Shown: piece by piece, positions 1 through 64,000 of the stretch
Position numbering within the stretch: position 1 is the stretch's first letter
How the letters are laid out: each line of letters starts with the position of its first letter
Assembly (NCBI GenBank): GCA_026397315.1
Contig: JAPLVC010000007.1
Span: 64,001 to 128,000, forward strand
Origin: Candidatus Aenigmatarchaeota archaeon
GTDB lineage: Archaea; Aenigmatarchaeota; Aenigmatarchaeia; QMZP01; QMZT01
Length of the DNA stretch: 64,000 bases
Direction: 5' to 3'
The notes under the pieces: model-generated
What the model was told of the DNA's origin: nothing
The model's database searches: none
The model's input: the letters and a program-made list of their open reading frames with translations, nothing else
Program-made: the position numbers and the translations under genes

Positions 1-126
1 TAATTCCGTCACGTTCGCGCCGGATACCGTCTTCACGTCGCCGGGCGCGCCCCTATGGACGAACGTTATTTCCGCCTTCGCGAGCGCGCCTGTCCACTTG
101 AGCCTGTTGAGCGTCTCGAAGGCCAT
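1..126 (-). CDS. DUF504/MJ1316-like (UPF0248) protein, N-terminal part; runs off the window edge
   Basis: Manual translation MAFETLNRLKWTGALAKAEITFVHRGAPGDVKTVSG...; LNxLKW and (I/V)HRGAPG motifs typical of archaeal DUF504. Confidence 0.75.
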   Translation of the reverse strand, partial: MAFETLNRLKWTGALAKAEITFVHRGAPGDVKTVSGANVTEL

Positions 127-164
127 GTTTATTTTTGTCCCGGGGAATTAAATCCTTGGGAGCG

Positions 165-290
165 TCAGAACTCGAAATAAACGCTGAGAGCGTCGCTCTT
201 GCCGCATCTCGGGCATGCGCTGGCGGGCTTGAAAACTATGCCGCACTTGTTGCACATCCTCTTCTCGACCAACGCTTTTTCCCGGCTCAT
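165..290 (-). CDS. 41-aa CxxC...CPxCG zinc-finger microprotein
   Basis: Manual translation MSREKALVEKRMCNKCGIVFKPASACPRCGKSDALSVYFEF*; below the ORF-track cutoff; co-oriented between the metallophosphoesterase and DUF504. Confidence 0.7.
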   Translation of the reverse strand: MSREKALVEKRMCNKCGIVFKPASACPRCGKSDALSVYFEF

Positions 291-330
291 GAAAACAATC
301 CTTTATTTCTTTGCGCGCCGGCTTAAAAAA

Positions 331-1044
331 TCATTCCTCGTCTTTGATGACTTTTATTGCGAGCGTGCCGAGGTCTATGGAAATTATTTTCGCGTTCCCC
401 GGGTTGACGCACAGCGTGCGCCCTATCTTCTGCTTCATGCTTTTCGAAACTCCCGGCGACTCGTGGATGTGGCCGTGCAGCGTCAGCATCGGCTGCGCGT
501 CCTCGATGAACCTGCGTATAGCTTCGCTGCCTTTATGCTCGCCGTTGTGGAGCATGTCCAGCTTCGTCCCCAGCGGCGGCGCGTGGAAGACGAATATCAT
601 CTTTTCCATATCGAGCCTGGATGACATCGCCTTCAGCTCCGTGTATATTTCCTCTTCGGTTTTCTCCCAGTCTTTCAGCAGGAACGGCGTGGGATTTATG
701 TAAGGATATCCTGCGATGGTCCATTCTTTATGTCTGTAAGACTTCCTGTGAAGCAGCATCGCCGTCCTGAGCTTGCCTGCCTTTTTCAATATTTTGAAAT
801 TCGCCTCGAAATCGTCGTTGCCCATCATGATGAAGACGGGCTTCTTGGCCTGCTTCTTGAATTCTTTCAGGCGCGGGGTCAGGTAGAACTGGAGGAAAAA
901 TGCCTGGCCGCTCGGGTTCACGCCGGAAGTGATGTCGCCGCCGAATACGATGGCGTCTATATCGCTAGCTCTCGCAAGCTCGAACACGCGCTCGTATACC
1001 TTGACGATACCATGGACGTCCGTCACGTAGAGAATTTTCGTCAT
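331..1044 (-). CDS. Calcineurin-like metallophosphoesterase (Icc/MJ0936-like)
   Basis: DVHG, GGD, GND, H-x-PP and HGHIHE motifs; C-terminal VNPG. Confidence 0.9.
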   Translation of the reverse strand: MTKILYVTDVHGIVKVYERVFELARASDIDAIVFGGDITSGVNPSGQAFFLQFYLTPRLKEFKKQAKKPVFIMMGNDDFEANFKILKKAGKLRTAMLLHRKSYRHKEWTIAGYPYINPTPFLLKDWEKTEEEIYTELKAMSSRLDMEKMIFVFHAPPLGTKLDMLHNGEHKGSEAIRRFIEDAQPMLTLHGHIHESPGVSKSMKQKIGRTLCVNPGNAKIISIDLGTLAIKVIKDEE

Positions 1045-1066
1045 AGAATCACAACTGAGATATTAG

Positions 1067-1177
1067 TGGACTCGTCGGGATTTGAACCCGAGGCCTCTTG
1101 GATGCGAACCAAGCGCTCTCTAGCGACTGAAGCAGGCGAACCTGCTTCCATCGAAATTACCACTGAGCTACGAGCCC
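1067..1177 (-). tRNA. tRNA-Ala(CGC) with a ~39-nt intron in the D-loop (about 1119-1157)
   Basis: Acceptor stem GGGCTCG/CGAGTCC with G3:U70; anticodon arm CTTGG-TTCGCAT-CCAAG; T-loop GGTTCAAATCC; insert with hairpin GAAGCAGG-TTCG-CCTGCTTC between D-loop GGTA and GAGC; CCA not encoded. Confidence 0.92.
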
Positions 1178-1220
1178 GTGTCAAACATTATCTTATTATT
1201 CAGTATATATAACTTAAATT

Positions 1221-1586
1221 ATGCCCGTTTTCGTAGTCCACGAGCATAACGCTTCGCGCCTCCACTGGGACCTCCGCCTGGAGATGGACGGCGTGCTGAA
1301 ATCGTGGGCCGTTCCGAAGGAGCCGCCGTTGGAAGCGAATGTCAAACGCCTCGCGATACAGGTGGATGACCACGCTCTTTCTTATGGGAAATTCGAAGGT
1401 GTCATTAAAGAAGGGTATGGTGCCGGCACCGTGAAAATCTGGGATAATGGAACGTATGAAATCGTGGACAAGAAACCTGATAAAATCGTTTTCAAGATTA
1501 GCGGCAGGAAGATGCGCGGGGAATACGTCCTGCTGAAATTCAAAAAAGCCGACGAAAAGGAATGGCTGCTTTTCAGGAAAGAATGA
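1221..1586 (+). CDS. Stand-alone LigD-type 3'-phosphoesterase domain protein
   Basis: VVHEHxAxxLHWDLRLExDGVLKSWAVPK, DH, GYGAGxVxIWDxG signature. Confidence 0.92.
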   Translation: MPVFVVHEHNASRLHWDLRLEMDGVLKSWAVPKEPPLEANVKRLAIQVDDHALSYGKFEGVIKEGYGAGTVKIWDNGTYEIVDKKPDKIVFKISGRKMRGEYVLLKFKKADEKEWLLFRKE

Positions 1587-1689
1587 CAAAGTTGGTAAAT
1601 ACTTTTTCTAAAAATATCTGTTTTTAAAAAAATTGATTGACTACATGTTTAAACATAGGTTATTATTACTACAATTCCAGAAATCATTA

Positions 1690-2097
1690 ATGACCAAGAT
1701 AATTTATCTCGACACCAACATCTATCTAGATTATTATTTTGATAGACATGGATCTAAAAGAGCATTTGATATAATATTTTTTCGAGCACCAAATTGTGAA
1801 TTCAAAATAGTTGTTTCAGATTGGGTTCTGCGAGAACTTGAACTTAATGGAATTGGTTCAAAAGAAATGAAAACACTTTTCAGTAGAATTTCTGAAAATA
1901 AAAAATTGGTTACAATTTTTACAGAAAAACCAAAGGACATAGACGATGCGAAAAAAATATCATCGGATCATTTTCAAGATCCATTACATGTGATTCTCGC
2001 TAAGAAGGGTGGCGCTGAAATATTAATAACAAGAAATGTACAAGATTTCAACTGTTGTAGGCATCTTTTAGATATCAAGTTTCCTGAAGATATTTGA
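1690..2097 (+). CDS. PIN-domain (VapC-like) ribonuclease
   Basis: IYLDTN, E(L), DxLH and TRNxxDF acidic tetrad; AT-rich. Confidence 0.85.
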   Translation: MTKIIYLDTNIYLDYYFDRHGSKRAFDIIFFRAPNCEFKIVVSDWVLRELELNGIGSKEMKTLFSRISENKKLVTIFTEKPKDIDDAKKISSDHFQDPLHVILAKKGGAEILITRNVQDFNCCRHLLDIKFPEDI

Positions 2098-3240
2098 TGT
2101 ATCTTCCTTCGCAAATTCTTCAGCTATTTTTCTTCTTTCATCTTTCGTAGTCTTCTTCTCTTCAATTATTTTCATCAAAGTCCTGTATTTTTCAAATTCT
2201 TTAAACTCAGTTTCTTTCAATTCATCAACTTTGCACAGATCTCTCAAATAAGAAACGTATTCAATCGCTAACCTTTCATTTATTATGAAATAAATATCAA
2301 GATATGATTTGAGCGTGTTTTTGTCATAACCAATTTTTAAAAGACTTTCAAAAAGATTATATGTGGTTATCATATCCCACACAATTCGCATAGTGTCTAG
2401 TATTTCTGTCCTCAATTCGTTTATTTCATCAGATTTCATAGTTTTTAGCATGTAAATTGTAGTTGAAATAAAATCATTCAATATCTTTGCAGCATTTTCA
2501 GTTTCCTCATTTAATTTAAAATTAAATCCAATCTCCATTAGAATATCTCTTATTTTCAATTTGTTTTCATCATTTAATTCAATAATACCAAAATTTTTCT
2601 CAAATTCAAACTGTCTGAGATAGAGTAAATTTTTAGATTTTATATATTGTCCCTTTCTCATATACACCGAATTGTGATCTTTTTCTTTCTCAACTATTCT
2701 ATTTATGCATTCGTTTATCTCACTCTCATTTTTAACGGACGTGTAACTATAATCCTTTGTTGGGTCATATAATTTTAAGCAAAGTTCACCGAACCTGTAC
2801 CAAACTAATGGTACATCTAGATTACATTCCTGTACTATATCTACAAGTAATTTTTGAACTTGTGTTTTGTTAGGATAATAAGTCGTCTTCTCTTTCCAAG
2901 TTTCTCTAATTTTCATAAAAAGGAAATTTACTAAATTATCTTGTTCCGACTTAATCGGTATTCCGAAAAGCGTTCCTGAATTTTTTTCGGGAGAACTTGT
3001 GCAAGATTTCAAAGTGAAAACTCTTTTGTTTCCTTCTGCTCTCTCAACAGCGATTCCGGATTCTTCTAGCATCTCCAAATATTTGCGCACACTATCCCAT
3101 GTCGTTCCGGTTTCGCCGGCAACTTCATAAATAGATTTGGGGCCTTTTTTCAGGGATTCGATGACAGATTGAACAACTTCGCGGCTGGTCTTCTTGGCAC
3201 TACCCCTGCCAGTTGTCATGTTAATAATATTGGTAACCAT
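2068..3240 (-). CDS. Winged-HTH protein with central Panacea/DUF4065-like segment and helical C-terminus; putative antitoxin/regulator
   Basis: N-terminal SIYEVAxETGTTWDSVRKYLEMLEESGI HTH; KTQVQKLL...WYRFG resembles the DUF4065 QKLLY...WxxGP pattern. Confidence 0.55.
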   Translation of the reverse strand: MVTNIINMTTGRGSAKKTSREVVQSVIESLKKGPKSIYEVAGETGTTWDSVRKYLEMLEESGIAVERAEGNKRVFTLKSCTSSPEKNSGTLFGIPIKSEQDNLVNFLFMKIRETWKEKTTYYPNKTQVQKLLVDIVQECNLDVPLVWYRFGELCLKLYDPTKDYSYTSVKNESEINECINRIVEKEKDHNSVYMRKGQYIKSKNLLYLRQFEFEKNFGIIELNDENKLKIRDILMEIGFNFKLNEETENAAKILNDFISTTIYMLKTMKSDEINELRTEILDTMRIVWDMITTYNLFESLLKIGYDKNTLKSYLDIYFIINERLAIEYVSYLRDLCKVDELKETEFKEFEKYRTLMKIIEEKKTTKDERRKIAEEFAKEDTSNIFRKLDI

Positions 3241-3356
3241 ATTTAAATATCACCATATCAGCATAGACTAATTTTAAATAAGTAGAATGAATAAAAGCTT
3301 TATATACTTAATTGCAAATACTATATAGTTATTTGAGTATAGTAATGGAGGTAAAA

Positions 3357-3629
3357 ATGAGAAGAATCGTTAAAAGAGTAGTGGATGGCGATACTTTGGA
3401 AGTTAATCGTAATATAAATGGGACTAGATTTGTAAGACTCGCCAATGTAAACGCACCCGAAAGGCATCAATTTGGTGGAAGAACAGCGACAAAAACATTA
3501 ACCGGCCTTGTAGGCGGTAGATCGATAACACTAACTCCTGTAGCAAGGGACGTTTATGGAAGAGTAGTCGCCGAAGTCAGATGTGGAAGACAAAGTATCA
3601 ATCGTAAAATGAAGAAAAGAGGATATTAA
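3357..3629 (+). CDS. Minimal thermonuclease (SNase) family protein
   Basis: VVDGDT, VRLxxVNAPE and DxYGR motifs; GGAGGT RBS; lacks the usual C-terminal helices and signal peptide. Confidence 0.85.
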   Translation: MRRIVKRVVDGDTLEVNRNINGTRFVRLANVNAPERHQFGGRTATKTLTGLVGGRSITLTPVARDVYGRVVAEVRCGRQSINRKMKKRGY

Positions 3630-3651
3630 AAATATATCAAGGGAGGAAATC

Positions 3652-3804
3652 ATGATAAAAATAATCGCTATAGCAACAGGACTCGCAGCTGTACTTGGAC
3701 TTGGTAGCATTCTTCTTTCAAGTCTAGGCAATAATACTTGGCCTGTATTTTTGTTTGCAGCAATATTTGTTTTTTTAATCGGTATACTCGTTAAAAAAAT
3801 ATAA
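3652..3804 (+). CDS. 50-aa two-TM membrane microprotein
   Basis: Manual translation MIKIIAIATGLAAVLGLGSILLSSLGNNTWPVFLFAAIFVFLIGILVKKI*; GGAGG RBS. Confidence 0.65.
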   Translation: MIKIIAIATGLAAVLGLGSILLSSLGNNTWPVFLFAAIFVFLIGILVKKI

Positions 3805-3889
3805 TAAGATAAAAAACACCCATTGAAAAACATTTTGTTAGATTTGATAATTAAATCGTATTTTAACCAGAACGACAAAATATTTTCTT

Positions 3890-4426
3890 ATGATTGACAT
3901 TTACACGCTCGTCGAGGCCGTGTGGATTCTGTGGCCGGCGTACGGGGCGAACGGCCTGTGCATGCTCGCGCATGGGAAGCGGGTCATCGATGGCGGACGC
4001 ATGTGGCGCGGCAAACAGATTTTTGGCCCGGGCAAGACATGGGAAGGTCTGCTGTTCGGCGTGTTCGTTGGCGCGCTCGTCGGGACGATTCAGATGCTCG
4101 CTTACCCGTTCCTGCCATGGGAGCTTTCCCCGGTCGCGCTTTCGCTGGTCCCCATGACGCCGCTCACGGGCGCGCTCATAGGCCTGGGCGCGCTGCTCGG
4201 CGACATAGGCGGCTCGTTCATAAAGCGACGCCTGGGCATCGCGCGAGGCAAACCAGCGCCAATCCTGGACCAGCTCGATTTCATAGCGGGAATGCTGATT
4301 GTGCTGGCGTTCGTGTATCCGCTGAAATGGGAATGGGTCGTGATATTGGCGATAATGACGCCGGTCTTCCACCTGCTGGCGAACAGGATAGCCTACATAC
4401 TGAAGCTCAAGAACGTGCCTTATTAG
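3890..4426 (+). CDS. carS: CDP-archaeol synthase
   Basis: PAYxAN, IDGG, GxGKTWEG, GDxxGSFIKRRLG and LDQLDF motifs. Confidence 0.92.
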   Translation: MIDIYTLVEAVWILWPAYGANGLCMLAHGKRVIDGGRMWRGKQIFGPGKTWEGLLFGVFVGALVGTIQMLAYPFLPWELSPVALSLVPMTPLTGALIGLGALLGDIGGSFIKRRLGIARGKPAPILDQLDFIAGMLIVLAFVYPLKWEWVVILAIMTPVFHLLANRIAYILKLKNVPY

Positions 4427-4447
4427 AAAGATAAAAAATTACTCAAT

Positions 4448-4606
4448 TTACTTCTTTTTTGCGAGCCTGATTAATTTTTTGACCTTGGAAGCCTTGCTCT
4501 TGTTGCTGGGGCCCCTGCCTTTGTTCTTCACGTGCTTTAATTTTTTATGCGTCTTGTGCACCTTTTTCTTCAGCGGTTTCCTGGAAACTTTTTTTCTTTT
4601 GACCAT
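4448..4606 (-). CDS. 52-aa extremely basic protein (21 Lys, 4 Arg, no acidic residues)
   Basis: MVKRKKVSRKPLKKKVHK...LAKKK; alternative start at 4612; directly downstream of the structured RNA. Confidence 0.6.
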   Translation of the reverse strand: MVKRKKVSRKPLKKKVHKTHKKLKHVKNKGRGPSNKSKASKVKKLIRLAKKK

Positions 4607-4628
4607 CTGCATCCCTGATAAACAAATA

Positions 4629-4851
4629 GCTGACAACTGGACTCGGTGAAAGAGTTCCTCAAACAACCATCGATTGCATTCTTAACCTACCGACGTGCTT
4701 TAGAGGTGATCTCATTCGCGCCATACAGAAGCTTAACAAGCGCAGGTTTCGTGCGGTGAGTTATAGTCCAGACACCACATTAATGGCTGAGCGCCTGACA
4801 GAGGCCTATATGGACACATCCTTTTCAGGACAACCGAAATGTCCTGTCAGC
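4629..4851 (-). ncRNA. Putative structured non-coding RNA, family not recognised
   Basis: 7-bp terminal stem GCTGACA/TGTCAGC; several internal helices with G.U pairs mostly valid on the minus strand; GC-balanced within AT-rich intergenic DNA; TATA-like element about 25-30 nt upstream. Confidence 0.6.
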
Positions 4852-4872
4852 AGAGATAATTATATGATGTGA

Positions 4873-4885
4873 TATATATATTTAT
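4873..4885 (-). promoter_or_regulatory. TATA-like box for the putative ncRNA/basic protein transcript
   Basis: ATAAATATATATA on the minus strand about 25-30 nt upstream of 4851. Confidence 0.5.
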
Positions 4886-5100
4886 CTGACTACTTATTGG
4901 TCAATAAAACACAACGCATTTAAAGTAAAAAACGATATGCATCGACCAATAAATTCCGGCTAATAGCGATTTTTTATTTTTCCAAAATATATAATCCAAA
5001 AGTTAAATTCGTTATAAACACATAATAGCGCTTCCTGTTTAAATATTTATGCGTTATTCAATTTGTTTTTTAACCACGATTGTAAAATATTATTGTCTTT

Positions 5101-5697
5101 ATGCAGGGGAAGTTCATCGTCTTTGAGGGAATCGATAAGTCGGGCAAGCACACGCAATCGCGCATGCTCTTCGAATACCTGCGCAGACGCGGAGAGCGGG
5201 TGATGTATACTGAAGAGCCGACTGCGGACAACCCCGCCGGGCGCGCTATAAAGGATTGGTTGGCAGGAAAGTTCGAGCTGAAGAGCGGCGAGGCGATAAC
5301 GCTTTTGTATACTGCTGACAGATACGAACATCTTAAACAAACGATACTGCCGTCGCTGGAAAAAGGCATGACGGTGATTTCGGACCGATACTTCTATTCG
5401 ACAATCGCCTACGAGTCGGCGATATTCAACGTCGACCCGAAATGGATACGCGAGCTGCACGAGAAGGCACGCAGGCCGGACGTCGTGATATTCATCGACA
5501 TCGCGCCGGAGATATCGCTCAAGCGGCGACGCGCCCGCCCGGACGACAGGCTGGAGAAGGTCGAACTTCTTACTAAGGTCAGGGAAGCATACAAGAAGAT
5601 GATGGATGAAGAGCGTTTCTTCACCGTCGACGGGAACCGGACGAAAGAGGACGTCTTTGCCGACGTGAAAAAAATCATCGACAGAATTTTGGCCTGA
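5101..5697 (+). CDS. tmk: Thymidylate kinase
   Basis: FIVFEGIDxSGK P-loop, EP, DR and DRYxYSxxAY motifs. Confidence 0.95.
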   Translation: MQGKFIVFEGIDKSGKHTQSRMLFEYLRRRGERVMYTEEPTADNPAGRAIKDWLAGKFELKSGEAITLLYTADRYEHLKQTILPSLEKGMTVISDRYFYSTIAYESAIFNVDPKWIRELHEKARRPDVVIFIDIAPEISLKRRRARPDDRLEKVELLTKVREAYKKMMDEERFFTVDGNRTKEDVFADVKKIIDRILA

Positions 5698-5783
5698 AAC
5701 GTCTCCTGCCCAACAGGCCGGATTGAAAGTGACGTAAAAACCAATAAATACAAAGACTGGTAAAATTAGGTTATCTGAGGCGT

Positions 5784-6536
5784 ATGTTCTCAAAGGTTTT
5801 CATCGCATGGAAGAGGGATTACGGCGAGCAGATTGTTCTGAGGGTATGCTCCATACTGCGCGAAGCGGGCGTACCATACGCGTTTCACGAGCCGGAAGAC
5901 TGCGATTTCGCGATAACGGTCGGCGGCGACGGCACGGTTCTCATGTTCCAGTCATCGCTGGAATGTCCCATTCTCGGCATAAACCCGGGCAAGTCTGTAG
6001 GCTTTTACACGACAGCGAATGCCAGGGACTTCGAGGCTAAACTGAAAAGGCTGCTTAACGGGAAAGAGGGCAAGGACTATTTCATCAGGGAGTTCACCAG
6101 GATAGAGGCAATGCTGAACAGGAAGCTTCTGCCTTTCAGAGCGCTCAACGAAATCCTCGTTTCACCCATATTCGTCAGGAGAATGCTGAACTCCAGCCTG
6201 GAAACAGGTGGCAGGAAATCGTTCGAAAGAAACTCGGGCATACTGGTTTACACGCCGAGCGGCTCAAACGCCTTCGCCAAATCAACCGGTGCGAAGCCAC
6301 TGGGCACGAACGGCCATTTCGGCGTGGCTGCAATCGCTCCGTACGCCGGAAGACTGAAGAAAAACATCGTCCTGGACAAGGGTCATGTCATGATAACATG
6401 TCTCAACGACGAAGGCGAAGTCTGCTTCGACGGCCAGGAAGACCAGGTCTCCCGCATAAAAGAGAATGACGTCATCTTCGCGAGGAAGAGCGACAAGCCT
6501 GCCAAAATCGTCTGCTTCTCAAAAAAGAAAGCGTGA
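5784..6536 (+). CDS. nadK: NAD(+) kinase family protein
   Basis: GGDGT, GIN, ALNE and TPxGSxAF motifs. Confidence 0.85.
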   Translation: MFSKVFIAWKRDYGEQIVLRVCSILREAGVPYAFHEPEDCDFAITVGGDGTVLMFQSSLECPILGINPGKSVGFYTTANARDFEAKLKRLLNGKEGKDYFIREFTRIEAMLNRKLLPFRALNEILVSPIFVRRMLNSSLETGGRKSFERNSGILVYTPSGSNAFAKSTGAKPLGTNGHFGVAAIAPYAGRLKKNIVLDKGHVMITCLNDEGEVCFDGQEDQVSRIKENDVIFARKSDKPAKIVCFSKKKA

Positions 6537-6572
6537 AGCGCCGGAAAACAATGGCGCGTTCTGTAAATCAAA

Positions 6573-7862
6573 TCAGTATCTTCTGCCGCGACTTTCGCTT
6601 CTGCTGTGGCCTGACGGGCTGCGGTAGCCGCCATGGCTTCCGCCGCGATGGCCTTCGTGGCCTCCGCGACCGTATCCGCTGCTGCGTTGGCCGTAGCGCT
6701 GGCCCTGGTGACCTTCCCTGCGCTCGCGGCCTGCGTGCGGGTTGAACGGAATCCTTCTGAAGTCGGGTCGCTCGCCAGCAACTATGTTCATCTCCGGGTT
6801 TTCGCGCAATATGCGGCGGAAATTATCGTAGTCGCCGTCGGACAGTATCGTTATCGCGAGACCTGATTTGCCTGCGCGCGCGGTCCTGCCAACCCTGTGG
6901 ATGTAGTCATCGCGTTTCTCCGGAACGTCGTAGTTGAACACGTGCGTTATGCCCTTTATATCAAGGCCGCGGGAGGCGACATCAGTAGCGATGAGCACTT
7001 GCACTTGGCCTGCGTGCGTCTCGCCTATTATGCGCTCTCGCTTGTTCTGCTCGAGGCCGCCGTGTATCACTTTGGCGTCGATTCCCTGTATCTGCAGGTT
7101 CTTCGCCACAGCATCCGCTGTGTGTCGCCTTCCGCAGAATACGAGAGCGAGCTTCGGCTTCTCATGCTGCAAAAGGTGCACGAATAACGAGAACTTCTCG
7201 TTCTCCTGCACATCGTAATATATTTGGTGTAGCAGTTCCGGCTTCACGTGACGTTCGGTCTCTATGCTGACCGGTTTCTCCATGTAACGCTGGCTTATGC
7301 GGAAGACCGGACCGGGCATCGTGGCGCTGAAAAGCATCGTCTGTCGTTGTCGCGACGTGTGGCGGATTATGCGCTCGACGTCGTCGATGAAACCCATGTC
7401 CAGCATGCGATCCGCTTCGTCGAGGACGAGATATTTCACGTGCGACAGGTTTATAGTCCTGCGTTCGAGGTGGTCCAGTAACCTGCCAGGCGTTCCTACC
7501 ACAATGCTCGCTGTTTTAAGCGCCTGTATCTGCGACTCGATGGGCACGCCTCCGTAGACGCTCGCGACCTCGGCCATCCTGTAGTCCGTCAGCTTGACGA
7601 ACTCCTTCATTATCTGGTTTGCCAGCTCCCTCGTCGGCGTTACTACCAGCGCCTGGACACCCTTGCCATGCTCCACCTTTTCTATGATGGGTATCGCAAA
7701 AGCAAGCGTTTTCCCGGAGCCGGTTTCCGACTGGGCTATGACATCCTTCCCCTCTTTTATGAGGGGTATGCACTCCTTCTGTATAAGCGTCGGCTTCTCG
7801 AAGCCCGCCTTCTTGAGAATATCAAGTATTCTCGGTTCTATTCCTAATTTTTCAAATGACAT
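6573..7862 (-). CDS. DEAD-box RNA helicase with Gly/Arg-rich tail
   Basis: TGSGKT, PTRELA, DEAD, SAT, RGLD and HRVGRTAR motifs. Confidence 0.96.
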   Translation of the reverse strand: MSFEKLGIEPRILDILKKAGFEKPTLIQKECIPLIKEGKDVIAQSETGSGKTLAFAIPIIEKVEHGKGVQALVVTPTRELANQIMKEFVKLTDYRMAEVASVYGGVPIESQIQALKTASIVVGTPGRLLDHLERRTINLSHVKYLVLDEADRMLDMGFIDDVERIIRHTSRQRQTMLFSATMPGPVFRISQRYMEKPVSIETERHVKPELLHQIYYDVQENEKFSLFVHLLQHEKPKLALVFCGRRHTADAVAKNLQIQGIDAKVIHGGLEQNKRERIIGETHAGQVQVLIATDVASRGLDIKGITHVFNYDVPEKRDDYIHRVGRTARAGKSGLAITILSDGDYDNFRRILRENPEMNIVAGERPDFRRIPFNPHAGRERREGHQGQRYGQRSSGYGRGGHEGHRGGSHGGYRSPSGHSRSESRGRRY

Positions 7863-8135
7863 CTATATCACTCCTTTTAAGCATGTAAACTTTTTGCAGT
7901 AAACGTTGTTTACTTGGGTTTACAGTTGTCAAAGACGAAAACAGAATTAGTATTCATCGCCAAGAGGCGGATGATCCCAACGCCGTTTTTCGCATTGTGC
8001 TTTGTTAATTAATATAGTGCATATTTATAAAGGTTAAAGCCTGCCTATCCCGCCTGGTCCGGCCATGGCGACGAACGCGACTACTGACGGGCTGGACTCA
8101 GTTTTTATATCAGAATAGACTATTTGTATATTATT

Positions 8136-8972
8136 ATGAACAAGGTTCTGAATTTTCTCATCCACAGCAACATATATCTTGGCCTGAGCGCGAGCGCGGT
8201 CGCGTATCTCTGCATGGTCCTGCTCGGCATGCCCATATACTGGCAGCCCATGGTCATCGCGTTCTGTGTCACGTTCTTCCTCTACAGCCTTAACAGATAT
8301 ACCGACATGGAGGAAGACAGGATAAACTACCCCGACAGGGTCAAGTTCATCAAGAGCAGCGGCAAACCAGTCTTTTACTTTTCAGCCGCCCTTTACGCGT
8401 TCTCGCTCTACCTGGCGTTCACCAACAGCATAGCCAGCTTCATGATAGCGCTCGCGCCGTTCATACTGGTCTTCTCCTACAGCGTCATCCGCCTGAAGAA
8501 GCTGCTGATATTCAAGAACCTTATAGTCGCCTTCGGCTGGGCCATGGTCGCTTTTCTCGCGCTTTCCTACACGCACCCTGTGAGCTATTTCGAGCCGCTG
8601 AGCATGTCGGTGTTCATGTTCTTCTTCATACGCGTGCTCATAGACACCGTCGCTTTCGACGCCCAGGACGTGGAGGGCGACAAGGTCAGTCGAGTAAGAA
8701 CGATAGCCAACACCTTCGGCATCACCAAGGTCAAGACCATATGCCACGCGCTCAACATCTTCATGATAGTGTTCTTCCTGCTCGCGTGGAATTTTGACAT
8801 CAGCAACATGCCCATCACGGCGAACCTGATAATCATCTGGTCGTTCCTTTACATGTTCATGATAAACCGCTTCGGCGTCAAAGGGGTAACGGACGTGATA
8901 TCGGAAGGCGAGCTCATTCTCCTGGGGATTGTCGTCTTCGCCATCCAGAACGCCCAAGCGCTTCTGCTGTAA
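8136..8972 (+). CDS. UbiA-family prenyltransferase
   Basis: NRxxDxxEDxxNxPxR and DxxDxxGD motifs; multiple TM helices. Confidence 0.88.
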   Translation: MNKVLNFLIHSNIYLGLSASAVAYLCMVLLGMPIYWQPMVIAFCVTFFLYSLNRYTDMEEDRINYPDRVKFIKSSGKPVFYFSAALYAFSLYLAFTNSIASFMIALAPFILVFSYSVIRLKKLLIFKNLIVAFGWAMVAFLALSYTHPVSYFEPLSMSVFMFFFIRVLIDTVAFDAQDVEGDKVSRVRTIANTFGITKVKTICHALNIFMIVFFLLAWNFDISNMPITANLIIIWSFLYMFMINRFGVKGVTDVISEGELILLGIVVFAIQNAQALLL

Positions 8973-8991
8973 AAACGGTTAAAAAAACTGT

Positions 8992-9903
8992 TCAACATAA
9001 CGTGCTCAGCGGACATGCCAGACATTTGTCCTTTGCCGTTTCCATTCTAGTCAAAAGCTCTTTCATACTCGTGCGCGGGTCGCCGATTTTTACAATGCCT
9101 TCACAACAGCTGAAAACGCCGTAAGGGTTCAGTGAGATGTAAGTCTTTATGTCGCCGGGGCCGAATGGCACCAGCTTCTTCTCGTCTCTGAACCTTTTGC
9201 CGTATTTTGCCGCGACTATCCTCTTCATTTCTTCGCTGGGCAGCATCAGCGAGTCGTCTATCGTCCTGCGCGATATGGTCTTTGAAAGCGTCATGGCGCC
9301 TTTCATCTCCCTGTTTGAATACGGGAAGGTCAGATTTAGCCTTATCCTGCGGTCCACGTCTCTTTTCAGCTCGTCCTCGAAGTCAGCCAGCCTGTTCGCA
9401 TTGCCTTTGGTCACTATCGTTCTGACCTTCACCCCTTCGCATCCGAGCTCGTATGCCCGCCTGCAGAACCCGACTGCTTTCTCATACGTACCTTTGCCCC
9501 TGTTCCATTCGTGGTGGTCTTTGGGGCCGTCTATGGAAACGTGGAACGTCACGTTGTTCAGCCTTTCGAACTCGTCCAGCCTGTCTATGGTCCCGTTGGT
9601 GACGATGAAGTGCTTCACTCCCCGGCCAACGACTCCCTTCATGAACCAAGCGCTCAGGCTGTTGATGACTTCCGGGAATTTGGCGTGCAGGAAGATCTCC
9701 CCGGTCCCGCACCAGAAAACGCCGAAACCGAGCCTTCTTTCCCTGCCGAATCTCCCGACAAAATCGACAAGCGCATCTTTCGATATTTCCTTCCGCCCCT
9801 TGCCGTTAATGACGTTGGAATAGCACATCCTGCATTTCAGATTGCAGGCGGATATGGGCTCTACGTAGAGGCCGCGTCTCTCAATGACGACCCTTTTCTC
9901 CAT
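8992..9903 (-). CDS. Radical SAM protein with short Cys-rich C-terminal (Twitch-like) region
   Basis: CNLKCRMC, TNG and SIDG motifs; C-terminal CC...CxxC...C. Confidence 0.88.
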   Translation of the reverse strand: MEKRVVIERRGLYVEPISACNLKCRMCYSNVINGKGRKEISKDALVDFVGRFGRERRLGFGVFWCGTGEIFLHAKFPEVINSLSAWFMKGVVGRGVKHFIVTNGTIDRLDEFERLNNVTFHVSIDGPKDHHEWNRGKGTYEKAVGFCRRAYELGCEGVKVRTIVTKGNANRLADFEDELKRDVDRRIRLNLTFPYSNREMKGAMTLSKTISRRTIDDSLMLPSEEMKRIVAAKYGKRFRDEKKLVPFGPGDIKTYISLNPYGVFSCCEGIVKIGDPRTSMKELLTRMETAKDKCLACPLSTLC

Positions 9904-9987
9904 GACATTAGTTGCCGTTCTGATTTTATAAAAATCCCCTTCCAGAAAGATATATATAGGCCCGGGCAATTATATAACAGGATTTCT

Positions 9988-10314
9988 ATGAACAAGGAAA
10001 CAATCGGTAGATATGCATTTATCATTGGATTAGTGATATCAGTGATAGCCGGTTTCGTAAGCCTTGGGACAACGGGCCTTGCAGCTCTTGTCGTTCTGGG
10101 ACTCATAGTCGGGTTCCTTAACGTGACGGGCGAAGAGGTTCAGAAGTTCCTTTTAGGCACGGTTGCGCTTATGCTTGTGGGCCAGGGTCTTCATTCCGTG
10201 ATGGCCACGGTTCCGCTGGTGCCGGATATACTTGCGGCATTCGTCTCATTCGTGGCAGGCGCAGCACTGATAGTGGCACTCAAGGAAGTCTACACGATAA
10301 CCAAATCCAAGTAA
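9988..10314 (+). CDS. Small multi-TM membrane protein
   Basis: MNKETIGRYAFIIG...; about four hydrophobic helices; GLIVGFLNV motif. Confidence 0.7.
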   Translation: MNKETIGRYAFIIGLVISVIAGFVSLGTTGLAALVVLGLIVGFLNVTGEEVQKFLLGTVALMLVGQGLHSVMATVPLVPDILAAFVSFVAGAALIVALKEVYTITKSK

Positions 10315-10403
10315 ATGCACAAGGGGAAAAACAAAACAATCAAACCCTTTCTTTTTTCTTTTATTTTATACCATCCAGGCGTCAGTTTGCCGTTTCTGTC
10401 CGT

Positions 10404-11834
10404 TTATCCGAAAAGGAAGAACTCGATTGCTAGCGTAACGCATGCAACGAGCAGGACTAGCGGCGTGACTATGAGGCCCAGTTTCGCGAAGCTGCGGTAG
10501 TTGATGTGCTGGTCCTTGTCCCTCAGTATCTTAATCCACATTATGCCTGCCAGGGCGCCGATGAGCGTGATGTTCGCGCCCAGATTGCTGCCGATTATGA
10601 GAGAGAATATCGAGGCGAGCTTCGTGCTGGCAGGCAGGGCGAACTGCGAACTCTCGGTTATCTTGGTGAAAAGCACGGTCATGGGCTGGTTGTTGACAAG
10701 GTTCGCGGTGAACGCTGAAAGGAAGCCCATGGAGATGGTCGCGGCGAATACGTTGAAAGAAAGCGCGGTTATGAGCGTTGCGGCCGCGTCGGTCACGCCG
10801 GCGACCACGAGCGCCTCGACCATGATAAATGAGCAGAAGAGGAATGGGATGATTTTCCACGGTATGTGGTCCGCTATGAAGTGCAGGCGGAACTCGTATA
10901 TCTTCGTCGCCTGGCGGTGGACGTAATGCTTGAACACGCGGAAATACGTCAGGTGCTCCTTGGAATATTCATCGAAAGCTATGGCCGCGTCATAAGTGAA
11001 CAGAGCGAGCGCGAAGAACAAAGCGACGACCCACATCTCCAGCCCGAGTAACGGCGACACGAAAAGCGTTGCTAGCGTAAGACAGAACGTGCCGAAAGTG
11101 ACGTAGGCGCATCTCCTGTCCTTCAGGAAATGTTTCGGGTCTATGTCCTTCGGGATGACGAACCTTATGCTGACGCTTTTGCTGAAGACCAGGTACAGGA
11201 GAGCCAGGCACGTAAGGCCGGCAGCTATGGTTGGAAACAGCATCCATGCAGAGTATTCGATGATGCCGATGCCGCTCGCCGAGGCGGCTATGATGTTCGT
11301 GGGATTGCCCACGTAAAGGCACATGCTCCATATGTTCGCGGCGAAGAACTCCGCCACGAGGTAAGGAAGCACCCGTATCTTCGCATGCTTTCCGAAGTAG
11401 AAGATTATCGGCGTGAGCGTGAGGATGACTATGTCATTTGATGTGAAAAGCGTGATGAAGCCGCTGAGGAAGTAAAAGTAAAAGAACAGCTTACGTCCGT
11501 CGCCTCCCGAGCGCAGCACTATCCTGAGCGCCAGGTATTCGAAGAAACCGGTGCTGTCGAGCGATATCGCTATGTAGGCGACTGCCATGAAGAGGACGAT
11601 TATCGTGAACGGGCTGAAGCCCGGGCGGCCGACCAGCGACGAGAAAGCCTGGCCCGGCGTCAATACGCCTGCGATCAGTATTATGAGCACGCCGAGCACG
11701 CTGCCAAAAACGTAATCCAGCGTTATTTCTCTTCCGCCGAGAAACGGCAGGCCGGGAGGCAGACGGAATGATACTGGCCTGGCTATGAAGAAAATCGCGA
11801 TGGCAAAAGCCAGCAGCACGAAAAGTAGGCTCAT
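10404..11834 (-). CDS. ArsB/NhaD (IT superfamily) anion permease
   Basis: GFFExxA, SNDxxILxLTP, GNPTN, NNQP and GxNxTxIGALA motifs. Confidence 0.85.
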   Translation of the reverse strand: MSLLFVLLAFAIAIFFIARPVSFRLPPGLPFLGGREITLDYVFGSVLGVLIILIAGVLTPGQAFSSLVGRPGFSPFTIIVLFMAVAYIAISLDSTGFFEYLALRIVLRSGGDGRKLFFYFYFLSGFITLFTSNDIVILTLTPIIFYFGKHAKIRVLPYLVAEFFAANIWSMCLYVGNPTNIIAASASGIGIIEYSAWMLFPTIAAGLTCLALLYLVFSKSVSIRFVIPKDIDPKHFLKDRRCAYVTFGTFCLTLATLFVSPLLGLEMWVVALFFALALFTYDAAIAFDEYSKEHLTYFRVFKHYVHRQATKIYEFRLHFIADHIPWKIIPFLFCSFIMVEALVVAGVTDAAATLITALSFNVFAATISMGFLSAFTANLVNNQPMTVLFTKITESSQFALPASTKLASIFSLIIGSNLGANITLIGALAGIMWIKILRDKDQHINYRSFAKLGLIVTPLVLLVACVTLAIEFFLFG

Positions 11835-11971
11835 GTATTAATTTTGCCGCCGGCCGATAAAAAGCCCGCCGCATATGACGCATCGAAAACTTTAAATTGC
11901 CCGGCCCGATAATTCTCTCAAGCAAATTAGACTTGAGACGATAGAATAAGTTTTATGCTTGGGGTAAACGC

Positions 11972-13420
11972 ATGGACAGGCTGAAAAAGAAAGTGGCGCT
12001 CACATTCGACGACGTCCTTTTAGTGCCCAGAAGGTCGGCTGTGCTACCTAAAGACGTGGACACTCGTACGAGACTCACGAAGCGCATAGGCCTGAACATA
12101 CCCATCATGAGCGCCGCGATGGACACGGTGACGGAATCCCAGATGGCCATCATGCTTGCCAAAGAGGGCGGCATGGGCATCATACATAAGAACATGTCTG
12201 TTGAGGAGCAGGCGTCCGAGGTCGAGCATGTCAAGAAGTTCGAGTCCGGCGTCATACGCAACCCCATCACGCTCAGACCCGAAGACACGATGGGCAAGGT
12301 CAGAGAGATGATAAACAAGACCGGCATCGGCAGCTTCGTCGTAGTGGAGAAGAACAAAGTGGTCGGCATCCTCACCAGCAGGGACATGTGGTTCAGGAAC
12401 GACCCGAACGAGAAGGTGCGCGACGTAATGACGAAGAAGCCGATAACCATACAAAAGCCGGATACGGATTACGCCATCATGATAATGAACCAGCACAAGA
12501 TAGAGAAGCTTCCCATCGTTGATGCTGCCGGGCGGCTGAAAGGCCTGATAACCATAGCCGACCTCAAGAAACGCGAGGAGTTTCCGCACTCTGCGAAAGA
12601 TCGCGAGGGACGATTGATTGTGGGCGGCGCGATAGGACCTTTCGACATGAAGCGCGCGGAAGCGCTGGTGAACGCAGGCGTAGACTTGATAGCCGTCGAT
12701 ACGGCGCACGGCCACACGGAGAACGTCATAAAGACTGTCAGACAGCTGAAAAAGGCATATGATATTGACATTATAGCGGGCAACGTCGCCACAAGGGAAG
12801 GGACGCTTGACCTGATATCAGCCGGAGCCGACGCCATCAAGGTCGGCATGGGACCCGGTTCGATATGCACGACCAGGATAATCGCGGGCATAGGCGTTCC
12901 GCAGATAACCGCGGTGCAGGAATGCGCCAAGGCTGCGGAAAGACACAAGATTGCAGTCATAGCGGACGGCGGCATAAAGAACTCGGGCGATATTGCGAAA
13001 GCGATTGCAGCAGGCGCGCGCGTCATCATGATAGGCTCGCTTTTCGCCGGCACCGAGGAAGCGCCTGGCGAAGTCGTCTACCGCGGCGGCAGGAAATACA
13101 AGAAATACAGGGGCATGGGCTCCATCAATGCGATGAAGCTCGGCTCGAAAGACCGTTACGCGCAAGCCGACGCTAGCAAATTCGTGCCAGAAGGCGTGGA
13201 AGGCATGGTGCCTTACAGGGGGACTGTTTCTGAAATCGTCTTCCAGATGGTCGGTGGCCTGCGCTCTTCGATGGGCTACTGCGGATGCGCGAACATAGAC
13301 GAGATGCGCAGGAAAGCGAGGTTCATAAGGATAACCAAAGAGGGCATCAAGGAGTCGCACCCGCACGACGTCATAATCACGGACGAGGCGCCGAACTACT
13401 GGAGCGGCCCCGAGGTCTGA
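11972..13420 (+). CDS. guaB: IMP dehydrogenase
   Basis: LTFDDVLLVP, CBS pair, GPGSICTT catalytic Cys, YRGMGS. Confidence 0.98.
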   Translation: MDRLKKKVALTFDDVLLVPRRSAVLPKDVDTRTRLTKRIGLNIPIMSAAMDTVTESQMAIMLAKEGGMGIIHKNMSVEEQASEVEHVKKFESGVIRNPITLRPEDTMGKVREMINKTGIGSFVVVEKNKVVGILTSRDMWFRNDPNEKVRDVMTKKPITIQKPDTDYAIMIMNQHKIEKLPIVDAAGRLKGLITIADLKKREEFPHSAKDREGRLIVGGAIGPFDMKRAEALVNAGVDLIAVDTAHGHTENVIKTVRQLKKAYDIDIIAGNVATREGTLDLISAGADAIKVGMGPGSICTTRIIAGIGVPQITAVQECAKAAERHKIAVIADGGIKNSGDIAKAIAAGARVIMIGSLFAGTEEAPGEVVYRGGRKYKKYRGMGSINAMKLGSKDRYAQADASKFVPEGVEGMVPYRGTVSEIVFQMVGGLRSSMGYCGCANIDEMRRKARFIRITKEGIKESHPHDVIITDEAPNYWSGPEV

Positions 13421-13452
13421 TTGCTTTTATTGCCGGAAGGAAATGTATTAAT

Positions 13453-14265
13453 ATGACATCACCAAAGGAAACCTTTCTCGACGAGAAGATTCTGAAAATG
13501 CTCGCAGGCAGCGGCAGGCCAATGAAGGCCGCGCAGCTCATGCTCAAAGACGGCGAAATAGACTGCATGCAGGACTACGCGAACACCGTCTCGATAAAGC
13601 GGCTTGGATACAACGACCACGGCCCGGTCCACATGAGAAAGGTCGTCATAAACGCGCTGGCCATGCTGGACCTGCTCAACAAGGCGGGCATAAAGCTGAA
13701 CAGCGAGAAGGAAGGCTCTGGCTCGTTCGAAGACAGCAAAATCGCAGTTATGCTGGCATCGTTCCTGCACGACATAGGCATGTGCGTCGGGCGAGAAAAG
13801 CATGAAAACGTTTCCGCCATGTTCGCCCTTCCTGTCATTGACAAGCTTCTTTCGCAGGTATACAAGGATGACGTCGAGAAGCGCATCGCCGTCCGTTCGA
13901 TGGTCATCGAGGGGATTCTCGGCCACATGGGCGGCCAGAGAATAGAGTCGCTCGAGGCTGGGGTGATTCTTATAGCGGATGGCTGCGACATGGAAAAGGG
14001 CCGCGCGCGCATCCCCATGAAAATCGGAGAGTCGAAAGAGGGCAAGATGGGCGACATCCACAAGTATTCTTCGTCATCGATAGAGAAAGTCACGATAGAC
14101 AGGGGCGATAAACGCGCGATAAGGATAACGATCGAGATGGACTCGCCCGTTGGTTTCTTCCAAGTGGAAGAAGTTTTGCTGAAAAAGATAAACTCAAGTC
14201 CCGTGAAGCCGTACATCGAACTTTTTGCCGGCGTCACGGGCCAGAAGATGAAGTGCTATCTCTAG
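13453..14265 (+). CDS. HD-domain phosphohydrolase
   Basis: RLGYNDHGPVH, LHDIG and ADGCDM-x2-GRAR motifs. Confidence 0.88.
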   Translation: MTSPKETFLDEKILKMLAGSGRPMKAAQLMLKDGEIDCMQDYANTVSIKRLGYNDHGPVHMRKVVINALAMLDLLNKAGIKLNSEKEGSGSFEDSKIAVMLASFLHDIGMCVGREKHENVSAMFALPVIDKLLSQVYKDDVEKRIAVRSMVIEGILGHMGGQRIESLEAGVILIADGCDMEKGRARIPMKIGESKEGKMGDIHKYSSSSIEKVTIDRGDKRAIRITIEMDSPVGFFQVEEVLLKKINSSPVKPYIELFAGVTGQKMKCYL

Positions 14266-14319
14266 CGATTGGCAGTTTAAACGGCTCTTTCAAGGTTATT
14301 AAACCTGTTTACAAACTAA

Positions 14320-15624
<1,305 letters not shown>

Positions 15625-15737
15625 AAAGTAGTTTTTGTTCTTTTCATTTCATTAAATCACGATACTATCGCAATATTATCCGGTGTATCCCGAATAAAAT
15701 CTGAGTGTATTAAATAGGATGCTGACAATATTTAATC

Positions 15738-16043
15738 ATGAAAATGTTCGTTTCGATATTTTTTGCTATTTTTGTCATTTTGGTGGTGTCATCATCAGGA
15801 TGCATTAATTCTGCGTATGAAGGTACATTACTGTATCAGAAAGCGGACGCCAACAAATGTGAAGCGTATTACATAGTAATCAAAGAAAAGCCATATGAGA
15901 TAAACACAACTTTGGTTGGTGATTTGGATGATTATGTCAACAAGAGTGTTAGGATCAGGGGTGAATTGATTACTCGCACAGCGCTGAAAAAATGCTTATT
16001 TGAAACCACGATTAACGCAGCTGATATTCAGCTTATTGATTAA
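15738..16043 (+). CDS. Hypothetical secreted/lipoprotein
   Basis: Hydrophobic N-terminus ending in SGCI lipobox-like motif; AT-rich. Confidence 0.6.
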   Translation: MKMFVSIFFAIFVILVVSSSGCINSAYEGTLLYQKADANKCEAYYIVIKEKPYEINTTLVGDLDDYVNKSVRIRGELITRTALKKCLFETTINAADIQLID

Positions 16044-16118
16044 ACAGATTCTGGTTCATACTTATATTTCATCGGATATCAGGACTTCCTGCAAGGCAAT
16101 GTTAAGTTCTGTTAAAAA

Positions 16119-18044
16119 TCATTTACTTTCTTTATGCTTGTTTATTGCTATGCGCAACTCGCTCATTACGACCGTGGTGTCTATCTTGCCGCGGACCTGC
16201 TGCATGACCAGGCCGAGAAGAATCTTTTCCCCGCGCTCGTCGCCGATCAGCTCGCTGTTTTTGTCAAGCGTCTTGATGATAATGAGTTTCAGATCTTCGA
16301 TAGTCAGTTCGATTATCTTCGTCTTGCGGATCGCCTGCTCTGCCGATAATTCCGGCTCTTTCGCAATCGCTTTCAGCACGTCTGGAATCGCTTCCTTCGC
16401 CAGTTTGCCATCCTTCAACTTATTTAATATTTCCGAGAAATGGTGCTCTTCGAGCTTCTCGACAGCGACACCGCTTCTTTTTAGATACGGTAGTGTAGAA
16501 ATCAAAATTGTAGAAACTATTTTTGGGTCATAACCATCATCTATAAGTTTCTCGAAAAGTTTATGCTTACCAGATTTTATAATTTGTTTTAATATCTCGT
16601 CGCTTATCTTTAGTTTTTTGACTGATGCACCATCTTTAATCTGTAGTTTTTCTGTTAGATTCAACGTTATCCTTTTGCCTTTATCCTCTAAAAGTTCCGG
16701 TAGATTTTTTCTTATCGCGGCCAGCCTGGCGTGCGTTATCCTTATGGGCGGCACGTCGGTTTCCGGGTAAAGTCTCGCCGCTCCGGGCAGCGGGCGCATG
16801 TATTCCGTCTCGCCTGTGTCGAGCGCTTTCCTCACTTCCGTCGGAACGCCGACAACGAGCTGGTTTATGCGCTCTGCGACAATAGCCATTGTCTTCTCGA
16901 CTGCTTTTTCCTCACCAACCGCTATTATCAGAGTGTCTCCATGGCCGGCTTTCATTTCATGCCTCAGCTTCTCGAAATCCTTCGTTAGTTTATACTTCTC
17001 CAGCTCTTCGTCGCTGTGGATTATGCCTTTCATTTCCGATTTCGCCCTCACGTAATTGGCTACTTCATTGCCCAGCGTGCGTGTAGGCGTAATCTGCCTT
17101 TTCAAATAACCAGCGAAATCAGGGACGAGTATCGCGTACGTGGTCTTGTCTTTCGTTATCTTGGACTCTGAATCCTTGAAAATATGGGATACATGAACGA
17201 CTTTCGGCTTGACTGGTTTGAAGCCTGCCTTATGCAGATCCTTCTTTATCTCAATCAGACTCGCCTGCCTGAGCGCCTCGTTCTCAACGAATTTAGGAAT
17301 CATGCGCAGCTCCTGCGCGCCCTTTATCTCCACTCGCGCGCCGCCCTCTATCGATACGTTTACGTCTTGGCGGATCGTGCCGAGGCCGCGCTTCACCTTT
17401 TCAGTCGAGCGGACTATCATGCCCAGCATCTCAGCGACCTCGCGCGCTTGTTCCGGCGTGCGTATGTCGGGCGACGTCCCAATCTCGACGAGCGGGATGC
17501 CAAGCCTGTCGAGGCCGTAGAACACGCGATTTCCATCGCGCCCCATTATCTGGCAGCTTTCCTCCTCAAGGCAGATGTTCTCGATGCCCACTTCACCGAA
17601 GCTCGTCTTCATCTTGCCGCGGAGTCCGGCGACCGACGTCCGCTGGAAGCCGGAAGTGTTCGAACCGTCGAGGACCGTTTTTCTCATCACGTGTATTTCC
17701 TCAGGCACTTCGCATTTCAGCATCTCGGCCACGGTAAGGACGATATCTAACGCTTCCGAATTCATGTTGCCCGGAGGCTCCTCGTCCAGCTCGATAAGGC
17801 AGGACTCTTCGGGATAAACCCGGTAGACGAATTCGACCCCTTTCGCGACCTCTCCCAGCGCGGCGATGTCTATCTCGCCCGTTTCACCGGCGACGACGCG
17901 CAGCTTGCGCGCTACCTCCAGCGACGGCTTCGCTTCGGAGAAGCGCGACCTGCACATGCAGAACAGCTTGTGTTGAGTCTCGAGCTGTTGGTGAATCTCG
18001 ATGCCGCATTTCAGCCCGAGCTTTGAATAATCGAGTTCACTCAT
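16119..18044 (-). CDS. gatE: Glu-tRNA(Gln) amidotransferase subunit E
   Basis: GIEIHQQL, DGSNTSGFQRT, RGLGTIRQDVNVS and RPLPGAARLYPETD motifs. Confidence 0.97.
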   Translation of the reverse strand: MSELDYSKLGLKCGIEIHQQLETQHKLFCMCRSRFSEAKPSLEVARKLRVVAGETGEIDIAALGEVAKGVEFVYRVYPEESCLIELDEEPPGNMNSEALDIVLTVAEMLKCEVPEEIHVMRKTVLDGSNTSGFQRTSVAGLRGKMKTSFGEVGIENICLEEESCQIMGRDGNRVFYGLDRLGIPLVEIGTSPDIRTPEQAREVAEMLGMIVRSTEKVKRGLGTIRQDVNVSIEGGARVEIKGAQELRMIPKFVENEALRQASLIEIKKDLHKAGFKPVKPKVVHVSHIFKDSESKITKDKTTYAILVPDFAGYLKRQITPTRTLGNEVANYVRAKSEMKGIIHSDEELEKYKLTKDFEKLRHEMKAGHGDTLIIAVGEEKAVEKTMAIVAERINQLVVGVPTEVRKALDTGETEYMRPLPGAARLYPETDVPPIRITHARLAAIRKNLPELLEDKGKRITLNLTEKLQIKDGASVKKLKISDEILKQIIKSGKHKLFEKLIDDGYDPKIVSTILISTLPYLKRSGVAVEKLEEHHFSEILNKLKDGKLAKEAIPDVLKAIAKEPELSAEQAIRKTKIIELTIEDLKLIIIKTLDKNSELIGDERGEKILLGLVMQQVRGKIDTTVVMSELRIAINKHKESK

Positions 18045-19413
18045 TCAATCCCTCTGCAGAAAAAGCATCCGCCTGCGTGCGCGGTGTGATTTCACCCGCG
18101 TAGCTGGTAAGCATCATTTCCCTGATTTTCTCCATGCTCTTTGTTTTTCCCAGAACCCACATAAGCTTGACGTACGCCGTCTCGCTGGTCATGTCTTCAC
18201 CGGGAATGGCTTTCGCTTCTGTGAACAATTTGCGCAGGTTCGTGTAAACATAAGGATTGACGCGACCGAATATCGTCTGGGACGTGATGACAAAAGGGAT
18301 AGTCTCGGCATGCTTTCCTATGGCGAGCGTCCACGGCTTCTTAGCCACGTCCGTCGGCACGTGGCCCATGCCCGTCCCTTCGATCACGAAGCCCTTGACG
18401 CCGTTCTTGACGTGGAAATCGATTACTTTCGGGTCCGCGCCTGGATAGACTTTCAGCAGCGCTACCTCGGGTTCGATCTTCGCATCCACTTCCACGTGTT
18501 TTTTGTCATCCCTCTTCCTGTAATTTTTGTTTAGTATCTCAACCCTGCCGCTGTGATAAATTTTAGCCAGCGCCGGCTCGTTTATGGGTCGGAAAGCGTC
18601 TCGCCTGGTCGTGTGCATCTTGCGCACCTTCGTGCCGCGGATGAAATGGCAGTAGTCGTCGCTCGTGCTGCCGTGCATGCAAGTCCCGACCTCGGCGATG
18701 TCCGACACGGCAACGTGGGCTGCGCAAATGAGATTCATGCCCGCGTCGCTGGAACCGCGGTCGCTTGACCTCTGCGCCCCGACGAGCACGACTGGTTTGT
18801 GCAGGTTCTGCAGGAAGAATGAAAGCGCGGCCGCAGTGTAGTGAAGCGTGTCGGTGCCGTGCGTGATTATCACGCCTTTTTTGCCCGCGTTCAGCTCTTT
18901 CGCCACTTCTCTCGCCAGGTGCTGCCAGTCCTCCGGGTCGAGGTCTTCGCTCATCTTCTTCATGGGCGAGAACATTTCGAGATTGACAATATGGGAAAGC
19001 TCCGGAATGTTGTGCAGCAGCTCCTTCGGGTTCTCGACGGCGTATACGCCGCCAGTCCTGTAGTCGACGCGCGAGGCAATCGTCCCTCCCGTCGAAATGA
19101 GAGCGACGTGCGGCTTGTTTGCATCGAAAGCGATCTCAAGCAGCTCTTTGCTAGTCCTGCCAAATTCGTACTTCGCTTCATCAGCGACGTCTTTTGGCTC
19201 CCTGATATGAGACCTGGATATATTTGCATCCGTTATGTCGATGCCTATGTTGTAGCCGCTGTCCAGTTTTACCAGAACCGTTTTCTCGTCGCCGTGAGAC
19301 GTTTTCGGCATGAGCAGGCCCTCGTAGCTCTTGCTTCCCTTTTCCACGAGAATCCTGTCGCCGACGCTTATTTTGCCGTGGTCCAGAATTTTCTGTATTT
19401 CATGGGAATACAT
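18037..19413 (-). CDS. gatD: Glu-tRNA(Gln) amidotransferase subunit D
   Basis: KLDSGYNIG, TGGTIASRVDY, HGTDT and QRSSDRGSSD motifs; overlaps gatE. Confidence 0.97.
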   Translation of the reverse strand: MYSHEIQKILDHGKISVGDRILVEKGSKSYEGLLMPKTSHGDEKTVLVKLDSGYNIGIDITDANISRSHIREPKDVADEAKYEFGRTSKELLEIAFDANKPHVALISTGGTIASRVDYRTGGVYAVENPKELLHNIPELSHIVNLEMFSPMKKMSEDLDPEDWQHLAREVAKELNAGKKGVIITHGTDTLHYTAAALSFFLQNLHKPVVLVGAQRSSDRGSSDAGMNLICAAHVAVSDIAEVGTCMHGSTSDDYCHFIRGTKVRKMHTTRRDAFRPINEPALAKIYHSGRVEILNKNYRKRDDKKHVEVDAKIEPEVALLKVYPGADPKVIDFHVKNGVKGFVIEGTGMGHVPTDVAKKPWTLAIGKHAETIPFVITSQTIFGRVNPYVYTNLRKLFTEAKAIPGEDMTSETAYVKLMWVLGKTKSMEKIREMMLTSYAGEITPRTQADAFSAEGLNE

Positions 19414-19459
19414 AATTAGATATTGCGCGCGCCGGATTAAAATATTATTTTATTTAAAA

Positions 19460-20335
19460 TCACAGAGGACGCGCCGCTTTTAGATCTCTATAATGGTTTA
19501 CATAGCCTTCTCTGCCGCCTAAAGTGGAACGTTCTGCCGCTTGAATTGCCTCCCTGTATTTTCCCATATCAGATAGACAAAGTGAAAGACGATAAAACGC
19601 TGGCATGTTCAAATCATCCAATTCCGTTGCTTTTTTGAAAAACCTGGCGGCCGTTTTATAATTTTTTTTATTGTCCCAATAAACGCCTACTTTAAAATAG
19701 ATGTTTGCCAGAAGCTGGTCGTTGCTCAGCGGCAAGTCAAAAATTCCATTCGAAAGTTCTTTTTGCGTATATTCATTTACGTCTTTAGTTGGCGCACCAA
19801 AAAATCCGCCGTTTGATTGAAAATTAAATTGATTTCCGTCTTTGTCAATATATCTCACGTAAAAATGTGATTCACTTTTACCTCTACATCTGACACCATA
19901 CAACCACATGCCTTCAATGTCGGCAAGATCGAGATAAAGATACGAAGATGTATCGCAATCGAGAGCGTTTTTTTTAAACCCTTCGGAAAGCATAAGGATA
20001 TCCGCATCATCCGGGTTGAAAACGAAATTGAATGGTTTATCTTTCAGTATGTTGTATATGACGGGTAGGTTTTCTGGCCCTATATCCGGCTTGTATTTCT
20101 CATGAAAAACTTTTCTGAGCCTGTGCAGCTTTTCAACCGCTCCATGATAGTCAAAGTCATAATCTGTGCATGTTCGCTCAATGTAAAGCGTTTTCTCGCC
20201 AAAACCGTTTAAATTATTCAAGAAGGAGTCATTCATGACCGATGCCCTATCGCCGCGTGTGCTGAGCATGTCAAATCCCAAAGCAGCTCCGCCCGCCAGC
20301 TTCAATGCGGTCCCTATGAAATTTCTCCTTTTCAT
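19460..20335 (-). CDS. Tat-signal protein with transglutaminase-like core and C-terminal TPRs (paralog B)
   Basis: MKRRNFI twin-arginine leader; LDCDTSS and SHFYVRY; TPR-like FKKATELD. Confidence 0.65.
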   Translation of the reverse strand: MKRRNFIGTALKLAGGAALGFDMLSTRGDRASVMNDSFLNNLNGFGEKTLYIERTCTDYDFDYHGAVEKLHRLRKVFHEKYKPDIGPENLPVIYNILKDKPFNFVFNPDDADILMLSEGFKKNALDCDTSSYLYLDLADIEGMWLYGVRCRGKSESHFYVRYIDKDGNQFNFQSNGGFFGAPTKDVNEYTQKELSNGIFDLPLSNDQLLANIYFKVGVYWDNKKNYKTAARFFKKATELDDLNMPAFYRLSLCLSDMGKYREAIQAAERSTLGGREGYVNHYRDLKAARPL

Positions 20336-20390
20336 CGAGAATACGATTGCGGCAAGTCTTTTAACCGGTGATTGTACTGTAAAAATTGCC

Positions 20391-21299
20391 TTATCTGGGG
20401 CCGTAAGCCATATTAGCGATGCGATACAGTCGGATGTAATTTTTGACAAATTCTGGTCTGCGTCCAAGCGTGGATTTGGCCGCGGCTTCAAGGGCTTCAC
20501 CATATTCCTCTGCATTTTCCAAAGACACGGAAAGCATGAAATGCGCGTTCACGTTTCTTCTATCCAATTCTGCCGCTTTTTTGAAAAACCCGGCGGCCTT
20601 CCTGTAGCATTCCGTGTTGCCAAAGCCCGCCCAGTTCAAACCTATGTTATAGTAAATCTCAGAAACGCATTCCCGCCTGCTCAGCGTTCTTCGATAAACG
20701 CCGCATTTCACTTCTTTTTTCGCGGGCGAATTCATTTCCGCTTTTGTCGGCGAACCGGGCGGTCCCGCCCATCCAAAATATCCCCGATTGGATTGATAGT
20801 CTTCATATCCGCCGCCGTAATTAATCCATCTTATGTGAAAATGCTGCCCTTTGGTGCCTCTCGTTTTCACGCCAAAAACGGGCATGTGTTCGATATCGGC
20901 GACGTCAAGGTACAAAAAGCTGCTGGTATCGCAATCGAGCATCCCTTTTTCAAAACCTTCGCTCAGAAGAAGCACTCCATCTTCACTACCGTTGAAAACA
21001 AAGCTGAAAGGCTTTTCCCGGAGGGTCCTGTAAATCGTGTGGAGGTTTTTCGAACCGATGTGCGGGTCATACCTCTTGTGTATGACGTCTCTGAATCTTG
21101 ACAGTTTATCCATTGCAGCATCGAAAACGAACTCACGCGGCGTGTTTCGTTTTTCAAGGGCAATTGCGTTCTCCGCGAACCCTTTCGCGCCGCTCTCATA
21201 AATGCCGGTTTCTGCATCGCGGCCGTAGCTTCCTATGGAAGGGAGCGCTAAAGACGCGGCGGCTAAAGCCACATCTTTTATGAAATTTCTCCTATTCAT
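20391..21299 (-). CDS. Tat-signal protein with transglutaminase-like core and C-terminal TPRs (paralog A)
   Basis: MNRRNFIK leader; LDCDTSS and QHFHIRW; FKKAAELD TPR; clearly homologous to the adjacent gene. Confidence 0.65.
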   Translation of the reverse strand: MNRRNFIKDVALAAASLALPSIGSYGRDAETGIYESGAKGFAENAIALEKRNTPREFVFDAAMDKLSRFRDVIHKRYDPHIGSKNLHTIYRTLREKPFSFVFNGSEDGVLLLSEGFEKGMLDCDTSSFLYLDVADIEHMPVFGVKTRGTKGQHFHIRWINYGGGYEDYQSNRGYFGWAGPPGSPTKAEMNSPAKKEVKCGVYRRTLSRRECVSEIYYNIGLNWAGFGNTECYRKAAGFFKKAAELDRRNVNAHFMLSVSLENAEEYGEALEAAAKSTLGRRPEFVKNYIRLYRIANMAYGPR

Positions 21300-21351
21300 C
21301 GAAAATACGGTTGCGGCAAGTTTTTTAACGGATGTTTGTGCTAGAAACCGG

Positions 21352-22902
21352 CTAGAAGTCCATTATTTTCAGCTGGCCGCGCTTCGGCTTTCTCGCACCA
21401 GAAGACTCTTCCTTCATCTCGTGCAGAGTGCGCTTCATTACGCCCTCTTTCTTCTGCGCGGTCCAGTAATACGCCTCGTCGCGCGTGCGCCTGGCGATGA
21501 GTATGACTATCCTGCCGACCTTCGTTCGTCCCACTCGTCCGCGCCGCTGTATCGAACGTATCTCGGAAGGCACGGGCTCGTAGAAAATAGCCAGTTCCAT
21601 TTCCGGGATATCGATACCTTCTTCTCCGATCGAGGTCGTGACCAGCACGTTGTATGTGCCTTCCTTGAAGTCCTGTATGCGCTGCTTCTGCTCGAGCTGG
21701 GACATTCCCTCCTTCTGCCCCATGAACTCGCCCGGCACCGCGCCTTCGACTGAAGCGAGCGACTTCACGATCTCCCTGACCATTTCCCTGTAATTCGCGA
21801 ATATGATGATTTTGGAATCGGGCTTGCCGCGCAGCTGGCTGCTGACGAGCTCGCTGAGCTTGCCGATTTTGGGGTGCTTCCTTCCATCGGCCTCGAGCGC
21901 CTGGGCGAGCTCCATCGCTTTCTCGACCTTCTTGTCGCGCAATACGCTTTTCGACGACCTGGCCTTGTCCGACGACAGCTTCCTGAAGTAATTCCATAGC
22001 GACGTTATGCCCTGCGTTTCCAGAAGGCCCAGCGCGTGCTCGATTTTTATGGCCTGCGCTACCAGCGAGACGCCCCAGAACTTCGTGTAGTCATGCGTCG
22101 GGCTCTGCATCAATTTTTGTTGTAACATTAGCAGGTCGCGCTTGCTTATGATGCCGACGGGCTTCCTGAAGCCGACCTTGTGCAGTTTTTCGAGCCTTTC
22201 CATGTACGCGCGCTTGAGCGAATCGCGCAATCCCAAAAAATCGTCGGGCAGATCGACGTATACCCATTCCATCTTTTTCTCCTGAACCCACGACTCGACG
22301 TCATCGTCGCTCTCGGTGCGTATCTCCACGTCGCGTATGCCGAGGTTGTCCATTATCTCCTTTATCTTTGCTTTCGTCCCGCCAGGCGATGCCGTCAGTC
22401 CGAGTATCCTCTTGTTCTTAGCCTGTTCCGCATACGCCTTGGCTATGAACGGATAAGCGTAGTCGCCAATCGAATGGTGCGCTTCATCGAAGACGAGGAG
22501 CGAAAAATCGGCGAGGTTTATGCGCCCCTCGGTCAGGTCGTTCTCTATCGTCTGAGGCGTGGCGAATATGATGCTTGCGCTTTTGTAAACCTCCTGCCTG
22601 CTCTCGGGCTTCATCTTGCCCGTGACCAGCACGAACGCTTCATCGGGCAGATCTATCACGCGCCTGAAAGAATGCAGATGCTGCTCGGTCAGCGGCCTTG
22701 TCGGAGCCATGACCAGAACTTTCGAGCCGGGGAACTTCTGCAGCCGGAATACCGCCAGCACTATCGCTATGGGAGTCTTGCCCAATCCCGTTGGCAATAC
22801 GCAGAGCAGGTCGCTAGCGACTGCGCGGCCGAGTATCGCTTCCTGATACAGGCGCGACTCAAGCGTGTCCTTCTTTATCATCACATGCTCGATGAAAGCC
22901 AT
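21352..22902 (-). CDS. hef: Hef/FANCM-like SF2 helicase without nuclease domain
   Basis: RLYQ, LPTGLGKT, DEAH, LTASPG, EEGIDI and QRRGRVGR motifs; C-terminal QLKIMDF PIP-box. Confidence 0.9.
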   Translation of the reverse strand: MAFIEHVMIKKDTLESRLYQEAILGRAVASDLLCVLPTGLGKTPIAIVLAVFRLQKFPGSKVLVMAPTRPLTEQHLHSFRRVIDLPDEAFVLVTGKMKPESRQEVYKSASIIFATPQTIENDLTEGRINLADFSLLVFDEAHHSIGDYAYPFIAKAYAEQAKNKRILGLTASPGGTKAKIKEIMDNLGIRDVEIRTESDDDVESWVQEKKMEWVYVDLPDDFLGLRDSLKRAYMERLEKLHKVGFRKPVGIISKRDLLMLQQKLMQSPTHDYTKFWGVSLVAQAIKIEHALGLLETQGITSLWNYFRKLSSDKARSSKSVLRDKKVEKAMELAQALEADGRKHPKIGKLSELVSSQLRGKPDSKIIIFANYREMVREIVKSLASVEGAVPGEFMGQKEGMSQLEQKQRIQDFKEGTYNVLVTTSIGEEGIDIPEMELAIFYEPVPSEIRSIQRRGRVGRTKVGRIVILIARRTRDEAYYWTAQKKEGVMKRTLHEMKEESSGARKPKRGQLKIMDF

Positions 22903-22947
22903 AGTAATAGATTCACCAGAGGCTTATTATTTTAACGAGAATAAAAA

Positions 22948-23895
22948 TCAGCGGCTGAGCCACGGATACGCCTTCTTCACTCTGCGTATGAATTCGCCAT
23001 GCTTGTGCGCGCCGAGTTCCGATATGACGCCGCTAATCATGTCAGGCCGTATGAGCTCGAAACACGGATTCGCTACTTTAACGCCGCGCGGCGCGGCGGG
23101 CCATACTTCCTTCGGACTGCGGCACTCGACTCCTTCCCCTTTTCCGCGCAGGTTGTCTGCATCGTATTTCCACGCGTCGCCGCAAACGTAAAGAGGCAGT
23201 TTGTGTTCGCTAGCGACGGACGCGAACATGCCGGAGCCGATCTTGTTGTATACGCCGTCGCTGGTGAGCGCGTCGAAACCGATGAAAGCAACGTCACATT
23301 TTGCCAGCGCGACGCTCGCAGCAGAATCGACGAAATGCGTGACCTTTATGCCGGCTTTGGACAGCTCTTGTGCCATCTTCCTGCCCTGAAACAACGGCCG
23401 CGCTTCCGTGTTGTAAACCTCGAAGCGCTTGCCCTGCTGCTTCGCTTTTTTGAGTATGCGCATGACCGTCGACGAATGGCAATGGGTGAAAATGATCATG
23501 CCGCTTTTGATTTTTTTAGCGGCTTCTTCAGCTATCGCCTCCTGCGCTTTTTCCATATGGGCCAGCGCCTCTGCGCGGGCACGGCTGAAATCTTTCCTGA
23601 GTTTTACGACGTCTTTGCTGCCAGCCACCAGAGAACTGGTGATGTAATTGAGGGCGTTCCTCATGAGCGGTTCTGTCGGACGGGTGGCGAAAAGCTCGCG
23701 CTTCGAGTTGTCGAGTTCGCACAAAAGTATTCTGCACGATTTGGCTTTCGAATTCGAAAATCTGCATGCCAGCGCCCTGACAGACGCTATAGCAACGCTC
23801 TCCGCGCCCTGGATATTTATGGCCTTTATGTCGCGGACTATCCTCTCGAAATCGTCCATATTAAGAAATTGCCGAGCCGGCTTATTACCTTTCAA
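22948..23895 (-). CDS. Ribose-1,5-bisphosphate isomerase / eIF2B-like protein
   Basis: IQGA, RPTEP, THCHS, EARPxxQG, NKIGS and NPxFE motifs; true start may be the downstream Met. Confidence 0.85.
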   Translation of the reverse strand: MKGNKPARQFLNMDDFERIVRDIKAINIQGAESVAIASVRALACRFSNSKAKSCRILLCELDNSKRELFATRPTEPLMRNALNYITSSLVAGSKDVVKLRKDFSRARAEALAHMEKAQEAIAEEAAKKIKSGMIIFTHCHSSTVMRILKKAKQQGKRFEVYNTEARPLFQGRKMAQELSKAGIKVTHFVDSAASVALAKCDVAFIGFDALTSDGVYNKIGSGMFASVASEHKLPLYVCGDAWKYDADNLRGKGEGVECRSPKEVWPAAPRGVKVANPCFELIRPDMISGVISELGAHKHGEFIRRVKKAYPWLSR

Positions 23896-24482
23896 TCTTT
23901 GATCTTTGGTTTATCATCTTTCGCCGGCTTGACCTTGAGCCCGATGCTTTGGAGCCGTTTCCTGAAGTTGTTAAGCGCAGTGTTGATGTCCTCGAGGCTG
24001 CGGCCGCCCGTGCAGATTATCTTGCCGGAACCGAACAGCAGGAACGCCGTTCTCGGACTCTTCATCCTGTAAACGAGGCCGGGGAACTGCTCTGGCTCGT
24101 ACTCCACTTCCTCGAGAGACATGGCTATTTCCTCGAGCATGAGCCTCGGCTTGACATCGATTTTCGTCGACGCGACGATGTTCTCGATGGTTATGTTGAA
24201 CTTGGTCGGCATGGCCGTTCCCGTCTTCTTTATGTCCAGAACGATTTTCCTCATGGCTTCTTTCGACATGGCTATGCTTTTCGCTCCGGTGCACACGATT
24301 TTACCGGAAGAGAATATCAGCGCCGCTGCGCGCGGGTCCTTTATCCTGTACACAAGGCCCGGGAACTGCTCTGGCTCGTACTCGGTATTCTCCATCTTTT
24401 CGACGAGCTTGTTGAGCACTATTCTTTTGCCCAAAACGGCAAACGCCACGACGTTTTCGACTTTAATATGAAATTCTACCAT
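23892..24482 (-). CDS. tbp: TATA-box binding protein
   Basis: Two repeats of ENxVA...YEPEQFPGLVYR...FxSGKxxCTG. Confidence 0.98.
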   Translation of the reverse strand: MVEFHIKVENVVAFAVLGKRIVLNKLVEKMENTEYEPEQFPGLVYRIKDPRAAALIFSSGKIVCTGAKSIAMSKEAMRKIVLDIKKTGTAMPTKFNITIENIVASTKIDVKPRLMLEEIAMSLEEVEYEPEQFPGLVYRMKSPRTAFLLFGSGKIICTGGRSLEDINTALNNFRKRLQSIGLKVKPAKDDKPKIKD

Positions 24483-24545
24483 AGAAATGCACCTTTAATT
24501 AATTATAGAGCATAAGTCACATAAATACTCTTTATAAACCCCTTC

Positions 24546-25823
24546 TCATTTGCCGTGCCTGAAAAGAAGCTGCTGTTTAGCGTTTTTCTGGGCGCCGCTC
24601 TCCTTCTCCCGGAGCCTGGAAACAAGTTCAATAGCTCTATCGGTTTTCCCTTCAACGAGCAACTCGAACACGCCATCGAACGTCTTCGGGTCGAGGCCTG
24701 CCTTGACTAGGTTCTCGGCAAGTATTTTCCTGCCCATCTCCTCGACCGAGAGCTTATGCTCCTCGAGAGTTTTAGTCGGAAGCGACTCGCTATCGACAGT
24801 CGCCTTTCTTATGGAAAGAATCGCCTTGCCTCCGAACTTCATTTCCATGTCAGGCGCTAGCGTATCCCTGACTTTCCCTTTCAAGTCGATTCTTATGAGC
24901 GGCTTCTTGTCGTGCTTTTCCGCGAGTATTCGCTCCAGTTCCTTCTCGACTGCTTCATGCGTCGGATTCTCGAACGTCCGGACATACGTTTTCCTCTGGT
25001 TTTCCAGCTCGACCCAGTATATGCTCATGCCGTTCGCCTCGAACGTTTTTTTCGCTTTCGGCGCGTCGCTGGTTATGTCGCGCACTGAAGTCTCGGCTAT
25101 CCAGAATCCCTTCGGCTTTTCCGATTCTTCCTTCAGCTGCGTGGGGAAAAGCGAGCCTGAAAGGAGGAACGGCTTTCCCGCATAATCGGCCTGCTTCGCC
25201 TCGTGTATGTGGCCGTTGACATACAAATCGAAGCCCTTCGGCAGTTTATGCATGTCCAGCGTGTGCTGCGCGTAAAGGAACTGCGCGATCGACTGGTGGA
25301 GGACGAATATGTTGAAGCAGCCGTGCTCGGGCGCGGCGCTCCAGTTGGACAATACGCTTTCCGCATACTGGTCAGGCACGCCAGAAAGCCCGTGTATCGC
25401 GATGCGTTCGCCGTCCTTCTCGAATATGACGCCGTTGCAGTGGAGGTAAACCACGAAGCCCGCCTTCTCAAGCGCTTCTACGGGATTCAGCAGTCCTTTG
25501 GTCCGCCGCTCGTGCGTGCCGTGTATCGCGACGATAGGGATGCCCATCAGCGCGGTCTCGGGAACCTTGGAAATGTCCTTGCCGATGCCTTGGATGAGCT
25601 TTATGTCGTTCTGGCGCAGAAGAAGGGGTATCATCAGCTCCATCGCTTTTGTGAGCGTCTCGGCATCCGGGTCGCGCGTGTCGAAGAGGTCGCCCGCGAA
25701 TATCGCCAGGTCGCAGTCCTTCGCTTTATCGACCGCCTCGTGGAAGGCGTCGTACGGGTCATTCGCCCGTTCTCCGCCCGCTCCGTAGCCGAAATGGAAA
25801 TCCGACATTATCGCGATTCTCAT
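24546..25823 (-). CDS. mre11: Mre11/SbcD DNA repair nuclease
   Basis: SDFHFG, AGDLFD, IHGTHE, HQ and GHIH motifs. Confidence 0.88.
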   Translation of the reverse strand: MRIAIMSDFHFGYGAGGERANDPYDAFHEAVDKAKDCDLAIFAGDLFDTRDPDAETLTKAMELMIPLLLRQNDIKLIQGIGKDISKVPETALMGIPIVAIHGTHERRTKGLLNPVEALEKAGFVVYLHCNGVIFEKDGERIAIHGLSGVPDQYAESVLSNWSAAPEHGCFNIFVLHQSIAQFLYAQHTLDMHKLPKGFDLYVNGHIHEAKQADYAGKPFLLSGSLFPTQLKEESEKPKGFWIAETSVRDITSDAPKAKKTFEANGMSIYWVELENQRKTYVRTFENPTHEAVEKELERILAEKHDKKPLIRIDLKGKVRDTLAPDMEMKFGGKAILSIRKATVDSESLPTKTLEEHKLSVEEMGRKILAENLVKAGLDPKTFDGVFELLVEGKTDRAIELVSRLREKESGAQKNAKQQLLFRHGK

Positions 25824-25940
25824 GGAATGTATTTGACTCTGTTAATTAAATTTCTGATTTGATAATTGCGGGAAGAAATGCTGGGAAAAGCTGCTTATTT
25901 AAAATTTAACCACAAGAATGAAGAAAGCGGAGGTGTGCTG

Positions 25941-26288
25941 ATGCCTGTAAAATTAGTTACGGATGACAATACCAACGGAGTCGTACCGATTCTTATAGAA
26001 TTGTATAAAGGCGCTGGTAAAAACCCTCAATATATTTACACTGGCGTGGACGGAATCGTCCCTAAAAATTACGATGAAGGGCAAATAATGGACTGGAAGA
26101 CGGGAGAAACGCTCGCGACAATAGGCCTTCCCGGAAATTTACCGCCCGAGCTCAAAAGGAATTATCTGCCATCCAATTCAAGAATTGTAGAAATTAACCC
26201 GGAAATCGACAAGGAAGGCGACGTTTTTCAGGGATTGGTAAAAAGGCTGTTGGGCAGGAATGTATTCGTGGATGCCGCGATGTGCTAA
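25941..26288 (+). CDS. Hypothetical protein (orphan)
   Basis: ORF with GGAGGTG RBS. Confidence 0.55.
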   Translation: MPVKLVTDDNTNGVVPILIELYKGAGKNPQYIYTGVDGIVPKNYDEGQIMDWKTGETLATIGLPGNLPPELKRNYLPSNSRIVEINPEIDKEGDVFQGLVKRLLGRNVFVDAAMC

Positions 26289-26357
26289 TTTCACGGATAG
26301 TTAACAATATAAATCTTTCACTATTAGTAAATAATAACACAATCGAGGAGGATGCTT

Positions 26358-26558
26358 ATGCCAGTAAAAAAATATCAGGGTCAGGATGTTGCAAAACCCG
26401 TGGAAATGAATCCTTACCTTTCGCCTGCACCTGGTTGCATGACACAAATATCCAATTACTTAGCGGAAAATATTTCTGGCGGATGGCCGCCAAAGACGAA
26501 AATACAAACAAATATGCAAGAAATTCAGACAGAAACAGTAGAAACAATTGCGCCGTGA
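26358..26558 (+). CDS. Hypothetical small protein (orphan)
   Basis: ORF with GAGGAGG RBS. Confidence 0.45.
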   Translation: MPVKKYQGQDVAKPVEMNPYLSPAPGCMTQISNYLAENISGGWPPKTKIQTNMQEIQTETVETIAP

Positions 26559-26592
26559 CGTAATTAGGATCTAAAAAAGAGGTGGATGTAAT

Positions 26593-26838
26593 ATGAGTAA
26601 TGAGAAAGTCACTGTTCAAAAAATATTAAATTATCTTAAAATGAAAGGTTATAACCCAGAAAAGTGTTACATGGGAGTTCATCCCCAAATTGGTGGAGTT
26701 GTTTGTGAGGCAGACGCTACAATAATAGCAACTCTAAGTGAAATAGAAGCATCGCCTGAAAAAACATTTAAATCCAAAGGCCTCTCCGCATCAGGACAAC
26801 TGGAAGGCGGACAACCACACGATGTCATAGGCTGTTAA
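26593..26838 (+). CDS. Hypothetical small protein (orphan)
   Basis: ORF with GAGGTGG RBS; stop overlaps the kae1 stop. Confidence 0.5.
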   Translation: MSNEKVTVQKILNYLKMKGYNPEKCYMGVHPQIGGVVCEADATIIATLSEIEASPEKTFKSKGLSASGQLEGGQPHDVIGC

Positions 26839-27821
26839 TTTTTAAGCCAAGATATCTCCACGTCGTCCGTGCGCCAGCGCGGGTCTATGCCGGCATCTTC
26901 CGGCTTTATTTTTTGTCCCGGTTTATTAGCGAGTATCCCAGTCCAGCTAATCATGGCGCCGTTGTCGCCAGCGAACTCGCGGGGCACGACCTTAAATCGC
27001 GCGTTACGCTCCTCGCACATTTTATTTAGCATTTCCTGAAGGCGCATGTTCGCCGCGACGCCGCCCGTCAGAAGGACCTGGTCCTTGCCGAGATGCGCCA
27101 GTGCGCGCTCGGTGACTTCCGTCAGCATGGAAAAGAAGACTTCCTGCATCGAATAACATATGTCTTCCAGTGGCTCGCCTTTCTGGTGTTTTCTTATGCA
27201 TTCGGTAACGATGCCGGAGAAGGAAAGGTCCATTCCCTTGACGACGTACGGGAGCTCCGTCCATTTGCCGTTCTTGGCGAGTTGCTCTATCTTCGGCGCC
27301 TGCGGGAAGTCGAGGCCGACCTCGCGGCCGAACTTGTCCAGCGCGTTTCCGACGCCGATGTCCATGCATTCGCCAAAGACTCTGTACTTGCCTTCCGCGA
27401 AAGAGATTATCTGAGTGTTGCCACCGGAAACGTAAACGACGACCGGGTTCTCGAAGCCGCACGTGAGCCTTCCGATTTCAATATGCGCTATGCAATGGTT
27501 GACAGGCACTAGCGGCACCGAATGCTTTTCTGCCAATTCCTTTGCTAGTTCGGCTCCCTTGTGCAGGCACGGCGGCAGGCCGGGCCCGCGCGAATACGCG
27601 ATCAGCCCGATGTCTTCGATTTTCAGGTTCGCTTTCTCCAGCGCCGCGCTGAGGACGGAATGCTTCGCTTCTTCGTGATGCTTGCCCGCGTCCATGGGTA
27701 TTATGCCCCAGCCAGCTTTTGGTTTGTAAATCGAGCGCTCGTTAGCTAGCACTTTCCCTTTATCATCGCATATGCCGATGCCGAACGTGTGCGCGGTCGC
27801 CTCGATGCCCAAGCAAATCAT
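26835..27821 (-). CDS. kae1: tRNA N6-threonylcarbamoyltransferase Kae1/TsaD
   Basis: GIExTAHT, GPGLxPCL, HCxAHIE, VSGGNT and DNGAMI motifs. Confidence 0.97.
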   Translation of the reverse strand: MICLGIEATAHTFGIGICDDKGKVLANERSIYKPKAGWGIIPMDAGKHHEEAKHSVLSAALEKANLKIEDIGLIAYSRGPGLPPCLHKGAELAKELAEKHSVPLVPVNHCIAHIEIGRLTCGFENPVVVYVSGGNTQIISFAEGKYRVFGECMDIGVGNALDKFGREVGLDFPQAPKIEQLAKNGKWTELPYVVKGMDLSFSGIVTECIRKHQKGEPLEDICYSMQEVFFSMLTEVTERALAHLGKDQVLLTGGVAANMRLQEMLNKMCEERNARFKVVPREFAGDNGAMISWTGILANKPGQKIKPEDAGIDPRWRTDDVEISWLKN

Positions 27822-27874
27822 GAATCTCAATTGTCTTCCGTGCTTATAAAAAAGGGCGCGGCCAAAAGGATAAT

Positions 27875-28138
27875 ATGACGCCGCTTGAAATCGAAATCCT
27901 GGGCTACATCGCGGGCGGTATAATAGCCGTCGCTCTGATTCCCCAGGTCATAAAATCGTGGCGCACCAAATGCACCAAAGACATCTCTGTCGCGTGGACT
28001 TTGTTCTATCTGGCGGGGCTCGTGTTTTTCGAGATATACGCTATAGGCATAACCAGCATACCGTTGATGATAACCAATGTAATAGAAATAGCGCTCACCG
28101 GTTCACTGCTTTACATGGAGTTCAGGTACGGCAGGTGA
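27875..28138 (+). CDS. SemiSWEET/PQ-loop transporter
   Basis: PQVIKSWRTKxTKDIS motif; three TM helices. Confidence 0.9.
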   Translation: MTPLEIEILGYIAGGIIAVALIPQVIKSWRTKCTKDISVAWTLFYLAGLVFFEIYAIGITSIPLMITNVIEIALTGSLLYMEFRYGR

Positions 28139-28190
28139 ACTGGAAACAAGTTATAAACAGTATAGTACATACATTAAAGAGCGATAGCTT

Positions 28191-29900
28191 ATGATTTCAA
28201 ATGAACCATTACCTGAAGGGCAGCAATACGACGTCATAATCGTGACCGGCGATGCGTACGCAGACCACCCGCTATGCGGCGCGGCCGTGATTGCGCGCGT
28301 CCTTGAAGACAAAGGTTATACCGTCGGCATAATAGAGACGCCCGACTGGCTCAGGGACAGCGAGTTCACCAAGCTCGGCGAGCCGCGCCTTTTCTTCGGC
28401 ATAACAGCCGGCGCGATGGACAGCATGATTGACAACTACACGCCGCTGATAAAGGAGCGCGAGGACGACGAGCACAGGCGCTACATCCCGCGCAAGCCCG
28501 ACCGCGCGATAATAGTCTACGCGAACATGATACGGCGCAACTACAAGAAAACGCCGCTCGTTCTCGGAGGCGTCGAGTCGTCGCTTCGCCGCTTCGCGCA
28601 TTTCGATTACTGGAGCAACAAACTCAGGCGTTCGCTTCTGCCCGAGTCGCGCGCGGACATACTGGCTTACGGGAACGCCGAGCATGCAGTCGTCGAGATA
28701 GCGAGACGCATCGAAAGCGGTAAGCCGCTCGACGGCATCGAAGGGACGTGCGTCGCCAGAAACGTCGCGCCTCACGGTTTCAAGACCATGCCCAGTTTCG
28801 ACGAAGTCTCAGCAGACAAGAAAAAATTCTGCAGGATGCAAATCATGATAAACAATGACGACTATCTTGCGCAGAAAACCGGGGACAAGTTCATCCTGCA
28901 ATACAAGAGCCATCGTTATACGACGGAGGAACTGGACCATGTTTACGAACTGCCATATTCGCGCGACATTCCCGAAAATGCAGATTATCTGAGGGGCATG
29001 CAGTTCAGCGTCGTGACGCACAGGGGTTGCATAGGCAACTGCAGCTTCTGTTCGATAGCGCTGCATCAGGGCACGCGCATCGTCTCGCGCTCGGAGGCTT
29101 CGATACTGCGCGAGATTGCTTTGCTGACACAACACAAGGATTTCAAGGGATATATCGACGACCTCGGCGGACCGTCGGCGAACATGTACGGCATGGACTG
29201 CCGCGCATGCAGACGCAATTGCATGGTATGCGACCACCTTGACCGCAGCCATGCGAAGCTTATCATGCTCATGGAGAAAGCGAGACAGATACCCGGCGTG
29301 AAAAAGATATTCGTGCGCTCGGGCATACGCTACGACCTTGCCCTCGAATCGAGGCAATACATAAAAGAGATATCGAAGTATCACGTATCAGGCTATCTTA
29401 AAATCGCTCCGGAGCACTGCAGCCCGCACGTTTTGAAGCTCATGAACAAGCATCTTCCTGGAGCGCTCGACAAATTCGTCTCCATTTTCAAAGAGATAAA
29501 CAATTCCACAGGTCAGACGCTGAAATACTACGTCATAGCCGCCCATCCGGGCAGCACGCAGAAGGAAAACGAGGAGCTCAGGAAATTCATAGAGAAGGTC
29601 GGCAGAGACGCTATAGTACAGACTTTCACTCCCACGCCGATGAGCCTGAGCACCTGCATGTATTATACTGGCATGGACCCGAAGACGTTGCAGCCGGTAT
29701 ACGTGCCGCGCGGCTTCAGGGACAAGAAGGAACAAAAGACGGAACTGCTGGACGCGATGCGCGGCTTCACGAAACGCAGGCAGGACCACAAGTCTGGGCA
29801 CGGCTTTCGCCAAGGCCCGCAGAGAGGCGGCGGCCAGAAGTTTCAGGTGCGCCGCAAAGGACGCGGCCGCCATGGCGGCAGGACCAATAAAATGTTTTAA
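28191..29900 (+). CDS. YgiQ/UPF0313 radical SAM protein
   Basis: GDAYxDHP, RRFAHFDYW, RGCIGNCSFC, DLGGPSANMY and QxFxPTP motifs. Confidence 0.93.
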   Translation: MISNEPLPEGQQYDVIIVTGDAYADHPLCGAAVIARVLEDKGYTVGIIETPDWLRDSEFTKLGEPRLFFGITAGAMDSMIDNYTPLIKEREDDEHRRYIPRKPDRAIIVYANMIRRNYKKTPLVLGGVESSLRRFAHFDYWSNKLRRSLLPESRADILAYGNAEHAVVEIARRIESGKPLDGIEGTCVARNVAPHGFKTMPSFDEVSADKKKFCRMQIMINNDDYLAQKTGDKFILQYKSHRYTTEELDHVYELPYSRDIPENADYLRGMQFSVVTHRGCIGNCSFCSIALHQGTRIVSRSEASILREIALLTQHKDFKGYIDDLGGPSANMYGMDCRACRRNCMVCDHLDRSHAKLIMLMEKARQIPGVKKIFVRSGIRYDLALESRQYIKEISKYHVSGYLKIAPEHCSPHVLKLMNKHLPGALDKFVSIFKEINNSTGQTLKYYVIAAHPGSTQKENEELRKFIEKVGRDAIVQTFTPTPMSLSTCMYYTGMDPKTLQPVYVPRGFRDKKEQKTELLDAMRGFTKRRQDHKSGHGFRQGPQRGGGQKFQVRRKGRGRHGGRTNKMF

Positions 29901-29948
29901 AACCGCGAACCGAATTAGGAATATCAAAACCCTTTTGTATGGTGTTTT

Positions 29949-31262
29949 ATGATAAAGGTCCTGCTTATCGGCAACGGTGCGAGGGAACACGCGATTGCGG
30001 AGGCTATACGCCGTTCTCCGCAGCCGCATAAACTTTATTCTTTCATGAAATCCAACAACCCAGGGATTCGCACGCTCTCTGAGAAATGCGAGCTGGGCGA
30101 TTACAATGATATGGAAAAGCTTTCCTCGTTCGCGAAAAACGTCGGAGCGGACGTCTGCGTTGTCGGCCCCGAGGCGCCGCTGGATTACGGGGCGGTAGAC
30201 GCGCTCGCGAAGATTGGCGTGCCGTCCGTGGGACCTGTCAAAGAGCTGGCGAAACTCGAGACGTCGAAAGCGTTCACCCGCAATCTGGCCAGAAAATACA
30301 GAATACCCGGTTCGCCTGCATTCGAAATTTTCAGGGACATGGACGGTGTAAAGGAATTTCTGCAATCGCTGGATTCTTTCGTCGTCAAGCCTGACGGCCT
30401 GACTGGCGGCAAGGGCGTCATGGTCCACGGAGAGCATCTGAAAGACGTTAGCGACGCGCTGCGCTACTGCGAAAGCGTCCTACGTTCTCACGCGTCTGTC
30501 ATAATTGAAGAGAAACTCGAAGGCGAAGAATTCTCGTTGCAGAGCTTCACCGACGGGCGTTTTGTTCTCGATTGCCCGCCCGCGCAGGATCACAAAAGAG
30601 CATATGCGAACGACGAAGGCCCTAACACGGGCGGCATGGGCTCATATTCATGCGCCGACCATCTGCTGCCGTTCATCAGGAAAAGCGACCTTGAGGAGGC
30701 GCATCGCATAACCGAGCTTTTCGCGAGGGCCATCGAAAAGGAGCACGGCAAGCTTTACGTGGGTGTGATGTATGGCGGCTTCATGGTAACGCGCGACGGC
30801 GTAAAGCTGTTGGAATACAACGCGCGCCTCGGAGACCCGGAGACGATGAACGTGCTGCCGATACTCAGCAGTGATTTCATAGATTTATGTTTCGGTATCA
30901 CGAACGGTGCACTAGCGAAAACGAAGGCCGAGTTCGATAAGAAGGCGACCGTATGCAAATACGTGGTGCCTCAGGGTTATCCTGACAATCCGGTGAAAGG
31001 GGAGAAAATCGAGCTCGGCGCAGCAGCGGGAGCGAAAGTGTATTACGCATCGGTGGACCAGAAGCCGGACGGCCTTTACATGAGCGGTTCGAGAGCGGTT
31101 GCATTCGTAGGCATATCGCACGACTTCGCGGAAGCCGAGAGGCTCGCTGAAGAAGCGGTGAAGTCAGTGAAAGGGAAAGTGTTCCACAGGCCGGACATAG
31201 GCACCCAGGCGCTTCTGGACAAGCGCGTGCGCCACATGGAAATGATAAGAGGTAAAAAATGA
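29949..31262 (+). CDS. purD: Phosphoribosylamine-glycine ligase
   Basis: GxGAREHA, GPEAPL, QDHKR and GPNTGGMG motifs. Confidence 0.97.
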   Translation: MIKVLLIGNGAREHAIAEAIRRSPQPHKLYSFMKSNNPGIRTLSEKCELGDYNDMEKLSSFAKNVGADVCVVGPEAPLDYGAVDALAKIGVPSVGPVKELAKLETSKAFTRNLARKYRIPGSPAFEIFRDMDGVKEFLQSLDSFVVKPDGLTGGKGVMVHGEHLKDVSDALRYCESVLRSHASVIIEEKLEGEEFSLQSFTDGRFVLDCPPAQDHKRAYANDEGPNTGGMGSYSCADHLLPFIRKSDLEEAHRITELFARAIEKEHGKLYVGVMYGGFMVTRDGVKLLEYNARLGDPETMNVLPILSSDFIDLCFGITNGALAKTKAEFDKKATVCKYVVPQGYPDNPVKGEKIELGAAAGAKVYYASVDQKPDGLYMSGSRAVAFVGISHDFAEAERLAEEAVKSVKGKVFHRPDIGTQALLDKRVRHMEMIRGKK

Positions 31263-32104
31263 CAGCCAGGATAATGGACGGCAGGAGGCTTTCGACCAGG
31301 ATAATTTCAGATCTCAAGAAGAAGGTCGGGATTTTGTCGAAGAAAGGCATCGTCCCGAGGCTGGATATCATTCTTGTCGGAGAGGACAACGCCTCGAAAA
31401 TCTACGTGAGTAACAAGATACGCACATCAGAGCAAATCGGGATAAAAGGCGAACTGCACAAGTTCCCAGAGAAAACCAGCAAGGAGAAAATAATCAGGGA
31501 GATAAAGAAGCTCAATGCGAACGAGAAAGTCCACGGCATACTGGTCCAGCTGCCGCTGCCGCAGCATCTTGACGAGCAGGAAATAGTGGATAAGATAGAG
31601 CCTTCCAAAGACGTCGACGGCCTCACGACATACAGCATAGGCAGGCTCACAACTGGAAACGCCAACTTCGAGTCGTGCACGCCGAAAGGCATAATCAGGC
31701 TCATTGAAAACGAAAAGATAAAGATCGAGGGAAGAAACGCTGTCGTGATCGGCAGGAGCAATATAGTGGGCAAGCCCATTTCGCTCATGCTGCTCAGGCG
31801 AAACGCGACAGTCACGATATGCCACTCGAAAACAAAGCAGCTTCAGGAGCACACGAAAAACGCCGACATAATAATCGCGGCCGTGGGCAGGGCCAATTTC
31901 CTGAAGGAAGCGATGGTCAAGAAAGGAGCTATCGTGATTGACGTGGGTATGAACCGCGACGGAGGCAAAATAGCAGGCGACGTGGATTTCGATAAAGTAA
32001 AATTCAAAGCCTCTTACATCACACCAGTTCCTGGCGGCGTCGGTCCCATGACGGTCGCGATGCTCATGGAGAACACGCTGAAGGCGGCTAGGGCAAAACT
32101 CTGA
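31259..32104 (+). CDS. folD: Methylene-THF dehydrogenase/cyclohydrolase
   Basis: KDVDG, CTP, GRSxIVGKP and TPVPGGVGPMT motifs. Confidence 0.97.
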   Translation: MTARIMDGRRLSTRIISDLKKKVGILSKKGIVPRLDIILVGEDNASKIYVSNKIRTSEQIGIKGELHKFPEKTSKEKIIREIKKLNANEKVHGILVQLPLPQHLDEQEIVDKIEPSKDVDGLTTYSIGRLTTGNANFESCTPKGIIRLIENEKIKIEGRNAVVIGRSNIVGKPISLMLLRRNATVTICHSKTKQLQEHTKNADIIIAAVGRANFLKEAMVKKGAIVIDVGMNRDGGKIAGDVDFDKVKFKASYITPVPGGVGPMTVAMLMENTLKAARAKL

Positions 32105-32152
32105 TTTTAGCTGTAGATATCTTTTAAATTATTTTACTCGTTAAAAGTGAAG

Positions 32153-32413
32153 ATGGGAAGAAATAACAACAGGATGTTTGTAAACAACGTTCCTAAACCA
32201 GAGGAACCACGTGCTACTGAATCCCCAGATTCGCATACATAGCGGGTTAGAGTGGCCCATAAAGGAATAGGCAGAGCATTGGCGGAACAGACTAATGGTG
32301 AGTATAATCCCGGAGATAACACGGTTACAACCGGTTATATAACCAAAGAAAAGATGCAACTTCTCAATAAGTATTACGGACCTGAAATAAGAAAATACAA
32401 GTTACAGATGTGA
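32153..32413 (+). pseudogene. 87-codon orphan reading frame interrupted by an in-frame TAG at 32240-32242
   Basis: Manual translation; frame stays open to TGA at 32413; TTTAAA box about 28 nt upstream of ATG. Confidence 0.4.
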
Positions 32414-32503
32414 TTGTTTTCAAATTATCGGAAAATTAATTTTTAAAAGACAAAAACAATTTGGAATTATGTATAATAATTATTTGTGAGCGGGAGGGTT
32501 AAC

Positions 32504-33118
32504 ATGACTGTCAAGATTGGTGTGATTGGGTCGACGAAGGGAACGGACATGCAGGCGGTAATAGACGCTATCGCCCGCAAGCAGCTGGACGCGAAAATCG
32601 TCTGCGTCCTTTCGAACAAGGAGGACGCATATATTCTCGAGCGGGCGAAGGACAACGGCATAGACTCGATATTCCTCGACTACGAGGGCGACAAGCGCGT
32701 CCTGTTCGATAAGGCGGCGGCGCATGAGTTTGACCAGCGCGGCGTCGAACTCATCCTGCTCATCGGTTACATGAAAATACTTTCGCCGTGGTTCTGCACC
32801 CACTACGAGAACAGGATAATGAACATCCATCCGTCGCTTCTCCCGCTGTTCTCGGGGGGCAAGGATGTCAATATTCATGAGGAAGTGCTCAAGCTCGGCC
32901 TCAAGGTCACCGGGTGCACGCTGCACTTCGTTACGCCGGAAGTCGACCACGGGCCGATAATAATGCAGTTGCCCGTGCCAGTCGAGGATATCGACACGCC
33001 CGAGTCGCTCAAGGGGAAAGTGCAGGCGGCCGAGCAGGCAGTCATACTCGAGGCGATAAGGCTTTACGGCGAAGGCAAGATCAAGGTCGAGGGGAATAAA
33101 GTGAGGCTTTTAAAATGA
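32504..33118 (+). CDS. purN: Phosphoribosylglycinamide formyltransferase (folate-dependent)
   Basis: GYMKIL, NIHPSLLP, GCTLHFV and DHGPII motifs. Confidence 0.96.
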   Translation: MTVKIGVIGSTKGTDMQAVIDAIARKQLDAKIVCVLSNKEDAYILERAKDNGIDSIFLDYEGDKRVLFDKAAAHEFDQRGVELILLIGYMKILSPWFCTHYENRIMNIHPSLLPLFSGGKDVNIHEEVLKLGLKVTGCTLHFVTPEVDHGPIIMQLPVPVEDIDTPESLKGKVQAAEQAVILEAIRLYGEGKIKVEGNKVRLLK

Positions 33119-34689
33119 AGATAAAGCGCGCCCTGATTTCCGTAACGGAAAAGAAAGGCATAGTCGAATTTGCCAGGGCGCTGGAAAATCTGGGCGTCGA
33201 GATTATTTCTACGGGCGGCACAACCAAGGTTCTCAAAGAGAACGGCGTCAGGATTATTCCCATTGAAGATTTCACAGGCCTGCCGGAAATGATGGACGGG
33301 CGCGTCAAAACGCTCCACCCGAAGATCCACGGCGGCATACTGGCTGTCAGGGAAAACAAGGCCCACATGGACCAAGCTTCCGGGCACGGCATACGCATGA
33401 TAGACCTCGTCGTCGTCAATCTCTACCAGTTCAGCAAGACAGTCGAGGATGAGAACGTGGCCAGCGAAAAGGCGATTGAGAACATCGATATCGGCGGCCC
33501 GGCGCTCGTACGCTCGTCTGCCAAGAACTACAAGGACGTCGTCATAGTCACCGATCCGCAAGATTACGCCAAAGTGCTGGAACAGATAAAAAGGAGCGGA
33601 GACGTCGACATGAATACGCGGCAGTCGCTCGCTCTCAAGGCGTTCAGGATGACGAGCGATTACGACGGTGAAATCGACCGCTTCTTCAGCAAGCGCTTCC
33701 ACGGCGAAGACGTCGTGAGGATGCGCTTCTCCGGCGGCAGACCGCTCCGCTACGGCGAGAACTGGCACCAGAAGGCGAAGATTTATGCTCAAGACGGCTC
33801 ATTCTCACTGGCGAGCGCGAAACAGCTCCACGGCAAAGAGATGTCATACAACAACTATCTAGATGCCGAGAGCGCGCTCGAAGCCTCGTCGGACATGATG
33901 CCCACGAAAAGCGCGGGCGCGGTAATAGTGAAACACACGAACCCTTGTGGCTACGCGACCGGCGCGTCCCTGCGCGAGGCGCTGGAGCACGCATGGAGCG
34001 GCGATCCAGTATCCGCTTTCGGCGGCGTGATAGCTCTGAATAGAACCATGGACAGGGAAACCGCGGAATTCCTGAAGGACAAGTTCATCGAGATAATAAT
34101 CGCACCGGCTTTCGATGAGAAAGCCATGGAAATTCTGAAAGAAAAGAAGAACCTGCGCTTGCTCGAGACAGGAGAGCTGACGCCAGAGACGAAGCATCAC
34201 AGGTTCATAACAGGCGGCCTGCTGGTGCAGGACAGGGACTCTGGTTATGCAAACAAGAGCGAGTTCAAGACCGTGACCAAAATAGAGTTCCCGGAAAATA
34301 AAAAAGACACAGCGCTCTTCGCGTGCCTGGCGTGCAAGCACACAAAATCGAATGCGATAGTAATCGCGCGCGAATACAAACCGGGCCTGTATCATGTGAT
34401 AGGCATGGGCGCGGGCCAGCCCAACCGCGTCACGTCGCTGAAGATTGCATTAAAAAAAGCCAAGGAAAATCTCGGAGCGATGAAACTTGCCGAGCATGAG
34501 ATTGCTAACTGCGTTCTCGCTAGCGATTCCTTCTTCCCGTTCCCCGACTCTATAGAGGAAGCGTGCAAACACGGCATCCGCTTCATCGTCCAGCCCGGAG
34601 GCTCGGTCAAGGACGGCGAAATCATAGAAACGTGCAACCTCCACGGCATAGCGATGGTTTTCACGGGACGGCGCATGTTCAGGCACTGA
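33115..34689 (+). CDS. purH: Bifunctional AICAR transformylase/IMP cyclohydrolase
   Basis: RALISV, GRVKTLHPKIHGG, IDIGGP, LRYGEN, KHTNPCG and SDSFFPF motifs. Confidence 0.97.
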   Translation: MKIKRALISVTEKKGIVEFARALENLGVEIISTGGTTKVLKENGVRIIPIEDFTGLPEMMDGRVKTLHPKIHGGILAVRENKAHMDQASGHGIRMIDLVVVNLYQFSKTVEDENVASEKAIENIDIGGPALVRSSAKNYKDVVIVTDPQDYAKVLEQIKRSGDVDMNTRQSLALKAFRMTSDYDGEIDRFFSKRFHGEDVVRMRFSGGRPLRYGENWHQKAKIYAQDGSFSLASAKQLHGKEMSYNNYLDAESALEASSDMMPTKSAGAVIVKHTNPCGYATGASLREALEHAWSGDPVSAFGGVIALNRTMDRETAEFLKDKFIEIIIAPAFDEKAMEILKEKKNLRLLETGELTPETKHHRFITGGLLVQDRDSGYANKSEFKTVTKIEFPENKKDTALFACLACKHTKSNAIVIAREYKPGLYHVIGMGAGQPNRVTSLKIALKKAKENLGAMKLAEHEIANCVLASDSFFPFPDSIEEACKHGIRFIVQPGGSVKDGEIIETCNLHGIAMVFTGRRMFRH

Positions 34690-34696
34690 AAGATTA

Positions 34697-36025
34697 TTAA
34701 AAAAGTTCTTCACAGAAAGCGTTTACTGCTTCTTTCATGTCTGGCTGTTTCACGTAAAGGTTTATGGCAGGTCCCGCCACGTCGACCTGGGAGGATATGA
34801 CTATGTTTATGCCTCTTTTGCCGAGTATTCCGGTGAGAAAAGACGTCGTCCCGGGAATGTCTTTCATCGCATCTCCCGTAAGGCCGATGCCTCCTAATGT
34901 TCTGGAACTCACTTCTGGCTCGTGGCCCAGTTTTTCCAGGTGGTTCTTCAACAGTGCGGCATAATCATCTTCATGGCCTCCGTGGTTTTGCATCACGACG
35001 CAAAGCTCGTTGGCAGGCATGACAGTCTCGAATGTGCTGTTGTCGCCCTCGTCAAGTTCATCTATTATCTTGCGGTAATAGCTCCTTATGTTGCTGTCCC
35101 GCACGTCTATGAGCAAAAAGTTGCCTGCTGAAATGACAGCGACAGGATGCTCTCGGGTGGTCCCGGATTCACTGGAAATGACAGTCGATCCGTCGTTTTC
35201 CATGCTTTTGACAACTATCATGAGGCCGGCATTCTTCGATATCTCCACTGCTTTCGGATGGATGACTTTCGCTCCTCTCCATGTTATCTGGCCCGCCTCG
35301 CCGTAGCTCAGCTTGGGAACAATATCGGTCTTGCAGAATTCCGGCTCGACCCTGTATATGCCGGGAACCTCTTTTATTATTTCGTACCTTTGCGCGCCAA
35401 GCGCGCGGGAAACCAGCGCGCCCGTGATGTCAGTGCTGTTGCGTCCCATGAGCTTGTATTTGCCGTTGTCGACGTGGCTTCCCACGTAGCCTCCGACTAT
35501 CCTGACTGACTTGGATTTACGCGCGAGGTTTTTATTTATCCGCTGGATAGAAGCATTCACGAGTGGAAGGCCGTTGAAATTGACGCACACGCCCGCTTCG
35601 CAGCCGTCCGTGTAGGAGGCACAAATCCCTCTCAAACCAAGCGCATGGCGGAGCAGGATGCCGGAATGGTTTTCCCCAAGCGCAAGGAACCTGTCGTAAT
35701 CGCGCTCTGCTAGAATGCCTTCCATGAGCGAAAGCTCCTTCTCAATTTCTTTAACTGCCAGTTTTCTTTCCATCCCATCGGCAACATTCTCTAATATTTG
35801 ATTGTAATTTGCATGAAGTTCTCCCTTTAGGTCGCCGATTTTCCTCCTGCCGTCCATTGAATCGATGAGAAGGTTGCTGACACCAGACGGAGCAGAAACG
35901 ACCGCCACGGGCGAATAGCCGTCGTTTATCTGGCGGGATAAGTATTCAGCGGCGCTGGTGAAGCCATGGTAATCTTTGAAAGCGGAACCGCCGAACTTGT
36001 CGCAAACGACATTTGGCCTTGGCAT
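34697..36025 (-). CDS. Divergent aspartokinase-like protein with C-terminal ACT-like region
   Basis: KFGGS, VVSA, GE, GRxxxD and GAKVIHP motifs; several canonical residues altered. Confidence 0.75.
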   Translation of the reverse strand: MPRPNVVCDKFGGSAFKDYHGFTSAAEYLSRQINDGYSPVAVVSAPSGVSNLLIDSMDGRRKIGDLKGELHANYNQILENVADGMERKLAVKEIEKELSLMEGILAERDYDRFLALGENHSGILLRHALGLRGICASYTDGCEAGVCVNFNGLPLVNASIQRINKNLARKSKSVRIVGGYVGSHVDNGKYKLMGRNSTDITGALVSRALGAQRYEIIKEVPGIYRVEPEFCKTDIVPKLSYGEAGQITWRGAKVIHPKAVEISKNAGLMIVVKSMENDGSTVISSESGTTREHPVAVISAGNFLLIDVRDSNIRSYYRKIIDELDEGDNSTFETVMPANELCVVMQNHGGHEDDYAALLKNHLEKLGHEPEVSSRTLGGIGLTGDAMKDIPGTTSFLTGILGKRGINIVISSQVDVAGPAINLYVKQPDMKEAVNAFCEELF

Positions 36026-36178
36026 TTTATATGCTTATAGAGAATATTATTTAAGTATTTTTATAACTGATGGTTATACTTATTTCTTATCATAAATATG
36101 TCAAGAAGGAGTAACCGCTTCGACTTCACCGGCACGTGTATGTTCAAGCATTAAAAACGCGGCGCGATTATTTCTCTT

Positions 36179-37498
36179 ATGAATTATGCCGAGGCGACGG
36201 GTTACATACAGCGACTGAACAAGTTTGGCATGAAGCTCGGCCTTGAAAGGGTGGAAAGGCTTCTGGAACTTTTGGGAAATCCGCAGAAGAGCTTTCGCTC
36301 CATTCTTGTGGGCGGCACGAGCGGCAAGGGCTCGACGACAGTCATGATTGGCTCCGTGCTGCGCGAGGCGGGTTACAGGACAGGCGTCTTCGTCAAGCCG
36401 CATCTCTCGGATTTCAGGGAAAGAATCTCCGTCGACGGCAAAATGATTCCGGAAAGCGATTTTGTCAGGCTGGTTGGAAAAATAAAGCCGCTCGCCGAGA
36501 GGATGAGCGTCGAAAGCGAGGGACCGACTTTTTTCGAATTCATCACGGCGGTCGCTTTCGAGTATTTCTGCGAGCAGCGCGTGCAGTTCGCTGCGGTCGA
36601 AGTGGGGCTCGGAGGCAGACTGGACGCGACCAACACGCTCATCCCGGACGTGTGCATCATAACGCATGTCTCGCTGGAGCACACGAACATACTCGGCGAT
36701 ACTGTTGAAAAAATCGCCCGCGAGAAGGCGGGCATAATAAAGCGAGGCTGCGTCCTGGTCACGGCGGACAAAAACAAGGACGTCTTACGCCTGCTGGAAA
36801 AAACCTGCGCCGAAAGGGGGGCGAAATTCCTCAGGGCGCCGGAAATAAGGAACGCGATTTCCACTTCAGCAGGGAATGAATTCATATTCGAAGGCGAGAG
36901 TATTTTCGTGGCGCTGGCCGGAAGGTTTCAGCTCGAAAACATTGCGTGCGCGCTGGCGGCGATTCGCTCGCTCGGCGAAATTCCCGTAAAAGCGATAAAG
37001 AAAGGCCTCGCGAATACGAAATGGCCCGGGCGTTTCGAGCTTGTAAGCAAACGGCCTTTCGTGCTTCTGGACGGGGCGAAAGACGTTGCTTCGACGAGGA
37101 GCCTGACCGGTTCGCTGAACCTGATAAAATACAACAAGCTCTACACGGTCTTCGGCGTTTCGGACGACAAGCTCTTTCCGGAGATGTTGCGCGAGCTAGC
37201 TGGCGCGACGGACTTTTTCATTTTCACGAAGCACAAGATGCTTAACAGGGGCGTCGAGCCTTCGGAACTCGCGCGCTACGCCGGGAAACAAAATAAAAAC
37301 TTCATAATTGTAAACGACGTCAAGGACGCTGTGAGAAAGGCGATGAAGCTCGCCGGCAAAAATGACCTCGTGCTTGTGACAGGCTCGCTTTTCACGGTCG
37401 GGGAAGCGAGAGAGATATGGTTCAGAAAAAAATCCAGGATGGGGCGCGAGTTCAACGAAAACGTTAAGGTCGCTACCGAAAGAAATCGGCAGTTTTAA
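36179..37498 (+). CDS. folC: Folylpolyglutamate/dihydrofolate synthase
   Basis: GTxGKGS, EVGLGGRLDATN, WPGR and GSLF motifs. Confidence 0.93.
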   Translation: MNYAEATGYIQRLNKFGMKLGLERVERLLELLGNPQKSFRSILVGGTSGKGSTTVMIGSVLREAGYRTGVFVKPHLSDFRERISVDGKMIPESDFVRLVGKIKPLAERMSVESEGPTFFEFITAVAFEYFCEQRVQFAAVEVGLGGRLDATNTLIPDVCIITHVSLEHTNILGDTVEKIAREKAGIIKRGCVLVTADKNKDVLRLLEKTCAERGAKFLRAPEIRNAISTSAGNEFIFEGESIFVALAGRFQLENIACALAAIRSLGEIPVKAIKKGLANTKWPGRFELVSKRPFVLLDGAKDVASTRSLTGSLNLIKYNKLYTVFGVSDDKLFPEMLRELAGATDFFIFTKHKMLNRGVEPSELARYAGKQNKNFIIVNDVKDAVRKAMKLAGKNDLVLVTGSLFTVGEAREIWFRKKSRMGREFNENVKVATERNRQF

Positions 37499-37522
37499 TA
37501 TGGCTCAGAATAAATATAAAAC

Positions 37523-38017
37523 ATGAAAAAGGTTCACGCTGTTGCAATACCTCTGGTCATTATCGCTATATTTGCTGTTGTGATATTTTTCACGCCGCTT
37601 TTCATTTTCCACGCAGTAAGCACGGATAAAAGTGTATATTCACCCGGAGAAAAGGTTTTGATTGCATCCTCTGATTTCGGATTCGGAATGTATTGCACAT
37701 GTCAAAACCCGCAGCTGGAAATCTACCGTTTTGCTGATGAAAAATGGGAGAAGATTCCACACAATCCGCCTTTGGGGATCTATCAATGCGTGAATGAGAC
37801 ATTGTATCATTCGAGTGCAATGATGTGTGACACTATATTCTGTCAGACAAAGGTGGTTGAAGAGCGTTTTGAATACGGATGGTACGCGCAAATCTTCAGA
37901 GGCGAGGAAAGGACCTGCGGCAACAAAACATACACTTATTATGATAAAGTTGACGCTCAGAAAGGGACTTACAAAGCAAAATATGGTATGGCAGAAGCTG
38001 TTTTTGAAATTATCTGA
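37523..38017 (+). CDS. Hypothetical membrane-anchored Cys-containing protein
   Basis: N-terminal TM helix; TDKxxYxxGE Ig-like start; several Cys. Confidence 0.6.
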   Translation: MKKVHAVAIPLVIIAIFAVVIFFTPLFIFHAVSTDKSVYSPGEKVLIASSDFGFGMYCTCQNPQLEIYRFADEKWEKIPHNPPLGIYQCVNETLYHSSAMMCDTIFCQTKVVEERFEYGWYAQIFRGEERTCGNKTYTYYDKVDAQKGTYKAKYGMAEAVFEII

Positions 38018-38617
38018 TTACTTCTTCTTGGCCTTCAGAAACTTGAAGCAGTTGACCACGCCTTTCTCGGTTACTATCTTGTGCACTTTGACGTCCATCT
38101 TGTTGGATGGTATCTCGTGCACAAGCTGGAAATCGTATCCCAGCGCTATGACCGGCACCCCCTTGCTTATCTTCTTGAGGAACCTGTCGTAGAATCCCGT
38201 TCCGTAACCGACTCTGTTGCCGTATTTATCGAACGCTATGCCAGGCACTATAACCAGATCGACGCTTTTTATGTCCATCTGGTGCAGGTGCTTGGGCTCA
38301 GGTATGCCGAATGAACCCGGTGAAAGGTCGTTCAGGTTGTCGAGCTCGGACAGAAGCAGCTTTTTGTTTTTCACGTCAGCCAAAGGCACAAGTATCTTTT
38401 TCCCCTTGGTAAGGGATTCTGAAATCATGTCGTATGTCCTCACTTCGCCCCTGACTGAAACGTAGAAGAGGATTGTTTTTGCGCTCTTGTATTCAGGAAG
38501 CTCCATGAGTCTTTTCTTTATGGCCTCGTCTTTCGGTTGTTTGATGTCGCCTTTCTGCGTGGACCTCCTGGTGAGTATGTCCCTTCTTATTATATCTTTA
38601 GGATAAAGCCATGCCAT
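38018..38617 (-). CDS. 5-formyltetrahydrofolate cyclo-ligase
   Basis: VPGIAFD, RVGYGxGFYDRFL and DVxV motifs. Confidence 0.93.
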   Translation of the reverse strand: MAWLYPKDIIRRDILTRRSTQKGDIKQPKDEAIKKRLMELPEYKSAKTILFYVSVRGEVRTYDMISESLTKGKKILVPLADVKNKKLLLSELDNLNDLSPGSFGIPEPKHLHQMDIKSVDLVIVPGIAFDKYGNRVGYGTGFYDRFLKKISKGVPVIALGYDFQLVHEIPSNKMDVKVHKIVTEKGVVNCFKFLKAKKK

Positions 38618-38712
38618 ATTACTTACATATTATGTCAATCAGTTAAAAAGCATGATGTTCTGAAAGAAAACTTTTATTGTCTGGCCTTATATATAATTTA
38701 TTCGGTGAACGC

Positions 38713-39195
38713 ATGTGGGTTGTGGGAGTCGGTTACAAGCATGAGCATAGGGACCCTGCAGGTGAGAACGCGAAGGCTGACATACTTGGCCTGGGGTCTT
38801 ATGACGTGAAAAACGTCAAGACGCTGCAGACATACGTTATCGACGGCGATCTGGAAAGCGGCGACGCCGAACGTATAGGCAGGGAGCTGCTAGCCGATGG
38901 AGTAATACAATATTTCAAATTCAGTCATTTCTCGGATGACGGCAGTCACGCGGCCTTCGCTAGTGCGTCAAACGCATGGATAGTCGAAGTGTTCTTCAGG
39001 CCGGGCGTCATGGACCCTGTCGGCCTCTCCGTCGCTAGCGCTATAAGCGTTCTCGGCGTGAAGAGTGTAAGGTCTGTGAGAACCGGCACCACTTACGTGA
39101 TAGAGGGCGACCTGAGCGAAAGCGAGGTAAAGGCGATTTGCGAAAAATGCCTGGCCAACGACCTGATACAGACGTATGCTTACAGGAGAATCTGA
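38713..39195 (+). CDS. purS: PurS, tandem two-domain form
   Basis: Two PurS-like repeats (DP..G...LAD.VIQ and PGVMDP...LAN.LIQ); immediately upstream of purL. Confidence 0.85.
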   Translation: MWVVGVGYKHEHRDPAGENAKADILGLGSYDVKNVKTLQTYVIDGDLESGDAERIGRELLADGVIQYFKFSHFSDDGSHAAFASASNAWIVEVFFRPGVMDPVGLSVASAISVLGVKSVRSVRTGTTYVIEGDLSESEVKAICEKCLANDLIQTYAYRRI

Positions 39196-39196
39196 A

Positions 39197-41551
39197 ATGG
39201 ATGCGAGACACATAGAATTGCTCGGCAAAAGCGACACTGAATTGCTGGAAATATCCCGCATGTTCATGCTGGCGCTCAATCTGGAAGAGATGCAGAAGGT
39301 GCAGGATTATTTCAAGCGACACGGCCGCAACCCGACGGACATAGAGCTGGAGACGTTCGCCCAAACATGGTCGGAACACTGCGTGCACAAGACGTTCCGC
39401 GGCAACATAGAATACAACGGGCAGAAGATAAACAACCTCCTGAAATCCTACATAATCAAGGCGACCAATGACCTGCGAATGCCCTGGTGCGTGCACGTTT
39501 TCGAGGACAACGCGGGCATCGTCGAGTTCAACGACAAGCACAACATCGCGGTGAAAGTCGAGACTCACAACCATCCGAGCGCGCTGGATCCTTACGGAGG
39601 AGCGGGCACCGGCTCAGGCGGCGTTTTCCGCGACGTCATGGGCGTCGGGGCGAAGCCGATCATGTCAACGGACATATTGTTTTTCGCGCCGCCGGATTAC
39701 CCGCACGACAAGCTTCCGAAAGGCGTTCTTCATCCGAAGCGCCTGATGAAAGGCGTCGTGGCCGGCATCCGCGACTATGGCAACAGGATGGGCATCCCGA
39801 CGGCGAATGGCGGATTCGGATTTCACGAAGGTTATGTGGGCAACCCGCTCGTTTATGCCGGTTGCCTGGGCATAATGCCGAAGGAAAAATACGTGCGCGA
39901 CGCGAAACCGGGAGATAAGATAGTGCTCGCAGGCGGGCGCACAGGACGTGACGGAATACACGGCGTAACGTTCGCCTCGCTGGAGCTTTCGACTGACTCG
40001 AAGAAAACGTCGAGCGGAGCGGTGCAGATAGGCAACGCCATCGAGGAGAAGCGCGTGCTCGACGGACAGCTGAAGGCGAGGGACGTCCGAGACGTCCCGC
40101 TCTATTCGGCCATCACCGATTGCGGAGGCGGAGGATTGTCATCGGCGATTGGCGAGATGGGCAAAAAAACCGGTGCCAGGGTATGGCTGGACAAGGTCCC
40201 GCTCAAATACGATGGTCTCGAGCCGTGGGAGATTTGGATTTCAGAGGCGCAGGAAAGGATGCTTCTCGCCGTACCTGAAGAAAACGTCGCAGAAGTGCTG
40301 GAGATTTTCAGGGAGGAGAACACGGAAGCGAATGTAATAGGCGAATTCACCAGTGACAAAAAGCTCACGCTCATGTTCAACGACAAAACTATCGGAGAGC
40401 TCGACATGGGATTCCTGCACGACGGCTTTCCGAAAGCCGAGAAGAAAGCCGTGCTTAAAATAAGCGAAAAGAAGGATCCTGACCTGCAGGACCAGAAGGA
40501 TTTCGGTATGGACGTGAAAGCGCTTCTTTCTTCACCGACCATTGCGAGCAAGGAATGGGTCATACGCCAATACGACCATGAAGTGCAGGCGAAGACTGTG
40601 ATAAAGCCGATACAGGGCCTCGGCGGACCCGGAGACGCATGCGTGCTCAGGCCGATATACGACGAATGGAAAGGGGTAGTCGTCTCGAACGGTTATAATC
40701 CCAGGTTTTCCGGCAATCCCTACAACATGGCGCTGTCCGCGATAGACGAAGCGATGCGCAACAACGTCTGCTGCGGAGGGCGCCGCATAGCGCTGCTAGA
40801 CAACTTCTCATGGGGCAACCCCGAAAAGCCCGACCGGCTTGGAGCGCTCGTTGAGGCTGTGAAAGCCTGCCACGACGGTTCGTTAGCGTTTTGCGCGCCT
40901 TTCATTTCCGGCAAGGATTCCCTTTACAACGAATACAGCCTAGGCGGGGCGAAAGACACGATTTCCATCCCGTATACGCTCGTTATTACTGCGGTCGGCA
41001 TAATACCCGACGTGCGCAAGGCCGTGACCATGGACCTTAAGATGGCAGGCAATCCCGTTTACATGGTCGGCGAGACGAAAGACGAGATGGACGGCTCACA
41101 TTATTACATGATAAAGCACGTTGATGGCGGAACGGTTCCTGGCGTTGACCTAGCGAAGGCGAAGGAAAGCATGGATTCGCTAGTCGAAGCGATGGACGCT
41201 GGTTTGGTCCGCGCGTGCCACGACTGCTCGGAAGGAGGACTAGCCGTCGCAGCCGCGGAGATGTGCTTCGCCGGCGGCCTCGGCATGAGAATCGACCTAG
41301 ACAATGTTCAGCAGAAATGCATCGTTAAAAATCACAAGCTGCTGTTCTCGGAGAGCAACTCCCGCTTCCTGGTCGAAGTTGCCAAAGGCAAGGAGGACGA
41401 GTTCGAGAATCTAATGGGCTCTCATGTTTCGAGAATAGGAGAAGTGACGCAGCGCAATAATCTGCTTGTCGCCGGCCTGAACGGCAGGGCTATAATAGAC
41501 GAGGATATCGACGATCTCAGGAAAGCGTGGAGGAAGACTTTCGACTGGTGA
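39197..41551 (+). CDS. purL: FGAM synthase subunit PurL
   Basis: QTWSEHC, KVETHNHPS, GRDGIHG, SEAQER and SGKDSL motifs. Confidence 0.96.
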   Translation: MDARHIELLGKSDTELLEISRMFMLALNLEEMQKVQDYFKRHGRNPTDIELETFAQTWSEHCVHKTFRGNIEYNGQKINNLLKSYIIKATNDLRMPWCVHVFEDNAGIVEFNDKHNIAVKVETHNHPSALDPYGGAGTGSGGVFRDVMGVGAKPIMSTDILFFAPPDYPHDKLPKGVLHPKRLMKGVVAGIRDYGNRMGIPTANGGFGFHEGYVGNPLVYAGCLGIMPKEKYVRDAKPGDKIVLAGGRTGRDGIHGVTFASLELSTDSKKTSSGAVQIGNAIEEKRVLDGQLKARDVRDVPLYSAITDCGGGGLSSAIGEMGKKTGARVWLDKVPLKYDGLEPWEIWISEAQERMLLAVPEENVAEVLEIFREENTEANVIGEFTSDKKLTLMFNDKTIGELDMGFLHDGFPKAEKKAVLKISEKKDPDLQDQKDFGMDVKALLSSPTIASKEWVIRQYDHEVQAKTVIKPIQGLGGPGDACVLRPIYDEWKGVVVSNGYNPRFSGNPYNMALSAIDEAMRNNVCCGGRRIALLDNFSWGNPEKPDRLGALVEAVKACHDGSLAFCAPFISGKDSLYNEYSLGGAKDTISIPYTLVITAVGIIPDVRKAVTMDLKMAGNPVYMVGETKDEMDGSHYYMIKHVDGGTVPGVDLAKAKESMDSLVEAMDAGLVRACHDCSEGGLAVAAAEMCFAGGLGMRIDLDNVQQKCIVKNHKLLFSESNSRFLVEVAKGKEDEFENLMGSHVSRIGEVTQRNNLLVAGLNGRAIIDEDIDDLRKAWRKTFDW

Positions 41552-41567
41552 AGCGAAAAAAGGTGTC

Positions 41568-42323
41568 ATGATGGTAAAGACTTTGGTGCTAAGGGCTGAC
41601 GGGACAAATTGCGATGAAGAGACTGCGTACGCGTTCCATCTTGCTGGTTCGCACGCGGACAGGGTCCACATAAACGAGCTCATAAAAGGAAAGAAGTCGC
41701 TGGACGATTACCAGATACTGGCCATCCCCGGCGGCTTCGCTCACGGCGACGACGTCGCATCCGGAAAAATACTTGCAAATCTCATAAGGTTCAAGCTCAA
41801 CAAGGATTTTGTAAAATTCATAGAAAGCGGCAAGCTGGTCATAGGCATATGCAACGGCTTCCAGGCGATAGTCAAAGCAGGACTGCTTCCTGCGTTCGGA
41901 GGTTTTGGCAACCAGGAGGCGACTCTGGCGGCGAATGACTCCGGCTACTTCATTGACAAATGGGTCACGCTTAATCACGTCAACAAGGGCAAATGCGTCT
42001 TCACGAAGGGTATGAAAAGCGAAATTTTCGTGCCCATAAACCACGCCGAAGGCAAGTTCATAGCGTCTTCGGAGATACTGCATTCGCTAGAGACGAATGA
42101 CCAGGTTGTTTTCACATATAAGGACAACCCCAACGGCTCGATGAACTCGATTGCCGGCATATGCAACACGCAGGGCAATGTGTTCGGGCTTATGCCGCAC
42201 CCGGAAAAATTCGTATCGAAATACACGCACCCGTTCTGGACGCGCGATAAATGGCTCCCAGAGGAAGGCGACGGCCTGGCGATATTCAGGAACGCGGTGA
42301 ATTATGCCAAGAAGAAATTCTGA
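41568..42323 (+). CDS. purQ: FGAM synthase glutaminase subunit
   Basis: GTNCD, PGGFxxGD, GICNGFQ and MPHPE motifs. Confidence 0.97.
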   Translation: MMVKTLVLRADGTNCDEETAYAFHLAGSHADRVHINELIKGKKSLDDYQILAIPGGFAHGDDVASGKILANLIRFKLNKDFVKFIESGKLVIGICNGFQAIVKAGLLPAFGGFGNQEATLAANDSGYFIDKWVTLNHVNKGKCVFTKGMKSEIFVPINHAEGKFIASSEILHSLETNDQVVFTYKDNPNGSMNSIAGICNTQGNVFGLMPHPEKFVSKYTHPFWTRDKWLPEEGDGLAIFRNAVNYAKKKF

Positions 42324-42454
42324 CCCACGACCGGCTCATTTCTTAACCTTTGAAGCGACTTCTCCGGCGAAGCCCCGTGAGGAAAGCAGGACAGAAAAAT
42401 ATTTAAACCACGTCAACAGAATAATGAATTAAATATAAGACAGGAGAAGATAAA

Positions 42455-42631
42455 ATGGCATTTAGAGAAAGACGTTTCGACGAAAGATCGGAAAGAAGAG
42501 ACTTCAGACCACGCGAGATGCACAAGGCTGTTTGTTCTGAGTGCGGAAAAGAGTGCGAAGTCCCGTTCAAGCCCACGGATGGCAGACCGGTTTTCTGCAG
42601 AGACTGCTTCGCAAAAAAGAGAAGGTTCTAA
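42455..42631 (+). CDS. CxxC-x17-CxxC zinc-ribbon small protein (58 aa)
   Basis: Manual translation ...REMHKAVCSECGKECEVPFKPTDGRPVFCRDCF...; AGGAG RBS; missing from the ORF track. Confidence 0.9.
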   Translation: MAFRERRFDERSERRDFRPREMHKAVCSECGKECEVPFKPTDGRPVFCRDCFAKKRRF

Positions 42632-42748
42632 GTTGGTTAAACACGGGACCATTGCAGAAATTTAATTTGGTTAGTTTTTACTTTATTTTTCCAAAATTTT
42701 CCAAAAATCAGATTTCAGAGGCGATTTCAAGCCGTGCGCTCACTGTTC

Positions 42749-44098
42749 TCAAATAGCTATCGCTATGAAAGAGCAGATGAATATGGCTGCTATGGAAACG
42801 AGCAGGCCAGCCTTCAGCAGATCCCTCAGCTTGACGTAGTTCGTAGAATACGCTATGGTTGTAGGCGGCGTCCCGCTGGGCATTATGAAGTCGAGCGAGA
42901 CTCCGACGCCCGCGAGCATCGCTAGCATCCGCGGGTTTATGCCAGTCGCTACTGCGAGCGGTATCATCATCGGCACGATTACCGAAGCGGCTGCCGTGTT
43001 GCTGGCGAACGCTGTGAGAGCGACGCCGAAGGTTATTATGACTAACGCTATTAGTAACGCTCCCTGCCCGGATATTATGTTGCCTATCGCATTCGCCATA
43101 GTCACGTCGAGGGCGGAAGCGTGCATGGCAAACCCTAGCGAAATGCCGCCTCCTATCAGGATGAGCGAAGGCCAGTCTATCTTCTTGAAATCGTCGCCTT
43201 TCAGCAGCCCCAGGCCGAACAAAAGGAAAACCGGCACGAGGGAAATGGTGCCTATGTCCATTTTATGTATCTCCGTCGTGACCCAGAGCATGATGGTAAT
43301 CGCGAATATTGCCAGGACTTTCTTTTGGTCCATGTTAAGCTTCCTCTTGTTCTCCTGCATGTTTATCTTCTTCACTTCCGGCTTGAACAGGAAAGTGAGG
43401 ATTATGAAAGTCGAGCAGATTAGCGCCACCATCATGGGAAAGCCGTAATACGTCCAGTCCATGAAGCCGAAAGAATAGCCTGCCTGGTTCAGGAATTTCG
43501 CCACGAGCACGTTGGGCGTGCTGCCAACCATTGTACCCAGGCCGCCGATGGTCGCAGCGAAGCCAATGCCGAGGACGAGCGACTTGCCGAAGCTGGATTT
43601 GCCGGGCAGCATCTTGTTGCTCTTGAGTATGATGAGGCCGATGGGCATCATCATGGCGGCGGCGGCCGAATTAGCCATCCACATCGATATGAAAGCCGTC
43701 ACTCCTATCATGCTGAAAAGGACGATGCGCGGGCTTGAGCCGCGGTGCACGAGCTTGTGGCCTATGTATTCGTCGACCTTGTATTTGCTCAGGGCGAGTG
43801 CTATGACGAAACCGCCGAGCACGAGCACGACGACGGAATCGAAGAACGGAGAGAACGCCTCCGCCGGTTTAAAGCCGCCGAATATGACTAGCAGGAAAGG
43901 TATGAACAGCGCGGTTATGTGAAGGGGAACTATTTCCGAAAGCCACATGAAGAGGGCGGTGAACGTTATGGTGAAGACGATTTGCTGAGGCGAACCGAAG
44001 CCGAGAAAATAAGACGACAGAGCAGTTGAGAACAAAATGCCTGCAATCACAAACAGTATCTTCTTGGCAATGCTCCACGTGGGAATCTCGTGACGCAT
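42749..44098 (-). CDS. DASS/SLC13 anion symporter
   Basis: SMWMAN, GSTPN, SNTA and TPP motifs; many TM helices. Confidence 0.9.
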   Translation of the reverse strand: MRHEIPTWSIAKKILFVIAGILFSTALSSYFLGFGSPQQIVFTITFTALFMWLSEIVPLHITALFIPFLLVIFGGFKPAEAFSPFFDSVVVLVLGGFVIALALSKYKVDEYIGHKLVHRGSSPRIVLFSMIGVTAFISMWMANSAAAAMMMPIGLIILKSNKMLPGKSSFGKSLVLGIGFAATIGGLGTMVGSTPNVLVAKFLNQAGYSFGFMDWTYYGFPMMVALICSTFIILTFLFKPEVKKINMQENKRKLNMDQKKVLAIFAITIMLWVTTEIHKMDIGTISLVPVFLLFGLGLLKGDDFKKIDWPSLILIGGGISLGFAMHASALDVTMANAIGNIISGQGALLIALVIITFGVALTAFASNTAAASVIVPMMIPLAVATGINPRMLAMLAGVGVSLDFIMPSGTPPTTIAYSTNYVKLRDLLKAGLLVSIAAIFICSFIAIAI

Positions 44099-44162
44099 AT
44101 TATTATTTTGGGAGCCACAGATAATAAGATATTTTCTTAAGCAGGGCGGTCAAAGGTATATC

Positions 44163-44609
44163 ATGACTAAGAAATCCGGGAAGCCATCTAAAGCTGCCAG
44201 TTCTGAAACCATCTCAGACATCTTCGAGAACTACGCCAGGGAAAAAATACAGGTGCCGTGGGAGCTTAGGATTGACACGAAAATCGCCGCGGCAGTCTCG
44301 GCTGTCGCCGCCCTGTTATTATTTGGAACGTTCGTTTACCACTTCATGGAGAACTGGAGCTGGATTCAGGCGTTCTATTTTTCAGTCACGACGCTGACCA
44401 CCGTCGGTTATGGCGACATACACCCGACCACCGACCTGTCGCGGCTTTTCACAGCAGGATACATCCTGACGGGCGTCGCGATAGTGCTTGCGTCGCTGGA
44501 AATAATAGGCTCGACCTACATCACCAGACGAGAGACTCAGATACTGCTGAAAAAACAGAAATACGAAAGTGAAAGGACGAAAAGGAAAAAGCAGCGGCAA
44601 AACTTATAA
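44163..44609 (+). CDS. 2-TM potassium channel (KcsA-like)
   Basis: TLTTVGYGD selectivity filter. Confidence 0.92.
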   Translation: MTKKSGKPSKAASSETISDIFENYAREKIQVPWELRIDTKIAAAVSAVAALLLFGTFVYHFMENWSWIQAFYFSVTTLTTVGYGDIHPTTDLSRLFTAGYILTGVAIVLASLEIIGSTYITRRETQILLKKQKYESERTKRKKQRQNL

Positions 44610-44675
44610 AACACGCGCCGAAAAGATTAGTATAATTGTTTTGCGCCGTTGGATGGCGGCGCCTGGGGTGATGGG

Positions 44676-45104
44676 ATGAAAGTTCTTATAATTTGCGGCA
44701 GCGAATCCGACCTTGAAATCGCCAGGAAGGCGGAGGACATACTCAAGAAGAACAAGATTGCCTTCGATATCCGCGTCTCGTCCGCCCACCGCGATCCGGA
44801 GGGAACCAGAAAGATCGTTAAGTCGACCGACGCGGACGTCATAATCGCCGTAGCCGGCCTTGCGGCCGCGTTACCAGGGTTTGTCGCGTCGATGACACAT
44901 AAGCCCGTGATAGGCGTGCCTGTCGGAGTCAAGCTCGGTGGTCTCGACGCACTGCTTTCCATGATGCAGATGCCGTCGGGCGTGCCAGTCGCGACGGTTT
45001 CCATAGACGGTGGTAAAAATGCTGCAATATTAGCTATGGAAATATTGGCTCTAAAGGATGAAAATATCAGAAAGAAACTTATAAAATATAGAAGATTGAA
45101 ATGA
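44676..45104 (+). CDS. purE: AIR carboxylase / N5-CAIR mutase
   Basis: GSxSD, SAHR, PVIGVP and QMPSGVPVATV motifs. Confidence 0.95.
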   Translation: MKVLIICGSESDLEIARKAEDILKKNKIAFDIRVSSAHRDPEGTRKIVKSTDADVIIAVAGLAAALPGFVASMTHKPVIGVPVGVKLGGLDALLSMMQMPSGVPVATVSIDGGKNAAILAMEILALKDENIRKKLIKYRRLK

Positions 45105-45973
45105 TAGATGAAAAAACTTTACAAGAATGGACCGAATTATATAATATCGGTTGGGGTTCATACAAAATTGCTAAGAAATATGGCATTTCTATTCCTACCG
45201 TGCAAAAATATTTAAGAAAAGTTGGTATATTTAATGGGATTAGGACGCGAGACGCACGTATCAAAAATTTTGATAGTATGGCCAAAGAGAAGAATTGTAT
45301 TGTGATAAAAGGTGATATATCTGACAATGAAAAAAGATGTGATCTGAGATTTTCTCTCGGAAATCTTGACGGGGTGAAAATTGTTCCCAGATTTGATAAA
45401 GGATTTAAAAAAGTCCTTTTAATACCCAACAAAAATGGCCGCAAACTATCACATTGTGATGGTTATAATGTTGCAGGAATTGGCACTTACATACCAAATC
45501 ATCTCAGAAATCAGCAAGTAAAAATACGGCATAAAAAAATATCGGTATATTTCCCTTTAGCTGAATTCAATATCTCCGAAGTTGACACGGTATTGGATTT
45601 GGACGGTAGAAAATTGGCAGAACGGCTTGTGAAAATGGGATGGAAGATGCCAAGAACCAGATTAACTTTTGCCGATCAGGGGGACTTGTTAATCATAAAT
45701 CCCGAAGGTAAAAAAATCCTAATGGAAATTACAAAGTCTCACGGATTAAAAAATAGAAATGAAACCACATACCTTGTTTTAGGGAAAATCCTAAAAACAA
45801 AAGTCTATGCAAATAAGGTTAATGCGTCTACTGTAATAATACTCAATTCGGCATTGAAGAGAAAGCTTTTTAGTTATTTTAATGGATGTGTTAAATATCT
45901 AAACGTTAATCTTATGTGGACAGACTTCAAAGAAAATTGGATAGATGAAGTGATATCAAATATAGAAAAATGA
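45101..45973 (+). CDS. HTH + PD-(D/E)xK-like nuclease; putative free-standing homing endonuclease
   Basis: N-terminal HTH (SYKIAKKYGISIPTVQKYL); GDLLI...MEITK catalytic-like motif; AT-rich; ATGA overlap with the purE stop. Confidence 0.55.
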   Translation: MIDEKTLQEWTELYNIGWGSYKIAKKYGISIPTVQKYLRKVGIFNGIRTRDARIKNFDSMAKEKNCIVIKGDISDNEKRCDLRFSLGNLDGVKIVPRFDKGFKKVLLIPNKNGRKLSHCDGYNVAGIGTYIPNHLRNQQVKIRHKKISVYFPLAEFNISEVDTVLDLDGRKLAERLVKMGWKMPRTRLTFADQGDLLIINPEGKKILMEITKSHGLKNRNETTYLVLGKILKTKVYANKVNASTVIILNSALKRKLFSYFNGCVKYLNVNLMWTDFKENWIDEVISNIEK

Positions 45974-46026
45974 GATGAACATATGCTTCACGTTTGCGAC
46001 ATCGCTACGAAATTTGAGGAGTAAAA

Positions 46027-47007
46027 ATGATAAATACAGAAATCATCAGAAGGAATTTGAGCAACACTCTCGAAAAAACAGAGCTGAACATAGGCGACAA
46101 ATACGAGGGGAAAGTCAGGGATAATTACATTCTCAGGGGCAAGAGGATAATAGTCACGACCGACAGGATATCCGCTTTCGACAAGGTCCTGGGCACCATA
46201 CCCTTCAAGGGACAGGTCCTGAACCAGCTCGCAGCTTTCTGGTTCGATAAAACCAAAAACATCATCAAAAACCACATGATAGACGTCCCGGACCCGAATG
46301 TCATGGTTGTCACGGAATGCAGGCCCATAGCCATCGAGATGGTGGTGCGCGGCTACATGACCGGCGTGACGACGACGTCGGCATGGTACAACTACCAGAA
46401 CGGCGTCAGGAATTTCTGCGGCAACCGCTTGCCAGAAGGCATGCGCAAGGATCAGAGATTCGAGCGTCCCATAATAACGCCGACCACCAAGGCAGGCAAG
46501 GGCGAGCACGACAGGCCGGTATCCGGCGATGAAGCGATTGAAGAGGGACTGGTGACAAAAGACCTTTTCGAAAAAATGTCCGAGGTAAGTCTCATGCTTT
46601 TCGATTTCGGCTCGAGGTTCGTCGCGAAGCACGGCCTCATACTCGTCGATACTAAATACGAGTTCGGCCTGCTCGACGGCGAGCTGGTACTCATGGACGA
46701 GATTCACACTCCTGATTCATCTAGGTTCTGGTTCGCGGATACATACGACGAGCTTTTCAGGAAAGGCGAGGAACAGCGAAAGCTGGACAAGGAATACGTC
46801 AGGACATGGCTCGCTAATCAGGGATATCTTGGCGATGGAAAGCCGCCCGTCCTGACTGATGAAGTAAAGATTGAAGCGGCGAGGAGATACATTGAGGCTT
46901 ACGAAAAAATAACCGGTAAAAAATTCGAGGTGACGGAAGGCAACGTCGCTGAAAGGATAAGGGAAAACCTCGAGAACAAAGGCTATCTGAAGAAGTTTAA
47001 GAAGTGA
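46027..47007 (+). CDS. purC: SAICAR synthetase
   Basis: GKVRD, DRISAFD, DTKYEFG and DEIHTPDSSRFW motifs. Confidence 0.97.
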   Translation: MINTEIIRRNLSNTLEKTELNIGDKYEGKVRDNYILRGKRIIVTTDRISAFDKVLGTIPFKGQVLNQLAAFWFDKTKNIIKNHMIDVPDPNVMVVTECRPIAIEMVVRGYMTGVTTTSAWYNYQNGVRNFCGNRLPEGMRKDQRFERPIITPTTKAGKGEHDRPVSGDEAIEEGLVTKDLFEKMSEVSLMLFDFGSRFVAKHGLILVDTKYEFGLLDGELVLMDEIHTPDSSRFWFADTYDELFRKGEEQRKLDKEYVRTWLANQGYLGDGKPPVLTDEVKIEAARRYIEAYEKITGKKFEVTEGNVAERIRENLENKGYLKKFKK

Positions 47008-47022
47008 GTTTGGGGTGAACTT

Positions 47023-48363
47023 ATGGCAATACATCCGATAGAGTATCGTTATTGTTCTGACGAGATGACAGCAGTTTTCGATGAAGAAGCGAAGCTGCAG
47101 AAGTGGCTCGACGTTGAAGCGGCGTTAGCCCGCGCGCACGCGCAGCTCGGCAACATTCCCAAGAAAGCCGCTGGGGAAATCGCGAAGAAGGCCGACACGC
47201 GCTTCGTGACCGTCGATCGCGTCCATGAAATAGACGCGGAGATACACCATGATCTCATGGCGATGGTGCGCGCGCTGACCGAAGTCGCTGGTGACGCTGG
47301 GAAATACGTGCATTACGGCGCGACGTCTTATGACATTGAAGACACGGCGCTGGCGCTCCAGCTCGGGGATGCCATAGGCATAATAGAGACGAATCTCGAT
47401 AAGCTGAAGTCGACGCTGGCCATGCTTGCGGGAAAACACAAGGACGTCGTTTGCATCGGCAGGACGCACGGCCAGCATGCAGTTCCCACGACGTATGGCC
47501 TCAAGTTCGCCAACTGGCTCTGCGAGATTCAGAGGAACATCGAGCGTCTGGAGCAGGCGAAGAAGCGCATACTCGTGGGCAAGATGACCGGCGCAGTCGG
47601 AACCCAGGCGACTTTCGGGACGAATGCGCGGCGGCTGCAAGCGTTAGTCATGAAAGACCTGAATCTTAAGCCTGTCATGGTTTCGACGCAGGTCATACAG
47701 AGGGACAGGCATGCGGAGCTAGTCTTCGTGCTCGCGCTGACAGGCACGACGCTCGATAAAATAGCGAAAGAAATCCGCAATCTCCAGCGCACTGAAATCG
47801 GCGAGGTGCTCGAAAGGTTCGAGGGTAAACAGGTCGGCTCATCGACGATGCCGCACAAGCGCAATCCATGGAAGTCTGAGAACGTCTGTTCGCTAGCGCG
47901 CGTTCTCAAGTCGCACGTCATGGTCGCTTTGGACAACAACCCGCTGGAGCACGAGCGCGACCTTACGAACTCTGCTAACGAGCGCATCATTTTCGCCGAG
48001 AGCTTCATGCTGCTCGACTTCATGCTCAGGCGCATCAACGACATACTGCTGAGCCTTGAGCTGAGAAAGGAGAACATAGACAAGAATTTGCATATGACGA
48101 AGGGCCTGGTCATGAGCGAGAAGATAATGATACACATGGTAAAGAAGGGCATCGGCCGCCAGGACGCGCACGAGATAATGCGCTCGTCCGCGATGCAGTC
48201 TTACGAGACGGAAGAGCCGCTCATTGCCGTGCTCATGCGCAATTCGCTAGTCAACAAGAAGTTCGGCCGGGCAGAGCTCGAGCGCCTGCTCGACCCGCGC
48301 AACTACGTCGGAACCGCCAGGGAGCAGGTGGACGACGCGCTGAAGGCGACGAGAAAAAAATAG
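47023..48363 (+). CDS. purB: Adenylosuccinate lyase
   Basis: GRTHGQHA, GSSTMPHKRNP and HERDL motifs. Confidence 0.97.
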   Translation: MAIHPIEYRYCSDEMTAVFDEEAKLQKWLDVEAALARAHAQLGNIPKKAAGEIAKKADTRFVTVDRVHEIDAEIHHDLMAMVRALTEVAGDAGKYVHYGATSYDIEDTALALQLGDAIGIIETNLDKLKSTLAMLAGKHKDVVCIGRTHGQHAVPTTYGLKFANWLCEIQRNIERLEQAKKRILVGKMTGAVGTQATFGTNARRLQALVMKDLNLKPVMVSTQVIQRDRHAELVFVLALTGTTLDKIAKEIRNLQRTEIGEVLERFEGKQVGSSTMPHKRNPWKSENVCSLARVLKSHVMVALDNNPLEHERDLTNSANERIIFAESFMLLDFMLRRINDILLSLELRKENIDKNLHMTKGLVMSEKIMIHMVKKGIGRQDAHEIMRSSAMQSYETEEPLIAVLMRNSLVNKKFGRAELERLLDPRNYVGTAREQVDDALKATRKK

Positions 48364-48372
48364 GAAATTAAT

Positions 48373-48927
48373 ATGGAACAGACATCTTTACAAAAAATTG
48401 AAAAGAACCACGGAAACTACGCAAGTTTTGCTATATGGGACGAAAAAAATTACGATGCCAATCCTACCGAGCTAATAAAAATTTACATGAACGATCTCAA
48501 ACCGCAAATTGTCATAGTTGGCTTGAATGCATCGAGGGACACAAAAAATTTCGAGGCTTTTCATTGTAAACATCGTGGTGGAAGGGGCGAGTGGCTAAAA
48601 GACGCTTTTAACAAAAGCCGTTTCCGAGGAGCGTATATGACTGACATAATAAAAGATGTTAACCCTAAATCAAAAAATGTCAAACTATCCGAAAATGATA
48701 TCAAAACTTTTTCAAATGAACTGAAAGATTTAGGGTGTAAAAATTTCACAGTTATTGCAATTGGTAAGAGAGCATACAAGATTCTGAATGACAATAAAAC
48801 AAGAATAATAAATCAAGACAATATAAAAATCGACATTAAAAAAATACCACACTATGCTAGTAGAATCGAAAGAGAAGATTTTATTGGAAAGGTAAATAAG
48901 TTAGCGTATTCTTTCACCAAAACTTAA
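48373..48927 (+). CDS. Uracil-DNA-glycosylase-like family protein (AT-rich insertion)
   Basis: VIVGLNAS, GAYMTDIIK and IPHY resemble UDG-superfamily motifs A and B. Confidence 0.5.
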   Translation: MEQTSLQKIEKNHGNYASFAIWDEKNYDANPTELIKIYMNDLKPQIVIVGLNASRDTKNFEAFHCKHRGGRGEWLKDAFNKSRFRGAYMTDIIKDVNPKSKNVKLSENDIKTFSNELKDLGCKNFTVIAIGKRAYKILNDNKTRIINQDNIKIDIKKIPHYASRIEREDFIGKVNKLAYSFTKT

Positions 48928-48996
48928 AAAATCACTGCCACATATTATTTACAGGAATGAGTTGCAATAATTTGCAGAATTGAGAGGTTGATGGTA

Positions 48997-50088
48997 ATGG
49001 CTGGCGGTTTCAAGGAAATCAAGAACTTCAAGGAAAATGATTCCAAATCAAAGGAATTCACTTACGCGAAGGCGGGCGTCGACATAGAGAAAGTCAAGAA
49101 CTCGCATACGGCGATGGCCGAGATTTTCAGGCAGACATTCGCCCACAGGTCGGGCAAGTTCGGTCACGTGATTTCAGACATCGGCCACTACGCGGGCCTT
49201 ATAGACATCGGTGGCGGACGGGTTCTCGCCGTCCATGTAGACGGCGTCGGGACCAAGACACTCATCGCGCACGCCATGAGGAAATACGATACTGTCGGCT
49301 TCGACTGTGTCGCGATGAACGTCAACGACATCATCTGCATGGGCGCGGAGCCGACAACACTGGTCGACTATATCGCTCTGGAAAGGGCGGACGAGAACAT
49401 GCTCACCGAAATTTCAAAGGGTCTCGCGGCGGCCGCGCGGGAAGCGGGAGTCGCGATAGTCGGCGGCGAGACTGCGATAATGCCTGACGTCGTAAAGGGG
49501 TTCGACCTCGCAGCCATGTCGCTCGGAGTGGCTTACAAGGACAAAATAGTGACCGGCCAGAAGATGCAGCCAGGCGACGTTGTCATAGGCATCGAGAGTT
49601 CAGGTGTGCATTCGAACGGCCTTACGCTAGCCAGAAAGCTGCTCACAAGCAGGTACGACATCGGCGCCTACGTCAAGGAGCTCGACTGCACAGTCGGCGA
49701 GGAGCTGATGAAACCGACCAGAATTTACGTCAAACCCGTCCTGGAAATTATGCAGAACTGCAAAGTACACGGCCTTGCCCACATAACTGGCGGAGCTTTC
49801 TCGAAACTCAGCCGCATCGGCAGCAAGGCGGGCGTGGGCTTCGACATACATCTCCCGAAACCCAAACAGATTTTCAAGCTGATGCAGAAGATAGGCATGC
49901 TAAGCGATCGCGAAATGTTCAGGACTTTCAACATGGGAGTCGGTTTCGTGATAGTCGTGCCTGGCGAGGACCCGGAGGACTACGAGCGCGTCGCTGATGT
50001 CCTCAAAAAATACAAGATGCCCTACAGCAAGATAGGCACCGTGACCAAGATAAGCAAAGTCACGGTAAACGGCATTGACGTGCTCTGA
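48997..50088 (+). CDS. purM: Phosphoribosylaminoimidazole synthetase
   Basis: YxxAGVD, DGVGTK, GGETA, SSGVHSNG and HITGG motifs. Confidence 0.97.
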   Translation: MAGGFKEIKNFKENDSKSKEFTYAKAGVDIEKVKNSHTAMAEIFRQTFAHRSGKFGHVISDIGHYAGLIDIGGGRVLAVHVDGVGTKTLIAHAMRKYDTVGFDCVAMNVNDIICMGAEPTTLVDYIALERADENMLTEISKGLAAAAREAGVAIVGGETAIMPDVVKGFDLAAMSLGVAYKDKIVTGQKMQPGDVVIGIESSGVHSNGLTLARKLLTSRYDIGAYVKELDCTVGEELMKPTRIYVKPVLEIMQNCKVHGLAHITGGAFSKLSRIGSKAGVGFDIHLPKPKQIFKLMQKIGMLSDREMFRTFNMGVGFVIVVPGEDPEDYERVADVLKKYKMPYSKIGTVTKISKVTVNGIDVL

Positions 50089-50100
50089 GGCGCTGGTAAC

Positions 50101-50409
50101 ATGATAAACTGGAGAATGGTTGTAGTTGCCGCCGCTTTCATGTGTGCCATTTTCTTCGTGGGCATTGCCGTGTATTTCATCAGCCTGCCTCCACCTTACG
50201 TCGACGAAAATACCAACGAGAAATACTGTCTCGCCGACGCGGACTGCGCGTGCGGCGTGCACATAAAGTCGAGAATCTGCTTTTACGGCAATGAAGATTA
50301 CGTCGACACGAGCGAACAGTGCCCTGATTTCTGCAATGGCATCGCGGCCCACCTGATAATAAAATGCATCGACAACGAATGCGCGCAGATAAACAGGCTC
50401 GGCCAGTGA
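50101..50409 (+). CDS. Membrane-anchored eight-cysteine protein
   Basis: N-terminal TM helix; CxxDxDCxCG...C...CPDFC...C...C. Confidence 0.65.
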   Translation: MINWRMVVVAAAFMCAIFFVGIAVYFISLPPPYVDENTNEKYCLADADCACGVHIKSRICFYGNEDYVDTSEQCPDFCNGIAAHLIIKCIDNECAQINRLGQ

Positions 50410-50456
50410 ACATGCGGGGGTTTTAAAACTTTTTGCTAATAAACAATTGTGGAAAA

Positions 50457-50786
50457 ATGGCTGTCAAAGGCTTCAAATACGTTGTGCCCGTGACTCTCGC
50501 CGGAAGGAGGCCTGGCCACAACGGCGAACCCTGCGTTTTCTTCGGCAACTGGAAATATCCTGTAGAACTAGACCCGGAGACAAACAAACAATTCGTGAAT
50601 ATGGATGGTAAAATTTATCGTGTATTGGAAAGGAAGATCGATGGGCCGGGCAAACTTTACATAGAGGTTGAAGAGGAACCGTTCCCAATTCCGGCGCTAA
50701 GCAACCTGATGAACATGATGAGAAAATACATGGATCATCCGGAACGCTATGTCCTGAAGTATGATACCGAACCGCTTTTAAAGTAA
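50457..50786 (+). CDS. Hypothetical protein
   Basis: ORF with upstream TTTAAA box. Confidence 0.55.
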   Translation: MAVKGFKYVVPVTLAGRRPGHNGEPCVFFGNWKYPVELDPETNKQFVNMDGKIYRVLERKIDGPGKLYIEVEEEPFPIPALSNLMNMMRKYMDHPERYVLKYDTEPLLK

Positions 50787-50806
50787 ATCCTGCTAATCAT
50801 TTTATC

Positions 50807-51646
50807 ATGAAAACCGCGAAAAAGAAAGAGGGCTGGAAATTCTTCATCGGCATATTTGTCGGCATGGGTATAATCGTCATCCTGCTGCTCGCATCGATGC
50901 TTTCGTCTTTTTCGTCGCCTTTCACGAGCAAAATTGCAATCATAAAAATCCGCGGCACTATCGCTTCAGGTCACAGCCTGCTCGCTGAAACGGTCACGCC
51001 CGATGATACGCTTCCGCTCATACAGAAGGCCGAGGAAGATTCGTCGATAAAGGCAGTCATGTTCGACATCGACTCGCCCGGCGGCTCGGTTGTAGCATCG
51101 CGCGAGATAGCATACGCCGTCGCTGAGATGAAAAAGCCCACGCTATGCTGGATGGGCGACGTCGCGGCGAGCGGAGCTTACTGGATCGCTTCTTCCTGCG
51201 ACTACATAATGGCCGACCCGCTTACTTTGACGGGCTCGGTTGGGGTGACGGCTTCGTATCTGGAGTTCTCGAAGCTGTTCGAAAAATATGGCATAACGTA
51301 TGAACAGATTACTTCCGGCGAGAGCAAGGACATGGGCTCGCCTTTCCGCAACCTTACAACCGGCGAGCGCGGCAAGCTGGAGTACATAGTAAACGAAACG
51401 TTCACTTATTTCATCGCCGACGTGACAAGCAGGCGCAATCTGACGCAGGAACAGATTGACACGATAAAAACTGGGGACATATTCCTGGGCAAAGACGCAA
51501 TCGCGCTCGGCCTCATAGACGCCACAGGCACGCTCAGCGACGCGCGGGAAAAAGCGAAGTCGCTGGCGAACGACAAGAACGCGAATTTCGTGTCGCTCCA
51601 AAAGAGCGGCTTGAACATATTCGAGCTACTTGGCATGCTCGGATGA
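50807..51646 (+). CDS. sppA: Signal peptide peptidase SppA (S49)
   Basis: DSPGG, AASGAYW, GSVGV and KDMGSPF motifs. Confidence 0.93.
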   Translation: MKTAKKKEGWKFFIGIFVGMGIIVILLLASMLSSFSSPFTSKIAIIKIRGTIASGHSLLAETVTPDDTLPLIQKAEEDSSIKAVMFDIDSPGGSVVASREIAYAVAEMKKPTLCWMGDVAASGAYWIASSCDYIMADPLTLTGSVGVTASYLEFSKLFEKYGITYEQITSGESKDMGSPFRNLTTGERGKLEYIVNETFTYFIADVTSRRNLTQEQIDTIKTGDIFLGKDAIALGLIDATGTLSDAREKAKSLANDKNANFVSLQKSGLNIFELLGMLG

Positions 51647-51703
51647 TTTTCTGAACCAACTGGAACAATGCTGCTTTAAAAAAATTCTATATAAAACGTG
51701 ATA

Positions 51704-52087
51704 ATGGAAAGCTACGGTCAAATACTGAGCCATATCATGGATGTTCAGCACGAAAACATAGAAAAATTTACCGAAATTTACAGAAATAACAGAGAAGGGC
51801 TTCTGAATATATGCGAACGGATTGACGTGGGCATGGAAACCGTTGCGCAGGGAATTCTGCTAAAAGATATGGGGGATAGGCCCCACATAAAATCATATCT
51901 CAATCAGCTGCTTTGGGGAGAGGTAGAACCGGCTATAAGGGTCTCGAGACATATACTGAAGAGTGAAGAACCGGTTCCTACGGACGCATCATATATTCCT
52001 ATACAGATGGCAAAGGCTTACGGGGCGGTTGTCGGGATGGCGGAAAAACTTGGCATTGATATCGAGCCGATAAGTCTCGATAAATAA
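51704..52087 (+). CDS. Hypothetical protein
   Basis: ORF with upstream TTTAAA box. Confidence 0.55.
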   Translation: MESYGQILSHIMDVQHENIEKFTEIYRNNREGLLNICERIDVGMETVAQGILLKDMGDRPHIKSYLNQLLWGEVEPAIRVSRHILKSEEPVPTDASYIPIQMAKAYGAVVGMAEKLGIDIEPISLDK

Positions 52088-52294
52088 AGATTCCTTTATT
52101 TTTAGGTTCCAAAGTTCCATTATTGGCTTATTTACGCATACTTTAGTATTTTTAACATTTTGTTCAAATAAATAAGAAAATTATTGTATAAAATACCTAA
52201 AATATAATAATTTTGGAACAAAAATATTAAAATAAGCAGAAATTTTGTAAAAAGTGCAGTAAGAAGTTTTTGCTAAAGCTCTTTCTAAAAAGCT

Positions 52295-53971
52295 TTACTT
52301 GTGCGCGAAATAGATTACGATTTCTTTGCCGTCGTTCGCGTCGACGCGCCCGAAACCTACGCGCTCCATCTGTATCAAATCGTCGACTTTGAGCTTCGCC
52401 ATCTCCGGCTCGCCTATGCCGTGCAGCACGCCGTCCTTGCTGACAATCCTTACTTTCACGTGCGGCTCGCTGACCCACTGTATCTTCTGCATGTCTTTCA
52501 TTATTTCGTCACCCACGCATTTCGCCGTTTTCACAAGCGACACATTGCACATTCCTTTAAGGCGAACCACGCCGCCCTTGAGCTTTTCGTAATCGTCATG
52601 CGATATGTGAATGCTTTTGTGATTAAGCGGGATTTTCTTCTTGCCGCGCTCCGGGAAATCCGGGTGCAGCGCTTCGAAAACTTCATGTTTCTCAGGCATG
52701 CCCTCGGGAGCGATGTTAACCGGGTCTATGACGACCATGTAGCGGTTCGCCAGAGAGTCTATGAGCTTGCGGTTGTGCGCGTCGAGGTTTTCCCAGCCGA
52801 GCTCGATATCGTTCTTACTCAGGCCGCACTGCATGGCGAGGCTTTTTATCGCATCGGGCCTGAAGCCGCGGCGGAGAAGAGCGCGAATCGTCGGGAGCTT
52901 CGGGTCGTCCCATCCGCTGACGTCGCCGTTAGCTATCATTACCTTGATATCCCTCGTGTGGACCGCGCCCTCGGGAAAACGAATCATGCCGAAGTTGACT
53001 ACGTTCGTGAATTTCCAGCCGAGCATGTCCGCTATCGTCTTCTGGACTGCCGTGTTGTGCTCGTGCTCCTTGCCTCGAAACACGTGCGTAACGCCTAGTT
53101 CATGGTCGTCGATCGCGCAGGAAAAATTGTAAAGAGGCCACGCGGAATACTGCGTCCCCTTGAGAGGATGAGGCGTTTTGCTTATCCTGAAAATTGGCGG
53201 GTCGCGGAGTACGGGATTCGGATCCGACATGCTGGTCTTCAGGCGCAGCGCGGCTGAGCCGTCTTCCATCCCGCCGGCAACCATCGCTTCCCACAGCTCT
53301 TTGTTCTTCTCCGCTGTGTGATGCCTGCAGGCGCACTCGCTCTCTTCGAGCTTCTGCTTCCTGAAATCCTCGGTCGCGCAGGCGCAGACGTAAGCCCTGC
53401 CCTTTTCTATCAGATGCTTGGCATGCTTGTAATAAACGGGGATCCTGTCGGACTGCATGTAGAACTCGTCCCATTTCGTTTCCATTCGCTCGAGATCCTC
53501 GCGCAGCCAGTCGTAAGCATTCGGCTCGATCTTCTTCGCGTCCGTGTCCTCGATTCTCAGGATGAATTTGCCATTGTATCTTTTCGCGTAATAATGACTT
53601 AGGAAAACGGCGCGCATGAACTGGCCAATCGATAGCGGGCCTGTCGGGGACGGGGCGAAACGAGTGACTACGCGCCCTTCGACCGCATCTTCGAGGGCGG
53701 CAAGGCCTTCCTGTTTTTTCTCCTGTCTCTCGAGCAACTCGGGCGCGAGCTCTTCGAGCTTCTTTCTCTGCCCGTCCGGGTGCATGTGGTTCACTTCTTT
53801 TACAACCTGGTCTATAAGCGTTCGAGTCTCTGCTATATTTGCCCTCGCCTCGTGGTCCTGCGAAACGACTTTCCCCAGGACGGCCGAAGGGTTGGCCTTG
53901 CCTTTGTAGAATATCGCGTTCTGAAGCGTGTATTTCAGGATGACTTCCTTCAGCTTGGAATTGGCCCTCAT
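52295..53971 (-). CDS. gltX: Glutamyl-tRNA synthetase (archaeal, non-discriminating type)
   Basis: TRFAPSP, LRIEDTD, RGKEH, GWDDP, RRG and ERxGFGR motifs; HIGH motif reads SIGQ. Confidence 0.93.
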   Translation of the reverse strand: MRANSKLKEVILKYTLQNAIFYKGKANPSAVLGKVVSQDHEARANIAETRTLIDQVVKEVNHMHPDGQRKKLEELAPELLERQEKKQEGLAALEDAVEGRVVTRFAPSPTGPLSIGQFMRAVFLSHYYAKRYNGKFILRIEDTDAKKIEPNAYDWLREDLERMETKWDEFYMQSDRIPVYYKHAKHLIEKGRAYVCACATEDFRKQKLEESECACRHHTAEKNKELWEAMVAGGMEDGSAALRLKTSMSDPNPVLRDPPIFRISKTPHPLKGTQYSAWPLYNFSCAIDDHELGVTHVFRGKEHEHNTAVQKTIADMLGWKFTNVVNFGMIRFPEGAVHTRDIKVMIANGDVSGWDDPKLPTIRALLRRGFRPDAIKSLAMQCGLSKNDIELGWENLDAHNRKLIDSLANRYMVVIDPVNIAPEGMPEKHEVFEALHPDFPERGKKKIPLNHKSIHISHDDYEKLKGGVVRLKGMCNVSLVKTAKCVGDEIMKDMQKIQWVSEPHVKVRIVSKDGVLHGIGEPEMAKLKVDDLIQMERVGFGRVDANDGKEIVIYFAHK

Positions 53972-54014
53972 GAAAACATATTAAAGCATTGTAATTAAAA
54001 ATAAATGTGGTTCA

Positions 54015-54164
54015 ATGCGCTTCGACGTGAAATGCAGGGATTGTGTATTTTTCAAGGGCAAAGCGCCGCCTGTGACGGACTGCGCCAATATTGACGGCAA
54101 GATATGGGACCCGGAGCAGCGCGCGTGCGACAACTTCGTGAAAGGCAAGAAAAAAGCGGATTAG
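54015..54164 (+). CDS. 49-aa four-cysteine microprotein
   Basis: Manual translation MRFDVKCRDCVFFKGKAPPVTDCANIDGKIWDPEQRACDNFVKGKKKAD*; host-like codon usage. Confidence 0.6.
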   Translation: MRFDVKCRDCVFFKGKAPPVTDCANIDGKIWDPEQRACDNFVKGKKKAD

Positions 54165-54213
54165 GCGGCGCTGCTTTTAGCCTGGCCCGTTTCGCTTGAT
54201 ATATCTAATTATA

Positions 54214-55044
54214 TTACTCGCCGCTTTTTTTCAGGCTATGGTAAAAGCTCACCAGCGACGCCACCGAGAGCAATGCCAGGTATGTAGTCACGAGCGTCCG
54301 CACGAGCATGAAAGCGAACCCGTCAAGGGTCAGGCCCGTCTGCTGGGTCGTGAAAATGTAATACAACATCTCGGGCAATGAGCCTCCCAGCGATATGGAA
54401 ATGTAAACTATGATGAACAACGCGAAGAACAGCAATGTATTCATTTTGTTCTTGGCGACTGTCTTCCACGACTTCTTCAGCGATTCCAGCGGACTCGCGT
54501 TTTCGAGCACGCAGAATGCCGGGGATAGATAAGTGAAAAACGCGGCCACCGCGAAAACAACTATGCCGATAAGGAGCCACACGCCTCCGGCGGCGACCAT
54601 GGCCAGTCCTTCGGCAGTTTCCATGACGGGCAATGCCATGGTCGTTAGGACCATTCCTCCGAAGCATGCCGCTATTATGAGGAAGTATATCAGTGATAGA
54701 ATCAGCATGGGGATGAACCTTTTTCTGGAAACTTCAAGGCTTTCAGTTATGCCCTTCTTCTTGACCTTGTGGTAATGCGAGGCGTTGTCCATGTAAGCGG
54801 GGATGAGATAAATATTCACCACCCAGCCGAGAACGGCTATGGGGATTATGTAAACCATGAAAGGCATGATGTTGGCAGGTATGATTGTGCCCTCGCTGGC
54901 GATGATGTCCGCCCCGAAATAGCCTGTCACAAACCATCCCGCCACGGCGAAAACAAGCTGCACGGCGAAAGCCAGCAGGAAGACGTCCTTCCTCAAAGGA
55001 TACCTGACTGAATTGCTGAAAATCTTATTGAAATCCACGCCCAT
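54214..55044 (-). CDS. Multi-TM membrane protein of unknown function
   Basis: About six TM helices; SLKKSW motif typical of GDPD-membrane-domain-like families. Confidence 0.75.
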   Translation of the reverse strand: MGVDFNKIFSNSVRYPLRKDVFLLAFAVQLVFAVAGWFVTGYFGADIIASEGTIIPANIMPFMVYIIPIAVLGWVVNIYLIPAYMDNASHYHKVKKKGITESLEVSRKRFIPMLILSLIYFLIIAACFGGMVLTTMALPVMETAEGLAMVAAGGVWLLIGIVVFAVAAFFTYLSPAFCVLENASPLESLKKSWKTVAKNKMNTLLFFALFIIVYISISLGGSLPEMLYYIFTTQQTGLTLDGFAFMLVRTLVTTYLALLSVASLVSFYHSLKKSGE

Positions 55045-55123
55045 AACAACCCCTCACTTATGTTCTATATTTATATTACCCTTCTTAATATCTTTGACTA
55101 ATCATAGTCACAGGCGTGATTAA

Positions 55124-55930
55124 ATGAAGATAACGTTCCTTGGCACCGCTGGTGGCCGCATACTCATAATGACGCAGATGCGGGCATCCGGCGGATGGAT
55201 ATTGGAGATGGACGGCGAGACGATTCACGTAGACCCCGGACCCGGCGCGCTCGTGAGGGCGAAGCAGTACGGAGTCGACCTGCGCAAACTGACGGCCATC
55301 GCGATATCGCACGCGCATCCTGACCACTACACTGACACGGAAATAATAATAGAATCAATGACGAACGGCACTAGGAAAAAGCGCGGCATACTTCTGGGCA
55401 ACGAGCACGCCATAAAAGGCGGTTCGGATTACAGGCAGGTCGTTTCACCTTTCCATTTGAGGCTTCTTGAAAAATACAGGGCGCTGGAGCCCGGCAAGAT
55501 GATGAAAGTCGGCAGCATCGAGATAACCGCGACTCCCACGAAACACAGGGAGGAGAAGGGCATAGGCTTCGTGTTCCGCGGCTCGAAAACGCTCGGCTAC
55601 GCCGGCGACGGTGAATATTTCGCGGGTATGGAAAGGCATTTCGAAGGCTGCGATTATCTCATTCTCAACGTCCTCAGGCCGAGGAGTGCCAACTGGCCGG
55701 GTCACATGAACACTGCGCAAGCGAAAGAGCTCATAAGCAAGGTCAGGCCCAAGCTCGTCATGATACAGCACTTCGGCATGCTGATGGTGAAAGCAGGTCC
55801 GGAGAAAGAAGCGAAATGGATCGAGGAGCAGACGGGCGTCAGGACCATCGCGGCGACGGACGGCATGAATATTGATCCGGAAAAGGCGCTGGCGTACGGC
55901 CTCGGCAAATGGGCTTCGGGAAAAAAGTAG
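55124..55930 (+). CDS. MBL-fold metallo-hydrolase
   Basis: FLGTxGGR, DPGPG, SHAHPDH and HFG motifs. Confidence 0.9.
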   Translation: MKITFLGTAGGRILIMTQMRASGGWILEMDGETIHVDPGPGALVRAKQYGVDLRKLTAIAISHAHPDHYTDTEIIIESMTNGTRKKRGILLGNEHAIKGGSDYRQVVSPFHLRLLEKYRALEPGKMMKVGSIEITATPTKHREEKGIGFVFRGSKTLGYAGDGEYFAGMERHFEGCDYLILNVLRPRSANWPGHMNTAQAKELISKVRPKLVMIQHFGMLMVKAGPEKEAKWIEEQTGVRTIAATDGMNIDPEKALAYGLGKWASGKK

Positions 55931-55942
55931 ATATAATAAATT

Positions 55943-56455
55943 TCAAATTTTTGCAGCAATTTCATCCGCATGTTTTTGCCATGTGCCGCTAGTATCGATG
56001 ATGAAATGCTTCTCTTTTATCTGTTCAAAAGATTTCCTGAGTTTTTTGTAGATGGCGAAATCGGCGTCGCTGGCGCAGCAAGTCTTGCACCGCTTTGCTA
56101 GGCGCTCTCTTACGACGCTCTCGTCGCACACGACTTCGACTATGCACAGCTCGCTCTTCGTTTTTACCGCGAGTTCTTTGACATTTTCGCGCAGCTCTTT
56201 TTTGTAGAACGTGCCGTCGAGCAAGACGTTCCTGCCGTCCTTCAGCAACATGCCCGCCATGTTAAAGAGCATGGAATAAACCAGCGTCTTCTCGTCTTCC
56301 GTGTAGGCCGGATTGTCCAGCATCTCTTTCCTGATTATATCCGTGCTGAGAATGCGGGCGTCCGTTTTTTTCGCTATCGCTTCAGCGACTGTAGTCTTGC
56401 CCGTCCCGGGCAGGCCGCAGACCAGAATGAGCTTGGTTTTCTCATTCGCTTTCAT
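55943..56455 (-). CDS. P-loop kinase (AAA_33, gluconate/polynucleotide-kinase-like)
   Basis: GLPGTGKTT, DxxRK, LDGTF and SDA motifs. Confidence 0.85.
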   Translation of the reverse strand: MKANEKTKLILVCGLPGTGKTTVAEAIAKKTDARILSTDIIRKEMLDNPAYTEDEKTLVYSMLFNMAGMLLKDGRNVLLDGTFYKKELRENVKELAVKTKSELCIVEVVCDESVVRERLAKRCKTCCASDADFAIYKKLRKSFEQIKEKHFIIDTSGTWQKHADEIAAKI

Positions 56456-57692
56456 GCGGCATCATGTCCTTATCCACGATTTCAGCTGGCCTGGTCGAGA
56501 GCGAAGGCCATATTTTTCTTCCCGGATAAATGGAAGTGTTTATGCCCGTGCGCACGTTGTCGCCGATGAAGGCGCCGAGCTTTTTCAGGCCAGTATGGAT
56601 TTTCTTTCCGTTTACAATCGTCGCGTGCTCCTCGCCGTCGTGGCGATAATCGGCGGTCACTGTGCCTGCCGCTATGTTGACGTTCTCGCCGACGACAGAG
56701 TGGCCTATGTAGCAGCTGTGCTTGGCCGTCGTGTTGTTCATGATTATCGAATCGACGACCTCGCCGCGGAAACGCACGCCGTTGCCCAGACAAGTGTCCG
56801 GCCTTATGTACGCGTTCGGACCTATGATGCAATTCTCTCCAATGTATGCAGGGCCTTCTATGTGGGTGCCGGAATGCACGATGGTTCCGGCGCCTATGTG
56901 GACGCTGCCTTTTATCGTCACATGCGCTTCTACACGGCCGAAAGTCCTGCCTTTCATGATGGCAAGGACGGATCTGTTCGCCACTAGCAAGTCCCATGGA
57001 TAAACGATGGGAATCCAGTCCTTTGTGTAGAAGCAGCGTATGCGCATGGTTTTCGCCAGCTCGTTTACCGCGTCGGTGAGCTCGTACTCGCCGCGCTCCG
57101 ACCTGCCGGTCTTTTTCAGCGCGTCGAAAATCCTGCTGTTGAGAACGTAAAAGCCCGTGTTGGCCATGCCGGACGAAACGTCGAATGGCTTCTCATTTAT
57201 TTTTGTCAGGAAGCCGCCGTCCGTTTCCAGCATGCCAAAATCCGAAGGGTTGTCGACTTTCTGCCCCAGCATTGAAATGCCGTATGAGAAGCATTCAGCC
57301 ATCGCTTCCTTCGGGTAAATATCGTCTCCCATCATGACCATGAATTTATCGTCCTTCTCTATCAGCTTCTCGGCCTGCAGCAGTGCATGCCCCGTGCCCA
57401 GCGCCTGGTCCTGATCTGCATACGTTATTGAGATGTTGCCGTACCTGTTCCCGAGCTTGGTTTTTATCTGCTCGCTGCCGAAGCCCACGACAAGTATCGC
57501 GTCGCTGGCGATGCCTACGAGCGAATCAAGAACATGTTCTATTATCGTCTTACCTCCGACGAACAGGAGAGCCTTCGGCCTGTGAACCGTGAGCGGATAT
57601 GTCCTGGTCGAGCGGCCGGCGCATAGGATGACTGCTTTCGCTTTTCTCACGTGGTCGCTCCCTTTAAACAGTGCCATAGAACGAATTTTCAT
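56442..57692 (-). CDS. Bifunctional sugar-1-phosphate nucleotidyltransferase/acetyltransferase (archaeal GlmU-like)
   Basis: AGxxTRxxPLT and RGEYELTD motifs; hexapeptide repeats. Confidence 0.9.
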   Translation of the reverse strand: MKIRSMALFKGSDHVRKAKAVILCAGRSTRTYPLTVHRPKALLFVGGKTIIEHVLDSLVGIASDAILVVGFGSEQIKTKLGNRYGNISITYADQDQALGTGHALLQAEKLIEKDDKFMVMMGDDIYPKEAMAECFSYGISMLGQKVDNPSDFGMLETDGGFLTKINEKPFDVSSGMANTGFYVLNSRIFDALKKTGRSERGEYELTDAVNELAKTMRIRCFYTKDWIPIVYPWDLLVANRSVLAIMKGRTFGRVEAHVTIKGSVHIGAGTIVHSGTHIEGPAYIGENCIIGPNAYIRPDTCLGNGVRFRGEVVDSIIMNNTTAKHSCYIGHSVVGENVNIAAGTVTADYRHDGEEHATIVNGKKIHTGLKKLGAFIGDNVRTGINTSIYPGRKIWPSLSTRPAEIVDKDMMPHESE

Positions 57693-58357
57693 TCGCGGTT
57701 TTTTAAAGATTTTTTGCCTTTCGCTTTCAGACGTCTTCTTATCAGTTCGAACGCGAGAGGAGCGAATGATATCGCGATTATCGCTATCATGACCAGGGCG
57801 AAATTATCCCTGACCACCTGAATATTGCCGAAGAGATATCCGCCCGTAAGGAAAACGGCCACCCACGCTACCGCGCCCAGAATATTGTAGACTATGAAGC
57901 GCCTGTAGTTCATGGCGCCTATACCTGCGACGAACGGCGCGAACGTGCGGATAATGGGTATGAATCTCGCGAGCACTATGGTCTTGCCGCCGTACTTCTC
58001 GTAGAAGCGATGCGCGCGCTCGAGATGCTCCTTGTTCATGAAGCGCACGTTCTTCTTCGTGAAGACTTTCGGCCCGACGTAATGGCCGAGCCAGTAGTTC
58101 ACGGTATCGCCTATTATGGCGGCGGCCGCCAGCGAGACGAATAGCAGGGCGAAGTCAAGCGAGCCGAGCGCCGCGAACGCGCCCGCTGCGAAAAGAAGCG
58201 AGTCGCCGGGCAGGAACGGTGCGACGACAAGACCAGTCTCGCAGAAAATCACGGCAAAGAGAATGACGTATGTCCACGGACCAAACGTTGCTATCAGTAT
58301 GTTGATATTCTGGTCCAAATGCAGCACGAACTCGGTAAAAAGCGTGATAATGTCCAT
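57689..58357 (-). CDS. dedA: DedA family membrane protein
   Basis: ETGLVVxPFLPGDSLLF and ARFIPIIRTFAPFVAG motifs. Confidence 0.95.
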   Translation of the reverse strand: MDIITLFTEFVLHLDQNINILIATFGPWTYVILFAVIFCETGLVVAPFLPGDSLLFAAGAFAALGSLDFALLFVSLAAAAIIGDTVNYWLGHYVGPKVFTKKNVRFMNKEHLERAHRFYEKYGGKTIVLARFIPIIRTFAPFVAGIGAMNYRRFIVYNILGAVAWVAVFLTGGYLFGNIQVVRDNFALVMIAIIAISFAPLAFELIRRRLKAKGKKSLKNRE

Positions 58358-58381
58358 ACAAATCAGATGTCTTCCGCATAT

Positions 58382-59341
58382 TTAAGCGATTATGCCGGAG
58401 CCGAGAAGCCATAGGATTCCGTAGCCCGCGAGGCAGCCGGCTGTGATGAAAGGCATGGCCGGATAGAAGCGATCCTTCTTGGCGAACGCGAGCAGCGAGA
58501 AAAGCGCGATTGCGACGACGACCGGTATGATCAGCGCGTAAGCGAATGCGGTCGTCTTGGCGACGCTCATCTTTATCAGCGAGTCCATCACGACGCCCGC
58601 GAAAATGAGCGGGAATGCTATGTCACCGCCTCCGAGAATCGCGTTCCTGTATTCTACGCTAGCGACTTCCTTTTTGGCGGTTTTGGCGGTTTTTTTGCCC
58701 TTCACGGTCCTGGCGGCTTTGCTTAATCCTTTCTTCGCTTTCAGCTTGTACGTGACGAACACGCCCGCGAAGGCGCGGCTCTTGGTCTGGAACTGTGCCA
58801 TGGAAACCATGTGCTTCGACTTCCAAACCGCGAACACATCATAGACGGAAATCACAAGCAATAGTAGAGTCACCCAAAAAATGTTGAGATTTGGTACGAA
58901 TATGATAGCTATGCCGGGGTAAATCAAAAGTTCGCTAACATTGTGAATTATCATATTAGGTTTGAAAATTTTGAAAAACGCAAGGAAAATAGACACGGAG
59001 AAAGCTATTATCGGGTCGACAAAAACACCAAGTGTTACAGAACATGTCATCCACACAGCGAAAAAGAACATGGCCTTCCATATCTTGAATTTCTTGAATT
59101 TCACCAACAGCAGTATAAGACCCGTGCCTATAAGTATTGCGGCAATCATGTAAAGGAACATTCCCATGTCATATAACTGAGGCCTTTCGCCTATTGCTGT
59201 ATCCGCATATTCAACTACAACTTCACCCTCTGGTGTATAGCCTATTCCTTTTATAGTGTAGCTGAGCGCGTAAAGGCCGATAACCTGCGACAGGAAGAAT
59301 ATCAGGATGATAATTAGCGTCACGGGAATCGTATGCTTCAT
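58382..59341 (-). CDS. Presenilin/signal-peptide-peptidase family intramembrane aspartyl protease
   Basis: YD, LGGGD and PAMP motifs. Confidence 0.9.
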   Translation of the reverse strand: MKHTIPVTLIIILIFFLSQVIGLYALSYTIKGIGYTPEGEVVVEYADTAIGERPQLYDMGMFLYMIAAILIGTGLILLLVKFKKFKIWKAMFFFAVWMTCSVTLGVFVDPIIAFSVSIFLAFFKIFKPNMIIHNVSELLIYPGIAIIFVPNLNIFWVTLLLLVISVYDVFAVWKSKHMVSMAQFQTKSRAFAGVFVTYKLKAKKGLSKAARTVKGKKTAKTAKKEVASVEYRNAILGGGDIAFPLIFAGVVMDSLIKMSVAKTTAFAYALIIPVVVAIALFSLLAFAKKDRFYPAMPFITAGCLAGYGILWLLGSGIIA

Positions 59342-59392
59342 GAAAATAATTGGGATGGAACGCTTATTAATCACTTTGAATAACAAAATATT

Positions 59393-59833
59393 ATGGCGTT
59401 TCTTTCTCCCCTGGAAATCGAGATCGTAGTGAAGCTGGTCGTCGCCGCGAGCCTCGGCCTAATACTGGGTTTCGAAAGGGAAATGCACAAAAGACCCGCT
59501 GGTTTGCGAACACACTCGCTTATCTGCATGGGCGCGGCACTGTTTACGGTTCTCTCCATGTCGATTGTCGGCGAAAACGTCGACGCCTCGAGGATAGCGG
59601 CCGGTATTGTGACGGGCATAGGCTTCATAGGCGGAGGCATGATATTCAAGTCCGACGACCGCGTCATCGGCCTGACAACAGCGGCGGAGATATGGGTCGT
59701 GGGCGCGATAGGCATCGCGGTCGGCGTGGGCTATTATTTCGCGGCGGGCGTGGCAACAGCGATTGTCCTTTTCATACTCGTGCCGCTCAAGCACCTGGCC
59801 GACGAGGCGAAAAGAAAAGCAATCCTCAAGTAG
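59393..59833 (+). CDS. MgtC/SapB family protein
   Basis: ERE...PAGLRTH, GIGFIGGG and GLTTAA motifs. Confidence 0.93.
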   Translation: MAFLSPLEIEIVVKLVVAASLGLILGFEREMHKRPAGLRTHSLICMGAALFTVLSMSIVGENVDASRIAAGIVTGIGFIGGGMIFKSDDRVIGLTTAAEIWVVGAIGIAVGVGYYFAAGVATAIVLFILVPLKHLADEAKRKAILK

Positions 59834-59907
59834 CGTTTTTTAAGCAGTGCTCTTTATCAAATTATTAAATACGGAAAGCAAGATAGATTTTATTGCAGGT
59901 CGCGACC

Positions 59908-62319
59908 ATGCTGCCGAAAGACTACGATTTCAGGGAAAGTGAAGAGCGATTGCAGAAGTTCTGGGAGCACGAGGGCGTTTTCAAGTTCAACCCGGAAAGC
60001 GAGATGCCAATCTTCGCTATCGATACTCCGCCTCCGACCGTTTCTGGCAAGATGCACTTGGGCCACGCATTCTCATATTCACAGCAGGATTTCGTCGTCC
60101 GCTTCAAGCGCATGAGCGGCTTCGAAATGTTCTACCCTTTCGGCACGGACGACAACGGGCTCGCGACGATACGCCTGGTCGAGAAGATGACCGGCAAGAA
60201 GGAGAAGTTCATGTCGCGCAAGGAATTCATCGCTCTCGTCCTCGAGACGCTGAAGCAGATACGCCCTTCTTACGTGCGCGACTGGAAGCGCATAGGCATG
60301 AGCTGCGACTGGTCGATTTATTACACGACCATCGACGACCATTGCCGCCGCATCTCACAGAAGTCGTTCATCGACCTGTTCAAAAGCGGCCGGGTCTATC
60401 GCAAACGCACGCCTTTCATGTGGTGCCCTGAATGCCGCACTTCGATAGCGCAGGTGGAGCTTAAAGACGAGCAGAAAGAATCGCATTTTGTTTACATGAA
60501 ATTCGACACGAGTATAGGCGAGCAGATAACCATCGCTACCACGAGACCTGAGCTGCTGCCGGCATGCGTCATGGTCCACGTCCATCCCAATGACGAGCGC
60601 TACAAAAAGTTCATCGGCGCGAAAGCGAAAATCCCGTTCTTCAACCGCGAGGTCGACATAATGGCGAATGCGGACGTCGACCCGGCATTCGGTTCCGGCG
60701 CTGTTTATCACTGCACGTTCGGCGACATGGACGACGTCGAATGGCTGGAGCGATACAAGATCCCGGCGATAGAGATAATGGGAAAAGACGGACGTTTGAA
60801 CGAACTGGCTGGGAAATACGCCGGCCTGAAATCGAACGAGGCGAGAAACGCCATAATCGACGACCTGAAGGCGGAGAACAGGATTGAGAAAATCGAAAAA
60901 ATAACGCACGTCGTCAACACTCACGAGAGATGCGCGACGCCCATCGAGATTCTCATGACAGAGCAGTGGTTCATCCGTTACATGGACCTTAAAGGCGATT
61001 TTCTCAAGGCGGGCAGCGAGATGAACTGGTTCCCTGCTTTCATGCGCTCGCGCTACGACAACTGGATAAAAGGCCTCAAATGGGACTGGAACGTTTCGCG
61101 CCAGCGCAGCTTCGGCGTCCCCGTACCCGTATGGTTCTGCGAGAAATGCGGCAATATCATGCTTCCGGAGGAGACTGACCTGCCAGTCGACCCGACTATA
61201 GACAAGCCGAAGCACGCATGCAAATGCGGTTCGCGCAGCTTCCACGGCGATCCTGACGTCCTCGACACGTGGGCCACGTCGTCGCTCACGCCGCAAATCG
61301 CCGCGTCGCTGTACCCGCAGGCTTACGGCAGGCTTTATCCCATGTCCCTGCGGCCGCAGGCGCACGATATCATAACGTTCTGGCTTTTCAACACGGTCGT
61401 CAAGTCACGCATGCACAATAACGTGAACCCGTGGAATGACATCATGATTTCCGGATGGGCGCTCGACCCGAGCGGCAAGAAGATGAGCAAGTCAAAAGGG
61501 AATGTCGTCGAGCCGCAGGCGCTGATGGATAAATACGGCGCCGACGCACTGCGCTTCTGGGCGGCCGGCTCGAAGCTCGGCGAGGACCTGGCGTACATGG
61601 AGAAAGACTTCGTCACGGGCAGCAAGTTCGTCACGAAGCTCTGGAACGCCTCGAAATTCGCGCTCATGCATCTTCAGGGCTACGAACCCGTCAAACCGGA
61701 GAAGTTCAGCGAAACGGACAAGTGGCTGCTCACGAAAATCAGCGACATCATCAAAGTCTCGACCGAATCGTTCGAGAACTACGAGTATTCGCGCGCGAAA
61801 GCGGAGATAGACAATTTCTTCTGGCACACGTTCTGCGACTATTATCTCGAGATGGCGAAGGACAGGCTATACAACCCCAAGGATTACGAAGAATGGGAAA
61901 TCAACTCAGCGAAGTTCACGCTTTACTACACGCTGCTTGCCGTGCTGAAGATAATCGCGCCCATCACGCCGCACATCACCGAGGAGATTTACCAGCATCA
62001 TTTCAAGCGCACGGAAAAGCACAAGAGCATACATGTTTCCGAATGGCCGAAATACGACTCTTCGCTTGTCAACAAGAAATCCGAGGAAGCGGGGGACATC
62101 GCCACTGACGTGATAGCGGCCGTCAGGAAGTTCAAGTCGGCCAATGCGATGCCCATGAACGCGCCGCTGCGCTACGTGACCGTCGATTCCGTCGCTGTGA
62201 AGCCGCTGCTCAGGGACATAGAGAAGACCATGAAAATCGAGAGCGTGCGCGTGGGCAGCGTCAAGGAAAAGACCATCGAGACGGAAAGATTCAAGCTCGC
62301 GCTCGAAATAATGAAATAA
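59908..62319 (+). CDS. valS: Valyl-tRNA synthetase
   Basis: DTPPPTVSGKMHLGH, TTRPE, SRQR and KMSKS motifs. Confidence 0.96.
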   Translation: MLPKDYDFRESEERLQKFWEHEGVFKFNPESEMPIFAIDTPPPTVSGKMHLGHAFSYSQQDFVVRFKRMSGFEMFYPFGTDDNGLATIRLVEKMTGKKEKFMSRKEFIALVLETLKQIRPSYVRDWKRIGMSCDWSIYYTTIDDHCRRISQKSFIDLFKSGRVYRKRTPFMWCPECRTSIAQVELKDEQKESHFVYMKFDTSIGEQITIATTRPELLPACVMVHVHPNDERYKKFIGAKAKIPFFNREVDIMANADVDPAFGSGAVYHCTFGDMDDVEWLERYKIPAIEIMGKDGRLNELAGKYAGLKSNEARNAIIDDLKAENRIEKIEKITHVVNTHERCATPIEILMTEQWFIRYMDLKGDFLKAGSEMNWFPAFMRSRYDNWIKGLKWDWNVSRQRSFGVPVPVWFCEKCGNIMLPEETDLPVDPTIDKPKHACKCGSRSFHGDPDVLDTWATSSLTPQIAASLYPQAYGRLYPMSLRPQAHDIITFWLFNTVVKSRMHNNVNPWNDIMISGWALDPSGKKMSKSKGNVVEPQALMDKYGADALRFWAAGSKLGEDLAYMEKDFVTGSKFVTKLWNASKFALMHLQGYEPVKPEKFSETDKWLLTKISDIIKVSTESFENYEYSRAKAEIDNFFWHTFCDYYLEMAKDRLYNPKDYEEWEINSAKFTLYYTLLAVLKIIAPITPHITEEIYQHHFKRTEKHKSIHVSEWPKYDSSLVNKKSEEAGDIATDVIAAVRKFKSANAMPMNAPLRYVTVDSVAVKPLLRDIEKTMKIESVRVGSVKEKTIETERFKLALEIMK

Positions 62320-62371
62320 ACACAGTTAAAGGACAATATCGTTTTTTAAAATTTGATTTCTTTCTACTTTT

Positions 62372-63097
62372 ATGGAGAATGCCAGCTTGGAATTCAACCC
62401 GCGCAAAGACATGTTTTACGATGGCACGGGACTGCCGTCAGTGAAGATAGAGAACTTCGACCGGATAAGCAGTAAACAGAAAAGACAGCTGAGACGGGCT
62501 GTGAAAGATTTTCTGGTGGAAAATGCAACAGGCGGCAAACGGGTAAGTGCCGATACTTTCAGCAGATTCGATGAATATAACGACATGGAATTTTGGAACG
62601 GCGGCTGGTTTAGAAATAGGGAACATTTGGCTGATTTGGAGAGAGACACTGGGAATAAAGCGCATCTCATACTTCACGTTCCCGCCAAACCCGGCGAGGA
62701 CACTGCTAAAATCTACGGGCGATTCCTGAAATATGCAAGAGACAGGATCGTATGCCAGAGGCCTGTCGACTACTCGAATGACATACAACCGAAAGTGGAT
62801 GGAGATGGATACTTAATCCTCAACAGATCCTGGGGAAGCTTAACGCGGAAAGAAAAACGGCGTTTGAAAATGGACATAAAAACATACCTGAAAGATAACG
62901 TTTCGTACGGACGCGTGATAATTCCATGGTCGCACCCGGATTCAGCATGCGATTTCGTGGACTGGCATAAAGGACAAGGTCAGGTCATTGCTGACATAAA
63001 GGAAAATGACGGAACTCCTGAACTCAGGTTTTATTTCGGCAATAAATTGTGCGGGCCTTTTGCAAGAGGCTTCTTGTCATACGCACAGAACAGGTGA
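62372..63097 (+). CDS. Hypothetical protein with an internal domain duplication
   Basis: Two related halves (KQKRQLRRAVKDFLVEN...RFLKYA and KEKRRLKMDIKTYLKDN...GFLSYA). Confidence 0.65.
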   Translation: MENASLEFNPRKDMFYDGTGLPSVKIENFDRISSKQKRQLRRAVKDFLVENATGGKRVSADTFSRFDEYNDMEFWNGGWFRNREHLADLERDTGNKAHLILHVPAKPGEDTAKIYGRFLKYARDRIVCQRPVDYSNDIQPKVDGDGYLILNRSWGSLTRKEKRRLKMDIKTYLKDNVSYGRVIIPWSHPDSACDFVDWHKGQGQVIADIKENDGTPELRFYFGNKLCGPFARGFLSYAQNR

Positions 63098-63127
63098 AAC
63101 GGTTTTAAAATCCCGTTCCAATTTTAA

Positions 63128-63508
63128 ATGATGAGACTTTTTGTTTTCGCTGTGGTCTGCATCATTATTCTGGTGATAGCTGCGCATCCGGCCCGCGCCG
63201 AAGACCCGGCCTGTAAAGAAGGGGAGCGCAGAATATGCGGCATCGACACTGGCATCTGCGAACCGGGCAGGTCGACCTGCAGGGACGGCGTCTGGGGCGC
63301 CTGCGATGGCGGAATCTGGCCTAAGGACAGCGAAACGTGCGGCAACTCGCTTGACGACAACTGCGACGGAGCGATAGACGAGAACTGCTTCCCATGGACT
63401 TCTTTCGTACTTATCGGCATAGGCATGCTGTTTCTGGGCATAGGCATGATTTACATGCAGAAGAACAAGGGCGAGCGCATGCTGAGCGATGGTGTGAGCA
63501 AGGATTAA
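63128..63508 (+). CDS. Surface protein with a putative metal-binding (MopE-related) Cys motif and C-terminal TM anchor
   Basis: Signal peptide; GxCxxG...C; ExCxNxLDDNCDGxIDE motif; C-terminal TM helix. Confidence 0.75.
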   Translation: MMRLFVFAVVCIIILVIAAHPARAEDPACKEGERRICGIDTGICEPGRSTCRDGVWGACDGGIWPKDSETCGNSLDDNCDGAIDENCFPWTSFVLIGIGMLFLGIGMIYMQKNKGERMLSDGVSKD

Positions 63509-63666
63509 CGCGCACGCGACAGAAACCCTAAAAAGCGGCGTATGCTGCCGGTTTCCAGAGAAACTTTAAATAACCTTTATATATAAATCCTTTATACTAT
63601 ACTATACCTAAACGGACAGACAGCTTTCACGCTGTTCAAGCTAAAATATAAGCTAGGAGGGAGAAA

Positions 63667-64000
63667 ATGGCAGAAAAGCCGCACATTAACATTATAACAT
63701 CAGGTCACGTAGACCACGGAAAATCGACTTTAATAGGCCGATTGCTCTTTGATTCCGGAGCGATAGGCGAGCAGGAAATGAGGAAACTTAAGGAGAAAGC
63801 GAAGGAGTTGAAGAAGGAAACCTTCGAATTCGCATTCGTCATGGACAACCTCAAGGAAGAGCGTGAACGAGGAGTGACCATCGACCTTATGCATAAGGAA
63901 TTCCAGACACCGAAGTTCTACTTCACCATCATTGACTGTCCTGGCCACAGAGACTTCGTCAAGAACATGATTACGGGAGCGAGCCAGGCAGATGCAGCGA
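63667..64000 (+). CDS. tuf: Translation elongation factor EF-1alpha (5' part)
   Basis: MAEKPHIN...[18 protein letters not shown] and [20 protein letters not shown]; AGGAGG RBS. Confidence 0.97.

Follow-up and report, generated by a model that had tools for sequence, protein, structure and literature searches.

The locus considered here lies in a 64,000-nt stretch of Candidatus Aenigmatarchaeota DNA (hereafter the window), on the minus strand of which a first reading made from the letters alone (the sequence-only reading) had noticed an unrecognised structured RNA followed by the gene of a tiny and very basic protein. It had taken the RNA for a new ncRNA, a ribozyme or a cis-regulatory leader that has an RNA-binding peptide of its own. 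The question is whether this RNA is real and new, and what an RNA and a peptide encoded so close together might do.

Layout of the locus

Read from its sequence, the locus is organised as one self-contained predicted transcription unit of ~450 bp, in which a TATA box is followed by the 223-nt pseudoknotted RNA domain, a short spacer, the gene of a 52-aa Lys/Arg-rich protein and a T-run (Table 1). The TATA-like box that the sequence-only reading had placed before the RNA is present, and the spacing across the family agrees with it: among family boxes with at least 7 of 8 positions matching, 61 of 83 lie 25-34 nt upstream of the RNA, and a comparable box within 70 nt after the RNA is seen in only 10 of 111 members. 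The ORF was also described correctly, its ATG lying 22 nt past the RNA and 25 of its 52 residues being K/R with no D/E. Runs of at least 5 T are found between RNA and ORF in 14 of 100 members, as against 45 of 99 with such a run in the first 60 nt past the stop codon; the spacer of the present locus has none. Some members have long spacers on the RNA-to-ORF stretch, and no conserved processing signal between RNA and ORF was noticed in the family loci. In one locus (L071) two diverged copies of the RNA stand head to tail, with one TATA box before them and one ORF after.

Across the family the ATG is found from -15 to +141 nt relative to the end of the RNA model (median +10), and in about half of the members the closing stem P1 abuts the start codon, with the ribosome-binding site at or within the P1 3′ strand in a similar share. 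With a P1-to-start-codon distance that ranges so widely, sequestration of the ribosome-binding site cannot be universal. By a simple pattern search no more than 38 of 100 members have a Shine-Dalgarno-like motif, and a conserved pairing by which the Shine-Dalgarno sequence would be sequestered was not found in the family.

Table 1. Features of the locus in window coordinates; strands of helices are listed in the 5′ to 3′ order of the transcript.
Feature	Position	Strand	Remarks
TATA-like promoter box AAATATATATAT	4872..4883	-	21-32 nt 5′ of the first P1 base (G4851); ~28 nt upstream of the RNA
Structured RNA domain, 223 nt	4629..4851	-	Member of the DPANN-wide family; model R1, 251.6 bits
P1 5′ strand GCUGACA	4845..4851	-	Pairs with 4629-4635; compensatory changes in all 8 P1 pairs
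P2 5′ strand GGAC	4841..4844	-	91% of cells paired; A-U to G-C changes in 6 sequences
P3 5′ strand UCGGU	4833..4837	-	Pairs with ACCGA 4643-4647; 99% of cells paired; G-C to A-U in 6 sequences
P4 hairpin GUCCU-GAAA-AGGAU	4818..4831	-	GNRA tetraloop 4826-4823
Arm P5-P6-P7	4718..4817	-	P5 4817-4808/4726-4718, P6 4797-4791/4743-4737, P7 4779-4773/4758-4752
P7 loop UCUGGACUAUAACU	4759..4772	-	Nearly invariant; CUGGAC (4771-4766) forms pseudoknot PK1
PK2 5′ partner AACCU, P7/P6 joining strand	4744..4748	-	92% paired; both-side changes at 5 of 5 pairs
Arm P8-P9-P10	4648..4717	-	P8 4717-4711/4654-4648, P9 4706-4703/4660-4657, P10 4695-4689/4674-4668
PK2 3′ partner AGGUU, P10 apical loop	4684..4688	-	From mutual information
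PK1 3′ partner GUCCAG	4637..4642	-	First four bases double as P2 3′ strand
P1 3′ strand UGUCAGC	4629..4635	-	Covarying
Spacer	4607..4628	-	Shine-Dalgarno-like AGGG at 4616-4613; 73% identity to L040
ORF of the 52-aa protein, stop codon included	4448..4606	-	25 K/R, no D/E
T6 run	4433..4438	-	10-15 nt past the stop codon; likely archaeal terminator

An RNA family of DPANN archaea and its fold

The RNA of the window is a member of a real and previously uncatalogued structured RNA family in DPANN archaea, with more than 110 distinct copies in MAGs of Nanoarchaeota (including Woese- and Pacearchaeota), Micrarchaeota, Iainarchaeota and Aenigmatarchaeota. BLASTN matches of 73-82% in other families of the phylum span exactly 4851-4626, which bears out the sequence, strand and boundaries first described. 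A motif scan gave at least 119 loci in the four DPANN phyla, and all fetched loci yielded full-length CM matches of 120-250 bits. Standard pairs fill 92.7-93.5% of paired cells vs 30-42% in slid controls, none of 500 shuffles reaches the observed values, and compensatory changes are present at 55-64 pairs. A chance fold is ruled out by this massive covariation, which is what the sequence-only reading had suggested looking for in DPANN homologs. Its proposed folding check agrees, the minus strand reaching -79.4 kcal/mol (z -3.27, 0 of 200 shuffles as good) and the plus strand a z of -1.74. A decayed coding region was rejected as a source, the plus strand holding only short out-of-frame ORFs and the covariation favouring an RNA. 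New structured RNA classes that combine such a size with so much covariation are rarely found, and the catalogued ones of comparable complexity include few from archaea.

On comparison with locus L040, identity is 94.2% in the RNA and 94% in the promoter block 4852-4883, as against 70-74% in the flanking genes (~50% at third codon positions) and 73-74% in the spacers. The RNA and its promoter thus appear to be under purifying selection relative to the faster-diverging flanks. A CM search of the genome of the window gave one copy only; a presumed second copy at G000:C1:27920 was discarded as a chance 35-nt match within a membrane-protein coding region.

None of the known RNA families accounts for this RNA. 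Rfam 15 (4227 models) at the gathering threshold gave no family over it and only a tRNA-Ala in the whole window; at E<=10, region 4300-5100 gave three chance matches, none on the strand or region of the RNA, and at E<=5 nothing was found over the RNA in 17 homologous loci. ARAGORN, searching window positions 1-10000 for tRNA and tmRNA, returned only the tRNA-Ala at 1068-1142. RNase P, SRP and tRNA, whose signatures the sequence-only reading had failed to find, and other Rfam families are excluded by these searches, a candidate RNase P RNA (RF00373, 58 bits, full model length) being present at G000:C7:82001-82334 and an SRP RNA (RF01857, 106 bits, above the cut-off) at G000:C2:42846-43126, each on another contig. 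No description of the family was found in the literature searched. The absence of an Rfam 15 match, together with the covariation, supports the proposal of a novel ncRNA.

In the predicted fold, which is fixed by the covariation, P1-P2-P3 make up the closing stem, P3, P4, P5 and P8 meet in a four-way junction, P4 carries a GNRA cap, and two pseudoknots would link the two long arms with one another and with the 3′ strand. The 7-bp terminal stem of the sequence-only reading is recovered as P1, and its 3′ hairpin pairings CCUC/GAGG, AAGC/GUUU and CGUCGGU/AUCGAUG correspond to P9, a P9 extension and P10. Its UUCGGU/ACCGAG pairing covaries, but as the nested helix P3 and not as a pseudoknot. The remaining helices had to be redrawn: UGUCC, assigned to a 5′ hairpin with GGACA, pairs with AGGAU in P4 (changes in 22 of 88 sequences), and the GUCC..AGGC/GUCU..GGAC arm and the GCCAU/GUGGU and CGCA/UGCG hairpins give way to the covarying helices P5, P6 and P7. 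Of these, P6 and P7 show compensatory changes at every pair. Nearly all members have GRAA as the P4 loop, and 15-22 sequences show U-A to C-G changes in the P4 stem. P2 is a putative helix with few independent changes behind it, and its 5′ strand is missing from four or five members.

PK1 is 96% paired with both-side changes at 4 of its 6 pairs, and the strongest covariation outside the nested helices is that of a PK2 pair (U-A 68, C-G 16); the changes in both pseudoknots are also seen in sequences not chosen by the search motif. As P2 and PK1 use the same 3′ GUCC and both covary, the two would compete. The loops CUGGACUAUAACU, GCCUCU and AGGUUAAG are nearly invariant across the four phyla. 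It may be noted that loops and junctions whose nucleotides hardly vary from phylum to phylum would be expected of a ribozyme or a metabolite aptamer more than of a leader that binds a protein. A kissing pair UUAA/UUAA between the P5/P6 joint and the P10 loop was dropped, mutual information favouring AACCU/AGGUU. On inspection only, a K-turn at GCGAAUGAGAU and an 11-nt tetraloop receptor at UAUGG were also set aside, the sequences lying in a helix or junction that does not fit the motif.

The micro-protein partner and the spread of the module

The RNA and one micro-protein family are found together, in that order, almost always. The same small-protein family follows the RNA in 100 of 113 distinct RNAs, and in the converse direction the RNA was directly upstream in 9 of 9 loci fetched via five members of the protein family, so the basic peptide is as dedicated to the RNA as had been proposed. 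Three divergent RNA variants (L064, L065 and L211) are followed by a Cys-rich relative that is still small and basic. The proteins have 36-91 residues, with ~50% K+R, 1% D+E and the motif GRxPSxKSKxSKVxKLIKLAK, and are predicted to have a disordered N-terminus and a single confident C-terminal helix (residues 38-51 in the predicted structure of the window protein). Indels relative to L040 are of 3 nt and preserve the reading frame. At 50% identity the family falls into ~107 clusters, which are without exception annotated as hypothetical or not called as genes, and no match was found in Pfam, in a PDB profile search that included ribosome structures, or in the Atlas. The hibernation factors aS21 and Sri were rejected as relatives on the two zinc knuckles of the former and on protein size, the Sri survey having pooled proteins of 100-500 aa (PMC7005279, PMC13004131).

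The module is accessory. It is present in 27 of 101 genomes (~27%) of one Nanoarchaeota order and in 6 of 151 genomes (2-4%) of Aenigmatarchaeota, and several genomes carry two copies. Both the window and L040 have it, while the same site is empty in the closest relative (G003), where a 40-nt spacer is found. An AU test rejects a single Aenigmatarchaeota clade (p = 0.012), and the module appears to move horizontally. The hallmarks of an autonomous mobile element (transposase or integrase, terminal repeats, target-site duplication) are lacking: no integrase, transposase or repeats were found at the module loci, and no repeats or target-site duplication were seen at the junctions on comparison with the empty site (G003/G002). 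Viral contigs gave no matches, leaving a viral origin unsupported, and among 91 loci no neighbour gene family is conserved, the best one being present in 7. Some contigs are labelled Saccharibacteria or Methanosarcinales; a Pfam scan of one locus (L105) was uninformative. That many DPANN archaea, symbionts with tiny genomes of ~1 Mb, keep, duplicate and apparently exchange this module argues for a strong selective or selfish function.

Possible functions of the RNA-peptide pair

The most likely explanation, for which we find the balance about even, is a cis-encoded RNA-peptide complex or feedback leader. The RNA would be the 5′ domain of the micro-protein's own mRNA, to which the basic peptide would bind to give a ribonucleoprotein assembled in cis; such binding, together with the choice between P2 and PK1, may feed back on translation. 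Known parallels are autoregulatory leaders of ribosomal-protein genes such as those of L1, L10 and S15, where a structured RNA likewise stands immediately before, and on one transcript with, the gene of a small and very basic protein that binds nucleic acid, and where the ribosome-binding site adjoins the closing helix. Here also the RNA is directly upstream on the predicted transcript, but no known ribosomal protein follows it: the protein has no Pfam or PDB match and is accessory, being absent from most genomes of the lineage, and the RNA, at 223 nt and with two pseudoknots, exceeds such leaders greatly in size and is conserved far better than the protein. The P4 hairpin (e.g. GCCCU-GAAA-AGGGU in L043) resembles the GNRA-like hairpin boxB of phage lambda, GCCCU-GAAAA-AGGGC, the partner of the arginine-rich-motif peptide N, and here too the partner is a short basic peptide with one predicted helix; P4 is however a small part of a 223-nt fold, and nothing points to transcription antitermination.

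A wider reading of the same pair is a DPANN-specific, horizontally exchanged ribonucleoprotein, in which an RNA of ~225 nt with two pseudoknots would act with a dedicated ~50-aa polycationic peptide from the same transcript; the RNA might be catalytic, or might have the translation machinery of the cell or of its host as its target. We put this forward only tentatively. A further comparison is with the orphan structured RNAs of bacteria, some of which have protein partners or linked genes, such as OLE RNA (with OapA/B/C) and the raiA motif RNA; these are also lineage-restricted, highly conserved multi-helix RNAs found by comparative genomics, with a genetically linked partner protein gene and a function that was unknown at discovery. 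Unlike them, the present RNA is archaeal (DPANN) and smaller than OLE, its partner is a ~50-aa polycationic peptide on the same transcript, and the Rfam models of such orphan RNAs do not match it.

A riboswitch for a small molecule or ion, in which a 5′ UTR aptamer would control translation of the polycationic peptide through the P2/PK1 switch or the opening of P1, is in our view unlikely, though it explains several features. The conserved structured RNA does occupy the 5′ UTR of a single predicted transcript, its fold is compact and doubly pseudoknotted with near-invariant junction and loop bases, P2 and PK1 would exclude each other and both covary, and about every second member has P1 next to the start codon; the tandem copies in L071 also fit. 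But the only gene downstream is the micro-protein, at least 100 of 113 RNAs being tied to this one family and none preceding transporters or enzymes, and the protein never occurs without the RNA in the loci sampled. A whole unit that is accessory and moves horizontally would be unusual for a metabolite sensor, and there is no candidate ligand. The glmS ribozyme-riboswitch is similar in being a pseudoknotted 5′ UTR RNA of the same size class with one downstream gene family across wide distances; it differs in showing no sequence or Rfam model similarity, in preceding an enzyme gene and not a micro-protein, and in that the present module is accessory. It may be noted that tandem copies such as those of L071 are a classic riboswitch feature and speak against the peptide-leader explanation, as do the variable distance from P1 to the ATG, the low share of members with a Shine-Dalgarno-like motif, the near-invariant loops and junctions and the few independent changes behind P2.

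The RNA may instead act in trans, as an RNA or ribozyme on a cellular or host target (ribosome, tRNA or another RNA) with the peptide as chaperone or cofactor, so that linkage to the peptide gene would merely secure co-expression. The near-invariant loops, the long spacers of some members, and a size and fold complexity comparable to small ribozymes would agree with this. So would the bacterial RNase P RNA, which pairs with the small basic protein RnpA and likewise combines long-range pseudoknot pairing with a tiny, highly basic partner. The likeness stops there, since RF00373 and the other RNase P family models do not match the RNA, the CR-I/CR-V motifs were not found by the sequence-only reading, RNase P RNA is elsewhere in the genome, and the present RNA is not universal in its lineage. 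A trans-acting role is rendered rather improbable by the scarcity of T-runs before the ORF (14 of 100), where no conserved processing signal was noticed either, by a genome search in which the conserved loops had no complementary target except the RNA itself, and by the intramolecular pseudoknots that mostly occupy these loops.

That the module is a selfish or addiction element resembling a toxin-antitoxin pair, whose RNA restrains a harmful polycationic peptide while the unit persists and spreads horizontally, seems to us a poor prospect. Its patchy distribution, the empty site in G003, the genomes with two copies, the AU test and a PIN toxin pair in the next island of the window are all in line with it; the missing mobility genes, repeats and target-site duplications and the lack of viral matches are not. 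The known small toxins of type I systems are hydrophobic, and in type III systems the antitoxin RNA consists of short tandem repeats beside the gene of an endoribonuclease toxin of ~170 aa. Neither type fits a single 223-nt fold with a one-helix protein of 36-91 aa, and we know of no antitoxin RNA that approaches the complexity of a 225-nt RNA with two pseudoknots.

Finally, a divergent universal RNA (RNase P, SRP, tRNA-like or an rRNA fragment), or else a decayed gene that folds by chance, to which the terminal stem, the multi-branch shape and 9 nt (GAUCACCUC) common to the window copy and the 3′ end of the genome's 16S might have pointed, is extremely improbable and effectively refuted by the RNase P and SRP RNAs on other contigs and by the covariation, with ARAGORN and Rfam empty over the RNA, the RNA absent from most relatives, and the family consensus at the 16S-like stretch (AGAUAACCUU) not being anti-Shine-Dalgarno. 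Mimicry of the 16S 3′ end or anti-Shine-Dalgarno was rejected in the same way (GAUCACCUC in the window vs the family consensus GAUAACCUU); simple motif searches gave no rRNA counterpart, and the 9-nt match is not conserved in the family.

The significance of the family lies in its more than 110 distinct copies across four phyla, with two pseudoknots and near-invariant loops, and in a micro-protein family that, with its ~107 unannotated clusters, enlarges the archaeal small proteome. The pair is compact and fully defined (223 nt and 52 aa), and can be synthesised and tested directly. If the RNA is a riboswitch or a ribozyme, it would represent a new class. If the ribonucleoprotein reading is true, the pair would stand for a functional RNA-protein particle of a new class, and for more than a gene-control leader, and it may bear on the translation of these symbionts or on their interaction with the host.

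Fold and covariation of the RNA

On the minus strand, the one chosen by a sequence-only reading of the window, the RNA (Table) folds at -79.4 kcal/mol (z = -3.27; none of 200 dinucleotide shuffles was as good), as against z = -1.74 for the opposite strand. The source genome is a ~1.05-Mb MAG, 91% complete. BLASTN against 371 genomes of the phylum gave 73-82% matches in five other genomes, each from a different family than the window; they span exactly 4851-4626, and matches to the 3′ half of the ORF lie downstream of them. In the RNAalifold structure of an eight-sequence alignment, compensatory double changes occur at 34 of the 67 pairs, and a covariance model recovered more divergent members. 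Covarying homologs, proposed as a check in the sequence-only reading, were found: in 88 distinct sequences the pairs are standard in 92.7% of cells, as against 35-41% with slid partners, and 55 of the 67 have changed on both sides, values reached by none of 500 shuffles. Since the model shaped this alignment and two loop motifs had served to choose some of its sequences, the count was repeated on 37 sequences recovered by BLAST or the covariance model alone, where the paired share of cells is 93.5% and double changes occur at 64 of 73 pairs.

The four-way junction of P3, P4, P5 and P8 has nearly zero linker bases. The terminal stem first described by eye is P1, and the whole 3′ hairpin was also read correctly; the UCGGU/ACCGA pairing is real, though as helix P3 and not as the pseudoknot it was called. 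A supposed 5′ hairpin GGACA/UGUCC does not hold, UGUCC being part of P4, and a GUCC..AGGC/GUCU..GGAC arm with two small hairpins is superseded by P5-P7. Two tertiary helices came from a mutual-information scan and direct inspection: PK1, which also occurs as CUGAAC/GUUCAG, CUGGGC/GCCCAG, CCGGAC/GUCCGG and AAGGGC/GCCCUU, and PK2, which is CGUCU/AGAUG in locus L046. The same GUCC serves P2 and PK1. In 91% of cells P2 is paired, and six sequences show A-U to G-C changes in it, but four or five members have no 5′ strand for it. This leaves PK1 secure; P2 may be an alternative state.

Table. Features of the locus in the window, with identity to metagenome contig L040 or pairing in the family
Feature	Position	Strand	Basis	Identity or pairing
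tmk	5101-5697			70% (third codon positions ~50%)
Upstream spacer				74%
TATA-like box, AT-rich	4883-4872	minus	sequence
Promoter block	4852-4883			94%
Structured RNA, 223 nt, ~48% G+C	4851-4629	minus	fold, homology	94.2% (13 substitutions/223 nt)
P1	4851-4845 / 4635-4629	minus
P2, GGAC/GUCC	4844-4841 / 4642-4639	minus
P3, UCGGU/ACCGA	4837-4833 / 4647-4643	minus
P4 hairpin, GRAA loop	4831-4818	minus
Arm P5-P6-P7	4817-4718	minus
P7 loop UCUGGACUAUAACU, 14 nt, almost invariant	4772-4759	minus
Arm P8-P9-P10	4717-4648	minus
PK1, CUGGAC/GUCCAG	4771-4766 / 4642-4637	minus		96% paired
PK2, AACCU/AGGUU	4748-4744 / 4688-4684	minus		92% paired
RNA-ORF spacer, 22 nt	between 4629 and 4606	minus	sequence	73%
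ORF, 52 aa, 25 Lys/Arg, zero acidic	4606-4448	minus	sequence
ORF 5′ half		minus		77% (two 3-nt indels, frame kept)
ORF 3′ half	4448-4537	minus		92%
T6 run after ORF	4438-4433	minus	sequence
carS	3890-4426			74% (third codon positions ~50%)

Distribution, insertion site and selection

One genome per prokaryotic species was scanned for the invariant motifs CTGGACTAYAACT and CACCGRGTYCAG 96-126 bases apart, which gave at least 119 RNA loci; among the matches listed, the record titles name Nanoarchaeota, Woesearchaeota, Pacearchaeota, Micrarchaeota, Iainarchaeota and Aenigmatarchaeota, and every fetched locus has a full-length covariance-model match of 120-250 bits. The RNA is present in 27 of 101 sampled genomes of one Nanoarchaeota order (Pacearchaeota-type), with two copies in several, and in 6 of 151 genomes of the class of the window; the viral contigs searched gave no matches. 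Eleven carriers are titled 'Methanosarcinales' or 'Saccharibacteria' (L083, L090, L093, L105, L109, L112, L123, L126, L129, L136, L145), which are probably binning or taxonomy errors because the tree places their RNAs among those of Nanoarchaeota.

In the maximum-likelihood RNA tree the Micrarchaeota copies form one clade and the eight from Aenigmatarchaeota lie interspersed with those of Nanoarchaeota. Holding the latter eight together is rejected by the AU test (delta lnL 100, p = 0.012), with a FastTree already inspected beforehand and 235 structurally constrained columns being a weak basis. The tree and this test, together with presence and absence among close relatives, point to horizontal spread of the module, for which no vehicle was found.

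The interval between carS and tmk is 675 bp in the window, ~40 nt in the closest relative (Tmk 94% identical) and ~30 nt in a second; in other relatives the same spot holds unrelated genes. This spacer (window 4427-5100; L006, L007, L010, L012, L016, L020, L022) is an insertion hotspot; examples of its cargo are a possible HAD-hydrolase-type ORF, judged by eye (L020/L022), and further small ORFs (L010, L012, L016). One metagenome contig, L040, has the module in identical placement, and the edges of conservation between the two match the proposed RNA ends. Strong selection acts on the module, which is an accessory insertion. It may be noted that third codon positions in the 3′ half of the ORF are 93% identical, as against ~50% in the flanking genes, for which synonymous constraint and mosaic recombination are possible reasons.

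Transcription unit and partner micro-protein

The promoter and the ORF of the sequence-only reading both stand, the TATA-like box lying in a block well conserved in L040. Across the family, 61 of 83 boxes matching at least 7 of 8 TATA-like positions sit 25-34 nt before the model start, and a comparable box within 70 nt after the RNA occurs in only 10 of 111 members. A run of at least 5 T separates RNA and ATG in 14 of 100 members and, in 45 of 99, follows the stop codon within 60 nt. At L071:3884-4343 two diverged full-length RNA copies stand head to tail, with one TATA box before and a single micro-protein ORF after them, which recalls tandem riboswitch aptamers. Separately, L045:1490-2055 (identical in L108) carries a recent 333-bp tandem duplication of promoter, RNA and first ORF codons, the ORF of its first unit being truncated. 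A AGTAGTCAG-like motif (GTRRTHA) that immediately precedes the TATA box, 35-44 nt ahead of the RNA (window 4884-4900 and equivalents), occurs in 27 of 112 members, as against ~9 expected from shuffles, and may be a regulator site in this subset. There is no conserved neighbouring gene family (best in 7 of 91 loci).

A basic ORF follows on the same strand after 100 of 113 distinct RNAs (36-91 aa, median 53), its ATG lying -15 to +141 nt from the model end (median +10). The proteins average 50% K+R and 1% D+E and share the motif GRxPSxKSKxSKVxKLIKLAK. The exceptions are RNAs at contig ends, a GTG start codon, the leading unit of a recent tandem duplication, five loci where no such ORF was found, and three divergent RNAs whose downstream ORF encodes a small, basic, Cys-rich relative retaining a VKxxIK helix motif. 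These last RNAs form a subfamily at 58-75 bits (L064:1501-1850, L065:1501-1880, L211:401-800); their small, basic, four-Cys protein (MVCPKL...C...C...VKMIKHK...C) could be the partner in a zinc-knuckle form. Synonymous differences between phyla (such as TCC/TCT, AAG/AAA and GTC/GTA when the window is compared with L044) indicate that selection acts on the protein. The family has no Pfam match and no PDB relative; a profile run against 1.8 billion representatives gave 107 clusters, all of 31-121 aa and named 'hypothetical protein' where a name was present, and the RNA was directly upstream in 9 of 9 loci reached via five members of this list. In the AlphaFold2 prediction from the family alignment, residues 1-37 have no secondary structure and residues 38-51 form a confident helix; over residues 31-50 the ten-residue blocks have mean pLDDT values of 94-98.

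Possible mechanisms and novelty

From sequence, the reading that we hold first, with about as much doubt as confidence, is that the peptide binds the RNA domain 5′ of its own ORF to form a cis-assembled RNP; translation would then be under feedback through the alternative P2/PK1 pairing and through P1 beside the start site. The general layout is similar to autoregulatory leaders and to single-gene riboswitches, glmS among them. Invariant junctions, competing helices and tandem copies would also suit a metabolite or ion riboswitch, which is nevertheless unlikely as the RNA is tied exclusively and reciprocally to one micro-protein. A released trans-acting RNA or ribozyme with the peptide as cofactor could explain loops nearly invariant across four phyla, but no processing signal or target was found for it, and we consider it improbable. 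A selfish addiction module, to which the patchy and horizontally spread occurrence would be suited, is very unlikely since the RNA is more elaborate than known antitoxin RNAs.

As in the sequence-only reading, signatures of known RNAs are absent: Rfam 15 has no match at the RNA locus at gathering thresholds or at E<=10, and in window 1-10000 ARAGORN predicts only a tRNA-Ala at 1068-1142. A candidate at G000:C7:82001-82334 of the same genome, scoring 58 bits against RF00373 (cut-off 84) with the whole model covered, is a divergent DPANN RNase P RNA, and the SRP RNA (106 bits) lies on contig 2. The RNA's GAGAUCACCUC (4703-4713) has 9 nt in common with this genome's 16S 3′ end GGAUCACCUCC (G000:C7:77866), probably by chance because most family members have GAUAACCUU instead. 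A known RNA or a chance fold is scarcely credible, with RNase P and SRP RNAs both encoded on other contigs and chance ruled out by covariation.

Full-text literature searches found no description of the RNA family, and neither the RNA class nor the RNA/micro-protein pair has a catalogued relative in Rfam 15 or Pfam. The data show that the locus is a conserved, selected and pseudoknotted RNA domain with its own promoter, accessory and patchy in distribution, and that this domain lies towards the 5′ end of the transcription unit encoding a dedicated polycationic micro-protein.
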